From Eledone cirrhosa (Eukaryota), in assembly GCA_964016885.1 (NCBI GenBank), contig OZ024742.1, forward strand, positions 273,854,001 to 273,918,000: DNA of 64,000 bases. The letters run 5' to 3'. This document shows, in pieces, positions 1 through 64,000 of the stretch (position 1 is its first letter; the number at the start of each line of letters is the position of its first letter). Made by a program: the position numbers and the translations under genes. The notes under the pieces were generated by a model. It was given only the letters and a program-made list of their open reading frames with translations, ran no database searches and was not told the origin of the DNA.

Positions 1-33
1 TTTCTGAGTCCTCAAAAACCATCTCAAAATGAG

Positions 34-69
<36 letters not shown>

Positions 70-407
70 CATATATATAAACATGCAAACGCATGAATTA
101 TCCACAGTTCAAATTAAAGTCAGTAAAAATTACAGGTTAGATATCTAAACTATATATTTAAAACAGAGATAGACAAATAAAGATCTGAATCAAAGTTTAA
201 AATATCCAAAAAACTATACGTTATGCATATCCAACCTGCAAACAAGTTATTAAACAAGTGTCGCTCATTAAGACATTAGTTCCATTATAAATGATTAGAA
301 GATAAAGCATTATTAAAGTTTTATAAGCCGTTATGATGTATATGTTCAACTGTAGATGATGTACGTCTAAAACCAGGCTTGGTTGCTTACTGTTTTTTCC
401 TGACTTT

Positions 408-2914
408 ATGTACAGACGAAAAATGTCGGAAGATGGCGGGTTTACAGTGCACATTGGGACATACGAAGTAGACAATAGGTGGATAGTGCCGTACTGCCCT
501 ATTCTGTCCAAGGCGTTCAACACTCACGTCAAAGTAGAGTTTTGTAACTCCGTGAAGTCCATCAAATATATCTGCAAGTACATGAATAAGGTCTCAGACG
601 CTGCTATGTTTGGCCTGCAGCAAAACGGCAATCGGGACGAAGTTACACAGTACCAAGTGGGTAGGTACATAAGAAGAAACGAGGTCTTCTGGAGCATGTT
701 CGGTTTTCCCTTGTATCAAAGGCACCCACCCATCCAACAACTTGCTGTTCACCGTGAAAACGGTCAACGCTTATACTACACTGCTTCCACTGCTGCTCGA
801 TTGGTTGAGGAGCCGAAGACACTACCCTCACTGCCTTCTTTAACTTTAGTCAAGTCGATCCATTCGCCCAAACCTTGCTGTATCCACAGGTGTCGTCCTA
901 CTACATCTGGGAAAAAAAACAAATGGCAATGGATGCAGAAGGGTCAAAACATTGATGGATACTCTGCCATTAAATTTGACAGTTGCCTCGGGATAGTTTA
1001 CACAGTTCATCCAATCCAACAGGAGTGTTTCTACCTTGGTCTGCTACTTCATAAGGTTAGGGGACCAACGTCTTACCAACATTTGAAAACAGTCAACGGT
1101 CGGCTTTGCCCTACTTTCAGAGAGGCCTGATTAAGACATGGACTGTTAGAAGACTCGCGGACGCTGCCATTTTACAGTCGCCGAAAAGTCTCAGGGTTCT
1201 CTTTACAGTGCTTCTGCACATTTGCGAAGTCTCAGATCCAGTCTTTCTATGGTTGATGTATAGAGATGCCCTGGCGGAAGACTTTTACCACCAAGCACAA
1301 TTGCGGTATCCTAGCCTTGATGCTGCCAGTGACGACGTCTACAACTGTGCTTTGATTGACGTGGAAAACAGGACTGTTTCACTGGGTGGGAATACTTTGC
1401 CAGTATACTTTGCCGCAACCAGTACGGACAGGGACGTATAACCTTCCGACATATCTTATTCACCATACAGCCTGTGATATTGACGCTCTTGGCCAATACG
1501 TCGGCGAAACAGAGCCAAAACTCCTTCGAGGACAGCAGCGGGCCTACAACACTATTTTCGACCATGTGTGAAACCGGAAAGGGGGAATCTTCTTCCTAGA
1601 TGCACCCGGAGGGACAGGAAAAACGTTTGTAACTAAGCTTCTTCTAGCCAAAGTGAGGCAGCACAAGGACATTGTGTTAGCCGTGGCATCCTCTGGTATT
1701 GCTGCAACTTTGTTACCCGGCGGTAGGACAGCGCACTCAGCCTTTAAGCTCCCCCTGAACTTGGCAACAGCGGAAACACCGTCCTGCAACATTAGCAAAA
1801 CTTCGGACAAGGGACTGGTTTTCCGAAGGTGTCAGCTCATTGTGTGGGATGAATGTGCCATGGCCCTTAAACGAGCTCTGGAAGAGCTAGACACAACTTT
1901 GCAAGACATCAGAGACTGCCAGACTGCGATGGGAGCTGTCACTCTTCTCATATCCAGCGACTTCCGAGAGACCCTTCCCGTTATTCCCAAGAGAAGCAGG
2001 CCAGATGAAGTCCGGGTGTGCCTGAAGTCCTCTCCGTTGTGGCAAAAGGTAACAACGTTCACCCTGACAACTAACATGAGAGCCCAACTGCACGGCGACC
2101 AACTGGCAGCAGAGTTTGCTTCGGATATTTTCTCACTTGGCGATGGCAAGATTACTCTCGATGGAGATGGCGAATTGTCACTCAGTCCAATTTGTACCAT
2201 TGTCGACACAGTCTAGGACCTCAAGGCTCAAGTGTTTCCCAGTCTTTCTGATAACTACCAAGACATGAATTGGTTATGCGAAATAGCTATTTTAGACCCC
2301 AAAACAGCACAGTGAACCCTATCAACGAGCAACTGTTGCATTCTCTTCCTGGAATGCTGCATATTTACAAGTCCGTCGATACAGTCCCCAACCAAGACCA
2401 AGCGGTAAACTACCCTGTAGAATTCCTCAATTCCCTAGAACCTCCTGGACTGCCTCCTCATAAACAGGGACTAAAAGCTGGAACTCCAATAATGCTTCTT
2501 AGGAATTTGGAACCTCCAAAACTTTGCAACGGCACACGTCTGGTTATAAAGAAGGTAATGCAGCATGTCGTTGAAGACACCATTATTTCATGGTGTGGAA
2601 AAGGAGAGGATGTGTTCGTTCTCAGAATACCACTCATTCCATCAGGTGCAGAAATTCCGTTTACCTTCAGACGCCTTCATTTTCTGCTTCGCATAGGTTT
2701 TGCCATGTCTATTAACAATTCCCAGGGGAAGACACTTTCGGTGGCAGGACTTCACTTGGTAAAATCATGCTTCTTATACGGCCAACTATACGTAAGCTGC
2801 TCCAGAATGGGGAGCAAAGGAAGTCTTTTCGTGTACACTCCACGAGGAAAAACAAAGAACATTGTCTACCAAGAGGTTTTACGCCAAGATGACATGTGGG
2901 CTCAAACTGTCTAA
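408..2914 (+). pseudogene. Helitron Rep/Pif1-family helicase, frameshifted
   Basis: ORFs 408-1130, 1106-1441, 1653-2216 and 2270-2914 are collinear pieces of one protein, broken by stops and frameshifts. Confidence 0.92.
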
Positions 2915-3497
2915 ATCAAGCTAGGTTTTATACTACTGCCCCTATGCAATTTCCAAGTTACACCATATTACCTTCATTCCTTCAATCAGGTATAAGTCAG
3001 GAATTTGGAAACAACCACAGGCAGAAGGAATGACCAGAAAGACCTCGAATGAAACCTCCCACAGTTTTCCACAACATCAAACGCCCATTGCTATATCCTC
3101 CGCAGATTGACACGTTGTAAGCAATTCCAATGTTACTGCTGCTACATAGGACACGCATTACAATCCGCAGTAGTCAGTTTATTGAGGGAGAAACTGAAGC
3201 GTCTCGAATTTGCCGTCCCAAAACCCCATTGACAATAACGAAAACCGCTAATATCAACGCAGAATGATACATTGTAGGTCGCTTTAACCCGTCTTCTGTT
3301 TCACATTTACTCCAATAGGCCAAAACAGAGGCGCAACAATATTTATATGAACAATGCACGTAGACAGCTAGACCGTACTTTCAACTTTTTAATTTTCTCC
3401 AAATAAAACAAGTTTCCTGTCGGTATATTTTCGTGAGTTTTTAACAGGCACTCACAAATAAATGTTTCTCATTGGAGGTGCTATTACCAATGTGCTT

Positions 3498-3526
3498 ACC
3501 CGTGAAAAGCCGGGTTACACTGCTAG
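3498..3526 (+). other. Helitron 3' terminus: subterminal hairpin plus CTAG
   Basis: ACCCG-tgaaaagc-CGGGT (3498-3515), then CTAG at 3523-3526 followed by T, matching the canonical CTRR end. Confidence 0.85.
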
Positions 3527-3577
<51 letters not shown>

Positions 3578-3606
3578 TATAATAATAATAATAATAATAA
3601 TAATAA
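3527..3606. repeat. (TAA)n microsatellite
   Basis: Direct read; abuts the Helitron end and a Dong insertion. Confidence 0.99.
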
Positions 3607-4100
3607 GAGAAATGGTATGAGCATAGGCCAGAGGCGGTGATGGAGAACAATCAGGTGAAGGTGCTGTGGGATTTTAGGATACAGACGGACAAAAAACTGG
3701 AACACTGGAACACTGACCTGGTGGTTGTGGACAAAGAAAAAAGATCGTGTCTGATTGTGGATGTGGCCTGCCCTTTCGACACGAGAGTGCAAGAGAAGGA
3801 GAGGGAGAAAATTAACCGATACCAGGACCTAAAGTGGGAGGTGAAAAGGATTTGGAACTGCCATGAAGTCAAAGTGATCCCGATTGTCATAGGCGCACTG
3901 GGGACTATCTCCAAAAGCTTCCAGGGATGGTTAAAGAAAATCGGCCCCGTCACGCTTTTTGGAACGCTTCAAAAGGCATGCTTGCTTCGAACAGCAAGAA
4001 CCCTCCGATACGTCCTGAATATCTGAGGCTGCAGGTAGTGGCTTGATATTCATTCCAACGGACTTTCCAGTTAACCAACATCAATGACTGAGATTCAAGG
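3607..4100 (+). mobile_element. R4/Dong-clade LINE family A, 3' fragment (restriction-like endonuclease plus 3' UTR)
   Basis: ORF 3637-4026 reads VLWDFRIQTDKKLEH..DLVVVDK..CLIVDVACPFD..EKINRYQDL..IPIVIGALG. Flanked on both sides by (TAA)n, the known Dong target. Confidence 0.9.
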
Positions 4101-4109
4101 AATAACAAC

Positions 4110-4147
<38 letters not shown>

Positions 4148-4268
4148 GTGTTTCTACTATTGGCACAAGGCCAGCAATTAACCAGTACATTACTGGTACT
4201 TTATTTTATCGACCCCGTAAGGATGAAAGGCGAAGTTAACTTCGGAGGGATTTGAACTCAGAATGGCA
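4148..4268 (-). mobile_element. tRNA-derived SINE, 5'-truncated
   Basis: Reverse complement of the SINE body at 34137-34320, from the B box to the AGAAACA end. Confidence 0.9.
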
Positions 4269-4520
4269 ATAATAATAATAATAATGAGGAAGTCATCAAA
4301 AGATATAAATAGACTCATTTGATGACCCGGTCAAAAAATCAAAAAATCAAAAACCAAATCAAAACAGCACAGCAACAACGAAAAACGTAAAGAAAAGAAA
4401 AACAAATAGACAGACAGACAAGCAAAAAAACTAAGTCAGACATTCAAACATTACATTACAATGAAACTTATGCTTATTTTGGGGGGTGTTTACCTATTTG
4501 TTTGTTTGTTTATTTATTTA

Positions 4521-7500
4521 TGTTCGTCTACAGCGTGTTAGTGCAACGCTAAAATCACCGAGGGTAATCAAATCACCGGAAGTGATCAAATCACCGGTGG
4601 TTATGTAACCATATCCTCGATAAGAGTGTTTCAATGTCGAACCTAAACAGTTCGAATAACGGTGAAGTTGAGACTGGAATGTCATGTGACAGGCTCTCAC
4701 CCAGCAGGTGCTCCCTGGCTCAGTAGCAGGGACCTGGTTGTCAACCAAATACTGCTGGTGTCGGAGGAAGAAGAAGGAAAGGGACCAGAACCAACTGGAC
4801 GAAAGAATTGAATAGAACTATTATGCAATGTTACATGAAGAGTAACCCCAAGGAGAAAGGCTAAAGGAAACGGATGCATAACATCTGGAACGAGATAGGT
4901 CTATTTAAATTAGATGAACAAAAATTGGCCGGGCAGGCTCGGGTACTAAGAACTAATGGGTGGATAAGCGAGCTGGAACTGGAGGAACTGAGCAGAGTGA
5001 TTAGGTTGGAAATGGAGGTGGAGTATGCCAGACAAACGAGCCATTGGGAAATGAAGGTGAAGGGGTTGAGAGAACGGGGGAAGCATCCGAAGCAGACAAT
5101 GACCTGAATGCTGAAATAAATAATACCTGGAACAAAGATACGGCCATTGAGGGGATGAATGCTGACGGGCTAGGACAAGATTTGGTTGATATCCTAAACT
5201 TAGTGGTACATGAAATGAACAATGATAGTGGGAGACCTATGAACCTAAGATTTGTAGACAGGAAAAGTTAAAAGAAACAACAGCTAAGGTAAACAAAGTC
5301 ATCCCATACCTTGAGGCTAGGAGCCTTCACCAGTGCAACAATATCCTCAAAGCAACATCAAATGCGGTGAGGAAATTACTTGGCATAAAAGCGAGAGGAA
5401 ACAACAAACAAGAAAGATCAGAACCTTGGCGGAAGAAACGACTGAATGGTCAAATCAGGGAAATGAGAAATGATATTGGAAAGATTGAGTCCCTACTGAA
5501 TGGGACACTAAAAAACCTAGACACTAAAAATGAACTGGAAATAAAGTACAAAACTAGGAGGAAAAGGCTAAATATTATCATAGAGGAACTGATGCAACGC
5601 ATTGTAGCAAAGAGTGCAAAAATTAGGCGATACGAGAGCAGAGTCAGTCAGTATAGACAGAACAGCATGTTTGCAACAACCAGAAGATGTTGTTTGGACT
5701 GCTTGAAGGGAAAGAAAGAGGCAACGACTTGATCCCTGAGGCGGAACAAACTAAGACGTTCTGGAGAGGAATATGGGAGCAGGATGTTAAACATAATGAC
5801 CAGGCCGTGTGGATTGAGACAGTACAAAAGGAGATTAGTGAACAGGCACACCAACAAACTGATTTGAGTATCACAGTTAAAACTCTTAAGGGGCAGGCCA
5901 ACAAATTAACCAACTGCAAATCACCAGGCCCAGATGGTGTGCAGAGGTATTGGATTAAAAATGTAACATCCCTCCACCCGAAAGAGACAACCATGTTCAA
6001 TGACTGCTTGATGTCAGGTGAGGTACCAGAGTGGTTAACAAAAGGTACCACAGTTCTGGTAATGAAAGACCGAATCAAGGTTAATGATGTTACCAACTAT
6101 AGAACTATCACTTGTCTGTCCGTAATGTGGAAACTGTTGACAAGCATTGTGTCTGAGGAAATCAACCATCACCTCCACACAAACAACTTGTTACCATACG
6201 AACAGAAAGGATGGCGAAAGAAGTCCCGTGGTACAAAGGACCAGTTACTTATTGATAAGATGGTAATGAAGAATTGCAAGAGGAGACACACTGGTCTTGC
6301 CATGGGATGGACAGACTACAAAAAGGCATTTGACATGGTGCCTCTTTCTTGGATCACCAAAAGCCTAGCAGATAACATCAGACAGTTGTTGAGCAAAAGT
6401 ACGAAGTCCTGGAAAACAGAGTTAACATCAGCTGGAGAATCCCTGGGAAGCATTAAGATCAAGAGAGGTATCTTCCAGGGAGATTGTCTTTCCCCTCTGT
6501 TGTTTGTTCTTGCCCTGATGCCCCTGACCATTATACTGCGAAAAGTGAGAGCAGGATACAAGTTGGGAAAGGGAGTGCTTACCATCAGTCACCTCCTCTT
6601 CATGGACGATCTTAAGCTCTTCGGGCAGAGTGAGAAGGAGTTGGATGTGCTTGTTGACACTGTCCGTATTTTCAGCAATGTTATATGTATGCAATTTGGT
6701 ATTAGTAAGTGTGGAGTCCTTGTGACGAAGAGGGATAAATTGAGCAGAAGCAAAGGAATCCAGGTACCAACAGGTGAGATGATAAAGGAAATTGACACTG
6801 AAGAAGGATACAGCTATTTGGATATTCTGGAGGCTGATGACATCAAGAACAAAAAGAATGAAGGAATTGATGAGATCTGAATACATTAGGAGAGTAAGGA
6901 GCGTATTACAGTCACATCTGAATAGTAGGAATACCATAAGTGCAGTAAATTCCCGAGCTGTGTCTATTATTAGGTACAGTGCGGGAATTCTGAAATGGAA
7001 TGTTGCTGAACAAAAAGAAATCGATAGGAAGACTAGGAAGCTATTGACTATCTACAACATGTTCCACAAGGGGAGTGATTTCGATAGACTCTACTTAAGG
7101 AGATCTGAAGGTGGAAGAGGTCTTATCAGCATATAGGACTGTGTTCAGATGGAGAAAAACAACCTACACAAATACGTGACTGATAGTAAGGAGTCATTGC
7201 TCAGAACTGTACTGAAGGAGAGGACAATAGACCAGGGGATGTCCAAGGAGGAAATAACAACAAGGAGAAAGAGCAACCTTCATGAAAGTTCCCTTTATAG
7301 TACTTTCTTTGAGAAAACGGAATTCAGTGACATGGAACTGTTTGAGAAGAGGAGACCTTAAAAAGGCTACAGTAGGAATGCTAATGGCTGCGCAAGAGTA
7401 GGACCTCAAAACGAAGTGGCCGAAACACCATATTTACAAGGAGGAGGCTAGCCCAGTGTGCAGGATCTGTGGCTCACATTGTATCCGTGTGTAAACACCT

Positions 7501-8090
7501 AGCCCAGACTCACTATACAGGCTGAAGACATGATGTGATGGGCAGGTTGATCCACTGGCACCTATGCAAAGTAAACAATTTACCAAATTCTGAGAAGTGG
7601 TATGAGCATAAGCCAGAGTCGGTGATAGAAAACGATCAGGAGAAGGTGCTGTGGGATTTTAGGATACAGACGGACAAGAAACTGGAACACAATAACCTGA
7701 CTCGGTGGTTTTGGACAAGGAAAAAAGATCGTGCCTGATTGTGGATGTGGCCTGCCCATTCGACACGAGGGTGCAAGAGAAGGAGTGGGAGAAAATTAAC
7801 CGATACCAGGATTTAAAGTGGGAGTTAAAAAAGGATTTGGAACTGCCATGAAGTCAAAGTGGTTCCGATTGTCATAGGCGCACTAGGTACTATCTCAAAA
7901 GGTTTCCAGTGATGGTTAAAGAAAATTGGCCCCGCCCCGCTTTTTGCAACACTTCAAAAGGCATGCTTGCTTCGAACAGCAATACCCCTCCGATACGTCC
8001 TGAATATTTGAGGCTGCAGGTAGTGGTCTGATATTCATTTCAACAAACTTTCCAGTTAACTAACATTAATGACTGAGACTCAAAGAACAA
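4521..8090 (+). mobile_element. R4/Dong-clade LINE family A, near full length, degraded
   Basis: N-terminal EQKLAGQARV motif; RT motifs KSPGPDG, DYKKAFD, RGIFQGDCLSPLLF, HLLFMDDLKLF; RLYLRRSEGGRGL; REL domain. Shares its 3' UTR with 3607-4100 and ends in an AAT-rich tail. Confidence 0.93.
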
Positions 8091-8323
8091 CAATACTACT
8101 AATAATAATAAGAATAATAATCAAATTAAGAAAGATGCTGATTTTACAAAAATATTTTATTCATTATAACTACTTCAGCGGTTCTCCCATGCAATCAAGA
8201 TGCAATTCATACATTTGTTGTTGTTATGAGAACGGTATCTTCCGATGAAATGTGATTTTATGATATTCCAAGAAAAACACGCCCTTCTCCTCGTGCGCCC
8301 CAAAATAATCTCTTCGGAATATT

Positions 8324-8555
<232 letters not shown>

Positions 8556-8567
8556 GATATATTGATA

Positions 8568-9045
8568 TATAATACTGTAAGAATAGACGAACACAAATAT
8601 ATAGCTATATATCTTCAAATCACAAGGGAAAGAGACCGCCCGAAATTATTGACTAAAATAGTATACTTCACCGAACCTAATCAAAAGGATATATTGAGGA
8701 AGATGAATTACCATGATAGCTATCATGTAACTTGAGAGTTTATCGGTATAAATGTTTCAGTGAGGAGAATTATTGGGTAGCCACAACAATATTCTCTTCA
8801 CTACTATGTTTGGAAGACGAGTAAATAAACCGTGCGTTAAAAGTGAGAGCAGATGGAAATAATACGCCGGGCGTAACGAATAGAACGTAAGGTTACTAGA
8901 AAAATAGCAGCCAAAACCATTCGCTAATTATGAAAGCTCAATAAAAACGATGGAGCAAATTTATTAAAAATATATATTGAGTTAAAAATTCACAATTGGA
9001 CACATATAGCTATATATATGTGTTCGTCTCTCATTAAAGTTTTAT
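8568..9045. mobile_element. Short non-coding element bounded by imperfect ~50-bp inverted repeats
   Basis: AGACGAACACAAATATATAGCTATAT at 8585 versus reverse complement AGACGAACACATATATATAGCTATAT ending 9029; similarity extends about 16 nt outward. Confidence 0.55.
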
Positions 9046-9119
9046 GAGGTTCGAACAAAATGTTCTCCTCAAGATATTTTAATTATAGGGGACTTTTGTG
9101 AGTGTTTGACTCAATATAT

Positions 9120-9190
<71 letters not shown>

Positions 9191-9244
9191 TAAAAAATAT
9201 ATATATATATATATGTGTAGGTATGTATCTGTATATATATATAG

Positions 9245-9660
9245 TAATAATAATAAATGTGAAGACTAAAATGCAAAGAGGGCTCAATAAGGATAAATAT
9301 ATAGCAAATATATAAGAACCCCAGAGCAAGTATTTATTAAAATAACACCTTAATGCTTAAGCAAAGAATCGCTGCTTTCACCCTTAACGATATCTTCTGA
9401 AACTAAAAAATCAATCTGTGAAATGCAGTAGTAAATCTTTCGTAAAACGTTGCAACCGAAGGAAAACAGGAAGACTATACTTTGGTTCGTGAAGACGTTC
9501 CCTGGAAATGAACGGAAAAAAGCGAAGATAATACGTCGTTATGTGGATCGTTGAAAACAAATGAAGTCGTAGACTAATATTCTATTTAGGAAACCGAACG
9601 ATTCTCAGCTTCAGAGTTAAGAATAATGTAAATAAATTAGTAGAAGGAAAATGACAGAGG
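9245..9660 (+). repeat. Unclassified dispersed repeat; second copy inverted at 32955-33580
   Basis: Shared blocks such as AAAACGTTGCAACCGAA..ATACTTTGGTTCGTGAAGACGTTCCCTGG. Both copies start next to (TA)n. Confidence 0.85.
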
Positions 9661-9844
9661 TTATAAAAATCAATAATAATTACATATATACATACACGCA
9701 TCAATATACATATTTACACGTGCATACGCGGAAACACCCGCCATGCATGCATATACATGCACACACATACATAAACCCACGCGACACATGTACCCGCGCA
9801 CATACGAAGGTATACACCAAAAACACATAATATATATTTATATA

Positions 9845-9935
<91 letters not shown>

Positions 9936-10327
9936 GTGTGTGTGTATACATAATTATATAAACATATATAAATATACACACATAAATACATATATAGAGC
10001 ATGCAAACACATTCCTACAGGTAAAAGCACATATGTTTACCAAACAACGTCAATCAAAACAAAAAGTACGCATATACACACCTTACATACGTCCAAACAT
10101 ACATACATAAACACAAATGACACATATACACATATACACATAACCATACACACATATACCAGTATATATAATATAATATATACACCTATAACAAATACAA
10201 GCATAGAATACGTACTAGAATGAATACGTACCTTCACAACACATACGGTTAAGATATACTTACCTATACAAATGAGTAATGGTATAAACATTAAACATAC
10301 TTAGCTAGCACATCAAGACGTAAATTC

Positions 10328-12031
10328 CAGCGTGTAACATATTTTTTGTTCCCCGGTTCTAAGTGTCAGTTTATGGTTTGTTATATCCGATTATTATAAA
10401 AAAACACTATTATTTAATCCGAAGTTTGGATTTGTGGTCAAGAAAAAACACCACATTTTTTTATTTATTTATTAGTTCATATAATTAAATCAACAGAGTA
10501 TATATTTATTTTATTACACAAGCTTATCAAAAGCAAACAAGTAAAAACAAATAACACTTATAAAGCAACTTATACACGTCAGAAATGACTGAATTTCCTG
10601 TATTTGCGGTTGTAGTCCAGGGCGCATTCCCGCACTAGCCCCCTGATATAATCCCCCATTATTTCTTCATTGTAGTGGCCCTGGTACCTTTGCTCTATCT
10701 CTTTCACATCTTGGTGGAATCGTTCGCCTTGTTCTTCTGAGTAGGCGCCCATATTGTCCTTGAACTTTTCAATGTGAGCGTCCAGCATATGGAGTTTAAG
10801 CGACATCCTGCATCCCATGGCGGCAAAAGACTTTATCAGATCCTGCACCAGTTGCTGGTAGTTTTCAGCTCTGTAGTTGCCCAGGAAGCCCTTAACAACT
10901 GCCTTGTAACAGTTCCATGCTGTTCTCTCAATCCTATTGAGCTTATTGGAGAACTCGGTGGACGCAAACACTTTCTTTATCTGAAGTCCAAAAAAAATTC
11001 CACATTTGATTTTGGCCTCAGATAACTTGGGGAAGAACTCAAGAGGGTACTTAACAGCGGCTGATTCTTGGTTGAGAGCCTTCACAAACTGATTCATCAA
11101 CCCGAACTCAATGTACAGTGGCGGCATGCGCACAATCCTGGAATCAACGGGTGTCTCCCACATGACGTTTCAGGTCCCAACTACAAATTCCGTTCGCTGC
11201 TCCCAGTTCTTTCTTTTGTAGTGATCAGAGGTCACTCTGCTATCCCAAAGGCAGAGGAAGCATTGGAATTTGATAAAGCCTCCTTGGAGTCCAAGCAGGA
11301 AAGCCACCATTGAAGTCTCCAATGATTTTTAAATTGTACTGGTTGTATTGCTTCCAAGAGGACTTTCACACTGTAGTAATCTTCCTTCAGGCAGACTGAA
11401 CGAGCTAGGAGCTGTGTCGGGAACTTGTTTCCATTGTGGTGGAGGACAGCCTTCAAACTTGTGGTGGAGCTGTCTATAAATAGCCGCCACTCCTTGGGCC
11501 CAAACGGCACCCCAATAACGTCAAACAGTCCAGGTACGTCATGGCAGAAACAGAAGCCATCCCTAAGTGTGTAAAAGCCTGAGAAAGGTTCGTGTCGACT
11601 CCTCTGACTTGTAACCTGCACTTCCCCTTGACCAAGTTCCACTGCTTCATCCTGGAGACGAATGCTTAAAACACAGCTTACACTTTATTCAGGGTGCGAA
11701 AATCAAGTATCAATAAATCTCTTTAATCCACTTTTTAACAATTTTATACTTTATTGCACTTTTATCATTTCTTTAGGTATTACTCTTTATTTTATAATTT
11801 TAATTTAACCTGAAACATATATAACAAAATCATTTAACAGAAGCAAATTAAACTTACATACAACGTAAAATCTAGCAGACAAATAATTCTAGTGAATAGC
11901 TTAGAATTTTTACAAATCCAAACTTTTAACTGTTTAATAACATTTTTTTTAATTTATTTGGGACCTAAGCAACATAAAAAAGTGATTACAAGCCAGGAAA
12001 AGAGAAAACATTTTTTTTCCGTTACACGGTG
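10328..12031 (-). mobile_element. Chapaev3-type (CMC superfamily) DNA transposon, internally deleted
   Basis: Termini CAGCGTGTAAC...GTTACACGGTG with 3-bp flanks TTC/TTA. Transposase fragments 11232-11642 (EWRLFIDSSTTSLKAVLHHNGN) and 10579-11163 (PPLYIEFGLMNQFVKAL, GCRMSLKLHMLDAH, SEEQGERFHQD). Superfamily assignment is from recalled motifs. Confidence 0.8.
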
Positions 12032-12759
12032 TTATCCGCGTATTTTTCGTACTATCCGTTAGGGTATAATGTGGGGCTGTAATACAGGAAAGTTTTATGT
12101 AATTTGTGTTTATAAACTGAAATTGCCTCAGATTCTTTGCTTAAGATCTGGTCATTGGCGTAGAGTATTTCCAGGGCTTCAGCTGAGCAAAGAAGTGCGG
12201 TCCACGCACTTGCGACAGGTTCAGAAAAGATCTCACGACCTTCTTTAAAGCCTTCAACCATTCCCTACAGGTGAGGCCAACCTCTCGGTCGTTAATTACC
12301 TCGACGTTACCCTCAATTTGTCGAATGGATTGCATTGGCTTAGTTGACCGGGGGTGGGGTGCTTCTGAAAATATCTATCTTGGTATTTTTTCTTAACATA
12401 AATCATCGATATTGGCCTTGTATTTTGCCACAACGAACATTTAGAGTTATTGAAATATTAATTCCATCCTTAGCAGGAATTTTAGATTTAGGGGAATGGT
12501 GAACATTTTGCTACAAAGAGGGGTTCAGTAGAAGCTTCCAGATTCAGGAAAATTTAAAGCATTTAGTTTGACACCTGTATGTTTCAATTTATCCGATTAT
12601 CTTCTTGGGGTTTCCAGGACTTGCTGATGTGGTGGTTACTATGTGGTTGCTTGGTCTGCATTATATAGTTGTCAGAGGTTACTGGAATCTTGGAGACGGA
12701 TACATTCCTAAAAGGGTAATTTATCTAGGGTGTGGATTTTAAAGTGTGCCAACTTTGGT

Positions 12760-12990
12760 TTAGTCCGAAGTAGAAGCATTTAAAAGGGATTCGTATTTGG
12801 CGATACATTGTGATTCCTTGCTAATGCGTTGGATGTAGGAAGCGTGGTCTTTGAATTTGAAGATGGGAAAAATTCTAAAATTGGGTGGTTTATTAGATGC
12901 GCATGTCGCGATATGTTCACTTAGTGCTATCTTTCTGTATTCCCGTATTTTGATATAGAATCTATGGATGGTCATACTTTGGCCCCTCCT
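12760..12990 (-). mobile_element. Penelope-like element remnant, C-terminal half of GIY-YIG endonuclease
   Basis: LSEHIATCASNKPPNFRIFPIFKF..RISKESQCIAKYESLLN resembles the H..C and R...E...I.....LN pattern of PLE endonucleases. Confidence 0.65.
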
Positions 12991-13395
12991 GATTCTACCC
13001 TCTCCAGTCACAACCAAGCAGAGAAGGATGGACAGGCAAATTGACTTTCTACTCTGAAGGTAAACGTATGTGAAAATTAACCTTTCTTCCCCTCTTTGTA
13101 TTTTATTATGTTGTATTTTATTATGTATGTTATTATGTTATTATTTTCAGTATTTGTACAAATATGCGACTTAACAGTATTCTGCATATCCGCAATTAAC
13201 GATGGATTTAATGCTGAAACCGGTATTTTAAGTAAATCAATGCTTTGAAATTTCACCTAAAATAGCTCTTCAACATTTTCTACTGAAAAAATCTTTTTCC
13301 TTTCTATATTTGTTTATATATATATATATATATATATCCAAAATTAAGATAAATCAAATGAATGTTTATTTATATGTTAATCAATTTCTAGTTAT

Positions 13396-13434
<39 letters not shown>

Positions 13435-13436
13435 CT

Positions 13437-14350
<914 letters not shown>

Positions 14351-14481
14351 AAAAAATACATATATATATATATATATACACAAATAGGATATACACACAA
14401 AGTCATATAAAGATACACAATGGGTCATACATGAAAGGATGCATCTTGTTATAAACATGCACATATATAAACAATATTATC

Positions 14482-14524
<43 letters not shown>

Positions 14525-15126
14525 TAAAAGAAATATAAAATATATTAAAAATATACATATAACGTCACATAGAGATACACAGTGTGCTATACATGAAAGG
14601 ATGCGCCCAGTTGTACGTGTCTACAGAGATGTTGTTACGTTGCGAACATGTATCAAACCACATATGGAATCTTCACGCAAAGTCACATAATGGGCGTTCA
14701 TGGTATTACAGTAAACTGTATACGCAGACCGTACATAGAAAATGCGTGCAGAAAATATATAAAAAAATAAAATATACACAAAAAGAAGAAGGAACGTGTA
14801 TGCGTATGAGATAGTACCCAAGAGAAGTATGAGATACACACGTGCGTCTGTATACGGGAAATACATTAGGTGTTACAAAATGGAATACGTGGAGGGTATG
14901 GACTCTCTATTGAAAAGATACACATGGATGGGGGTACCTGGACCGGCCAAACTGGAGTATGTCACTGTGGTTGAGGTATATTGTCATATTCGTGTAAGGC
15001 ATATCCGACTCTGCACGTCACCCTAGGCAAGAACATCGCCTGAGCCGGGACATGTTGACCCGGATTCCATTGACTTTCAATCAAATGCCTTCCACCAATA
15101 AGACAATATACCTCAAAGGGCTTGTT

Positions 15127-15169
<43 letters not shown>

Positions 15170-15539
15170 TTGCGATACACACGCATACATACGCATCTAC
15201 ACACACACACGTATGTATACCCACACACAGGTCCACACATAAAAACACGCGAATATAAACACAATATGATAATAAAATAAAATAAATAAATAAATTTACA
15301 ACATTTTAGGGTACTTTAAAATCTGTATGTAACTGCATAAATAGGTACAAGAAAAGAAGGGGTAAAATAAAGGAACGAGTAAAATAAAAAAATAAAAACG
15401 GGGGGGGGGGGGGGGGCGATACAGGAGAAAGTGCGTGCGTCCATGTGATATACTACACACAGGTATTATGAGATGCAAACTTGTGTCCGTGTATAGAACA
15501 GGTAACAGTAACAGAACAATGATAGAACAATAATGATAT

Positions 15540-16160
15540 TAATAATCACTGTTCCAAAGTGGAACAGGCGGAGAGTATATAGTCACGATTGACGGAGTAC
15601 ACATTCAATGTGACCCCCGTCACGGTCGCCATGGGGCATGGCACCGTGGCTGGGGTGTGCTGGTATATACGTTTAGAGCACAGGACCGGGTGGCAGTGTG
15701 CCCCATGTCAGCCGGTTCCGGCCCATGCGGTGTATCTTCCAATGTCGTGTGCCCGGTCACGTGCGCACCTGTTTTACATAAGATTGCCCCACGGGTCGGA
15801 CACCGTCATCTTGGCATGGCGTCAGGTCCCCTAATCCCGCTAGGCCAATCGGGTCTGTGCGCACTCATTCCCATGCCCCCCGCCTGCGTCACCCGGCAGA
15901 TTCCATGTGGCAAATGCGATTCTTCTCTGGTGTCTGCATGTCATGATAATTTCAGACTTCAGGTTGACGGCGTCATCCTTCAGTCTGACTATCTCTGACT
16001 GTCTCCCGACGAAACACCCGTGCCTGAAAGAACCCGCAGAAGTAGAATCAGCCAAATCCATACAAGGACCATGTCTCGAGCTACATGCCGGCGAAACATT
16101 TGTAACACGAAATAAACTAAGTTCAGATGCATCACTGATTTTTCGTTTTCTTTATATTAT
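15540..16160 (+). mobile_element. Diverged relative of repeat family X with a GC-rich body
   Basis: 16019-16150 aligns with the family X terminus (GCCGGCGAAACA..AATAAA..AGTTCAGATGCATCACTGATTTTTCGTTTT). Confidence 0.65.
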
Positions 16161-16349
16161 ATATATATATTTAATAAATACATTATCGGAGAAAGCATTT
16201 TAGCGATACTCCGGCCAAATTCCAACTCACTCAACAAACATTAGGAAATAAGTGAGTATATTCCTAATTATGCGTTCGGGGTGCTAACTAAATGTGTTGT
16301 GTGGAAAATTGGCTGTATTATTTCATATGAGACATATCGAATATATATA

Positions 16350-17607
16350 TAGATTGGGCTAGAAAGTAAATAATTTCGGGTTTTTAGTGTGAAATACTAG
16401 TCTTCATACAAAGAATGAACTTTACTCAATCGTATATTTTGATATTTTGTTCGATGAACTTTTGCCATCTTCTGGCAATTACATGATTCCACGATCATAG
16501 AAATGCTGGTCCTTATCATCCCAAAACTCAAGAGGGTACGATTTCATATTATCATCATTATTGAAATTTTACCATTCAAAGTATTTTGCCAATTTCTAAA
16601 TAAATAGTAATCTGATGTTGCAAAGTCACGGCTATATGTTATTGTGATATCACTTCCCAACCAAGCTCCAATAATTCACGAGTTAGCAAAGACGTGTATC
16701 GTCTAGTGTTGTCATGGTGGAACACGATTCCTTTACGATTTGCCAGTTCTGGCCGTTTTTCTTTGATTGCTTCCTCCAGTTTCATTAGTCGGTTACATTA
16801 AACATCTGAATTGATCGTTTGGTTCATTGGAAGCAGCTCCAGATACACAACACCAACGCAATTGACAGCATGGCCTTTTTTTGTTGCAATTCAGCTTTCG
16901 ATGTGTTTTGTACTGGTTCATTACTCTTGGACCATAATCGTTTTCAATTGATGTTATTTTAGACAATACATTTTACATCACCAGTGATGATTCGTTTCAA
17001 AAGTAGGTTGATTCCATTGCGTTTGATATGCATATCGCAAATATTGATTCGTTGTGTTAAGTGAATGTCTTTCAATTTATGTGGAAAGCAAATATCGAGC
17101 TTGTTAACGAGTCCAACACATTTTAAGTGATTTTGAAACGTTGTGTTTGATACATTATCCTCTCTGCAATCACTTACACAGTCATATGACAATCAGATTC
17201 AATTATGGTTTTTATTCAGCCATCATCAACTTCAATAGATCGACCAGAACATTGGTCATTGTGAGTGAAAAAATCTCCAGAACGGAATGTTTTAATACCA
17301 CGGCTGACATGTGCCTTCTCTTAAGCAATCAGCACTATAAACTTCACATATCTTTTTGGGAGCCTCAACAGCTTTCTTGCCTTTATGGAAATAGAATAGC
17401 AAAATATGGCGAAAATGTTCGTTCTTTCAATCCCTGTTTAAATTGACACTGAACTACTAACAGCTGTAAACAAAGTTACATGCAATTTGCTTCTAAAGTA
17501 AGCTAAAAGTAGCGGCTATCAAATGTCAAAAGGAAAAAAAAATCATATCATTGACAAAATTGTAACTCTATTTGCATTAAACGAAATTACTTTCTTGTCA
17601 ACCGAAT
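16350..17607 (-). mobile_element. Mariner (Tc1/mariner) DNA transposon, full span, degraded
   Basis: About 1.26 kb between TA runs, with TIR-like ends sharing AGAAAGTAA..TTTCG. Minus strand encodes EHFRHILLFYFHKGKKA, LKRIITGDVK, VFHHDN and YSRDFATSDYYL (cf. YSPDLAPSDY). Confidence 0.92.
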
Positions 17608-17785
17608 ATATATATTTGTTAGAACCACATCGCATCTTTGTCACTTTTAATTGATATTAATTTATTGCTGTGATCTCCGTTCTATTCTCCTTGTCTGACT
17701 TGTTGTTAATTTGGTTTTGTACTTAAGTTCTGCCATTTTGGATTACCTATTCTCCTTCCTCATTTCTCTCTCTTTCACGTTGTTT

Positions 17786-17792
<7 letters not shown>

Positions 17793-17862
<70 letters not shown>

Positions 17863-17890
17863 TCTCTTTCTCTCGCTCTCTCTCTCTCAC
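17793..17890. repeat. (TC)n microsatellite
   Basis: Direct read. Confidence 0.98.
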
Positions 17891-19747
17891 TCACTTACTC
17901 TCTTTCTCTCCTACCATCTACCCCCTTCCCCTCTCCGATCTTTCTGCTCCCTTACCACTCGCCCTTCTACTCTCACTTCCATTTGCTTCGTCACTACCTC
18001 TTTGCGCGTGTTCTCGCTACTATCAGGTGTCTTTCTCTTCGCTATCTCTTGGTTACTGAAACTTATATATACTATTGTCTCCTGTTTCCCCTCTCTACCT
18101 ATATGATTTTCTTCTGTTTATTTTCTTTTCCTGTCGCTGTCTTCGCTATCGTCTTTGTTTGTTTTTTTTTCTTCTCTAATAAATATTCCAATTAGTTATT
18201 AACGCACCGTGGTGAGCTGTACTGTCTTTAATGCGTCGAAACATAAGTGAACCACAGCAGACAGCAGGAGAGTGGGAATTGTCCTTATGTTTGTGTTTCT
18301 CTTACGTTTTCTAATATATATATACAGCTTGTGTTGTGTGAGTGTTTGGGTGTCTACGTCTGAACGTCAGTGTGGCAGTGTGTGCATATATATGTGTGTG
18401 CACATGTATTGATAGAGAGTGGATTAAAATGAGGTTGATGCATAGATAGCTGGAGAAAATGACACATACACACTTAGCCCGAGAGATGAACACATGAAAA
18501 TAAACATACTTTCAATGACAGATGCAATGGAAGAGATGTAAGAAGATAAAGTATACATACATGAATTTACGTTTGTATCCCTTTTCATGTATATAGTTAT
18601 TAGAATGGGCCAGCATGTACATATACGCCCGAAAACAGATTCGTATATTGAAGGGACTTAGAACGCATAAAATTATATAAGGCTATATATATATATGCAT
18701 TAATTTAAGTGGAGGTTTATTATTGCTGACAGACTTGACAGACTTACTACTCGCATCAACGTGTTGTGGAAAATGATTTGGTGCTACGTGATTATAAAGG
18801 TATACGTTATTCGATGATCGTGAAGTATATGAGTTTATGTGTGAATCAAATAATAATGTATGTCTATACACATCTGAATATATGTATTTATGTGTGCATG
18901 AAATGCTACATGACGTTCATTATTATATCACAAAGCCGGATTGTGCTGCTTCGTAAGATGTGTAACGCGTGGAAAATGGGTGGGAATGACACATCAAATT
19001 CAAAGTTGATCTTAAGATTTCGAGGTCATTCTCTAAGCAATTTATAAAGAAGGACATCAGCATAAAAGCTGATCTTTGACGCTAAGTACATTGCTTTTCA
19101 TTCGAAAAGCTGTAATGTATCTGTATTTGCAATGAAATAACGTTAGTTCTCTGTAGATAACATGGGAAATTACCTAGAATTTTGGAGAATATTTATTCGA
19201 TTTCCCATGTGTTCCCCAAAGCGATAATAATACACGAAAATGGCATGTGTGTCCGTTTCTGTGTGTGTTTGTTTGTATATGATGCTTGTATTGTGCCTGC
19301 CGTTTGTGTGTGTATGTGTGCTTGTGGTTGTTACTTAGTGTGAATGCATAAATCCAGCTATAACATATGAAGATAAACCAAAAACACATTCTTAATATTC
19401 AGTATTTTATCTCTAAAATATGCGATACTAAATAATTTTACCATACATAAAAGAACATTGGAAAATAAAAATCTCGCAAAACAAATTCAAAACGGAAAAT
19501 GTAAACTTTTATGAGTGAATATCGTTTTGTCATAACATTAAGTTGTAATTATTGAATTCATCAAAAAATAATTAACATGGATTAAGAGAAAAAATTGTCT
19601 TACGCCATGGTTCACTGAGGAACTGGAATCATATGATTCCTCTTCCTCAGTGAAACAAAAGCCCAACCAGGAACTGGGCATATCAGAGTATTGACAAAGT
19701 TAAACACCTCAACAACATGTGTACTCGTCTCTACCACACTAATTCGG

Positions 19748-19802
19748 ACTGCCTGAAGAGGTCACAGCCAAAGATGGCTGTCACCGAAATATATATAGCA
19801 GT
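19748..19802 (+). ncRNA. Minimal type I hammerhead ribozyme (PLE type)
   Basis: ACTGC-CTGAAGA-GGTCACAGCCA(AAGA)TGGCTGTCACC-GAAA-TATATA-TA-GCAGT: stem I ACTGC/GCAGT, intact CUGANGA and GAAA core, G-C closed stem II, palindromic mini stem III. AATAAA follows at 19803. Confidence 0.82.
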
Positions 19803-19843
19803 AATAAACGAATCCAAATTTTGAACGTTTGACTTATTTATTT

Positions 19844-19922
<79 letters not shown>

Positions 19923-19973
19923 TGGTAGCTAAGATGATTCCACAGAGCTAAGTATGATAGAAGAGAAAACGAA

Positions 19974-21512
19974 AAATCAGTGATACATCTGAACTCAATT
20001 TATTGTGTATTACAATTGTTTCGCCAGCGGAGAGCTCGAGACGCGATCATTGTATGGATCTGTCTGATTCTGGACCCGCAGGTTCGACGGACACGTCTAA
20101 TGATTTCGGAGCATATTCTCTCACTGGGGTATGTGACCTTCTGGGCCAGTACTGTCAAAAACTTCATCCTCTTCGCGCGTCCTGTGATTAGCCGCTGGTT
20201 GTTGACGTCATCATAATTCTGACCACATATACCAGTCCGCTGACCATCAAGGCGTTAGCTGTCCCATGTCTGCTACACTTCAATATTTACTGCTGTGTTT
20301 GGTTGTTCACTCATCCACACACACAAACACAAGCACAGAGATAACGACAGTCGTACGCATATACGCCCGCTAAACAGACACGTTTAAGGAGAACATATAA
20401 ACATATAAACATACGCATACATGCATCCAGAGAGGCACGTACACACACAGACACATGTCCACATGCCTATATACATCAACATACACTCACACAAACATGC
20501 AGATACATGTACACACAAACACGTACAAAAATATACATAGACCAACCCCTTCCACCCACGCACACACCTATACACGTACACATATACATACATACACACA
20601 CAGCAAACACACTCGCTCGCAGACACACATATATACACACACTGGTGCATGTACACACACACTGGCTCATATACACTCTTACAAATATGCAGATATTCAT
20701 TCTTTTGTAATTCGTGCGTGGGTGTGTATATGATTATGCGCATATTTGTAAGAGAGTATATGAGCGAGTGTGTGTGTGTGTGTGTGTGTGTACAAGCACC
20801 CGTGTAGAGAAAGGGCTTGCTTGTGTCTATATATGTGTGTTTGCGAGCGAGTGTGTATCTGTGTGTGTATATATGTATATCTGTACGTGTATATGTCTGT
20901 GCGTGGGTGGAGGGGGTCTATGTATATGTATGTACGTGTTTGTGGGTACGTGTATATACACGCGTGTGCATGTGTATGCGCATGTATGTGTGTTTGTGTG
21001 TTGATGTATATAGGCATGTGGGCATGTGTCTGTGTGTGTCCGTGCCTCTCTGGATGCATGTATGCGTATGTTTATATGTTTATATGTTCTCCTTAAATGA
21101 GTGTGTATAACGGGCGTCTATGTGTACGACAGTGATTATCTCTGTGCTTGTGTTTGTGTGTTTGTGTGTGTGTGTGTGCGCGTGGATGTGTGAACAACCA
21201 AACACCACAATAATTTATTGAAGACAGCTAACGTCGTGGTAGTCATCGGACTGGTACCTGTGGTCAGAATTATGATGACATCGACAACCAGCGGCCAATC
21301 ACAGGACGAGCGAAGTGGATGAAGTTTTTGACGGTACTGGCCCAGAAGGTCAGATACCCCAGTGAGAGAATATGGTCCGAAATCATTAGACGTGTCTGTC
21401 GAACCTGCGGGTCCAGAATCAGACAGATCCACACAATGATCACGTCTCGAGCTGTCCGCCGGCGAACCAATTGTATCACACAATAAATTGAGTTCAGATG
21501 CATCACTGATTT
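19974..21512. repeat. 1.5-kb imperfect palindrome made of two head-to-head family X copies
   Basis: 19974-20700 is the reverse complement of 20730-21512, with substitutions and indels. Confidence 0.93.
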
Positions 21513-21553
21513 ATATGAAATCAATATTATTCTTGTAGTTATTATTATTGTTA

Positions 21554-22046
21554 TTTGAGTCTCAGTCATAAATGTTATTTAACTGGAAAGTTTGTTGAAA
21601 TGAATATCAAGCCGCTACATGCAGCATCAGATATTCAGGACATATCGGAGCGTTCTTGCTGTTCCCAGAAAGCATGCTTTGTTTAGTGTTCCAAAAAGCG
21701 GGGCTGGTCTAATCTTGTTTAACCATACTTGGAAACTCTTTCAGATAGTACCTATTGCGCCTATGACAATCGGGACGACCTTGATTTTATGGTAGTGCCA
21801 AATCCTTTTTAACTCCCACTTTAAATCCTGGTATCGGTTAATTTTCTCCCTCTCCTTTTCTTGCACTCTCGTGTTAAATGGGCAGGCTACATCTACAATC
21901 AGGTACGATCTTTTTCCTTGACCAAAACCACCAGGTCAGGCCTATTGTGTTCTAATTTCTTGTCCGTCTGTATCCTAAAATCCCATAGCACCTTCACCTC
22001 ATCGTTTTCTAGCACCGACTCTGGCTTATGCTCATACCACTTCTCA
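21554..22046 (-). mobile_element. R4/Dong family A 3' fragment
   Basis: Reverse-complement match to 3607-4100; flanked by ATT repeats. Confidence 0.92.
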
Positions 22047-22057
22047 TGATTATTATT

Positions 22058-25000
22058 GGCGACCTACGTAGGAAATCGTATTATCGTGAGTTCCGCAAAG
22101 TTTTGTTGTTTTCAGTTGTTTCGAATTGCCAGTCATGGGAAATGTTGTTGTTAAGTGTTTATAAGTTCACATATATTGCTTTCTGTAAAGGCCACTAAAT
22201 AATATTGCGGCCTTGAGCCCAAAATGTAAACTTTTATTTGTCAAACAAAATATTTCTCTGAAAAAAAAACATTGACAACAAATATCCTGTTTTTAATAGA
22301 CAAACAACCCTCCCACCGCCGCCATAATTGTAAAGCTTGCCACGGTTACCAACACTGAAAATATAATTAATAGCAGTCTCAATTATTTAAATTTGCCGCA
22401 TACAGACATCGATTTCCGGTCATTATCAATAACTGCAGGTGTTAAAGCCGCCAACCCCACCACCACAATGTCAAAAAGAACAACCAACACCGCTAATACC
22501 ACCACCACCACATAAAGGCCTAGGTGTGTCGTTTGAGGTGAAGGAACACACCTAAAGGCTTTCTGCCCTCAGGCTAAAAATTTGAGGACGCCTCTCCTAC
22601 CCACCCCAGTGACCCAAACATCAAAAACACCATCAGCAGAAATAGGAGCAACAAATGTACCAGAAACAACAGAAGCAACTGTAGCAGCAGCAACCCAACA
22701 ACTGTAGCAGCAACAGTAGCAAAACTAACACCACCACCACCCACCGCGCCAGAATTAACACCAGCGCCTCCACCATCCACCACGCCACAACCAAAACCAA
22801 CGCCTGTGGAGGATTTTTCACTCTCCGACCTATCGCAACTGGAGACAGATTGTGACGACGAGGAGTGGGAAACTGTATCAGGGAAAAAGAAAGAAAAGAA
22901 CCCCAAAAAGAAAATGTCCATTTCCTTTGCCGTCCAAAAACAAAATGCAGGGGGAAACAAATAAGCAAACAAACAAAACAGTTAACGCAGCTACGCCACC
23001 ACCCACCATCACCATCACCAACACTACAAAAATCACCAACAAGCGAAACAGAAACAAACCCACAACAAACGCAAACAAAACAACCAAAACTATACACATT
23101 ACACAGCATTACATTTGAACAATAACCAATTATTACATTAAATCCAACCCAACACCAGCATTATTGAAAAAATACTACCCAACACCCCAAAAATTCACAC
23201 CACCTCCACACATACAAATCACTCGCATCACAGAGAAAACGTACACGACACTAAAATTAAAATTCCCCACAGACATCGGAGACTTCCGACGAAGACTCTC
23301 CAGGGGGATTTATAAAAATATCCTTCCGGAGGAAGCCACAAGCAGTGAGAAGTACGGAAAAAACCATCTTTCCTCCACGAGATGTGAGGAAAGTGGTCTT
23401 TCCCATCTTTTTCCACTCCTTTTTCAACATGACCTCATTCAGAATAGGCAGCATAAATGCGCGTGGCATGCGGTCGTCATGGAAGCAGGGCCACCTGCTC
23501 AACAACCTCAGGTCACTAAACATAGATGTGGTGGCCATCAGCGAGACCAGAATCTCCGAAGCACGAGCCTTCGCACCGATCTTCGGCGGCTACGATGTGT
23601 ACGCATCTCCCAACCGTCCTAGATCGGAGGGAGGAGTTGCTGTGATTTTTCGGAGAGGCTTGGATCTCGTCATACGGGCCATCTTCCTGGACCCAGAAAG
23701 TAAGTTGGTGGTGCTGGACGTGACTAGCGGATACGGGCAAGCTTTCATGCTAGTGGCCGTCTATGCCCCGACAGGAGCAGGGCGGCCTGATTTCTTCCGA
23801 CGTCTAAGGAACGTCCCGCTTTTAGTGTGAGAGGGTGACTGGAACGGGATCTCAGATGCACACTGGGACTGTGTAGGATTAGCGGATATGTTAGGAGGGT
23901 TTAAAAAGCCTTGCAAACCTTCTCAGGAGATTTCAACTGTCTGTCAGGTACCGTCTGAATATCCCGAAAGTGCCAATGTGGACTTGGACAAACCGTATCG
24001 GGTCATCCAGCTCATATCTAGATAGGGTAATGTGTAGGGAAATAGATAGGTCTAGCATAGGCTGTCCACATTTCAAAATAGTCGACTACACGGACCATAA
24101 ATTCCTGATTTGTAAGGTTGACTTAGATAAGCTTCATAGACAGGGACCCGGCTACTGGAAGCTAAACGCGTCCTTACCAGCGCGCAAGGCCTACAGAGAC
24201 CGGATTAGCGAACTAGTTAAGCGGGCGTTGACGGGGGCCATCGCCAACAACAAATGTAGGTCTGCACTGAAAAGAGCGATTAGAATAGAGTCGATTAGGT
24301 TTAGTAAAGCTTTAGCAATAGAGAAAAATAGAGTACAGGCAGAACTAGTTATAAAATTAGACAAGGCGCTTAGTAAAGTCATCGCGACCGACCTACTTGC
24401 GGCGAATTTGGTCCTTGACCAATTCTTCAATGCAAAGCACGAAGGCTGCGTTGTCAGAGCTAGGGTGCTAGCTCTCAGACACGAGGAGACGAAAGCCGTT
24501 CAATGGGCCCGAGTGGCGGAGGCGCATCGAGGCAACAGACCCACGGTCCGGTCTTTGGTGGACCACGAAGGGCGCATGCTGTTCGATCCCGGGCAAGTGT
24601 GTGAAGCTTTTCAGCGACAATTCACTCAGCTGTTCAGGGGCAGTGGCGGCCGCATCGTGGGATGGACTTTAGTGCCTACCTCGACGGACTGCCGCGGCTC
24701 TCGGCCACTGAGGTGGAGTGTTGCGAAAATCCCATAACAGCAGCTGAAGAACGGGAGGCAATTAATGACTACACAAAGGGTAAATCGCCTGGTTTTGATG
24801 GTCTTCCCTATGATCTTACGTACACATGCAAGATTTGTTCGGAGGCCTCTTGGCGGACGTCTATTGCAACTGGCAACAGAATGGGAGAATTCCCAACTCT
24901 GTGAGCCTAGGAGCGGTGGCGCAGCTGAGAAAGGATCCGAACAAGGTAGATTACATAGATAAGTTCAGGTCCATAACTCTGCTAAACACAGAGTTCAAGA

Positions 25001-26999
25001 TTTTGGTCAAAGTGCTAGCAAAGAGGTTGGCGCTTGTCGGTGGTGGTCTCGTGTGAGAGGCGCAGACAAGCGCCATTCCAGACAGATCCATCCACGACAA
25101 CCTTCACCTCATGCGATACATCATGGAGAAGTAGCTAGGGAACCTGGCACGGGTGGGTACTTGTTCAATTTATATCAGTCGAAAGCTTTCGATAGGTTCG
25201 ACCATGGTTATCTGGCGGCAGTCCTGAGGGCTGCTGGCTTTGGGACAGTTTTCAGAGGCTGGATCGATGCCATGCACAGCGACATCTGCTCTGTGGTTAG
25301 AGTGAACGGTCACCTTTCGGAACCGTTCAACATCATGCTCTCGGTCCGCCAAGTATGTCCCCTCTCGTCCCTCTTGTACGTATTGACTGCACAACCTGGA
25401 GACGTAGTGGGGGGTCCCACGCGAACTAGGATGCGGAAGATCCGTGTCTGCATATGCGGACGCTGTCCCGGTGGTGGTGTCGAACGCCAAACACATAGAG
25501 GCGATCGGCACTACTCTAAAATAATACGAAGCGGTGACAGGAGCAATGATCAACTAGGAAAAGTCGGTGAGCCTGCAGCTCGGCACCTGGAGAGACAGGT
25601 CCATGCCGTCCAACAGCGTCGTCGGGTGCTGGACGGACGGACCGGTTAAATTGCTAGGGATTTGGCTGGCCGTCCGGACCTCCAGACCCACAAGAACTGG
25701 GACGAGGTGACGAGAAGAGAGGCCTCTCTCACCCAGAAATGGGCAGAGAGGAATACATTGCGTCCGTCATCTAACACCGCCTCACTGCGATAGAGCATTT
25801 GCTCTTTAGCTTTTTGTGGAAGGAACGCTCTCCGATGGTGAGGCGGTCCATCCGCTGTCAACACCCGCTACGGGGAGGGCTGGGAATTCCGTGGCTGATG
25901 ATGCGCAGAAATGCCTCCAGGCTACAATATCTCCACCTTTTCCTAGACGGTGATCAGGTGTGGTCGCCGTTTGCTAGACGCGTCTTTCCCCAGCTCGTCT
26001 CCTTGAGAGAGCTGCATTCCTGGGTCAAGCGAAGACCGAGAGGGAGTGCTTGGAGACTGGAATGTCTTCAGGTGCTCACAGCCCTCGACCAGTCGGGAAA
26101 TGTGATCGGTGGAAACTTTATCTTGGCGTTCTATAGAGGTTTAGTGGAGGGTAAGAGCGACGACGTAATTGGGGAAATTCTAGGCGTCAACAAAAGTCAA
26201 CTAGCCAATCTCTTCGGAAGAACTTTCGGGCCGGGGCCTATGGTCAACTTCCAGAAATCCCTGGCCTCGCAGTGCTACCGAGGGGCTTTGCCATTACGAG
26301 ATAAACTCTACAAGAATGGAAGTGTCGTCAGCCGGGAATGTCCGAGATGCGCGCAGGGCCACGAAACCGCCCTGCACGCACTCGTCCAGTGTCCGAGCAT
26401 TTCTGATTTGTGGGTTTATGTCGAAAACCTGCTGTCGCGTGTAGGACGGATCCAGCTATCAGCTGAGTCCATCGTGAGGATTGCCTCGCCCTCTTCCTTT
26501 AGCTGGCAGGGCAGGCAGTTTTTATCTGTCTGGTGGTGGCGAAAGAGATGGTATGGTGGACGCGTTTGAAAGCGCTGAAGGCGAGCACTTACCAGTTCAT
26601 TGATGCCCTGATTAACTTTTTCAAAGTTCATATGAAAAAGGAAATCAGCATTTTATTGAAAGATGGGTGAGAGAGGCAAGAATGGTCCGTGTAGATGGGC
26701 CTACGCTGAGTATGTGCCTATAAATTGAAAGTGGAAAACTAGGAGAGGGCACTTGCCCTGGTGGTCAGGGTCACCGTGGCTTTGTTAATGGGCTTCCTCC
26801 ACGAACGTCCTTCGGAAGCCCCCCCCCCCCCGTCCCCCGACTGGGGAATTTTTCATTGGTTACTTTTTGTTACATCCTGTTTCTGTTTTTCTTTTTACAC
26901 GCAGAAATGCCAATTTGTACCGTCCTGTATAGTCTTGTATTGTCCTGTATTCTCCTTAATGTCTTACTTTGTGTAAACCCTATGGTTAATAAAGAAAGC
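22058..26999 (+). mobile_element. Tx1/L1-clade LINE with 5' UTR, partly deleted ORF1, ORF2 and ATT tail
   Basis: 5' UTR shared with 28182 and 52161(-). ORF1 zinc knuckle remnant RPRCVV*GEGTHLKAFCP near 22517. ORF2 is APE-RT-Cys domain. Ends AATAAAGAAAGC followed by (ATT)n. Confidence 0.92.
23429..26723 (+). pseudogene. Tx1 ORF2 (APE endonuclease, reverse transcriptase, C-terminal Cys/His motif), frameshifted
   Basis: MTSFRIGSINARG, VAISET, VAVYAP, SYLDRV, YTDHK, GPGYWKLN, KSPGFDGLP, FRSITLLNTEFKIL, QSKAFDR, VRQVCPLSSLLY, CPRCAQGHETALHALVQC. Confidence 0.92.
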
Positions 27000-27023
27000 A
27001 TTATTATTATTATTATTATTATT

Positions 27024-27758
27024 TTTGTTCTTGAGTCTCAGTCATTGTTATTTAACTGGAAGTTTATTGAAATGAATATCAAGCCGTTAGCTGCAGCCTC
27101 AGATATTCAGGACGTATCGGAAGTTTCTTGCTGTTCCCAGCAAGCATTCCTTTTGAAGTGTTCCAAAAAGCGGGCTTGGACTAATCTTCTTTAACCATCC
27201 TTGGAAACTCTTTGAGATAGTACCTAGTGCGCCTATGACAATCGGGACGACCATGAATTCATGGCAGTTCCAAATCCTTTTTACATCCCACTTTAAGTCC
27301 TGCTATCGGTTAATTTTCTCCCTCTACTTTTCTTGCACTCTCGTATTAAATCAGCAGGCTACATCTACAATCAGGCACGATCTTTTTTCCTTGTCCAAAA
27401 CTACCAGGTCAGGCCTATTGTGTTCTAATTTCTTGTCCGTCTGTATCCTAAAATCCCATAGCACCTTCACCTGATCGTTTTCTATCACCGACTCTAGCTT
27501 ATGCTCATACGACTTCTCAGAATGTGGTAAATTGTTTACTTTGCATAGATGCCAGTGGATCACCCTGCCTATCACATCATGTCTCCAGCCCTTTGTAGTG
27601 AGTATGGGCTAGGTGTTTACAATTTGAGCCACAGTCTCCTCTCTCTCTCCACAAATCCTACACACTGAGCTAGCCTCCTCCTTGTAAACATGGTGTTTCA
27701 CCCACTTCGTTCTGAAGGCTTGCTCTTGCGCAGCCATTAGCATTCCTTATATAGCTTT
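27024..27758 (-). mobile_element. R4/Dong family A 3' part (zinc finger, REL, 3' UTR)
   Basis: ORF 27351-27575 reads LWDFRIQTDKKLEHNRPDLVVLDK; matches 7360-8090. Confidence 0.92.
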
Positions 27759-27783
27759 ATTATTATTATTATTATTATTATTA

Positions 27784-27968
27784 GGGCGGTGGATTGGTAG
27801 TATCGGTAGAGGGTCGGACGCCATGCTTTCTAGCATAGTTACGTCCCTTTACGATCTGAGTTCAAATCCCGCCGAGGTTGACTTTGCCTTTCATCCTTAC
27901 GGGGTCGATAAAATAAAGTACCAGTGAGGCACTGGGTAGTTGCTGGCCTTGTGCCTAAAGTAGAAACA
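27784..27968 (+). mobile_element. tRNA-derived SINE, full length
   Basis: A-box-like TGGTAGTATCGG, B box GAGTTCAAATCC, central GCCTTTCATCCTTACGGGGTCGATAAAA; sits within (ATT)n. Confidence 0.92.
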
Positions 27969-28004
<36 letters not shown>

Positions 28005-28019
28005 AAATAAATAAAGAGA

Positions 28020-28055
<36 letters not shown>

Positions 28056-28059
<4 letters not shown>

Positions 28060-28163
28060 AATCCCGTCGAGGTTAACTTTGCCTTTCATCCTTACGGGGT
28101 CGATAAAATAAAGTACCAGTAATGCACTGGGTACTTGCTGGCCTTATGCCAAATGTAGAAACA
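28056..28163 (+). mobile_element. tRNA-derived SINE, 5'-truncated
   Basis: Same body from TTCAAATCCCG to AGAAACA; within (ATT)n. Confidence 0.92.
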
Positions 28164-28181
28164 ATTATTATTATTATTATT

Positions 28182-28432
28182 GGCGACCTACGTAGGAAAT
28201 CGTATTATCGTGAGCTCCGCAAAATTTTGTTGTTTTCAGTTATTTCGAATTGCCAGTCATGGATAATTTTGTTGTTAAGTGTTTATAAGGTCACATATAT
28301 AGCTTTCTGTAAAGGACACTAAATAATATTGATTCCTTGAGCCCAAAATTTAAACTTTTATTTTTCAAACAAAATATTTCTTTGAAAAAAAAACATGGAC
28401 GACAAATCTTCTGTTTTTAACAGACAAACACC
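28182..28432 (+). mobile_element. Isolated Tx1 5' UTR plus ORF1 start
   Basis: Close match to 22058-22308 (GGCGACCTACGTAGGAAATCG...); retains the ATG at 28395; no downstream body. Confidence 0.88.
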
Positions 28433-30023
28433 ATTTGTTGCTTTTTTAAAGGTCTCCGCTTTTTAACCAGTTCCATATCTGTGGATCACTAAATTCAGTT
28501 TTCCTAAAGAAGGTACTATGAAGGAATTGTTCATGAAGGTTGCTCCTCCTCCTCGTTGTTATTTCCTTCTTGGTCATCCCCTGGTCTATTGAATTCTCCT
28601 TCAGTACAATTTTGATCATTGGCTCCCAACTCTCAGTCACGTATTTGTTTTTCTCCATCTGAACACAATCCTCTATGCTGATAAGACCTCTTCCACCTTC
28701 AGATCTCTTTAAGTTGAGTCTATCGACATCACTCCTCTTGTGGACATGTTGTAGATAGTCAATAGCTTCTTAGTCTTCCTATCCATTTCTTTTTGTTCAG
28801 CAACATTCCATTTCAGAATTCCCGCAATGTACCTAATAATAGACACAGCTCGGGAATTCAAGGCACTTATGACATTCCTACTATTCAGATGTAATTTTAA
28901 TATGCTCCTTACTCTCCTTATGTACTCAGATCTTAGCAATTCCTTCAATTTTTTATTCGTGATGTCTTCTCCCTCCAGAACACCTAAACATTTGTATCCC
29001 CCCTCAGTGTCAATTTCTTTATCATCTCACCTCTTGGTACCTGGATTTCTTTGCTTCTACTCAATTTACCCTTCTTCATCACTTACTAATACCAAATTGC
29101 ATTTTATAACATTGCTGAAAATACGGACAGTGTCAACAAGTACATCCAACGCCTTCTCACTCTTCCTAAAGACTCTAAGATCGTTCATGAAGAGGAGGTG
29201 GTTGATGGTAATCTCTCCCTTTCCCAACTTGTATCCTGCTATCACTTTTCGCAATATACCGGTCAAGGGTATCAGGGCAAGGACAAACAGCAGAGGGGAC
29301 AAACTATCTCCCTGGAAGATACCTCTCTTGATCTTCGCGCCTCCCAAAGATTCTCTAGCCGATGTTAACTCTGTTTTCCAGGACTTCATACGCTTGCTCA
29401 ACAACTGTCTGATGTTATCTGCCAACTTGAAGATCTCTAGGCTTTTGGTTATCCAAGAATGAAGTACCATATCGAATGCCTTTTTGTAATCTATCCATCC
29501 CATGGCAAGACCAGCGTGCCTTCTCTTGCAATTCCTCATTACCATCTTATCAATAAGTAACTGGTCTTTTGTGCCACTGGACTTCTTTCGGTATTCTTTC
29601 TGTTCGTCCGGTAGCAAGTTGTTTATGTGGAGGTGCTGGTAGATTTCCTCAGACACAATGCTTGTTAACAGTTTCCACATTACGGACAGACATATGATAG
29701 GTCTATAGTTGGTAACATCATTACCCTTGATTCGGTCTTTCATTACCAGAACTGTGGTACCTTTTGTCAACCACTCTGGTACCTCACCCGACATCACGCA
29801 GTCATTGAACATGGTTGTCAGTTTCGGGTAGAGGGATGTTATGTTTTTAATCCAATACCCTTGCCCACCATCTGGGCCTGGTGATTTCCAGTTGGTTAGT
29901 TTTTTGGCCTGCGCTTTAAGAGTTTCAACTGTGATACTCAAATCAGGTTGTTGGTGTGCCTGTTTACTAATCTTTTTTTGAACTGTCTCAATCCACACTT
30001 CCTGACTATTATGTTAACATCCT
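28433..30023 (-). mobile_element. R4/Dong family A RT region, 5'-truncated
   Basis: ORF 29066-29998 (NWKSPGPDG, WIDYKKAFD, RGIFQGDSLSPLLF); ends against ATT repeats at 30024. Confidence 0.93.
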
Positions 30024-31040
30024 ATTATTACTATTATTATTATTATTGATGTCGTTATTATGTTCGAGGTGATCATCGTGATAGTTCTTATGATCGTATT
30101 ATGATCCGTTAGATGATGATGATGTTGATGATAAATATGATCTTGATGATGATTTTTATAAAGGATGGTCATTTTCTCATCATTAATGGATGAATCACTC
30201 AATCTGATATCTGTTAATCAGTGACATCTTCTATCGTAAACTACCACTGATCAGTTATTAATTCCATACATTCATTTAATATTTTCTCAAACTAAAATAC
30301 AATATAAATCCAGATTCTTCCTTTGAACTTCCTTTACGTCCACCGACACGTCTTCCTGCATAGCGCAAGGCCCACAACTCACCCCCACTTTCTCAACACT
30401 TCTCTATTTCTATCTTATTGTTCTCAGTTATCGATGTCTGCATCAAATGTCCAAGGTAATTGTTATAAGCAATCGTGTGAACATTGGAATAATGATAATT
30501 ATACGAAACGTTAATAAAACGGATTTCATTCGCAACTCAACTTAGCCTGAATTAAACAATTTGAAAAGTGCATTTGTGGTTCTGGTTGATCTATATTATA
30601 ACCACAGACTATATATTGCCCCAAAAAGATTAATTCCATTTTGTTAGGTGATTAAGAGAGAATATTGAGGGAAACATCTAAATATCTCCCTATTGTGTCG
30701 TTTAAGTGAAGCCCGTGTACCATTTGACATACTGACATAACACCGTCCGATTGTTTTCTTGTTTTACTCTATCTAGATGGTTATTCTGCCAATAAAAACA
30801 CATGCACTAGTTGACATTCATGTCAGCTTTATTATTATTATTATTGGTTATTTCGTCGAAGTTCTTTCGTCACACATTCTCTGACCTCTTCAATGACAAT
30901 TTTTTCTCTATCTCTCTTTCCCCTCCTCTTTTTGGTCGTATTCTGCTTACTGCATGTTGTCTTTGTTTTGGAGACGTTATGGAAACGTTAGTGGAAAATA
31001 CACGTGATAAAATCATACAAGGAAGAAATGAATATATTCT

Positions 31041-32130
31041 TTACCTGTAGATTATATATCGCATGAATTGACTAAGTAGAATTAAATTTCTATGGAATAA
31101 TTTGAACTCGTTTACAAGTGCCAAATTTACATAGACAGTAGGGTTGTTAGAGAAGGATGCAGTAGAAAGAAGAGGAGATAATATCACTTGGATATGTTGG
31201 GACAGACGATGAATAGAAATTTATAGTTGTAGTGGTTATACCAAAATAACAAAAGTGCCACGATATTCCAATATAAATAGCATACGTCCGATATATTTAT
31301 TTTTTATTTGTTCCTTTTTTCTGCCAATTCTAAATTTATCTATTCTTTGTTCTTGCTGCCGTCTCTATCATCTTTAATAAACAAAGTCCAGATCAATAAC
31401 AGATTAAAAATCTAACAGCCAGTTACTAGCATAGACACACATACTACCACATTTCGTTCCATTTCCAAAATAGAGACTGCCATAGGTGAGAGATGATCAC
31501 ATAAAAACTCCAAAGCCCATGTCTAATAACATCCAGCATAGGACAACAGAACATGTTCTTCCCCAAACTATTTTCTTCAAAAATGTGTAATAGCCTTTTA
31601 ACTCGAAATACTAAGAACAATTACCTCCACATTAAAATTCTAGCATATTTGTTATCATATTTTTTTATATTTAATGTCCTATGTATATTGCTGTATCTTT
31701 CTAATGATACAAACAGAATAATTCAAGCAATTTGCAGCACACTCACATGCTAATTAAGGGGTTCCAAGTCTAGGAAATACCTGACAAAATACATTTACGA
31801 ACACCCTAAATTTTGTTAGCTAATAGCTCAATTTTCCTTCAGTGAATAATTATATTATCTTTAGGTAGATCAATGCAATCAATACCCACATTACTTGAGT
31901 CAATTAAACTAAATTGACTGCACATATCTTCTCTGAGGTTGACGTTTAAGAATATAATTATATAGATATTTGTCATTTTAATCTTAAAATATGCGTATAT
32001 TGGAAACGTTTATAAAATAAGTTCCGATATAACTCACCATTAATTACACCAATTACAATTATACTTATTTCCTTATCAATGATATCTAAATATTCGTTTT
32101 CATCTTTGCTGTTGCTCTCATATCCATTGT
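31041..32130 (-). pseudogene. Degraded single-exon class A (rhodopsin-like) GPCR
   Basis: Manual translation: A*IILFVSLERY (ERY at 31701-31693), TM5-like IFNLLLIWTL, TM6-like GRMLFILEYRGTFVILV*PLQL, TM7-like LLSTASFSNNPTVY (31145-31131). Order is correct with about 185 codons from ERY to NPxxY. Many stops. Confidence 0.65.
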
Positions 32131-32561
32131 TCAATTAAATATCATGTTTCAGTAAGCTATTGAAAGCTTTAGAGAAACAAATATGTCTAAAACATGTGCC
32201 ATTCTTGTTCATAATCTCAATAATTCAGATACCGTGATCAGCACTACACACTGTCTCTTGACGCAATCTTTAATTTAAGTACTTTTTCATATGTTGAAAA
32301 GAAGTTCTTTGTAAAGAAATGCAGAATATTTTAGCTAAGCAAAATGTGTTTAGGGATATAATAAATTATTATTCTACTACTCAAATAATACTACAGCATA
32401 TTTTGTCCGAATTATTTTGAAAGGGTTTAATTAAAATAGTAACATTTTAAGACGGATGTATTGTTTAAAAAAAACGTACCCCGTTTGGTATCAACAGTCC
32501 TTTTCACGTATTAGTGTGCTATGTAGCAAAGCCCCCCCTCCACACACACACCACACACACG

Positions 32562-32599
<38 letters not shown>

Positions 32600-32954
32600 T
32601 ATGTATATACGAATATATGCCAGATTAAATTTGTTTGAGTAAATCAAATGGTCAAACAAATAAATATGGAAGATTGCTTACAAAAGTATTTTTCTCGACG
32701 TGTTCCATGCCGGATGTACCGTAACAGAAACATTAAGGAGCCTATGGTATAGTTTCCAAAAAGAAAATTACGGGTAATTACAATAGTAAAACGTATGGTA
32801 CCAGGAAAAGCAGGAATGACTAGTCAAGATATAAATGTTAGAGATAGAAAAATTATTTAGAGTTCGTTCCTTAACATATGTTTCTGTCTAATATCAGTCT
32901 ACAAGCACTAACTGCATGAACCCATGCTCAATTGCAAGCATTACGTAAAACATT

Positions 32955-33577
32955 TTACTTCATCTACTAATTTATTTACATTATGCGGTGGATTGGCATC
33001 ATCGGTAGATAGTCGGACGCCATGCTTTGCAGCAAAGAGTTACGGCCCTTTATGATCTGAGTTCAAATCCCGCCGAGGTTAACATTGCCTTTCATCCTTA
33101 AGGGGTCGATAAAATAATGTACCAGTAATACCCTGGGATAATTGCTGGCCTTGTGCCAAAAGTAGAAACAATTATTTATAACTCTGAAGCCGAGAATCAT
33201 TTGGTTTCCTAAATAGTCTATGACTTCATTTATACCATAAACGTGGCTTTGTTTTTGCGTGTAATTGCTCTCCCGCTCCACATAATGACGTATTATCTTC
33301 GCCTTTTTTAGTTCATTGCCAGGGAACGTCTTCACGAACCAAAGTATCGTCTTCCTGTTTTCATTCGGTTGCAACGTTTTTTAAAATATTTACTTCTGCG
33401 TTCACAGATTGATTTTTTTAGTTTCAGAAGATCCCGTTAAGAGTGAAAGCAGCAATTCTTTGCTTAAACTTTAATCTGTTATTTTAATAAATATTTGCTC
33501 TAGGGTTCTTATATATTTGATATATATTTATCCGTATCGAGCCCTCTTCGGATTTTAGTCTTCGAATTTATTATTAT

Positions 33578-33580
<3 letters not shown>
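32955..33580 (-). repeat. Second copy of the 9245-9660 dispersed repeat, interrupted by a SINE
   Basis: Reverse-complement match; the empty site CTAATTTATTTACATTATT is seen in the 9245 copy. Confidence 0.85.
32985..33170 (+). mobile_element. tRNA-derived SINE
   Basis: Full body; ATTAT on both sides. Confidence 0.92.
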
Positions 33581-33624
<44 letters not shown>

Positions 33625-34136
33625 CTATATAAGTTTGTTATTTCTCACTAATACATTTATCCCCCACTATTTTTTTTCCTTCGTTTTTAACCACATTCTT
33701 TAATAACATCTAACTCTTATTTATCACATCTATATGAATTAATATAAATGTATCCCTATAAATATTAATTTTTTTTAATAGATCTAAATTCCTTATGTTT
33801 TTAATAAGATTGGTATTTCTCACTAACACATTTATCCTAAAATTGTATTCTCCTTCTATTTTAACATTAGCATTATTCTTTAATAACATCAAATTTTCGT
33901 GTACCTTTCACCGGCTTGACCTCATTTCATCCCAAAAGTAATCTTTTCATTCAAAGTATTATTTCCATTCAAAAGTGAAGTCTGCATTCCTCTAAATTAA
34001 ATTTCTACTACTACTATTCTATCAACTTGACCACTTACTACTCTTCTATTGGTCAATTCGAAACCTGTTCCCAAACATACCTATTATATTAAATCTTTGT
34101 TGGTGTTTTTCAATAAATAAATATCATTATTTCTGA

Positions 34137-34320
34137 GGCGGTGGATTGGCAGTATCGGTAGAGGGTCGGACGCCATGCTTTCCAGCATAGTTACGTCCCT
34201 TTACGATCTGAGTTCAAATCCCGCCGAGGTTGACTTTGCCTTTCATCCTTACGGGGTCGATAAAATAAAGTACCAGTAATGCACTGGATAATTGCTGGCC
34301 TTGTGCCTAAAGTAGAAACA
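34137..34320 (+). mobile_element. tRNA-derived SINE, full length, with 11-bp target-site duplication (TSD)
   Basis: A box TGGCAGTATCGG and B box GAGTTCAAATCC; TSD ATTATTTCTGA at 34126-34136 and 34321-34331. The central segment resembles, from memory, the Nin/Deu SINE domain. Confidence 0.95.
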
Positions 34321-34497
34321 ATTATTTCTGAAGACTGCATATATATGTGTAGGTATGTATATTCCCTCTGATAGTTTGTAAAATGTTTACATACATACCA
34401 ACAAACATATATATATCCTAGAAACGATCGTAAAATGATGAATTTTTTAATATAAGGAACTGTTGCCTTGTTTTTATTCATTGTTTTTTATTAATTT

Positions 34498-34579
<82 letters not shown>

Positions 34580-35055
34580 GGATAAAAGAGAAAACACAGG
34601 TAAGCATTAAAAAAATGATTTTATCCAGGTATTTACGACCGTTTCATTGGTAAGTGCAACCTTATACTGCAAATAGCAGCCACTCAATAATAATTCTTGT
34701 TCACGTCCAAATTTTCAAAATAGTGAATAAGGTTACTCTTAAAAAGTTCTTAATAATATATAGAAAAACATTTTTGGGGAATTGTATTTACTAGTATAGA
34801 GGAATTAGAAGGTGGATTGACAAACGGAGTAGTATAGAGAGAGGGGAAGGGGTAGAAGAATTAGGAAGTAGAGTGACACACTGAGAAGGAGGGAGGGGTA
34901 GAGGTGGAAGGATTCCTCTAATTATAACAGAAGGGAAAAGGGAAGAAAAAGGAAAAAATAACGAAAAAACGGGTAACAGCAAACCGGAGAGGGAAACCCG
35001 AAGCCATACGCGTGACGAAATTCAAGACTATATATAAATACATATATATATATAT

Positions 35056-35816
35056 GAGAAAGAACACGTGACCTCACTGCCATATTTAATCCTAGTGTAG
35101 AAAGGCTACGTTGTCTGAAGCCTGATGAAAGCGCATACTAGGAACGAAAATCCATGAAGAAGGGAAATCCCCGTTCCATATTGAGATACATTACTAACTG
35201 GCATATATGGTACTTAAATTGGAGTGTAACTTACGGATTTCCAAAAATTTACCGAAGGTATTAATCGATTAATATCGTCCGGCCAGGTCCAGATTCGTCT
35301 TTAACCTGTCTGTATTTTTGTTGTTGTAATATTATTCTGGCAAAATGCCTCTGCTCGCACTATTCATTGTGTCACAATTTCCTAACTTATTGTGTTCACT
35401 GTGAGGAGCAATTTCTTAATCAATTCATCATTGAGTGTTCGTCAGTCTTCGAAATTCAATCGGATGCCAATCAGCTACTTGCAGTTGCAACTGCTTTTGT
35501 ACACATTACTATCATTATTTTCTCGTAGCCTTTTCAATTAGTTAATGAATAGATTAATTAATTAATTAATTGGTTGTTTAATTGTTTGTTTGAAATCCTA
35601 GTTAAGAGATTACTACGGGACTATGAATAGATTTTGTGTTCAAACTTTTGATTATACTCGTCAAAACCAAGGAAGTGACCTCTAGTTTGTGAGAAAGAAC
35701 ACGTGACCTCACTGGCATATTAACTACTACAGTAGAATGGCTATGTTGTCACAGTCATGATGAAAACGAATACTAGGAACGAAAATCCAACTGACTAAAA
35801 GAAATCCCCGTTCCAT
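35056..35816. repeat. Two ~125-bp direct repeats (35056-35179 and 35691-35816)
   Basis: Both read GAGAAAGAACACGTGACCTCACTG...TACTAGGAACGAAAATCCA...GAAATCCCCGTTCCAT. Confidence 0.9.
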
Positions 35817-36299
35817 TCTTCTAAATTCAATGCGAATCTGAAAAATGCAGTTATAACTTCCTTTATACTCATTATACATCTAATATTACCAATATTGATA
35901 AATGGAAAATATCGTTACAAATCCATATTTATTTTATTATACGTTTTTCACGGGTACTAACATTTAAGTACGCTTTCGTCAGAGATAATATTATATTTGT
36001 ATTAAGATAGTGACATACCTTCGTTAGATCTCAATGGTATAGGCCAACTAAAGGTAGTAATTCGAAAATTCAAATCTCGAGGGATATATGTTAATGAGGA
36101 TACGTTAAAACAGAAAAGATACGTTAAATTTAGACGCTTGATACATTTTGAAAAAAACCCTACTTTATACTGTTTATGTGGTTGTCATTATCGTGTGAAA
36201 GTTTAATGGAGACTTAATGTAGAATTAGTTATAGATATATGTATACATGAGTTTGGAAGGAATCACATAATTATACGTATTTATTTTGTTATTATATGT

Positions 36300-36435
36300 G
36301 TATGTATTTACTATGTTTACATGAGAAACGTAATATATTATAGTATAGTATAAGCTATTATTTTATATGGTTAGTTAAAGTAATTATAATAATTCAATAA
36401 TTTTGTGGTTAGGTGATTGAATATAAATCGCATTT

Positions 36436-36483
<48 letters not shown>

Positions 36484-36870
36484 GTGTGTGTGTAGATTTA
36501 TATATGAGCGAATTTATTTTTTAGCACATATTTCAATACTATGAATATAATTATAATGTTTACATAAGAAATATAATGTATTGTAGTATATTATAAGCTA
36601 TTACTGTATATGGTTAAATAAAATATTAAATAATTATTTAATACACAAGTGATTATGCGTGAATATACATCGTACTTATGTATATATATACATAGATTTA
36701 TAAATGAGCTTAAAAGAGATCCTGTATGTATTTTCTACATATATTTTAAGAATGTGGAACTAATTATATTACTTAGATAAAAATGTACAGTATTGCAGTA
36801 TAATCTATTTTTGTAAATGCTTAGTAATATAATATTTAAACAGTTATGTTAGTTGAAATATATCGTATAT
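36300..36870. repeat. Degenerate AT-rich tandem units (~200-240 bp) downstream of the PLE ORF
   Basis: ATGTTTACAT.AGAAA..TAAT.TATT.TAGTATA.TATAAGCTATTA recurs near 36315 and 36556, more weakly near 36770. Confidence 0.6.
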
Positions 36871-37199
36871 ATGAATGTTGACTATGTAAAGAAAAATGGG
36901 GAAGTAAATCTAAATTAAGTATTTTAATTAATGCGTTAAGATTTGCTTACGATAAGCATTTAATTACATTTTTTTAATCTAATGTTTTCCATAATTATTA
37001 ATTATTATTTATATTAAAAGTAAATAATTTATATAGGATTTCAGAGCACCATATACTAAATATGGTTTTGATAAAAGTGTTTAGCTTTGTAAAAGAAATG
37101 CTTCTATGTATTAGGTTTAAAAGTATTTGTATCTATATTGTAAATATATTGTAAATAGGCAACATATATAGACCATAATATAGTAGGTTCTATAAATTA

Positions 37200-38545
37200 T
37201 AGTCATTGTGAAATGTCTTGGAGAAACGATGCAAACAAGAATTAAATATTTCCTTTTTTTTGTTAATAATTTTACCAGATTTCTTCAGTACAAAATTGAC
37301 AAATACGTGAGAATAACGAAGTTTGGTATTCAGGAGCGTCCGTAATTTTCCTCCAAGAGATTGAATAGTCAGTCTTATTGTCTTTTAAAGACCAAATTAG
37401 TTGTGACAGCGAAGTTGAGTATTTTTTATCTGATCGTTTAAAAGTATGTTTGTGATTATACCATCGCTCCGTAAATGTTGATGAAGTTTCTCCTATATAG
37501 TCATACAGCCTAACCTTAGTTTTAATGGTGCATTTATATAAACATTTCTATCTAGGCAATTATTCTGTAGTGGGCATAACATATTATTCCTGCAATTACA
37601 TTTTCTTATACTGTTATTTGAAGATACCGTGTTATTATTCATGTATAGGCTATTATTATTATTCCTAATGCTATTAATTATATTGCTATTAATATTTGGG
37701 TTTACTTCAGTTTGGTTTAATTTTAGATTCTTATTATTAATTCTTGCTATATTCTGGGATAGATTCATAGGTGTAGAGTAAGAGAGCTTGACTGTATGTC
37801 TGTTAAAAATGGAGTGATACTTGTTGGACTTAGGAAAACATTTATCTATAGATTTAAAGAATTGGTGTGCTAAAGGTGCCTTAATTCCTGGAGGTGAATA
37901 CCAAATTATATTTCTAGTCTGGCTTTTCTATCTGATTTATTATTTGGGTTGAGTGGTTTATATTCATTATTCGCCGAGGTTAACTTTGCCCTTCATCCTT
38001 ACGGGGTCGATAAAATAAAGTACCAGTAATGCACTGGGTAATTGCTAGCCTTGTGCCAAAAAGTAGAAACAATTATTATTATAATTAACAGATTGGTTTT
38101 ACTACTCCTATCTATGAAATTAATTTTATTAGCTCTGTGGAGAGCGTCATTATAATATTCTGCTTTGTTATCAAATATATTTTTATTTGCTGAGAGTCTA
38201 GAGATTCTTTGCTGGACACTATTGACTATAGCTTTTTTAACGTTTCTATGGTGGTTTGAGTTGAAGCTAACATAATTGAGATTTTCATTAATCTTATGGA
38301 ATGTGTAATATAGGCCTGAGTTAAGGTTTAATGTAACATCTAGGAAATTAAATGTGTTAATATTGTTTGCCATTTCTAACTTACGGTCGTAATTATTAAT
38401 GAAGTCTATAATAATTTTCTTTTTTCTGTTAATTTCCCTATTGTTATGTTTATCTACTATGAACAATGCATCGTCACGATACATACATCCGGCAAGTTCC
38501 GGCAATTTCCTATGTAAAGAGTTAAGAATGAAGATGCCAACGAGG
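37200..38545 (-). mobile_element. Penelope-like retroelement (RT plus GIY-YIG), 5'-truncated
   Basis: RT YRDD and NFLDVTLNL; linker CNCRNNMLCPLQNNCL (CxCx5C, which I recall as Nematis-like); endonuclease YKCTIK..YDYIGETSSTFTERWYNHK near 37540-37450. Confidence 0.88.
37972..38071 (+). mobile_element. tRNA-derived SINE, 5'-truncated, inserted in the PLE
   Basis: CGCCGAGG..AGAAACA flanked by ATTATT. Confidence 0.92.
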
Positions 38546-38554
38546 TAAATTAAA

Positions 38555-39170
38555 AAACAATTATCAAAACCATATTTCGTATATGGTGCTCTGAAATTTT
38601 ATATAATTTCTTTACTTATAATATAAATAATTGTTTCTACGTTAGGCACAAGGCCAGCAATTGCCCAGTGTATTACTGGTATTTTATTTTATCGAACCCG
38701 TAAGGATGAAAGGCAAAGTTAACCTCGGCGGAATTTGAACTCGGAATGGCAAGGGCCGTAACACTATGCGTCAAAGCATGGCGTCCGATCTTCTACCAAT
38801 ACTGCCAATCCAAAGTCATTATAACTTATAATATAAATAATAATTAATAATTATGGTAAACATTAGATTGAACAATATATTATTAAATGCTTATCGCAAG
38901 CACACCTTAACGCATTACTTAAGATACTTAATTTAGAGATACTTCCCCATTTTCTGTTTACGTAGTCAACATACGATATATACGATATATTTCAACTTAC
39001 ATAACTGTCTAAATGTTATATTACTAACAATATACAAACATAGATTATACTGCAATACTGTACATTTGTATTTAAGCAACATAATTAGTTCCACATTCTT
39101 AAAATATATGTAAAACATACATATTAATAGGTACATGATCTCTCTTACGCTGATTTATAAATCTATGTAT
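38555..39170 (+). repeat. Inverted copy of the PLE 3' region 36688-37075, placed at the PLE 5' end
   Basis: TTATCAAAACCATATTT.GTATATGGTGCTCTGAAAT and TAATTAGTTCCACATTCTTAAAATATATGTA are reverse complements of sequence at 37037-37073 and 36736-36766. Confidence 0.88.
38632..38812 (-). mobile_element. tRNA-derived SINE with 18-bp TSD
   Basis: ACTTATAATATAAATAAT at 38614-38631 and 38824-38841, which reads ATTATT.. on the SINE strand. Confidence 0.92.
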
Positions 39171-39480
39171 CACTACAATCACCGCCGCCACCACTCCATC
39201 ATTGCTACCACTATCCCATCACCACCGCCGCCACTCCATCATTTCTACCCCACAACCTTCTTAAGAAAGGGGAAGGTGACGGTATCACTAGACAACGGAG
39301 AGGCTAGCAAAAGATATACATAGACTGACTTAGTGACTCGGTCAAACGTCAACGAATATGGCACTGCTGGCTCCATACTTCTCCACCAACACTAGAAAAA
39401 GCCCAGCACCACCACCGACATAGCCAACAACAACAACAGGCAACTTTTACAAAAAGTATATTATTTTATTAATAATAATT

Positions 39481-39647
39481 TCGGTAGAAGGTCGGATGTC
39501 ATGCTTTGCAGCACAGTTACGTCCCTTTACAGACTGAGTTCAAATCCCGCCGATGTTAAGTTTGCCTTTCCTCCTAACGGGGTCGATAAAATAAAGTACC
39601 AATAATACACAGGGATAATTACTGGCCTTGTGCCAAAAGTAGAAACA
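39481..39647 (+). mobile_element. tRNA-derived SINE, slightly 5'-truncated
   Basis: Body match; TTATTAATAATAAT on both sides. Confidence 0.92.
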
Positions 39648-39662
39648 ATTATTAATAATAAT

Positions 39663-42600
39663 GTCATTCTTAGCCACGCAGTGCTCACATTAAGGAACCA
39701 CTCATGATAACTACAATTTAAAAAAGAAAAAAAAGAAAACCCGTGACCAAAAAATATCGGGATGGCGGCCGGCGGGGAGTAGCTGTGTCTCTAGGGAAAG
39801 ACGACCCCTCTAGTCTTGGTTGACACTCGTCATAGGAGTGGTAACACGAAATTATTACCCCTTGGCGGTTAAGGATAATACGCCAACGTCAAATAAAGCC
39901 AACGTCAAATGGTAAAATTACATACCGGATCGGCCGTCATCGAGTCAAAAAGGGCCGCATCCCTCAGAGAGGAACCAGACTGGGGTCGAAAAATCAGCTA
40001 ATGGTTCAAACCTTCCAATCAATTCGGAGCTGGAGACCTACCATAACCGGAATACTCCTACTGTTGGCCCTCCATGCTCACCACCAGAAATCCAAAGTAA
40101 AAAAAGAGAGAAAAATGGTCAAGGGAATACAATAAAGAAGTCCGTGAGGCTTTCTACACTGTCTATCAAATAGATCGAATACAGAACAGACTTATATCAA
40201 CTGGAAAAAGAAACATCCCGAAAACAGAGGCTATATTCACAGTAACAACCTAGCCAATATACGAAGAAATATTGTTAAAAAAAGTTACTAACTGATATAG
40301 AAATTCATCAGATCAAGCAATTAGCACAAAGTCAGCGAAGGGAAAAGTGAACATGTGTCAGTGAAAACGATTTAAATTGTAACACTTCAAATCCCAGGGT
40401 TGGGGTGGAATCTCTGACAGTAGTGGAGGGTGTGCATGCTCAAAATGAAACTCAAAATGAAAACAATGAGATCGTAAATGGTGAAGAAATGAATGAGAAT
40501 GAACTCGCCAACATGAAGAATGAAATTATGATCGAATGGATGAAAATGAAAGAATCTGACATGGGGGAACGAGACACCCTCCCTAAGATCCAGAACTCCA
40601 AACAGAACCAAAAGATAATACACAAGATTTACATAATTCTCAAAAACATTATCATCACAAACAAACTAAACATTACTGACATTAAATCATTTCTATTATG
40701 CATCGGCTAAAGTCACCACACATTTATGTGGAGTGAAAATGAAAAAAACAAAGGAATTCCCACAAAAAACTTACTTGGCAAGAGAACATCAATCGCCAAA
40801 TAAACATTCTCCGATCTGACATAGAAACTTTAACAAACTATAAAGTAGGTGAACATGTTAAACAAACCAAACTTAGAAAATTGAAAAGAAAATACATTAT
40901 AAAATCAACAAGTGACATAGACATGCTGATAGAAATAATCAAGCAAAAAGTGTCGGCCAAAGCTGCTCGATGAAAAACGATCTAGATTCTCTAAGGACAA
41001 TAATATGTTCAGAAACAACCAAAGAAACTTCTACAGAAAAAGTGGCAAGTCAACAATAACTGCTAAATCAATACCACCCAAGGAGGAAGTGCAAGAATTC
41101 TGGGAAAAGATCTGGGCCGAAGAAAAAGTTCATACTATACATGCCCCATGGATAGACAGACAAATGAAAGATACAGCTCACCTTGAGGAACAAACATGGG
41201 AAAATATAACAGTTGAACATTTGCGTTTGGCTCTTAGAAAAACCAACCACATGGAAACCTTCAAGAAAAGACAAAATACCAAATTTTTGGATAAATGCCT
41301 TCACGGAGTTTCATGAGCTGTTAGCCCAACTTTACAATGAAATGGTTCAGGAGCCAGAAAAGATACCAATTAACGGCATTACATTCCTACTTCCAAACAA
41401 TGATGAGACAAACAATCCCAAAAATTACAGACCGATAACTTGCTTGACCACAATGAATACAATTTTAACATCAGTCCTAACTGAATATACATATGACCAC
41501 CTGATAACAAATGACCTATTTCCCAATGAGCAGAAAGGGTATAAAGGAGGCTCATATGGCTGTAAAGATAAGCTTTTGGTTAACAAAATGATACTGAAAG
41601 ATTGTCATAATAGACACAAATATCTATAAATTGTTTGGATAGATTACAAAAAAGCATTCAATAATTTGCCACACAGTTGGATTGACAAATGTTTAGAGAT
41701 TTTCAAAATATCTCCCGTTGTCAGGAGGTTCCTGTCATTCAGTATGAAGACATGGAAAATGACACTCCTTTTAAAAAAGTGAAAAGCAAATCACTGGAAG
41801 CTGGAGAAGTTAACATTAAATGTGCAATTTTTCAGGGTGACTCTTTATCACCGCTTTTATTCTGCATCGCACTTATACTATTAAGTAAAATGCTCAATGA
41901 AACAAAACATGGATATAAAGTCTATGACAAAACCATTAATCACTTGTTCTTCATGGATGACCTGGAACTATTTGCAAAAAATGATGAACTATTGCAAAGA
42001 CTATTATCCACTGTGAATCAGTTCAATGATGACATTAAAATGGAGTTTGGACTAGATAAATGCGCCAAAGCAACGTTCACCAGAGGAAAGCTGCTGAAAA
42101 GTTCAGACATTAATCTTGACGGGGGAATGTGGTAAGAGAATTTGATCAAGAGAAAACTTTAAAATATCTAGGTGTTTGTGAGGGAGACAGAATCAAGCAC
42201 TCGACAATGAGGGAAAGAGTAAGGAAGGAATGTTACCGCAGAGTAAGAGCAACCTTAAGAACGGAGTTGAATGCAAGGAATAGGATCAATGCTATAAACA
42301 CGCTTGCCATACCAGTAGTAACCTACAGTTATAATGTCATCAACTGGTCAAGCACAGAGATCCGTAGGCTCGATACAAAAATTAGAAAATTCTTAACCAT
42401 GCACAGAATGTACCACCCTAAGACAGATACAGATAGAATATATCTCCCTAGGAAAGAAGGAAGGCGTGGGTTAATGCAGATATTGCAGATATTGCGTTGA
42501 AAACTGCAACAATTGGATTATCTACATATCTAAGGGAATCCCATGATTGGATGATCAAACTCGTTTTGAAACACGAAAGCATCATACTGCATTACAAAAG

Positions 42601-43634
42601 ATGCACAAAGATACAGTAATGGACTACAAATTTCAGAAGTTTCATTTACTGCTGAAATGAAAAATACAGAAAAAACAAAGCAGGTAAAAGTAACTGCAAA
42701 GAAAGAACTGCTACAGAAACTGGCTAAGAAATGGCAAGAAAAGGCTCTGTATGGAAGATACCCAGAACGAGCTTACATTCCTGATGTTGACAAAACATTA
42801 ACACATCAGTGTTAGGCATCCTCTGGACTGAAATCGGAGACTGAAGGAGTAATTATATCAGCACAAGCTCAGTGACTGCCAACAAAAAATTACCAAGCCA
42901 ACATAATAAAAAATGGATGCAACCCATTATGCCGTGTACGTAAAAAACAACCATTGATCATATAATTTCAATGCGTAGTCCAATAACTCCAGCCGAATAC
43001 CTAAACAGGCACAACAGAGCTGCACAATACATACATTAAATGATGTGTAAGCATTTTGACCTGCCCCATCAAAAGAATTGGTAGGAGCATCAACTACCTC
43101 CCGTACTTGAAAAAGATCACTTCTCAATCTTGTGGAACTTTAGCATCCAAACAGACCGAAAGATCGATGCAAATAGCCCTGATATAATACTGAAGCACTT
43201 TAAAAAGAGGGTATGCCTGCTAATTGGTATGTCCGTTCCAATAGAGAAGAATGTTTTCTGTAAAAACATTTGAAAAATTGAGCAAGTATAAGGACCTGGT
43301 GATAGAAATTGGAAAATTGTGGAAATTGAGAACTAAAACAATACCTGTGGTTGTAGGCGCTCTAGGAATGATATCTAAGGGGTCTAATGATTAATTATGG
43401 CAAATCCCAGGAAACCCGTGTATAGGAGAAATACAAAAGGTAGTACTAATGGGAACTGCCCTTATACTAAGGAAGATTCTGTCAATATAAGTACATCACA
43501 ATTCTAAACATCTAAAGATGCATGTGTGTGTATGTATGTTTTTTCTTCAACATGGCAGTCCTTGTTGTCTCTTGAGGTCACTGGTTGTGACTTGTTGGTA
43601 ACTCGTTTGAACATAAAGCAAGATAAATTCAACT

Positions 43635-43635
<1 letters not shown>
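39663..43635 (+). mobile_element. R4/Dong-clade LINE family B, apparently full length, degraded
   Basis: GC-rich 5' UTR; NPKNYRPITCL, EQKG, FQGDSLSPLLF, HLFFMDDLELF, RIYLPRKEGRRGL; REL region. Ends in (TAA)n at 43636-43693. Clearly distinct in sequence from family A. Confidence 0.92.
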
Positions 43636-43693
<58 letters not shown>

Positions 43694-43694
<1 letters not shown>

Positions 43695-44467
43695 CTTTCT
43701 TTATTAACCACAAGGGTTTACATAAAGTAGACATTAAGTCCAGTACAGGACAATACAGGACAGTACAAATGGGCATTTCTGCGTGTAAAAAAAAACAAGA
43801 AACAGAGGTTGTAATAATAGAACAATGAAAAAATTCCCCAATAGGGGGGAGACTTCCGACGGACATTTGTGGAGAAAGCCCATTAAAAAGCCACAGTGAC
43901 CCTGACCACCAGGGCAAATGCCCTCTCCCACTTTTCCACCTTTAATTTACAGACACATACTCGGGCCATTCTTGCCTCTCTCACCAATCTTTCAACAAAA
44001 TGCTGGGAAGAGAGCACTTCCCTCTCTACCCTGGTTTTCCTTTTCAAATGAAATTTGAAAAAGTTAATCAGGGCATCACCGAAGATGTAAGTGCTCGTCT
44101 TCAGCCCTTTCAAACGTGTCCACCATACTATCTCTTTCGCCATGGCCACCAGACAGATAAAAACTGCCTGCCATTCCCGGCTAAAGGAAGAGGGTGGGGC
44201 AATCGTCACGATGGACTCAGCTGATAGGTGGATCCGTCCTACACGCGACAGCATGTGTTCGACATAAACCCACAAGTCAGCAATGCTCGGACACTGGACG
44301 AGTGTGTGCAGGACGGTTTCGTCGCCCTCCGCGCATCTCGGACATGCCCGGCTGACGGCACCTCCATGCCTATAGAGTTTATCCCGAACTGGCAAAGCTC
44401 CTCGGTAGCACTGCCAGGCCAAGGATTTCTGGAAGTTGTCCATAAGCCTCGGCCCGAAAGTTCTTCC

Positions 44468-44468
<1 letters not shown>
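43694..44468 (-). mobile_element. Tx1 LINE 3' fragment
   Basis: ORF 43883-44536 includes CPRCAEGDETVLHTLVQC; the 3' end AATAAAGAAAGC runs into (ATT)n. Confidence 0.92.
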
Positions 44469-44511
<43 letters not shown>

Positions 44512-44516
44512 TTAAT

Positions 44517-45976
44517 GGTTTCTTTATTAGCCACAAGGGCTAACATTAAGAAAAATATTACAGACGGCACAGAACGGACAGGACGATACAAAATGGGTTT
44601 TGGCCGTGTAAAATGTTTATAACAAGAAGAGAAAAATGTGTAAAAACAAATAAAATAATTCAAACAAAAATTCCCCAAAACTGGAGAAACCTCCGAGGGT
44701 CACTCGTGGTGGAAACCACACAAAAGACCACGGCCACCCTGACCACCAGGGCAAGAACCCTCTCTCAATTCTCCCATTCCTCAATCTACAGGCGCATACT
44801 CAGAACGGGCTCGTTCACTCGAACCAGATTCGCCACTTTCGCCACCGTGCAACAGAATTACTAAAAGATAACACTTGCCTCTCCATCCTGATTTTCGTCT
44901 TCAAGTGAAATTTGAAAAAGATAATCAGCCTTCAACCTTGTGTACCATACAATCTCTTTCGCCATGGCCGCCACCAGGCAGATGTAAACTGCCTGACCTT
45001 CCTCCTCCTTAAAGGTGGTTTGTGTGCCTATCAGCGCAATGGACTCAGTCGTTAACCGGATCCGTGACAGCAAATGTTCGACATAGCTTCACAATTCTCG
45101 GACACTGAACGAGTGCGCGCATGACGATTTCGTCGTCATGCGCGGACATGCTAGGTTGACAGCACCTCCGTGCCTGTAGAGCTTATCCCGAACTGGCAAG
45201 ACTCCTCGGTAGCACTGCCAGTCCAGGGATTTCTGGAAGTTGTGCATAGGCCCCTGAAAGTTCTCTTGAAGAGGGCGAACAGCTGATCCTCTTCGGCGAC
45301 CAGGCTCTCCCCGTGAACGTCGTCACACTTCTCCTCCACTAGCCCTCTATAGAACGCCGAGGTGTATGTTCCACCGATATCAGTGCCCAGCTGGTAGAGG
45401 GCTGTGAGCACTTGGTGACATTCAAGCTTCCAAGCGCTATCCCTTGGTCTTTTCATGATGCAGGACTGCAGCTCAGTCAAGGAGACGAGCTGGGGAAAAG
45501 CGCGTGTGGCAAACGGTGTCCACACCTGTTTAACGTCAAGGAAGCACCAGAGATGTCGCAGTTGGGCGGGGGCAAGTTACGATGGTAGAAGATGACGGAC
45601 GCGATCTACGCATTCGCCACTTGCGCCCGACATTTCAGAGACATGCTTCTCGTGGACCATTTCTGGTGAGATAGGCCACGCTGCTCGTCACCTCGCTCCA
45701 GTTTTTCTCCATATTGAGCTACGGCCGAACTAGACCTCCGAGCAAGTTAACCGGCCCTTCCGTCCAGCGCCCCACAACGCTCTCGGAGGCATGGTCTTGC
45801 CTCTCCAGGTGCCGAGTTGCAAGCCCACCGACTTTTTGTGGTTTATCTTTGCTCCTGTCACCGCTTCGTATTCCTTGAGAGCGCTGCCGAGCATCTGGTC
45901 GTACCTGGTGGTCTACACAATCACGGTAACATCGTTGGCGTAAGCCGAGACGTATCTCGCATATCCGAATACGTAC
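44517..45976 (-). mobile_element. Tx1 LINE 3' fragment (related subfamily)
   Basis: ORF2 C-terminal pieces (WTPFATRAFPQLVSL); 3' end CCCTTGTGGCTAATAAAGAAACC then ATT. Confidence 0.9.
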
Positions 45977-46006
45977 AATAATAATAATAACAATAATAGT
46001 AATAAT

Positions 46007-46287
46007 GTTTCCTTTATTAACCACGAGGATTGGCATAGAAAATAACATTATGGCAGCACAGGACGGTACAGGACGGTACAAATGTTTCTTTCTTCGCGTA
46101 GTGTAAAAAGAAATGTAATGACAAAAAAGAAACAAAGGAAAATATCGCAATACGGAGCAGACTTCCGATGGATACTCGTGGAGAAAGCCCATAAAAAAAC
46201 CACGTTGACCCTGAACAACAGGGCAAGTGCCCTCTCCCAGGTTTCCACCTCAAATTTACAGCCGCTTACTCAGAGCAGGCCCGTTCA
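46007..46287 (-). mobile_element. Tx1 3' UTR fragment
   Basis: Matches the other Tx1 3' UTRs; ATT repeats on both sides. Confidence 0.85.
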
Positions 46288-49200
46288 TAAAATAATAATA
46301 AGGGTTTCTTTATTAGCCACTAGGGCTAAAATGTCCAAAAATATTACCGTCGGCACAGAACGATACAGGACGATACAAAGTGGGTTTCGGCCGTTTGAAA
46401 AGGTTATAAAAAGAAAATAGAAGTGTGAAAAAATAATTCAAAAAATTCCCCAATAGGGGAGAAACATCCGAGTGTCACTCGTTGCGAAAACCACATAAAA
46501 GACGACGGTCACCCTGACCAATCAGTTCTCATAGTTCTCCCATACGTCAGTCTAAAAGCTTATACTCAGAGCGAGCCTGTTCACTCGGACCTGACTCCTC
46601 ACTTTCACACACCGTTCAACAAACTTACTAGAAGATAGCACTTGTCCCTCCAGCCTGATTTTCGTCTTCAAGTGAAATTTGAAAAAGATAATCAGAGATC
46701 CGCCGAAGAGGAAAATGTCCGTCTTCACGCGTTTGAACCTTGTCCACCATACAATTTATTTCGCCATGGTCACCAGGTAGATGAAGACTGCATGCCCTTT
46801 CTCCGCCTTAAAGGAGGATGGTGGGGCTATCTTCACAATGGATTCAGTCGGTAACCGGATCCGTCATAGACACGACAGCAACTGTTTGAGATAGCCCCAC
46901 AAGTCAGCAATGCTCGGGCACTGAACGAGTGCGTACAGGACGGTTTCTTCGCCCTGCGCGCATCTCGGACAGGCTAGGCTGAAAGCACTTCCCTGTATGT
47001 AGAGCTTATCCCGAACCGGCAATACTCCCCGGTAGCACTGCCAGGTCACGGATTTCTGCTATGATGAGCTGGGGGAAAGCGCGTCTGGTAAACGGCGACC
47101 ACACCTGTTCACCGTCAAGGAAGCACCAGAAATGTTGCTACCTCAGCAGATGTTGGCGCATCATCAGCTGTGGCATCCTGATTAATTTAACCGGTCCTTC
47201 CGTCCAACGCCCCATGACACGGTCGGACAGCATTGACTTGCCTCTCCATGTGACGAGTTGCAAGCCCGCTGATTTTACAGGTTAATCATAACTCCTGTGA
47301 CGGCTTCGTATTCATTGAGAGCGTTGCCGAGCATCTGGACATGCATGGTGATCGACACAATCACGATAACGACGTTGGCGTAAGTATACACGTATCTTGC
47401 ACAACCCAGTTCGTGTGTGACACTACTCATCGTCTCCAATTTGTGCAGCAACGACGCTAGGTCCAATAGGTGCAAGAGTGACGAGAGGTTTCAACACTGG
47501 TAATCCACTCATATGATGCTGAACAGCTCTGACAGGCGACTGTTCACTCTCACAACAGAGCAGATGTTGCTGTCCATCGCAGCGATCTAACGCCTGAAGA
47601 CCAGCACAAAGCCGGCCGCATCGAGGTCCAGCGCCAGGTACAGATTGAATTAAATTCATCCAAGTTGATCAATGCCCCACCCGTTCCAGGTATATTAACC
47701 ACCGCATATCTGCGACTCTCCAGCCAGATAACCGACAAGCGCCAATGTCTTTGCTAACACCTTGGCCAAAATCTTGAACTTTGCGTTGCCGAACATTTGT
47801 AGCATGTTCGCATAAAGCTTGTAGAGCAGACTATCCAAACGTACCGATTTGCCCCTCGTGCAGTCAGACATCACTTCCCGTATTTCATCTGCTGTTACCG
47901 GCTTTTCGCAGCACTGCGCTGCGGTCGTCGAAAGCCGCGGCAGTCCGTCGAGACACGTACCGAAGTCCATACTCTGATCCCGCCCACCGCTTCTCCCGAA
48001 CAGTTGAGGAAATTGCTTTTGATAAACCTCGCACATCTAGCCGACCCCACACACCATCCGGGCCCATTGGACAGCTTTCGTTCCTTCATGTTTTAGAGTA
48101 CGCGTTCTAGCTCTGACAACGCAGCCTTCATGCTTTGCGTTGAATAATTGTCGAGTTCCAATCTCGCCACAAACACGTCGGTTGTGATGGTTGTCCTAAA
48201 CGCCTCTTCTAGCTTTCTAACTCTATTTTCCTGTAGCATTAATCCTTTGCTAAACCTCATCGATTCTACTCTAATTGCCTTTTTACGGGTAAATAACCAC
48301 CTGTTGTTGACGATCGGACACGTCAAGGCGCGCCTAAATAATTCGTTAATCCGGTCACTGTAAGCTTTTCTCGCCGGGAACAATACGTTTAGCTTCCAGT
48401 AACCGGGCCCTTGCCTATGGAATATTTCTCAGTCAACTTCACACATCACAAATTTGTGGTCTATGTCGTCGATTACCTTAAATTTTGGATAACCTACACT
48501 AGCCTTATCTGTTTCCCTACAGAAAGCGATATCTAGATACGATCTGGATGACACGACGCGGTTTTCTCATGTCCACATTGGCGCATTCGGATAATCCAGT
48601 CTATATCTGTCAGACAGTTGAAAACGTCTGAGAGGTTGATGAGGTTTTAACACCCTTCTCCCCTGTCTACTACTCCACATAATCCCACCATGCATCTAAG
48701 ATATCGTTCCAGTTGCGCATTAACAAAGAGCGGTATGTTCCAAGAAGGTCTCTAGACTTCTGAAGAAATCAGAGCGTCCTGCCTCTGGTTGGGCATAGAC
48801 GGCTACTAGCCTGAAAGCATCGCATTCACTGCCGGTCAAGTCCAGCACCATCGACTTACCTTCTGAGTCCAGAAAGATCGCTCGTATGGTGAGGTCCAAG
48901 CCTCTCCAAAAAAGCACAGCCACTCCTCTCCCCGTTCTCGGACAGCTGGGAGATGCGTATACATCGTAGCCGCCGAAATCGGTGCGAAGGCTCGTGCTTC
49001 GGAAATTCTGGTCTCGCTGTAAGCCACACCATCTATGTTCATTGATCTTAGATCTTTGTGCAGGTCAACCTGCTTCCATGACGACCCCAGGGTACGGGCA
49101 ATTTTTTCTGCCTATTCTGAGTTAGTTGATGTTTGGTGAGGAAAAAGATAGGTCAGAGAGTATCAATTACCCTGTTTACGTAGAGAAGAGGAAGTTGAAT

Positions 49201-50093
49201 CGTCACTTCGAGTGATCATGGGCACTTCCTTGAGAATGTCAATGCATATTATTTTTTTCAGCGAATCTCTGAAATCCCCAACGCCGTTGGTAATTTTACT
49301 TTTTATGTCTTTGTATTGTCCTACATATAGTTTAATTACTTGGCAGTTTGTGGGTTTACTTGATGGTGTTGGATATGTGTTGTAGTTGCTGACTCTAATG
49401 CTTGTGTGTAATTGTATATTTCATCAAATCCTTATTGTCTATGTTTATGGCAGTGTATTTTTTTGCGGGGAGGGATTTTGTTTTGATGTTGCTGCTGGGT
49501 GTGTGTGATTTGTTGTGATGCTGATGTTAGTGGTATTATTGGTGGTGATGGTGGTGTTGCTGCTGCTGCTGCTGCAAGTCGCCTTATGACTTTTGCTGTT
49601 TTTTTGCTTTCCTCTTTTATGGAGGAAGAAGTTGCGCTGTTTTTTCGTTTGTGAGAGGTCGGGGAGGCGTATGAGTTCTACTTTCACATATGTTGTTGTT
49701 AGTGGTGGTGGTCTGCCTGGTCTACCGTTCTTGGCACAGGTGCAGCTAGTGCAACTGTTTCTGTTGCTGCCATTGCTGCCGCTTTTTTGTTGTCCGTTGC
49801 ATTGGTATGGGTGCCAACAACGTTCTCCTCCTACTCTCGGTAAAAATCCCGACTTCCTCACTGCCTGCCCTGTTTCTGTTGGCAGTGATTCCACTGTTGG
49901 AAGGAGAAGGACCTTCAGCTTTGTTATCATCTGTGGACAGAAGGCCCTGAGCTGAGTTTTGGACCCACAGTTGTAGCATTTTGGGCGCCTTCCTTCCACC
50001 GGTATGGGAATTTGGGAGCAATTCCCCTCATTTAAAAAGAAAATGTTTGTTGATTTGGTTTTGAGATTTTTGTATATATATTTAGTAAGAATT

Positions 50094-50269
50094 ATTGGCA
50101 GTATCGGTAGAGAGTCGGACGCCATGCTTTGCAGCATAGTTACGTCCCTTTACGATCTGAGTTCAAATCCCGCCGAGGTTAACTTTGCCTTTCATCCTTA
50201 CGGGGTCGATAAAATAAAGTACCAGTAATGTACTGGATCATTACTGGCCTTGTGCCAAAAGTAGAAACA
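50094..50269 (+). mobile_element. tRNA-derived SINE
   Basis: Body match; ATTAT on both sides. Confidence 0.92.
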
Positions 50270-50486
50270 ATTATCTTCCTTGATTAAAATTGTATAGTGC
50301 AGATGAATCAGTCGACATGCTTTTTTTATCCAACTTATTTTCTACCTCTTAAGGCATTTGGGTGTGGTTTGAAGGTGATTTGGTTGCTTTTTCTAGCCGA
50401 TTAAATGACTAAATTGTTTCTCTTCATTGGATTTTATATCTAATATACTCTTAAGCATAAAAGAATATGATGCTATTCTTTCACAA

Positions 50487-50620
50487 AACACACCCAGCTC
50501 ACACTGTAATGTGGTAGTCCTGCTGCCACAATAAAAAGCACACAGACCACACTGTAAAATGGTAGAGCTGGTGCCATGATAAAAAGCACCTAGCCTACAC
50601 TGAAATGTGGTGGTGCCATT
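50487..50620 (+). repeat. Three ~48-bp degenerate tandem units from another repeat family
   Basis: TAAAAAGCAC..CACACTG.AA.TGG..G.TGCCA repeated. Confidence 0.6.
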
Positions 50621-52210
50621 CCTGAGGTCTATTATGTCGGGAATAGCACTAATGCAGTCCTTTACGGTTTGGATGAGCATCCCTATTCGGATACCAGACC
50701 AGCCTTCTCTCCTCAACTTTTGTACCTGCAAAATTATCGTTTTGTACTGGATGCCCACAAGAACAGTTACGAACAACTAAGACTTGGGTACCTAGGCTGG
50801 GACCTGGGTCACTCTCACCTTTGCAATTTGTTTCCCGTAGTAAAACGGGACTAATTTTATTTCATCACTCCGTAGGGTTTTCAAGGTGTGCGATATTGCT
50901 TCCTGGGTGGTAGCAAAACCGAAGTCCACGGTAGCATATTTCTTGCCTAGGGTGATGTGGCTTTTCCATGCCCACACAGTCCCCAAAGCATTTTGTAATT
51001 GAGCATCCGTGACTCTCCACACGACGTAATTTCGTGTCAATTGTGCGGTATGACACTGCGTCGTTCTTTTTCCACCAGGAACTCGGTTGGTGGTTTCAAG
51101 GAGGCTGAAAAGTCAGTTCTGGTTACAATGCGTCTTGAGACCGCCATCTCTTCCTCTGTGACCAGGACTGTTTCTACATTGCGTGCCACCCCCGCAAAAG
51201 AGATGGGCCTTTACCCTTTTGCGGAATTGGTGTTTCTTGTTGTTTTCTTTTGCTGCAGTTGTTGTTGTTGTGATTGTCATTGTTGTTGATATCGTTGTCC
51301 TTATTACTGTTGGTGTTATTGTTATTTTTGTTATTATTATTTTTGTTTCAGTTGTTGGTCTGGTGGGGGCGGTATCAGTTGCGTTGGACGAGACAGTCGA
51401 CATTGTGGGAGAATCCATTTGGTTATCACGAGATAACTTTTTTTTGTGTCACTTGGTGGTGGTGGTGGTGGTGGTGGTGGCGGTGGTATCAGTGGTGTTG
51501 GATGTACTCTTCGAAATTTAGGTGGTGGAGATGACGGCTTTAACACATGTAGACATTGGCAAAGGCGGACAGTCTACGTTTGCACGTGGCAAACTTTGGT
51601 GACTGTAATTGCTTGTCCTGCTGCTGCTGTTAACGAAAACGTTATCGGTTTTGGCAATTGTAGCAAGGTTCACCATGGTGGTGGATGGAGTATTTTCTAT
51701 GTTAGAGTTTCTGTCACATGACAGCTGCCTTGATTTGGGGAGGCGTATAAGAGGGACGAGAGATTACAGCCTTGGTGATCCGAGCACATGATGCTGAACG
51801 ACTCTGACAGGTGACTGTTCACTCTCACAACAGAGCAGATGTTGCTGTCCATCACAGCGATCTAACGCCTGAGGACCAGCGCCAGGTACAGATTGCATTA
51901 GATTGATCCAAGTTGATCAATCTAATGCCAGGTATCTTAACCACTGCATATCGTCCATGTTTTTTTTTATTGTTTGTTTGAGAAAATAAAGTTTAAATGT
52001 TGGGCTTAAAGCCCCGATATCATTGGGTGTCATTTTCAGAAAGCAATATTATGAACTTATAAACAGTTAACAACAAACATTTTCTATAACTGGAAATTCG
52101 AAACAACTGAAACAAAATATCTTTAGGAGCTCTATCAAACGATTATCGTATGCAAGATGCCAATAATAAGAAAAAGAATAAGAATAAGAATAATTTTTAC
52201 CAGTAATAAT

Positions 52211-55200
52211 GCTTTCTTTATTAGCCACAAGAGTTGTCATAAAGTATAACATTAAGGACAGCACCGTACGGTACAAGACAGGACAAATGGGCATTTCCGC
52301 GTGCTAAGAAAAAAGAAAAACAAAAGAAATGACGAAAAGAATGAAACAAATGTAAATTACCCAGTAGTGGGGAGATGTCAGAAGGACACTCTTGGAGAAA
52401 GCCTATTAATAAAGCCATGGTGACCCTGACCACCAAGACAAGTTTCCGCTTCCAGTTCTAGCCACCAGTCTATAGGCGCATACTCGAAGCAGGCCCATTC
52501 ACTCGGGCCATACTTGCCTCTCTCACCCATCTTTCAACAAATTGCTGGGAGGAGAACCTTTCTCTTTCCCCCCTGATTTTCCTTTTCAAATGAAATTAGA
52601 AAAATTTAATAAGGGCATAACCAAAGAGGTAAGTGCTGGTCTTCAGCCCTTTCAAACATGTCCACCACACAACCTCTATCCTTATGATGGCGACCAGGCA
52701 TATAAAAACTGCTTGCCCTTCCTGGCTAGAGGAAGGCGGTGGGGCAATCCTGACGATGGACTCAGCTGTTAGCCCGATCCGTCTTATACGCGACAGTAGC
52801 TGTTAGACTTAAACACATGAGTCAGCGATGCGTTGACACTGGACGAGTGCGTGCAGGCAGGTTTCTTCGCCCTGAGCACATCTCGGACAGCCCCAGCTGA
52901 CGGCACTTCCATACCTGTAGAATTCATCCCGAAGTGGCAAAGCTCCCCCAGGGCACTGCCAGGCCAGCGATTTCTGGATGTTTTCCATGAGCCCCGGCCC
53001 AAGAGTCCTCCCGAAGAGATTGGCTAGTTGATTTTCGTCGACAGTCAGAATCTCCCTAAGTACGTCGTTGCTCTTTCCCCCCACTAACCCTGAAGAAAAC
53101 GCCAAGGTGGAGTTTCGACCAATCGCATCACCCAATTGGTCGAGGTTGTAAGCGCCTGAAAACATTCCAATCACCATGCGCTCCCTTTAGGGTTTCACTT
53201 GATCCAGGACTGCAGCTCCGTCAAGGAGGCTAGCTGGGAAAAATGCCTCTAGAAAACGGTGACCACACCAGATCACCGTCGCGGAAAAGGTGGTGATTTT
53301 GTAATCTGAGCGCATGTTTGCGCATCATCAGCCACGGCATGCCTAACCCACCACGTACCGGAGGGCCAACTTACGGCAAGCAAGACGGTTTCATCGTCCT
53401 GCACGCATCTCTGACAGGCCCGGTTGAGGACACCTCTATATCCGTAGAGTTTATATCGAACTTCCAAACCTCCTCGGCAGCAAGAAAATAGTGGCTATTT
53501 GATGTTCGTCGGTGTGTAGAGTTTCCCTAAGAATGTCGCCGATTGTATCTGCCACTAACCCTCTATAGAATGCAAAGGTGTTGTTTCCACCGATCATATT
53601 GCCCGATTGTTGAAGCACTGTATGCGCCTGTAGAAACTCTAGTTTCAAAGCACTCTCCCTCGGTCTCCGCTTGACCTAGGACTGTAACTCGGTTAAGAAT
53701 ATGAGCTGGGGGAATATGCATCTCGTGAATGGGCACGAGGCCTGTTCACTGTTAAAGAAGATATAGAGATATCATAGCCTCAGCGTATATCTGTGCATCA
53801 TTAGCCACCGCATTCCCAGTCCTCCACGTAGGGGCTATTACTCGGGTGCTGGTTTGGTTCTGAACTCCAGATGGACAGAAATTGTGATGAGATGACGAAC
53901 AGAGTGGCCAATCTCACCCAGAAATGGTCTGAGATAAAGCTGTCCCTGAAAGATAGGGCAGAGGTGGCGAACACATTCATTGAGTCCGTCATCTACTACC
54001 GATTGACCATCATACCTTGTCCCAAACCCCATTTGACGAGAGTCAATACATACAACAAGGACGAGAGGTTACAGTCCTGGTGGACCGAACGCATGATGTT
54101 GAACGTTTCCCAGAGGTAACCGTTCAGGCTGACCACAGAGCAGATGTCCCTATGCATGGCAGCTAACCATCCTTTGAAAACCGGCCCAAAGATCGTTGCT
54201 TTGAGGACCACCACCAGATACCGATGGTGGACACTAAAGAACGCTTTGGATTGATCCATGGTGTTCAACGCCCAACTCATGCCAGGTTCTTTAGCCCCAT
54301 CCTCTCTAATGTATCGCATGAGATTGAGATAGTCGTTGATGGGTCTCTTGTGAATAGCACATGTCTGTGCATCCCCTACCAGACCACCAACTACACGCGC
54401 CAAACACATTGCTAACACCTTCGCCAAATATTTTGAATTCTGTATTTAGCAGATATTTTCCTAAAATTATCTATATCGTCCCCCATGTTCAGTTCTTTTA
54501 TTAGCAGTACCATCACTCCATGTCTAAACAAAACGGAATTCTCCCATTCCGCTGCCAGTTGCAGTAGTTGTATTCCTAGAGGTCACCAAACAAGTCTGTC
54601 ATTTAACAATAAATATCGTTGGGCAGACAATCCACTCTAGGTGATTTGACACTGAAGCAATCACCTAATGACTCCTGTGTCTCGGCGGCCGTTATTCGCT
54701 TTTTGAAACACTCCGTTTCTGTCACCGACGGCCGCGGCAGTCAGTCAAGGTTGTGAAATCCACCTCACAATCCGACACGAACAGTCTGGTCAAGTGATGC
54801 TGAAATGTCGTTCACATCTTCTTGAGATCGAGTATCATGCGCCCATCATAGTGTTCAAGAGATCGAATTGTGGCTTTGTTGCCACGGCGCGCGTCTGCCA
54901 TATGGCCTCATAGAGCGGCTTTGGTCCTCTCAACTCTAAGTGCATGCGACTTAGCTCTGAACACGCGGCCTGTGTTCTTAGCATTGAAAAATTGGTCTAG
55001 GGCAAATTCGGCCCAAATAACGTCGGTTGCGATGCCTTTGCTAAATGCCTCGTCTAGCATTTTTCACTAGTTCTCCTTCTCTAGTTTTCTCTATTGAGAA
55101 ATGTGATTGATTCTTCTTTAATTGCCCTTTTCAGGGCATACCATGTTGATGATGATTTCCCCTGTCAACGCCCGTTTAACTAATTCACTAATCCGGTCTC

Positions 55201-55484
55201 TCGACGTTTAGCGCGTTGGGAATGAGGCGTTTAGCTTCCAGTAACCGGGTCCTTGCCTATTGAGCCTATGTACATCTACTACACATGTCACACATTTGTG
55301 GTCTGTGTATTCAACTGTTTGAAATTCTGGACAACTTTGCTATCCCTGTCTACTCTCCGCAGGTCACGTCAAGCACCAGCAATTTACTCTCCGAGACCAG
55401 GAACATGATCCGTATTGTCAGATCCATGCCTTTTCGGAAAAACTTGGCAACTCCGCCTCCAGTTCCTGGATGGCTTGGAGATGC

Positions 55485-55486
<2 letters not shown>
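52211..55486 (-). mobile_element. Tx1 ORF2 and 3' UTR, rearranged
   Basis: RT (MDQSKAF, SVHQDCNLSSLLY), CPRCAQGEETCLHALVQC; 3' end AATAAAGAAAGC-ATTATT; internal inversion and duplication. Confidence 0.88.

Positions 55487-55570
<84 letters not shown>
55487..55570. repeat. (TC)n microsatellite
   Basis: Direct read. Confidence 0.98.
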
Positions 55571-55571
<1 letters not shown>

Positions 55572-55828
55572 TGTAGTAGTATCCATGTTTGAAACAATGA
55601 TTGAAAAAAAGGTTTCGCAGAGATATTTTACAAAAGATGTGTCGCGTTATTTACGAGTGAATGCCCTGTGTTAAGTGGATCACTTGCTCTAAACTCTTAT
55701 CAAGTTTAACACTTGAATAAAGGGTTAGAGGTGATCGAAATAAATATATAAAGCTGAACAACCCTGGAACCGGTATGAAGCGTGGCTTCATCTTCAATAA
55801 TAATACTAGCAATAATAATAGAGCAGAA

Positions 55829-58800
55829 AACGAAGACACTCAGAGTGGGGGGTTTACAAGCAATCGAGGAAAAAATGAATGAAATAATTAACCAAAAATG
55901 TCAAGAATAGCATTGCCCAATAGCAGTGGGATATCACTCAGGGGTGACGTTAGGAACATAACAAATCCCAACCCACCTTCATGTCTAACAGCATCCTAGG
56001 AGGGCGCCCCTCTCAACTTCCATCTTTTCAGCCTACAGATGCATGCTCAGAGGGAGCCCATTCACACGTTCCATTCTCACAACAATCACCAACATATTAA
56101 AAATGTTTTTTGTGGCAGCATTTCTCTCTCCACCCTCATTTTTCTTTCCAAGTGGAACTTGAAAGAATTGCCGAGGGTTTGGCCAAAGAGGAAAGTGTCT
56201 ATCTGTAGTCCTTCCATTTGCGTCCACTACACATCCACTTTCGCTACATTACCAGGCAGAGGAAAACTCCAGCTCTTCCTGGTCAAGAGAAGGCGATGGT
56301 GTGATCTTCACTACAGACTGAGTCGATAGAAGGATCCTCCAACACGCAGTAACAGTTGTTCAAAATAACACCCGAAGCCAAAAGTACACGGCACTGGACG
56401 AGTGCTTGCAAAATGATTTCGTCTCGCATCTCAAGCTGCTCCGTCTGACAGCACCACTGTGACTATAGAGTTTATCTCGAACCGGCTGGGCTCCCAGATT
56501 CCACTTCCAAGTAAGGGATTTTTGGATATTGTCCATAGTCCCCGGCCCGAAAATCCTTCGGAAGAGACTGGCTAATTCATACTTGCCGATGCTTGGAATC
56601 TCTCCAAGAGCGTCGATGCACTTGACCCTCATTCATTAACTCTCTACATAACTCGAGAGTGGATGTACCACATACCATATTGCCCGCCTGGTAGAGGGTA
56701 GTGAGCATCTGACAACATTCTAGACCCAGGTACCCAGTCTCGGTTTCTTCTTGATTCAGGACTGCAGCTCAGTCTTAGAGATGGGCTGCGGAAAGACCCG
56801 TCTCTCAAACGGTGACCACACCTGTTCACCGTTTATGTAGAATATTTGGAGATGCCGCAGCCTCAGCGCATGTTTGCGCATCATTAGTTACGGTATGCCA
56901 AAACCACTGCGTAGAAGGTGCTGACAGCAGATGGACCGTCTCACCAACGGAATCCGTCCCCTCCACAATAAGTTGAAGATAAGCGCGATCCAATCTGGCC
57001 AGTTGCGAACGCGGTCAAGGCACGATGGTCAGACGTTAAATCGCGGTCACCATGTCCGCTCGACCTTTCAGGGAAAGTGTTCTCTTTGCTTATTTCTGGG
57101 TGAGAATGCCTAACCTGATCGTAACCTCATTCTAATTCTTATCTACTTGGTGGTCTGGTCTAAACCATTTCGCGAGCAAATTTACCAGTCCGTCAACGAC
57201 GAAGCTGTTGGACTTGCCTCTCTAGGTATCGAGCTTCAAGCACACCGATTTTTTTCGGATTTAATTTCGCCCCCGTCAAATTTTCATATTCCACCAAGAG
57301 GGTGACGACAACTTCAATTTCCGAGGTGTTTGACACCATCATGGTGATGCGCATTGGCGTTTGTCGACACAGCCCTTTTCGTCTCGGTTCCAGTGGCTGC
57401 CCTGCAACATCTCCAGCTTTTGCAGTAAAGGCCGGAGAGTCAATACGTACAGAAGGAAGGAGAGAGCGCATCCCTGACTCACCGACCGGGAGATCTAAAA
57501 CGGTTCCGAAAGGTGGCCATTAAATTTGACCACCGAGCCGATGCCGTGGTGCATTGCAGCAATCCAGCCGCTGAGGACAGCTTCTTGGTTTCGATGGTCG
57601 AACTATTGATATCTGTCGATTGATTTAAATTTATCAGAGCACCACCATGTTTCGCATGACTTGGAGATTGTCGTGTGTGGATACGCTCGGTATTGTGGAA
57701 GTTTGCGCCTCCTCTACGAAATCAACAACGATAAGTCCCGACCTCTTCACTAACACCTTTGCCAAATTCTTACACACTGTGTTGATCAAATTTATAGGCC
57801 TGAACTTATCTAATGTACCACTTTTCTTGTCATCTTTCCTCATCGGCGTCACTACGCCCCAACTAAAATAACTGGGAATACTCCTGTTCTGCTGCAAGTT
57901 GCAGTAGAGCGCTTCGAAGAGATCGGAGAGAGTCTGGCATGTTTACGTAAAGCTCGTAGTATAGACCATCCAAACAGGTTGATTTCTGCCTTACGCAGCC
58001 GACTAGGGCATCCCGTCCAGAGACGTGCCAAGAATCGTTCAGCTCGCGTCCGTCTCGTCCCGTCAAAGAGCGAATTGTGTTTATGTTACCACACTGTGCC
58101 TCTGCCATTCTTGCCAATCAAACAGCTTTCGTTCCCTCTCTTTTTTATAGTACGCAACCTTCGTGCTTCGCATTGAAGAAATTGTCTTGTGCCATTCCCA
58201 CAGTTTGTACCTTGGTTGCAATACCACACCTAGTCGCCTTATTTAATTTAGTTACTAACTACACCGCCGTTATTTTTTCATATCGCTACCCTTTACTGAA
58301 TACTATGGATTCAACTCTAATTGCTCTCTTGAGAGCGCCCCACCACCTGTTGTTGACTATTTGCTAATTCGGTACCTCTCAGAAATGTCTTGTCTCAGGT
58401 CTACCGACACTTCTAATGGCTACTCTCACACAGTCTCAGCGTGCGTCAAAGATGCCTCCCCCGCTAACACTAAAGGCCGAGACATTCATAGAACATTTTC
58501 CAGGCGCTTTAAGTTGCTTGGCCGTCCTGCTCCAGTCGGATGGTAGACAGCCATCAGTCTGAAAATACCACCTTCACTGTTGTTCACATCTAAGACCTCC
58601 AATTTACAGCCCCGGTCAAAAGGCTGTACTTCGAGGCCTAGGCCTTTCCTGAACAGCACTGCCATCCTGCCTCCTATTTCCAGCCGACTAAGGGATGCGT
58701 AGATCTCAAAAGAATCAGGAATAGAAGCTAGTGCGTATGTGTCGGAAATCTTGGTCTAGCTGACGACTGTCACGTCCACGGCTAGTGACCTGCTGTCGTT

Positions 58801-59900
58801 GAGCAAGCGGCCTTGCTTCCAGACAGACCCACTTTTAACATTCCCATGTTGTTCAGAAAAAGTAGAAAATGAGGTTTACTTACATTCCGGGTGCTGTTGG
58901 AGGTCGGGTTGTTCGACTTCCATTTTTGGTTGGTGGGGTTTCTTTGGGATCGTCTTCAACTTCCTACTTCAGTCTTTTAGACTGGGTGTGCCTACATCGT
59001 TAGAGAAGCTTTCTCTAATAGTTCTGTAACTGTCTAATGGCATCCGCACCAGCAAATGTCTTTGAGTCACCTTGAAGGTGCAGGTGCTGAATGCCACCCT
59101 TGCCATTTATCTCTATTTCCTTCCTTTGCGTTATGAGTGCCATTAATTTTTCCTTCGGTTTTCTCACTAACACGAAGTTAGGTGTTGTGGCTGTGAGTTG
59201 CTGCTGTGTGTGTTTTTGTTTAGGTCTTTGTGTCAGTGTGTGAGATTTCTTCTTGTGTTTTCTTTTTTTCTTTTTTTACGTTATTGGGGTTTCTCCTCAT
59301 CTTCGCTCAGGGATGAAGAGGTTGTGTTTTTTCGGATATAAGTGGGAGTCTGTGTGTGGATCTATGGGTTTCAATGTGTGCGTTCGAGAGGGGGAGCAAA
59401 AATGCACTGTGATCTTGGTTGTCCTTGCGGTTGTTGTTTTTGTTGTTGGTGGTTCTGAGTCTGTTGCCTGTTGAGTTGTTGGTTTTGCTGGTGCTGATGT
59501 TGGTGCTGTTGTCGTTGGCTTATGCAGTTATTGTTCCTGTTGGGTACCTGGTTTTGGCAATTGCTCTGTGGACCATGTACCAGCTGAAAGCTCGTAAAGT
59601 GTAGTTTAGCCACACACGTGTCAGCAGGGTTTTACTTTCTACGAAGACCCTTATCTCCTTTCCTACTGGAAGGGTGATCATGTCTGGGATCTTGTCCATT
59701 GTCTCTGGTTTTATCTACAATAGTTAAACCCAATACAGGTTCCGTACCAAGACTTACTATGCGTTCTCTTTTCAATTCAGGACGGAGTCCTCGTTCTCCA
59801 GCGGAATGCCAGGTAGAACCTACCAGATGTTCAGTCTTGGCGAAATCCCAGGTATTCGTACGGTCACTGTTTTTCTACCCATGTGGGAAGGGAACAGTAC
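55829..59900 (-). mobile_element. Older, more diverged Tx1-family LINE
   Basis: ORF1 remnant MDKIPDMITLPVGKEIRVFVE near 59700-59635; ORF2 KFRPINLINTVCKNLAKVL and FGPGTMDNIQKSL; 3' end followed by ATTATTATT on its strand. Confidence 0.78.
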
Positions 59901-60139
59901 ATGGTCCTTGGATTGTACTGGTCAGACTGAGTTCTTTCTGGCGAGGGATTCGCTTTAGAACATCAACGCGATGGAACCATCCCTCCTGTCCTTTTCCATT
60001 TGTTCCATGTCTGGTATCAAGTCATTCACATTTACCTACTCTGTTAAGAGAGAGAAAGAGAGAGGAAATTGGCTCATATCGTATCCGAGTGAAAACACCT
60101 AGCCAATATTCACTATAAAGGATGGAGGTACGATATAAT

Positions 60140-60590
60140 AGGAAAGGTTATTTACATATATTTATGCAAACTAAATAATTTACCATGTTCTGAGAAATGG
60201 TATGAACAAGATCCAGAGTAAGTGATCGAAAACGAACAATTGAAGTTGCTGTGGGACTTCAGGTTACAGACAGAAAAGAAATTAGAACAAAATAGACCTG
60301 ACCTGATGGTTTTTGAAAGGGAAAAAAATAATCATTTCTGTTTGTAGATGTAGCCATCCCCTTGGATACAAATGTGCAATATAAAGAGAAAGAGAAACTT
60401 ATTATTCAATACCAGGATTTAAATTGTGAATTGAAATATATTTCTGACTTTCAGGAGATCAAGGTCGGCCCGATTGTCATAGAAGGACGAGGTACTATCT
60501 CGAAGAGTTTTCAATGAGTTCTTCCGATGAAGACAAATAAAATGATTGCAGACCCATACGTTGCTTAACCACAATGTATAAAATCTTAAC
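60140..60590 (+). mobile_element. Degenerate Dong family A REL fragment
   Basis: TCTGAGAAATGGTATGAAC..GCTGTGGGACTTCAGG..AGACCTGACCTG matches 7590-7900. Confidence 0.8.
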
Positions 60591-62187
60591 ATCAATCCTA
60601 CATGAATACACATATGATCTATTTCCCAATGAGCAGAAAGGATGTAAACGAGGCTCATATGGCTCTAAGGATCAGTCTTTGATTAACAAAATGTTTCTTG
60701 AAGATTGTCATAATATTCATAACAATCTATCAACTGCTTGGATAGATTACTAAAAAGCTGCACGATTGTAATGCAATCTGTTTAGAGATTTTCAAAATAT
60801 CTTCCCTTCTCAGGAGTTTCCCCTCATTCAGTAGGAAAGCATGGATAATAGCACTAATTTTGAACTATGATAAATGACCACTGGAAGCTAGAGACGTCGA
60901 TATTAAATGAGGAATTTTTAAAGGTGACTCTTTATCACCGATTTTATTCTGTATCGCACATATACGATTAAGTATAATGCTCAATGAAACAAAACATTGA
61001 TATAAAGTCTATGACAAACCCATTAATCACTTGTTCTACATGGATGATCTGAAGCTATTTGCATAAAATGATGAGCAATTGCAAGTTCAATGATGGTATT
61101 AAAATGAAGCTTGATCTAGATAAATGCGCCAAATCCACGCTCATGAGAGGAAAGTTGCTGAAAAGTTCTGACATTAATCATATTTGAGGGAATGTGATGA
61201 GAGAACTTGATCGAGAAGAAACTTATAAATATCTAGGTGCCTGTGAAGGAGACAGAATCAAGCACTCGATAATGAGGGAAAGGATAAAAAGGGAATGTTA
61301 CCGAATAGAACGAGCATTATTAAAATAGGAGTTACATAGGAGGCACATGATTGGATGGTCAAACTCGTTTTGAAACGTGAAAGCAACACAAGATCATACT
61401 CCATTACAAAAGATGCACAAAGATAGAGTAATGAACTACAAATTTCAGAATTTCACTTTACTGCTAAAATGAAAAGCACAGAAAAAGCAAAGCAGGTAGA
61501 AGTAACTTCAAGAAAGCACTGCTACAGGAACTGGCTAAGAAATGACAAGAAAAGCCAACTGTATGGAAAATACCCAAAGAGAGCTAACAATCCTGATGTT
61601 GACAAAACTTTAACTCATCAGTGGTTGGCATCCTCTGGATGAAATCGGAGACTGAAGGACTGATTATATCAGGACAATGTAGATGCAAAATAGTCCGGAT
61701 ATAATATCAGGACAATGTAGATGCAAAATAGACCTGATATAATACTGAAAAACTTTAAAGAGTGGGTATGCCTGCTAATTTACATGACCGTTCCTATATA
61801 CAAGAATGTATCTATAGACATCTGAAAAAATGTACAAATATAAAGACCAGGAGATAGAGATTTGAAAAATGTGTATGTTGAGAGCTGAAACCATACCAGT
61901 GGTTAGGCCCTCTCGGAATGGTACCTAAGGGGTCTAATATTTATTTATCCAAAATGGCAGCAAACCCACGTATAGAAGAAATACAATAGGTAGTGCTAAT
62001 GGGAACAGCCCATATACTAACTAAAAATAATTCTGTCCATATAAATATATCACAAGTGTAACACCTAACGATAAATGTGTGTGTGTCTGTGTGTTTCTTG
62101 AACCCGGTGGACCTTGTTGTTTCTTGAGGTCACTAGTTTTCACTTCGTGAAACTCCTTTGTACATAAAACATGATAAATGAAATGAC
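60591..62187 (+). mobile_element. Dong family B, RT to 3' UTR, with internal deletions
   Basis: Collinear with 41470-43635 (TTTCCCAATGAGCAGAAAGG, GGTGACTCTTTATCACCG); AAT tail. Confidence 0.9.
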
Positions 62188-62199
62188 AATAATAATAAT

Positions 62200-62387
62200 T
62201 GTTTCTACTTTAGGCACTAGGCCAGCAATTACACGAGTGCATTACTGTTACTTTATTTTATCGATCCCGTAAGGATGAAAGGCAAAGTTAACCTCGGCGG
62301 GATTTGAACTCAGAACGTAAAGGGCCATAACACTATGCCTCAAAGCATGTTGTACAACGCTCCACTTATACTGCCAATCTGTCGCCC
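62200..62387 (-). mobile_element. tRNA-derived SINE, full length
   Basis: Reverse-complement body; lies tail-to-tail with Dong B across AAT repeats. Confidence 0.92.
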
Positions 62388-62869
62388 TTAACAATAATAA
62401 TGATAATAAGGATAATTAGAATAGTGTTACTAGTACTACTACTACTTAAATTATTACTACGCTCTAGTATTTATAATTAATAAAAATGTATTAAATAAAT
62501 TAAACTCTGGCGAGTATGTGTGATATTTAGATGTATGGCGACAACCCCTGGCCTGATTTAGTAGTACTACTTAAATTTAATGTAACGTAGCATAATTGTT
62601 ACTGCAGACCTGAGTTCCATGTTAATATGGTGCTAAAATTTAAAATAATGACCAGAGAAAAATAAGAAGAGAGGCTTGCTGCCTTAAATCATCATAGTGA
62701 AGTGGTATGTTGTGATAATATTTTAATGTGCGTTTGCTCTTTACATTGACAATCTTATCATCATCATCTTCATCATCCAAAATATCAACATTATCATCAA
62801 CAGCATTTGCAGCACCAGCAACATTACCCTCACCACCATCATTATCACCATTTTTATCGATGACGGAAT

Positions 62870-63418
62870 GATGTAAAACAAAGTTAAACTGGGTTGGATT
62901 GTTATTCAGAATATTATGACACAGCACAAATAAAGGACATTTTATGTACCCTATATGTACCCTAATCATGGCCCTGTGTTGCTAAAAGTGTTGAAAACAA
63001 ATAGTGTAGAATGCAGTTGATTAAATAGCTTTAACATTAATATTATACTGTAAAATATTATACTGTAAACTGCTAGATTGTTGGTAGTGTTACGAACCTA
63101 TACATCGTGTATTACCAATGGTGCATATGTGGAAGTATATACATTTTTAGTAAATAATCACAATGCATATTCTTCCCAATATGCAACTTTTCTTAATCAC
63201 AAGCTGTTAACCACGCTTCTAATTAATACTGATCAGTCAATACCGCACTCTATGCTAATTATGATCTCCAAAATGTAATATTTCGAGGCTTATTTACCTC
63301 CGTATCGAATAAGTAAAATGACACGGATGATTGATAAAGTTATTAAAATACTAGTGTGCGGTGTTATTATGTAGTAACCAATGTAGCAGTAACATATGCA
63401 CAACTTGATTACATAAAT
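62870..63418 (-). pseudogene. Possible second degraded class A GPCR fragment (TM3-TM5)
   Basis: LCICYCYIGYYIITPHTSILITLSIIRVILLIRY with a Cys-to-Arg spacing of 25 codons, then in frame YWEEYAL*LF and AVYSIIFYSIILM; several stops. Confidence 0.35.
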
Positions 63419-63839
63419 ATATAGTGTATGTCTCTATATACGTCTCTATACTTTTGTATTGCATGTTAGTGTTGCTCTCTCTCTCTCTATATATATATAT
63501 ATGTGTTAAATTTAATTTGTATTAATTTCAAAGTTTTAACACAAAAAATGTTTTCTGATAATCACCTGTCTGGTAATCAGACACGTCACGTCCTATCTGT
63601 TATACCTGTTACTCTATGATGTTCACAACTACAAACTCTCTCCTATTTAGATCACAAACTTGTGAGCCGCATGGTTAACCTAGATAGAACTATATACAGG
63701 GCTCTGGTTACTGAAAGCTTAATGTGTATTTTCCGACGCATAAAGCGTACAGCGACCTGAGTAGCTCATAGTTAAGTGATAGTTGGCAGGCGCAATTACA
63801 TATTCAAAGTCAGATATGGGAGAAAAAAACATGTGAATT

Positions 63840-64000
63840 CCCGAAGAGGTCCATATACGGAAGCGACTACCTCATGCGATAGAGAGAAAAGGGGGTAAAT
63901 CTTGCTTCGGTGAGGCTCCGATCAATTTAAAGCCATCGACAGATTTTGATAGGGTCGAGCATCAATATAAAATCCTCCTGTTTCGGTTCCGACTTCAGAG
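63840..64000 (+). mobile_element. Degenerate Tx1 RT fragment running off the window
   Basis: RSIY..YLMR and INL..STDFDRVEHQY, similar to 25080-25210. Confidence 0.6.

What the first reader, a model, noticed from the sequence alone, without database searches (positions are those of the whole stretch)
34126..34331. tRNA-headed SINE shares its 3' end and its ATTATT target with a Tx1/L1-clade LINE: candidate target-specific SINE-LINE pair
Seen: the SINE ends GGCCTTGTGCCTAAAGTAGAAACA and the Tx1 copy at 44517(-) ends GCCCTTGTGGCTAATAAAGAAACC, 18/24 identical without gaps. Five other Tx1 ends (26999, 43694, 46007, 46302, 52211) have the same C(C/T)..TGG.TAATAAAG.AA pattern. The LINE AATAAA is changed to AAAGTA in the SINE. 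All ten SINE copies are followed on their own strand by ATTAT or (CT)TATT. Clean TSDs begin ATTATT (11 bp here, 18 bp at 38614/38824), even where no microsatellite exists. Known: many SINEs borrow a partner LINE 3' end, and several Tx1 families are sequence-specific. Inference: this Tx1 mobilises the SINE by 3'-end recognition and gives it ATT specificity. Stringent tail sharing is unusual for L1-clade elements. I cannot tell whether this pair is already described.
Basis: partly seen in the sequence, partly recalled or inferred. Interest (0 to 1): 0.8.

Follow-up and report, generated by a model that had tools for sequence, protein, structure and literature searches.

The report
SINE hitchhiking on ATT-targeting Tx1 LINE
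A very abundant short jumping repeat ends in the same small hairpin motif and lands at the same ATTAT sites as an intact family of long jumping genes (Tx1 group), which likely copies it by recognising that tail, a kind of partnership I found described in print for plant and algal relatives but not for animal ones.

Summary
Observation confirmed. The SINE (34137-34320, 11-bp TSD) has at least 150,743 exact-tail copies. 170 of 194 ends are followed by ATTA, and 85 have unique 7-29 bp TSDs against about 12 by chance. Its last 24 nt match Tx1-like ends, but 18/24 is the best case; the young, intact Tx1 family gives 15/24. The end-anchored match is significant for 7 of 9 Tx1 ends and none of 7 CR1/RTE/Dong-like ends. 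New here: the shared part is a hairpin with a CTTGT loop 16 nt from the end and covarying stems. Truncated Tx1 copies make the same kind of TSD (9 of 15). Two SINEs and a 28-bp Tx1 stub sit at the same base of a dispersed repeat. Against: the hairpin is not favoured in the folded full-length SINE RNA, and Tx1 is far more microsatellite-bound than the SINE. Verdict: a Tx1-group LINE very likely mobilises this SINE; stringent tail recognition is likely but untested. The genome is probably an octopod. No such pair was found in ten literature searches.

The parts
34137..34320 (+). SINE, young short form (5' end uncertain by about 2 nt through microhomology)
   Evidence: contig loose ends before 34137 and behind 34326
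34126..34136 (+). 5' copy of the 11-bp TSD, begins ATTATT
34321..34331 (+). 3' copy of the 11-bp TSD
34147..34158 (+). Pol III A-box-like motif
   Evidence: consensus recalled
34212..34221 (+). Pol III B-box motif
   Evidence: consensus recalled
34297..34320 (+). Tx1-like tail: stem 34297-34299, loop CTTGT 34300-34304, stem 34305-34307, then AA and AGAAA shared with Tx1
27783..27968 (+). SINE copy inside an ATT repeat (5' end approximate)
28056..28163 (+). 5'-truncated SINE copy; a Tx1 5' stub starts after its ATT run at 28182
32985..33170 (+). SINE copy; empty paralogous site near 9596-9650
37972..38071 (+). 5'-truncated SINE copy
38632..38812 (-). SINE copy with 18-bp TSD (38614-38631, 38824-38841); empty paralog at 36986-37040
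39481..39647 (+). SINE copy
50094..50269 (+). SINE copy (GCCA stem variant)
62200..62379 (-). SINE copy inserted antisense into the TAA tail of a Dong-like LINE, i.e. on the ATT strand
4149..4262 (-). 5'-truncated SINE copy, tail-to-tail with a Dong-like end
22058..26999 (+). decayed near-full-length Tx1-like LINE (APE and zf-RVT remnants), ATT on both sides
43694..44470 (-). Tx1-like 3' fragment, A-type stem
44517..45543 (-). Tx1-like 3' fragment, older B-type stem; best tail match (18/24)
46007..46282 (-). Tx1-like 3' fragment
46302..47058 (-). Tx1-like 3' fragment
52211..53361 (-). Tx1-like 3' fragment

Best explanation
The SINE ends in the same hairpin-plus-AGAAA motif and inserts at the same (C/T)|ATTAT junctions as an intact Tx1-group LINE, whose ORF2 protein likely binds that tail and copies the SINE by target-primed reverse transcription. 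Shown: tail similarity, covarying stem with a fixed CTTGT loop 16 nt from the end, same TSD type, same site, young copies of both. Inferred: (1) Pol III transcribes the SINE and, with no T4 run inside it, reads into the flank, so the RNA would end ...tail-AUUAU. (2) Tx1 ORF2p would read the loop and the spacing rather than the stem letters. (3) Its APE endonuclease would nick the bottom strand at ATAAT|R. (4) The freed 3' end would pair with the read-through AUUAU, and synthesis would start exactly at the element end, which fits the lack of poly(A) tails. (5) A second nick about 10-20 nt away gives the TSD. The stronger microsatellite bias of Tx1 itself would come from its own RNA carrying several AUU units, since its AAUAAA lies only about 8 nt before the end.
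For: End-anchored tail match p<=0.0053 for 7 of 9 Tx1 ends; p 0.19-0.72 for all 7 non-Tx1 ends. 14 of the last 24 positions are >=90% fixed in 97 Tx1 ends and identical in the SINE. 3 of 4 stem pairs change on both sides, 87.5% of cells paired, slid controls <=56%. SINE TSDs: 85 unique ones of 7-29 bp among 194 ends vs 11.6 in shuffled pairings; base -1 is C 39, T 34, A 12, G 0, C enriched over background. Four TSDs begin with G in both copies, so the junction is read from the target. Truncated Tx1: 9 of 15 have 8-19 bp TSDs, all after C or T. SINEs in L010 and L027 and a 28-bp Tx1 stub in L302 lie at the same base of a dispersed repeat with empty paralogs in L023, L045, L266. Both are young: 40 best SINE hits 98-100%; 19 Tx1 copies 96-100% identical with 1152-1204 aa ORF2. 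In zebrafish L2 elements the loop is specific and the stem swappable (PMC4176376, passages).
Against: In full-length SINE RNA the terminal hairpin has predicted pair probability <=0.07 in 7 of 7 copies folded; it forms only locally (>0.9 in the last 36 nt), whereas it is 0.8-1.0 in Tx1 3' UTRs. No Tx1 end with the SINE's own stem was found: the hybrid pattern gave 4 hits, all SINEs. The young family matches only 15/24 and is not significant in an unanchored local alignment (p 0.06-0.35), where two non-Tx1 ends did score (p 0.004 and 0.024-0.031). Target breadth differs. No unique TSD in 20 mostly older Tx1 copies or in 10 truncated young ones; the ATTATT start was imposed by the pattern and one TSD (L310) is ambiguous. 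Conservation of the shared core across SINE subfamilies is only suggestive (2 of 14 vs 5 of 10 variable, p=0.085). The covariation set was 12 hand-picked related rows. No biochemistry.
Confidence: 0.7

Rival explanations
1. Tx1 is the mobiliser but recognition is relaxed: the tail is a vestige of origin, and what counts is read-through AUUAU pairing with the nicked target.
For: Hairpin not favoured in full-length SINE RNA; only 15/24 to the young family; core conservation p=0.085; SINEU is thought to use Tx1 without a shared tail (PMC4494074, passages).
Against: Loop, spacing and AGAAA are kept across SINE forms and all Tx1 subfamilies while the stems covary.
Confidence: 0.15
2. Another LINE that I did not sample (a further or extinct Tx1/L1 family, or L2, Hero, R2) is the true partner, and the sampled Tx1 families are only its relatives or neighbours.
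For: No Tx1 with the SINE stem. An older Tx1 family with a GGCC/GGCC stem aligns about as well if one pair is removed, so more families exist. Only about 1.3 Mb of loci and 12 genome searches were examined.
Against: Among 1286 ATTAT-abutting sites in 264 kb not chosen for element content, no non-SINE, non-Tx1 end reached 15/24. Identical-site insertion with the young family's own 28-bp end.
Confidence: 0.1
3. The young CR1-like LINE, which also ends in (ATT)n on its own strand, or the TAA-targeting Dong-like LINE, mobilises the SINE.
For: CR1-like copies are about 98% identical and end in ATT repeats; Dong-like copies use the same microsatellite (Dong targets TAA per PMC3812793, passage).
Against: CR1-like: no tail match; of 15 copies with both junctions 2 have a weak >=7-nt flank match and 1 has ATTAT on the 5' side, so the tail is self-made and TSDs are absent. 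Dong-like: opposite polarity in 36 of 37 ends and no anchored tail match. The young RTE-like family ends differently and lands in AT/GT repeats.
Confidence: 0.03
4. The tail likeness is chance between AT-rich ends that abut the same microsatellite.
For: Short match, post hoc length; unanchored test not significant for the young family.
Against: Anchored shuffles and the empirical null of 1286 sites; covariation; shared TSD signature.
Confidence: 0.02

Closest known systems
SINEU / Tx1-Mar of crocodilians (Kojima 2015, PMC4494074; abstract, passages and section 16 read)
   Same: A SINE inferred to be mobilised by a Tx1-group LINE because both share a target and were active together.
   Different: SINEU has snRNA heads and poly(A) tails and targets a Mariner; the paper found no LINE similar to the 3' half of SINEU-1. 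Here the head is tRNA-like, there is no poly(A), the target is (C/T)|ATTAT, and the 3' motif is shared.
ZmSINE2/3 with LINE1-1_ZM, and SINEX-3_CR with L1-1_CR (Ohshima 2012 PMC3472496, passages; 2013 PMC3747384, passages and Table 1)
   Same: L1-clade LINE and tRNA SINE share a 3' end; the maize pair has a hairpin with compensatory changes and a conserved loop.
   Different: Those are plant and algal L1s with 45-80 nt shared. They were the only three L1-tailed SINEs among 58 pairs, and Table 1 lists no Tx1 or cephalopod pair. Here it is an animal Tx1-group element, about 24 nt are shared, and it is target-specific.
UnaL2/UnaSINE and ZfL2 stringent pairs (PMC4176376, passages)
   Same: Short 3' stem-loop; loop specific, stem exchangeable: the model for the mechanism proposed here.
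   Different: L2 clade, shown by experiment; here predicted only, and the hairpin is weak in the SINE.
Kibi and Koshi, microsatellite-targeting Tx1 elements; Dong (PMC3812793 and PMC4494074, passages)
   Same: Tx1-group LINEs that insert into microsatellites.
   Different: Kibi targets (TC)n and Koshi (TTC)n. TAA is listed only for Dong, which here uses the opposite strand. No partner SINE is given in the passages read.
Octopus tRNA-derived SINEs OK/OR1/OR2 (Ohshima and Okada 1994; not held; likeness to OK is recalled)
   Same: Abundant tRNA-like SINE in a probable octopod genome (closest named ORF2 relative from Argonauta hians, 73%).
   Different: Sequence not compared; no partner LINE is given in the reviews read.

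Membership tests
Tx1 group of L1-clade LINEs | Two ORFs; ORF2 with APE endonuclease, RT and C-terminal zinc motif | tested here: met
   ORF1 about 715 aa and ORF2 1204 aa; Exo_endo_phos, RVT_1, zf-RVT
Tx1 group of L1-clade LINEs | RT groups with Tx1 rather than other clades | tested here: met
   Clade with a TX1-named alligator protein, 99/94, excluding a Closterium protein and the CR1-, RTE- and Dong-like rows; 234 bits to it vs about 121 to human L1 over the same region, different databases. One named reference only; no vertebrate L1 row in the tree.
Tx1 group of L1-clade LINEs | Target-sequence preference | tested here: met
   19 of 20 long young copies start directly after (ATT)n; 5714 vs 213 ends
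tRNA-derived SINE | A and B boxes, tRNA-like head | tested here: inconclusive
   Boxes present, similarity weak; ARAGORN and Rfam negative; parent tRNA not found among 16 hits
tRNA-derived SINE | Short, non-coding, high copy, 5' truncations, TSDs | tested here: met
tRNA-derived SINE | Pol III transcription | not testable with these tools
   no RNA holder on record for the Tx1 query; SINE RNA not assayed
Stringent SINE-LINE pair | Shared 3' sequence at the very end | tested here: met
Stringent SINE-LINE pair | 3' stem-loop with compensatory changes | tested here: inconclusive
   covariation positive; favoured in Tx1 UTRs but not in full SINE RNA
Stringent SINE-LINE pair | Same integration signature | tested here: met
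   junction, TSD size and one identical site; microsatellite bias differs
Stringent SINE-LINE pair | Tail required for trans-mobilisation | not testable with these tools
   needs an assay
Octopus OK SINE family | Identity to the published consensus | not tested
   paper not held; resemblance recalled only

The most novel reading that the evidence does not exclude
An animal L1-clade (Tx1-group) LINE retains stringent recognition of a minimal 3' hairpin and drives a SINE family of over 150,000 copies to (C/T)|ATTAT sites. This would be the first tail-sharing, target-specific SINE partner of an animal L1/Tx1 element, and the engine behind a large part of the octopod SINE expansion, with target breadth tuned by how much AUU each RNA reads through.
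Probability: 0.45. Interest if true: 0.7.

Novelty: new variant of a known kind. Interest (0 to 1): 0.55.

Why it matters
Whether the L1 clade was ancestrally stringent and relaxed to poly(A) recognition in mammals and plants has rested on three plant and algal SINEs (PMC3472496). An animal Tx1 case with intact young copies would make the question directly testable. It would also name the driver of one of the most abundant repeats in this genome, and give a small system for separating endonuclease specificity from RNA-target pairing, since one machinery appears to give narrow targeting for the LINE and broader targeting for the SINE.

Tried and rejected
ARAGORN and Rfam found no tRNA in the head; the genomic tRNA search returned 16 hits and no clear parent. 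An apparent extension of the match to 45 nt (B subfamily) was rejected: the upstream motif comes into register only because the short SINE lacks about 30 nt present in the long form. TSD hunts on Tx1 copies chosen by best score failed, as most lie in microsatellites or are disrupted. A Tx1 carrying the SINE's stem was not found. Sequencing runs: no RNA holder listed; contigs showed SINE boundaries and tandem copies but no empty allele among the joints shown. A metagenome scan for tails of sister lineages found nothing. Earlier-findings look-ups by place and by sequence were blank. Two papers were not held. The labels CR1, RTE and Dong rest on recalled motifs, the RT tree and, for Dong-like, a closer match to R2 than to L1; they are not database names.

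Full report
Observation. The window is a repeat-dense animal sequence in a 3.0-Gb assembly. The closest named relative of the LINE protein is from Argonauta hians (73%), so the host is probably an octopod; I did not establish the species. The SINE spans about 34137-34320 between 11-bp TSD copies at 34126 and 34321. Ten copies lie in the window, the 40 best genome hits are 98-100% identical, and the two exact 24-nt tail variants occur 150,743 times. The head has A- and B-box-like motifs but only weak similarity to tRNA genes, and neither ARAGORN nor Rfam calls it.

The LINE. The window's fragments are decayed, and the subfamily of the 44517 copy is old (85-90% between copies). A protein search found a young family. 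I fetched 20 of its copies with long open frames: about 5.8-6.1 kb, ORF1 about 715 aa where intact, ORF2 1152-1246 aa with APE, RT and zf-RVT, 96-100% identical over the last 3.5 kb for the 19 whose end was detected. 19 of 20 start directly after an ATT run. The RT groups with a TX1-named alligator protein at 99/94 support, apart from a Closterium protein and the CR1-, RTE- and Dong-like rows. It scores 234 bits to that protein and about 121 to human L1. The tree has no vertebrate L1 row, so 'Tx1 group' rests on one named reference plus target specificity.

The tail match. I compared two SINE copies with 9 Tx1 ends and 7 ends of other LINEs (2 CR1-like, 2 RTE-like, 3 Dong-like). With the finding's copy the end-anchored score beats dinucleotide shuffles at p<=0.0053 for 7 of 9 Tx1 ends (0.033 and 0.061 for the other two), and at p 0.31-0.67 for the others. 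Identity is 18/24 only for 44517, 17/24 for the B subfamily and 15/24 for the young family. In an unanchored local alignment the young family is not significant, and two non-Tx1 ends score by that measure. Of 1286 genomic 24-mers that precede ATTAT in 264 kb, 9 reach 15/24, and all are Tx1 or SINE-like ends (all). Across 97 Tx1 and 187 SINE ends, 14 of the last 24 positions are fixed in Tx1 and the same in the SINE: CCTTGTG, AA and AGAAA.

The shared CTTGT is a loop 16 nt from the 3' junction, closed by AACC/GGTT in the young Tx1, AGCC/GGCY in the B family, GGCC/GGCC in a third, older family (17 nt), and GGC/GCC in the SINE. On 12 hand-picked representatives 3 of 4 pairs change on both sides, 87.5% of cells pair, 0 of 500 shuffles reach the covariation score, and slid controls pair at most 56%; the rows are related, so this is support, not a probability. 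The SINE stem can be read as a flipped pair or as the third family's stem minus one pair. Against this, the hairpin is predicted at 0.8-1.0 in Tx1 3' UTRs but at <=0.07 in 7 of 7 long SINE RNAs folded, forming only locally. No Tx1 with the SINE's stem was found.

Integration signature. Of 194 non-redundant SINE ends (mostly from loci chosen for element hits; 22 from the unselected 264 kb), 170 are followed by ATTA, 110 have an exact TSD of 7 bp or more, and 85 of these are not pure ATT (7-29 bp, commonest 15-19; shuffled pairing 11.6, maximum 19). The base before the TSD is C 39, T 34, A 12, G 0, against 14% C in background. This base lies outside the primer strand and differs from the young SINE's own last base (A), so it likely reflects the endonuclease. 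Tx1 TSDs are mostly unmeasurable: no unique one in 20 mostly older copies or 10 truncated young ones. Selecting 30 of the 213 young ends not followed by a third ATT unit, 15 showed both junctions and 9 had TSDs of 8-19 bp, all after C or T; the ATTATT start was imposed by the pattern. Two SINEs (L010, L027) and a 28-bp Tx1 stub (L302) lie at the same base of a dispersed repeat whose empty form is in L023, L045 and L266. A real difference remains: young Tx1 ends continue ATTATTA 5714 times against 213 (ends with other continuations were not counted), whereas 108 exact SINE tails split 42 ATTATTA, 24 ATTATT+other, 34 other ATTA, 8 other.

Rival LINEs. A young CR1-like family also ends in (ATT)n on its own strand, so polarity alone does not single out Tx1. 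But it makes its own tail and lacks TSDs: 2 weak flank matches and one 5' ATTAT in 15 copies with both junctions. Dong-like ends are followed by AAT in 36 of 37 cases, the opposite strand, and the SINE at 62200 entered a Dong-like tail antisense. The young RTE-like family has an unrelated end and target. L2, Hero, R2 and Penelope were not sampled.

Mechanism. I commit to Tx1 ORF2p binding the SINE's terminal loop and spacer, nicking at ATAAT|R, and priming on read-through AUUAU; each of these steps is inferred. The SINE has no T4 run before 34443, so read-through is expected. Tx1's AAUAAA sits about 8 nt before its end, so its RNA would be cleaved within the ATT flank and carry several AUU units, which would explain its stronger microsatellite bias. 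The main rival keeps Tx1 as partner but treats the tail as vestigial.

Comparison with what is known. SINEU is inferred to use Tx1-Mar from a shared target, without a shared tail (PMC4494074; abstract, passages, section 16). Ohshima lists 58 SINE-LINE pairs with only three L1-tailed SINEs, in maize/sorghum and Chlamydomonas (PMC3472496 passages; PMC3747384 passages and Table 1, no Tx1 or octopus pair). Microsatellite-targeting Tx1 elements are known for TC and TTC, and TAA for Dong (PMC3812793, passage). Octopus annotations list L1-Tx1 and mostly unclassified SINEs without pairing them (PMC13282606 passages and one supplement search; PMC8967140 passages). Passages of PMC4758252, PMC4824008, PMC3531059, PMC5786205 and PMC10294476 gave no such pair. 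Ten searches found no description, but the library lacks subscription papers and Repbase Reports, Ohshima and Okada 1994 and Albertin 2015 were not held, and most supplements were not read. The SINE itself may be the published octopus OK family (recalled, untested).

Verdict. It is a new clade combination of a known kind of system. Interest 0.55.

Noticed in passing
window 360-2914 (+): Broken PIF1-like helicase frames, probably a decayed Helitron (the Helitron label is my inference).
   Followed up: no
window 27000-27023, 43636-43693, 4101-4147: Tx1 or SINE ends and Dong-like ends lie tail-to-tail on one microsatellite: two LINE clades use opposite strands of the same (ATT/AAT)n.
   Followed up: partly
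L161-L190 (e.g. L097, L185): A very young RTE-like family (99-100% protein identity) carries an (ATT)n tract inside its 3' UTR, into which Tx1 (L097) and a Dong-like element (L185) have inserted.
   Followed up: partly
L131-L160, L221-L250, L197: A young CR1-like family adds its own short (ATT)n tails without TSDs, creating fresh Tx1/SINE targets; L197 shows a truncated Tx1 joined to a CR1 end.
   Followed up: partly
G000 C1:441098534-441134911 and C2:188056359-188074641: Tx1 ends at a regular spacing of about 6.1 kb: tandem arrays of at least six and four units.
   Followed up: no
L020, L048, L201, L203, L252, L253: A longer form of the SINE has about 30 extra nt before the tail; its ends (GAAATC, GAAACC) parallel Tx1 subfamily ends more closely than the short form does.
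   Followed up: partly
L259:60-2090: A 37-bp tandem array that matches the 3' UTR of the older third Tx1 family.
   Followed up: no
L277-L287: Dispersed near-identical tRNA-like sequences with varying anticodons, possibly a tRNA-derived repeat rather than genes.
   Followed up: no
L010, L027, L302, L023, L045, L266: An unnamed dispersed repeat with an insertion hot spot used by both the SINE and Tx1.
   Followed up: partly
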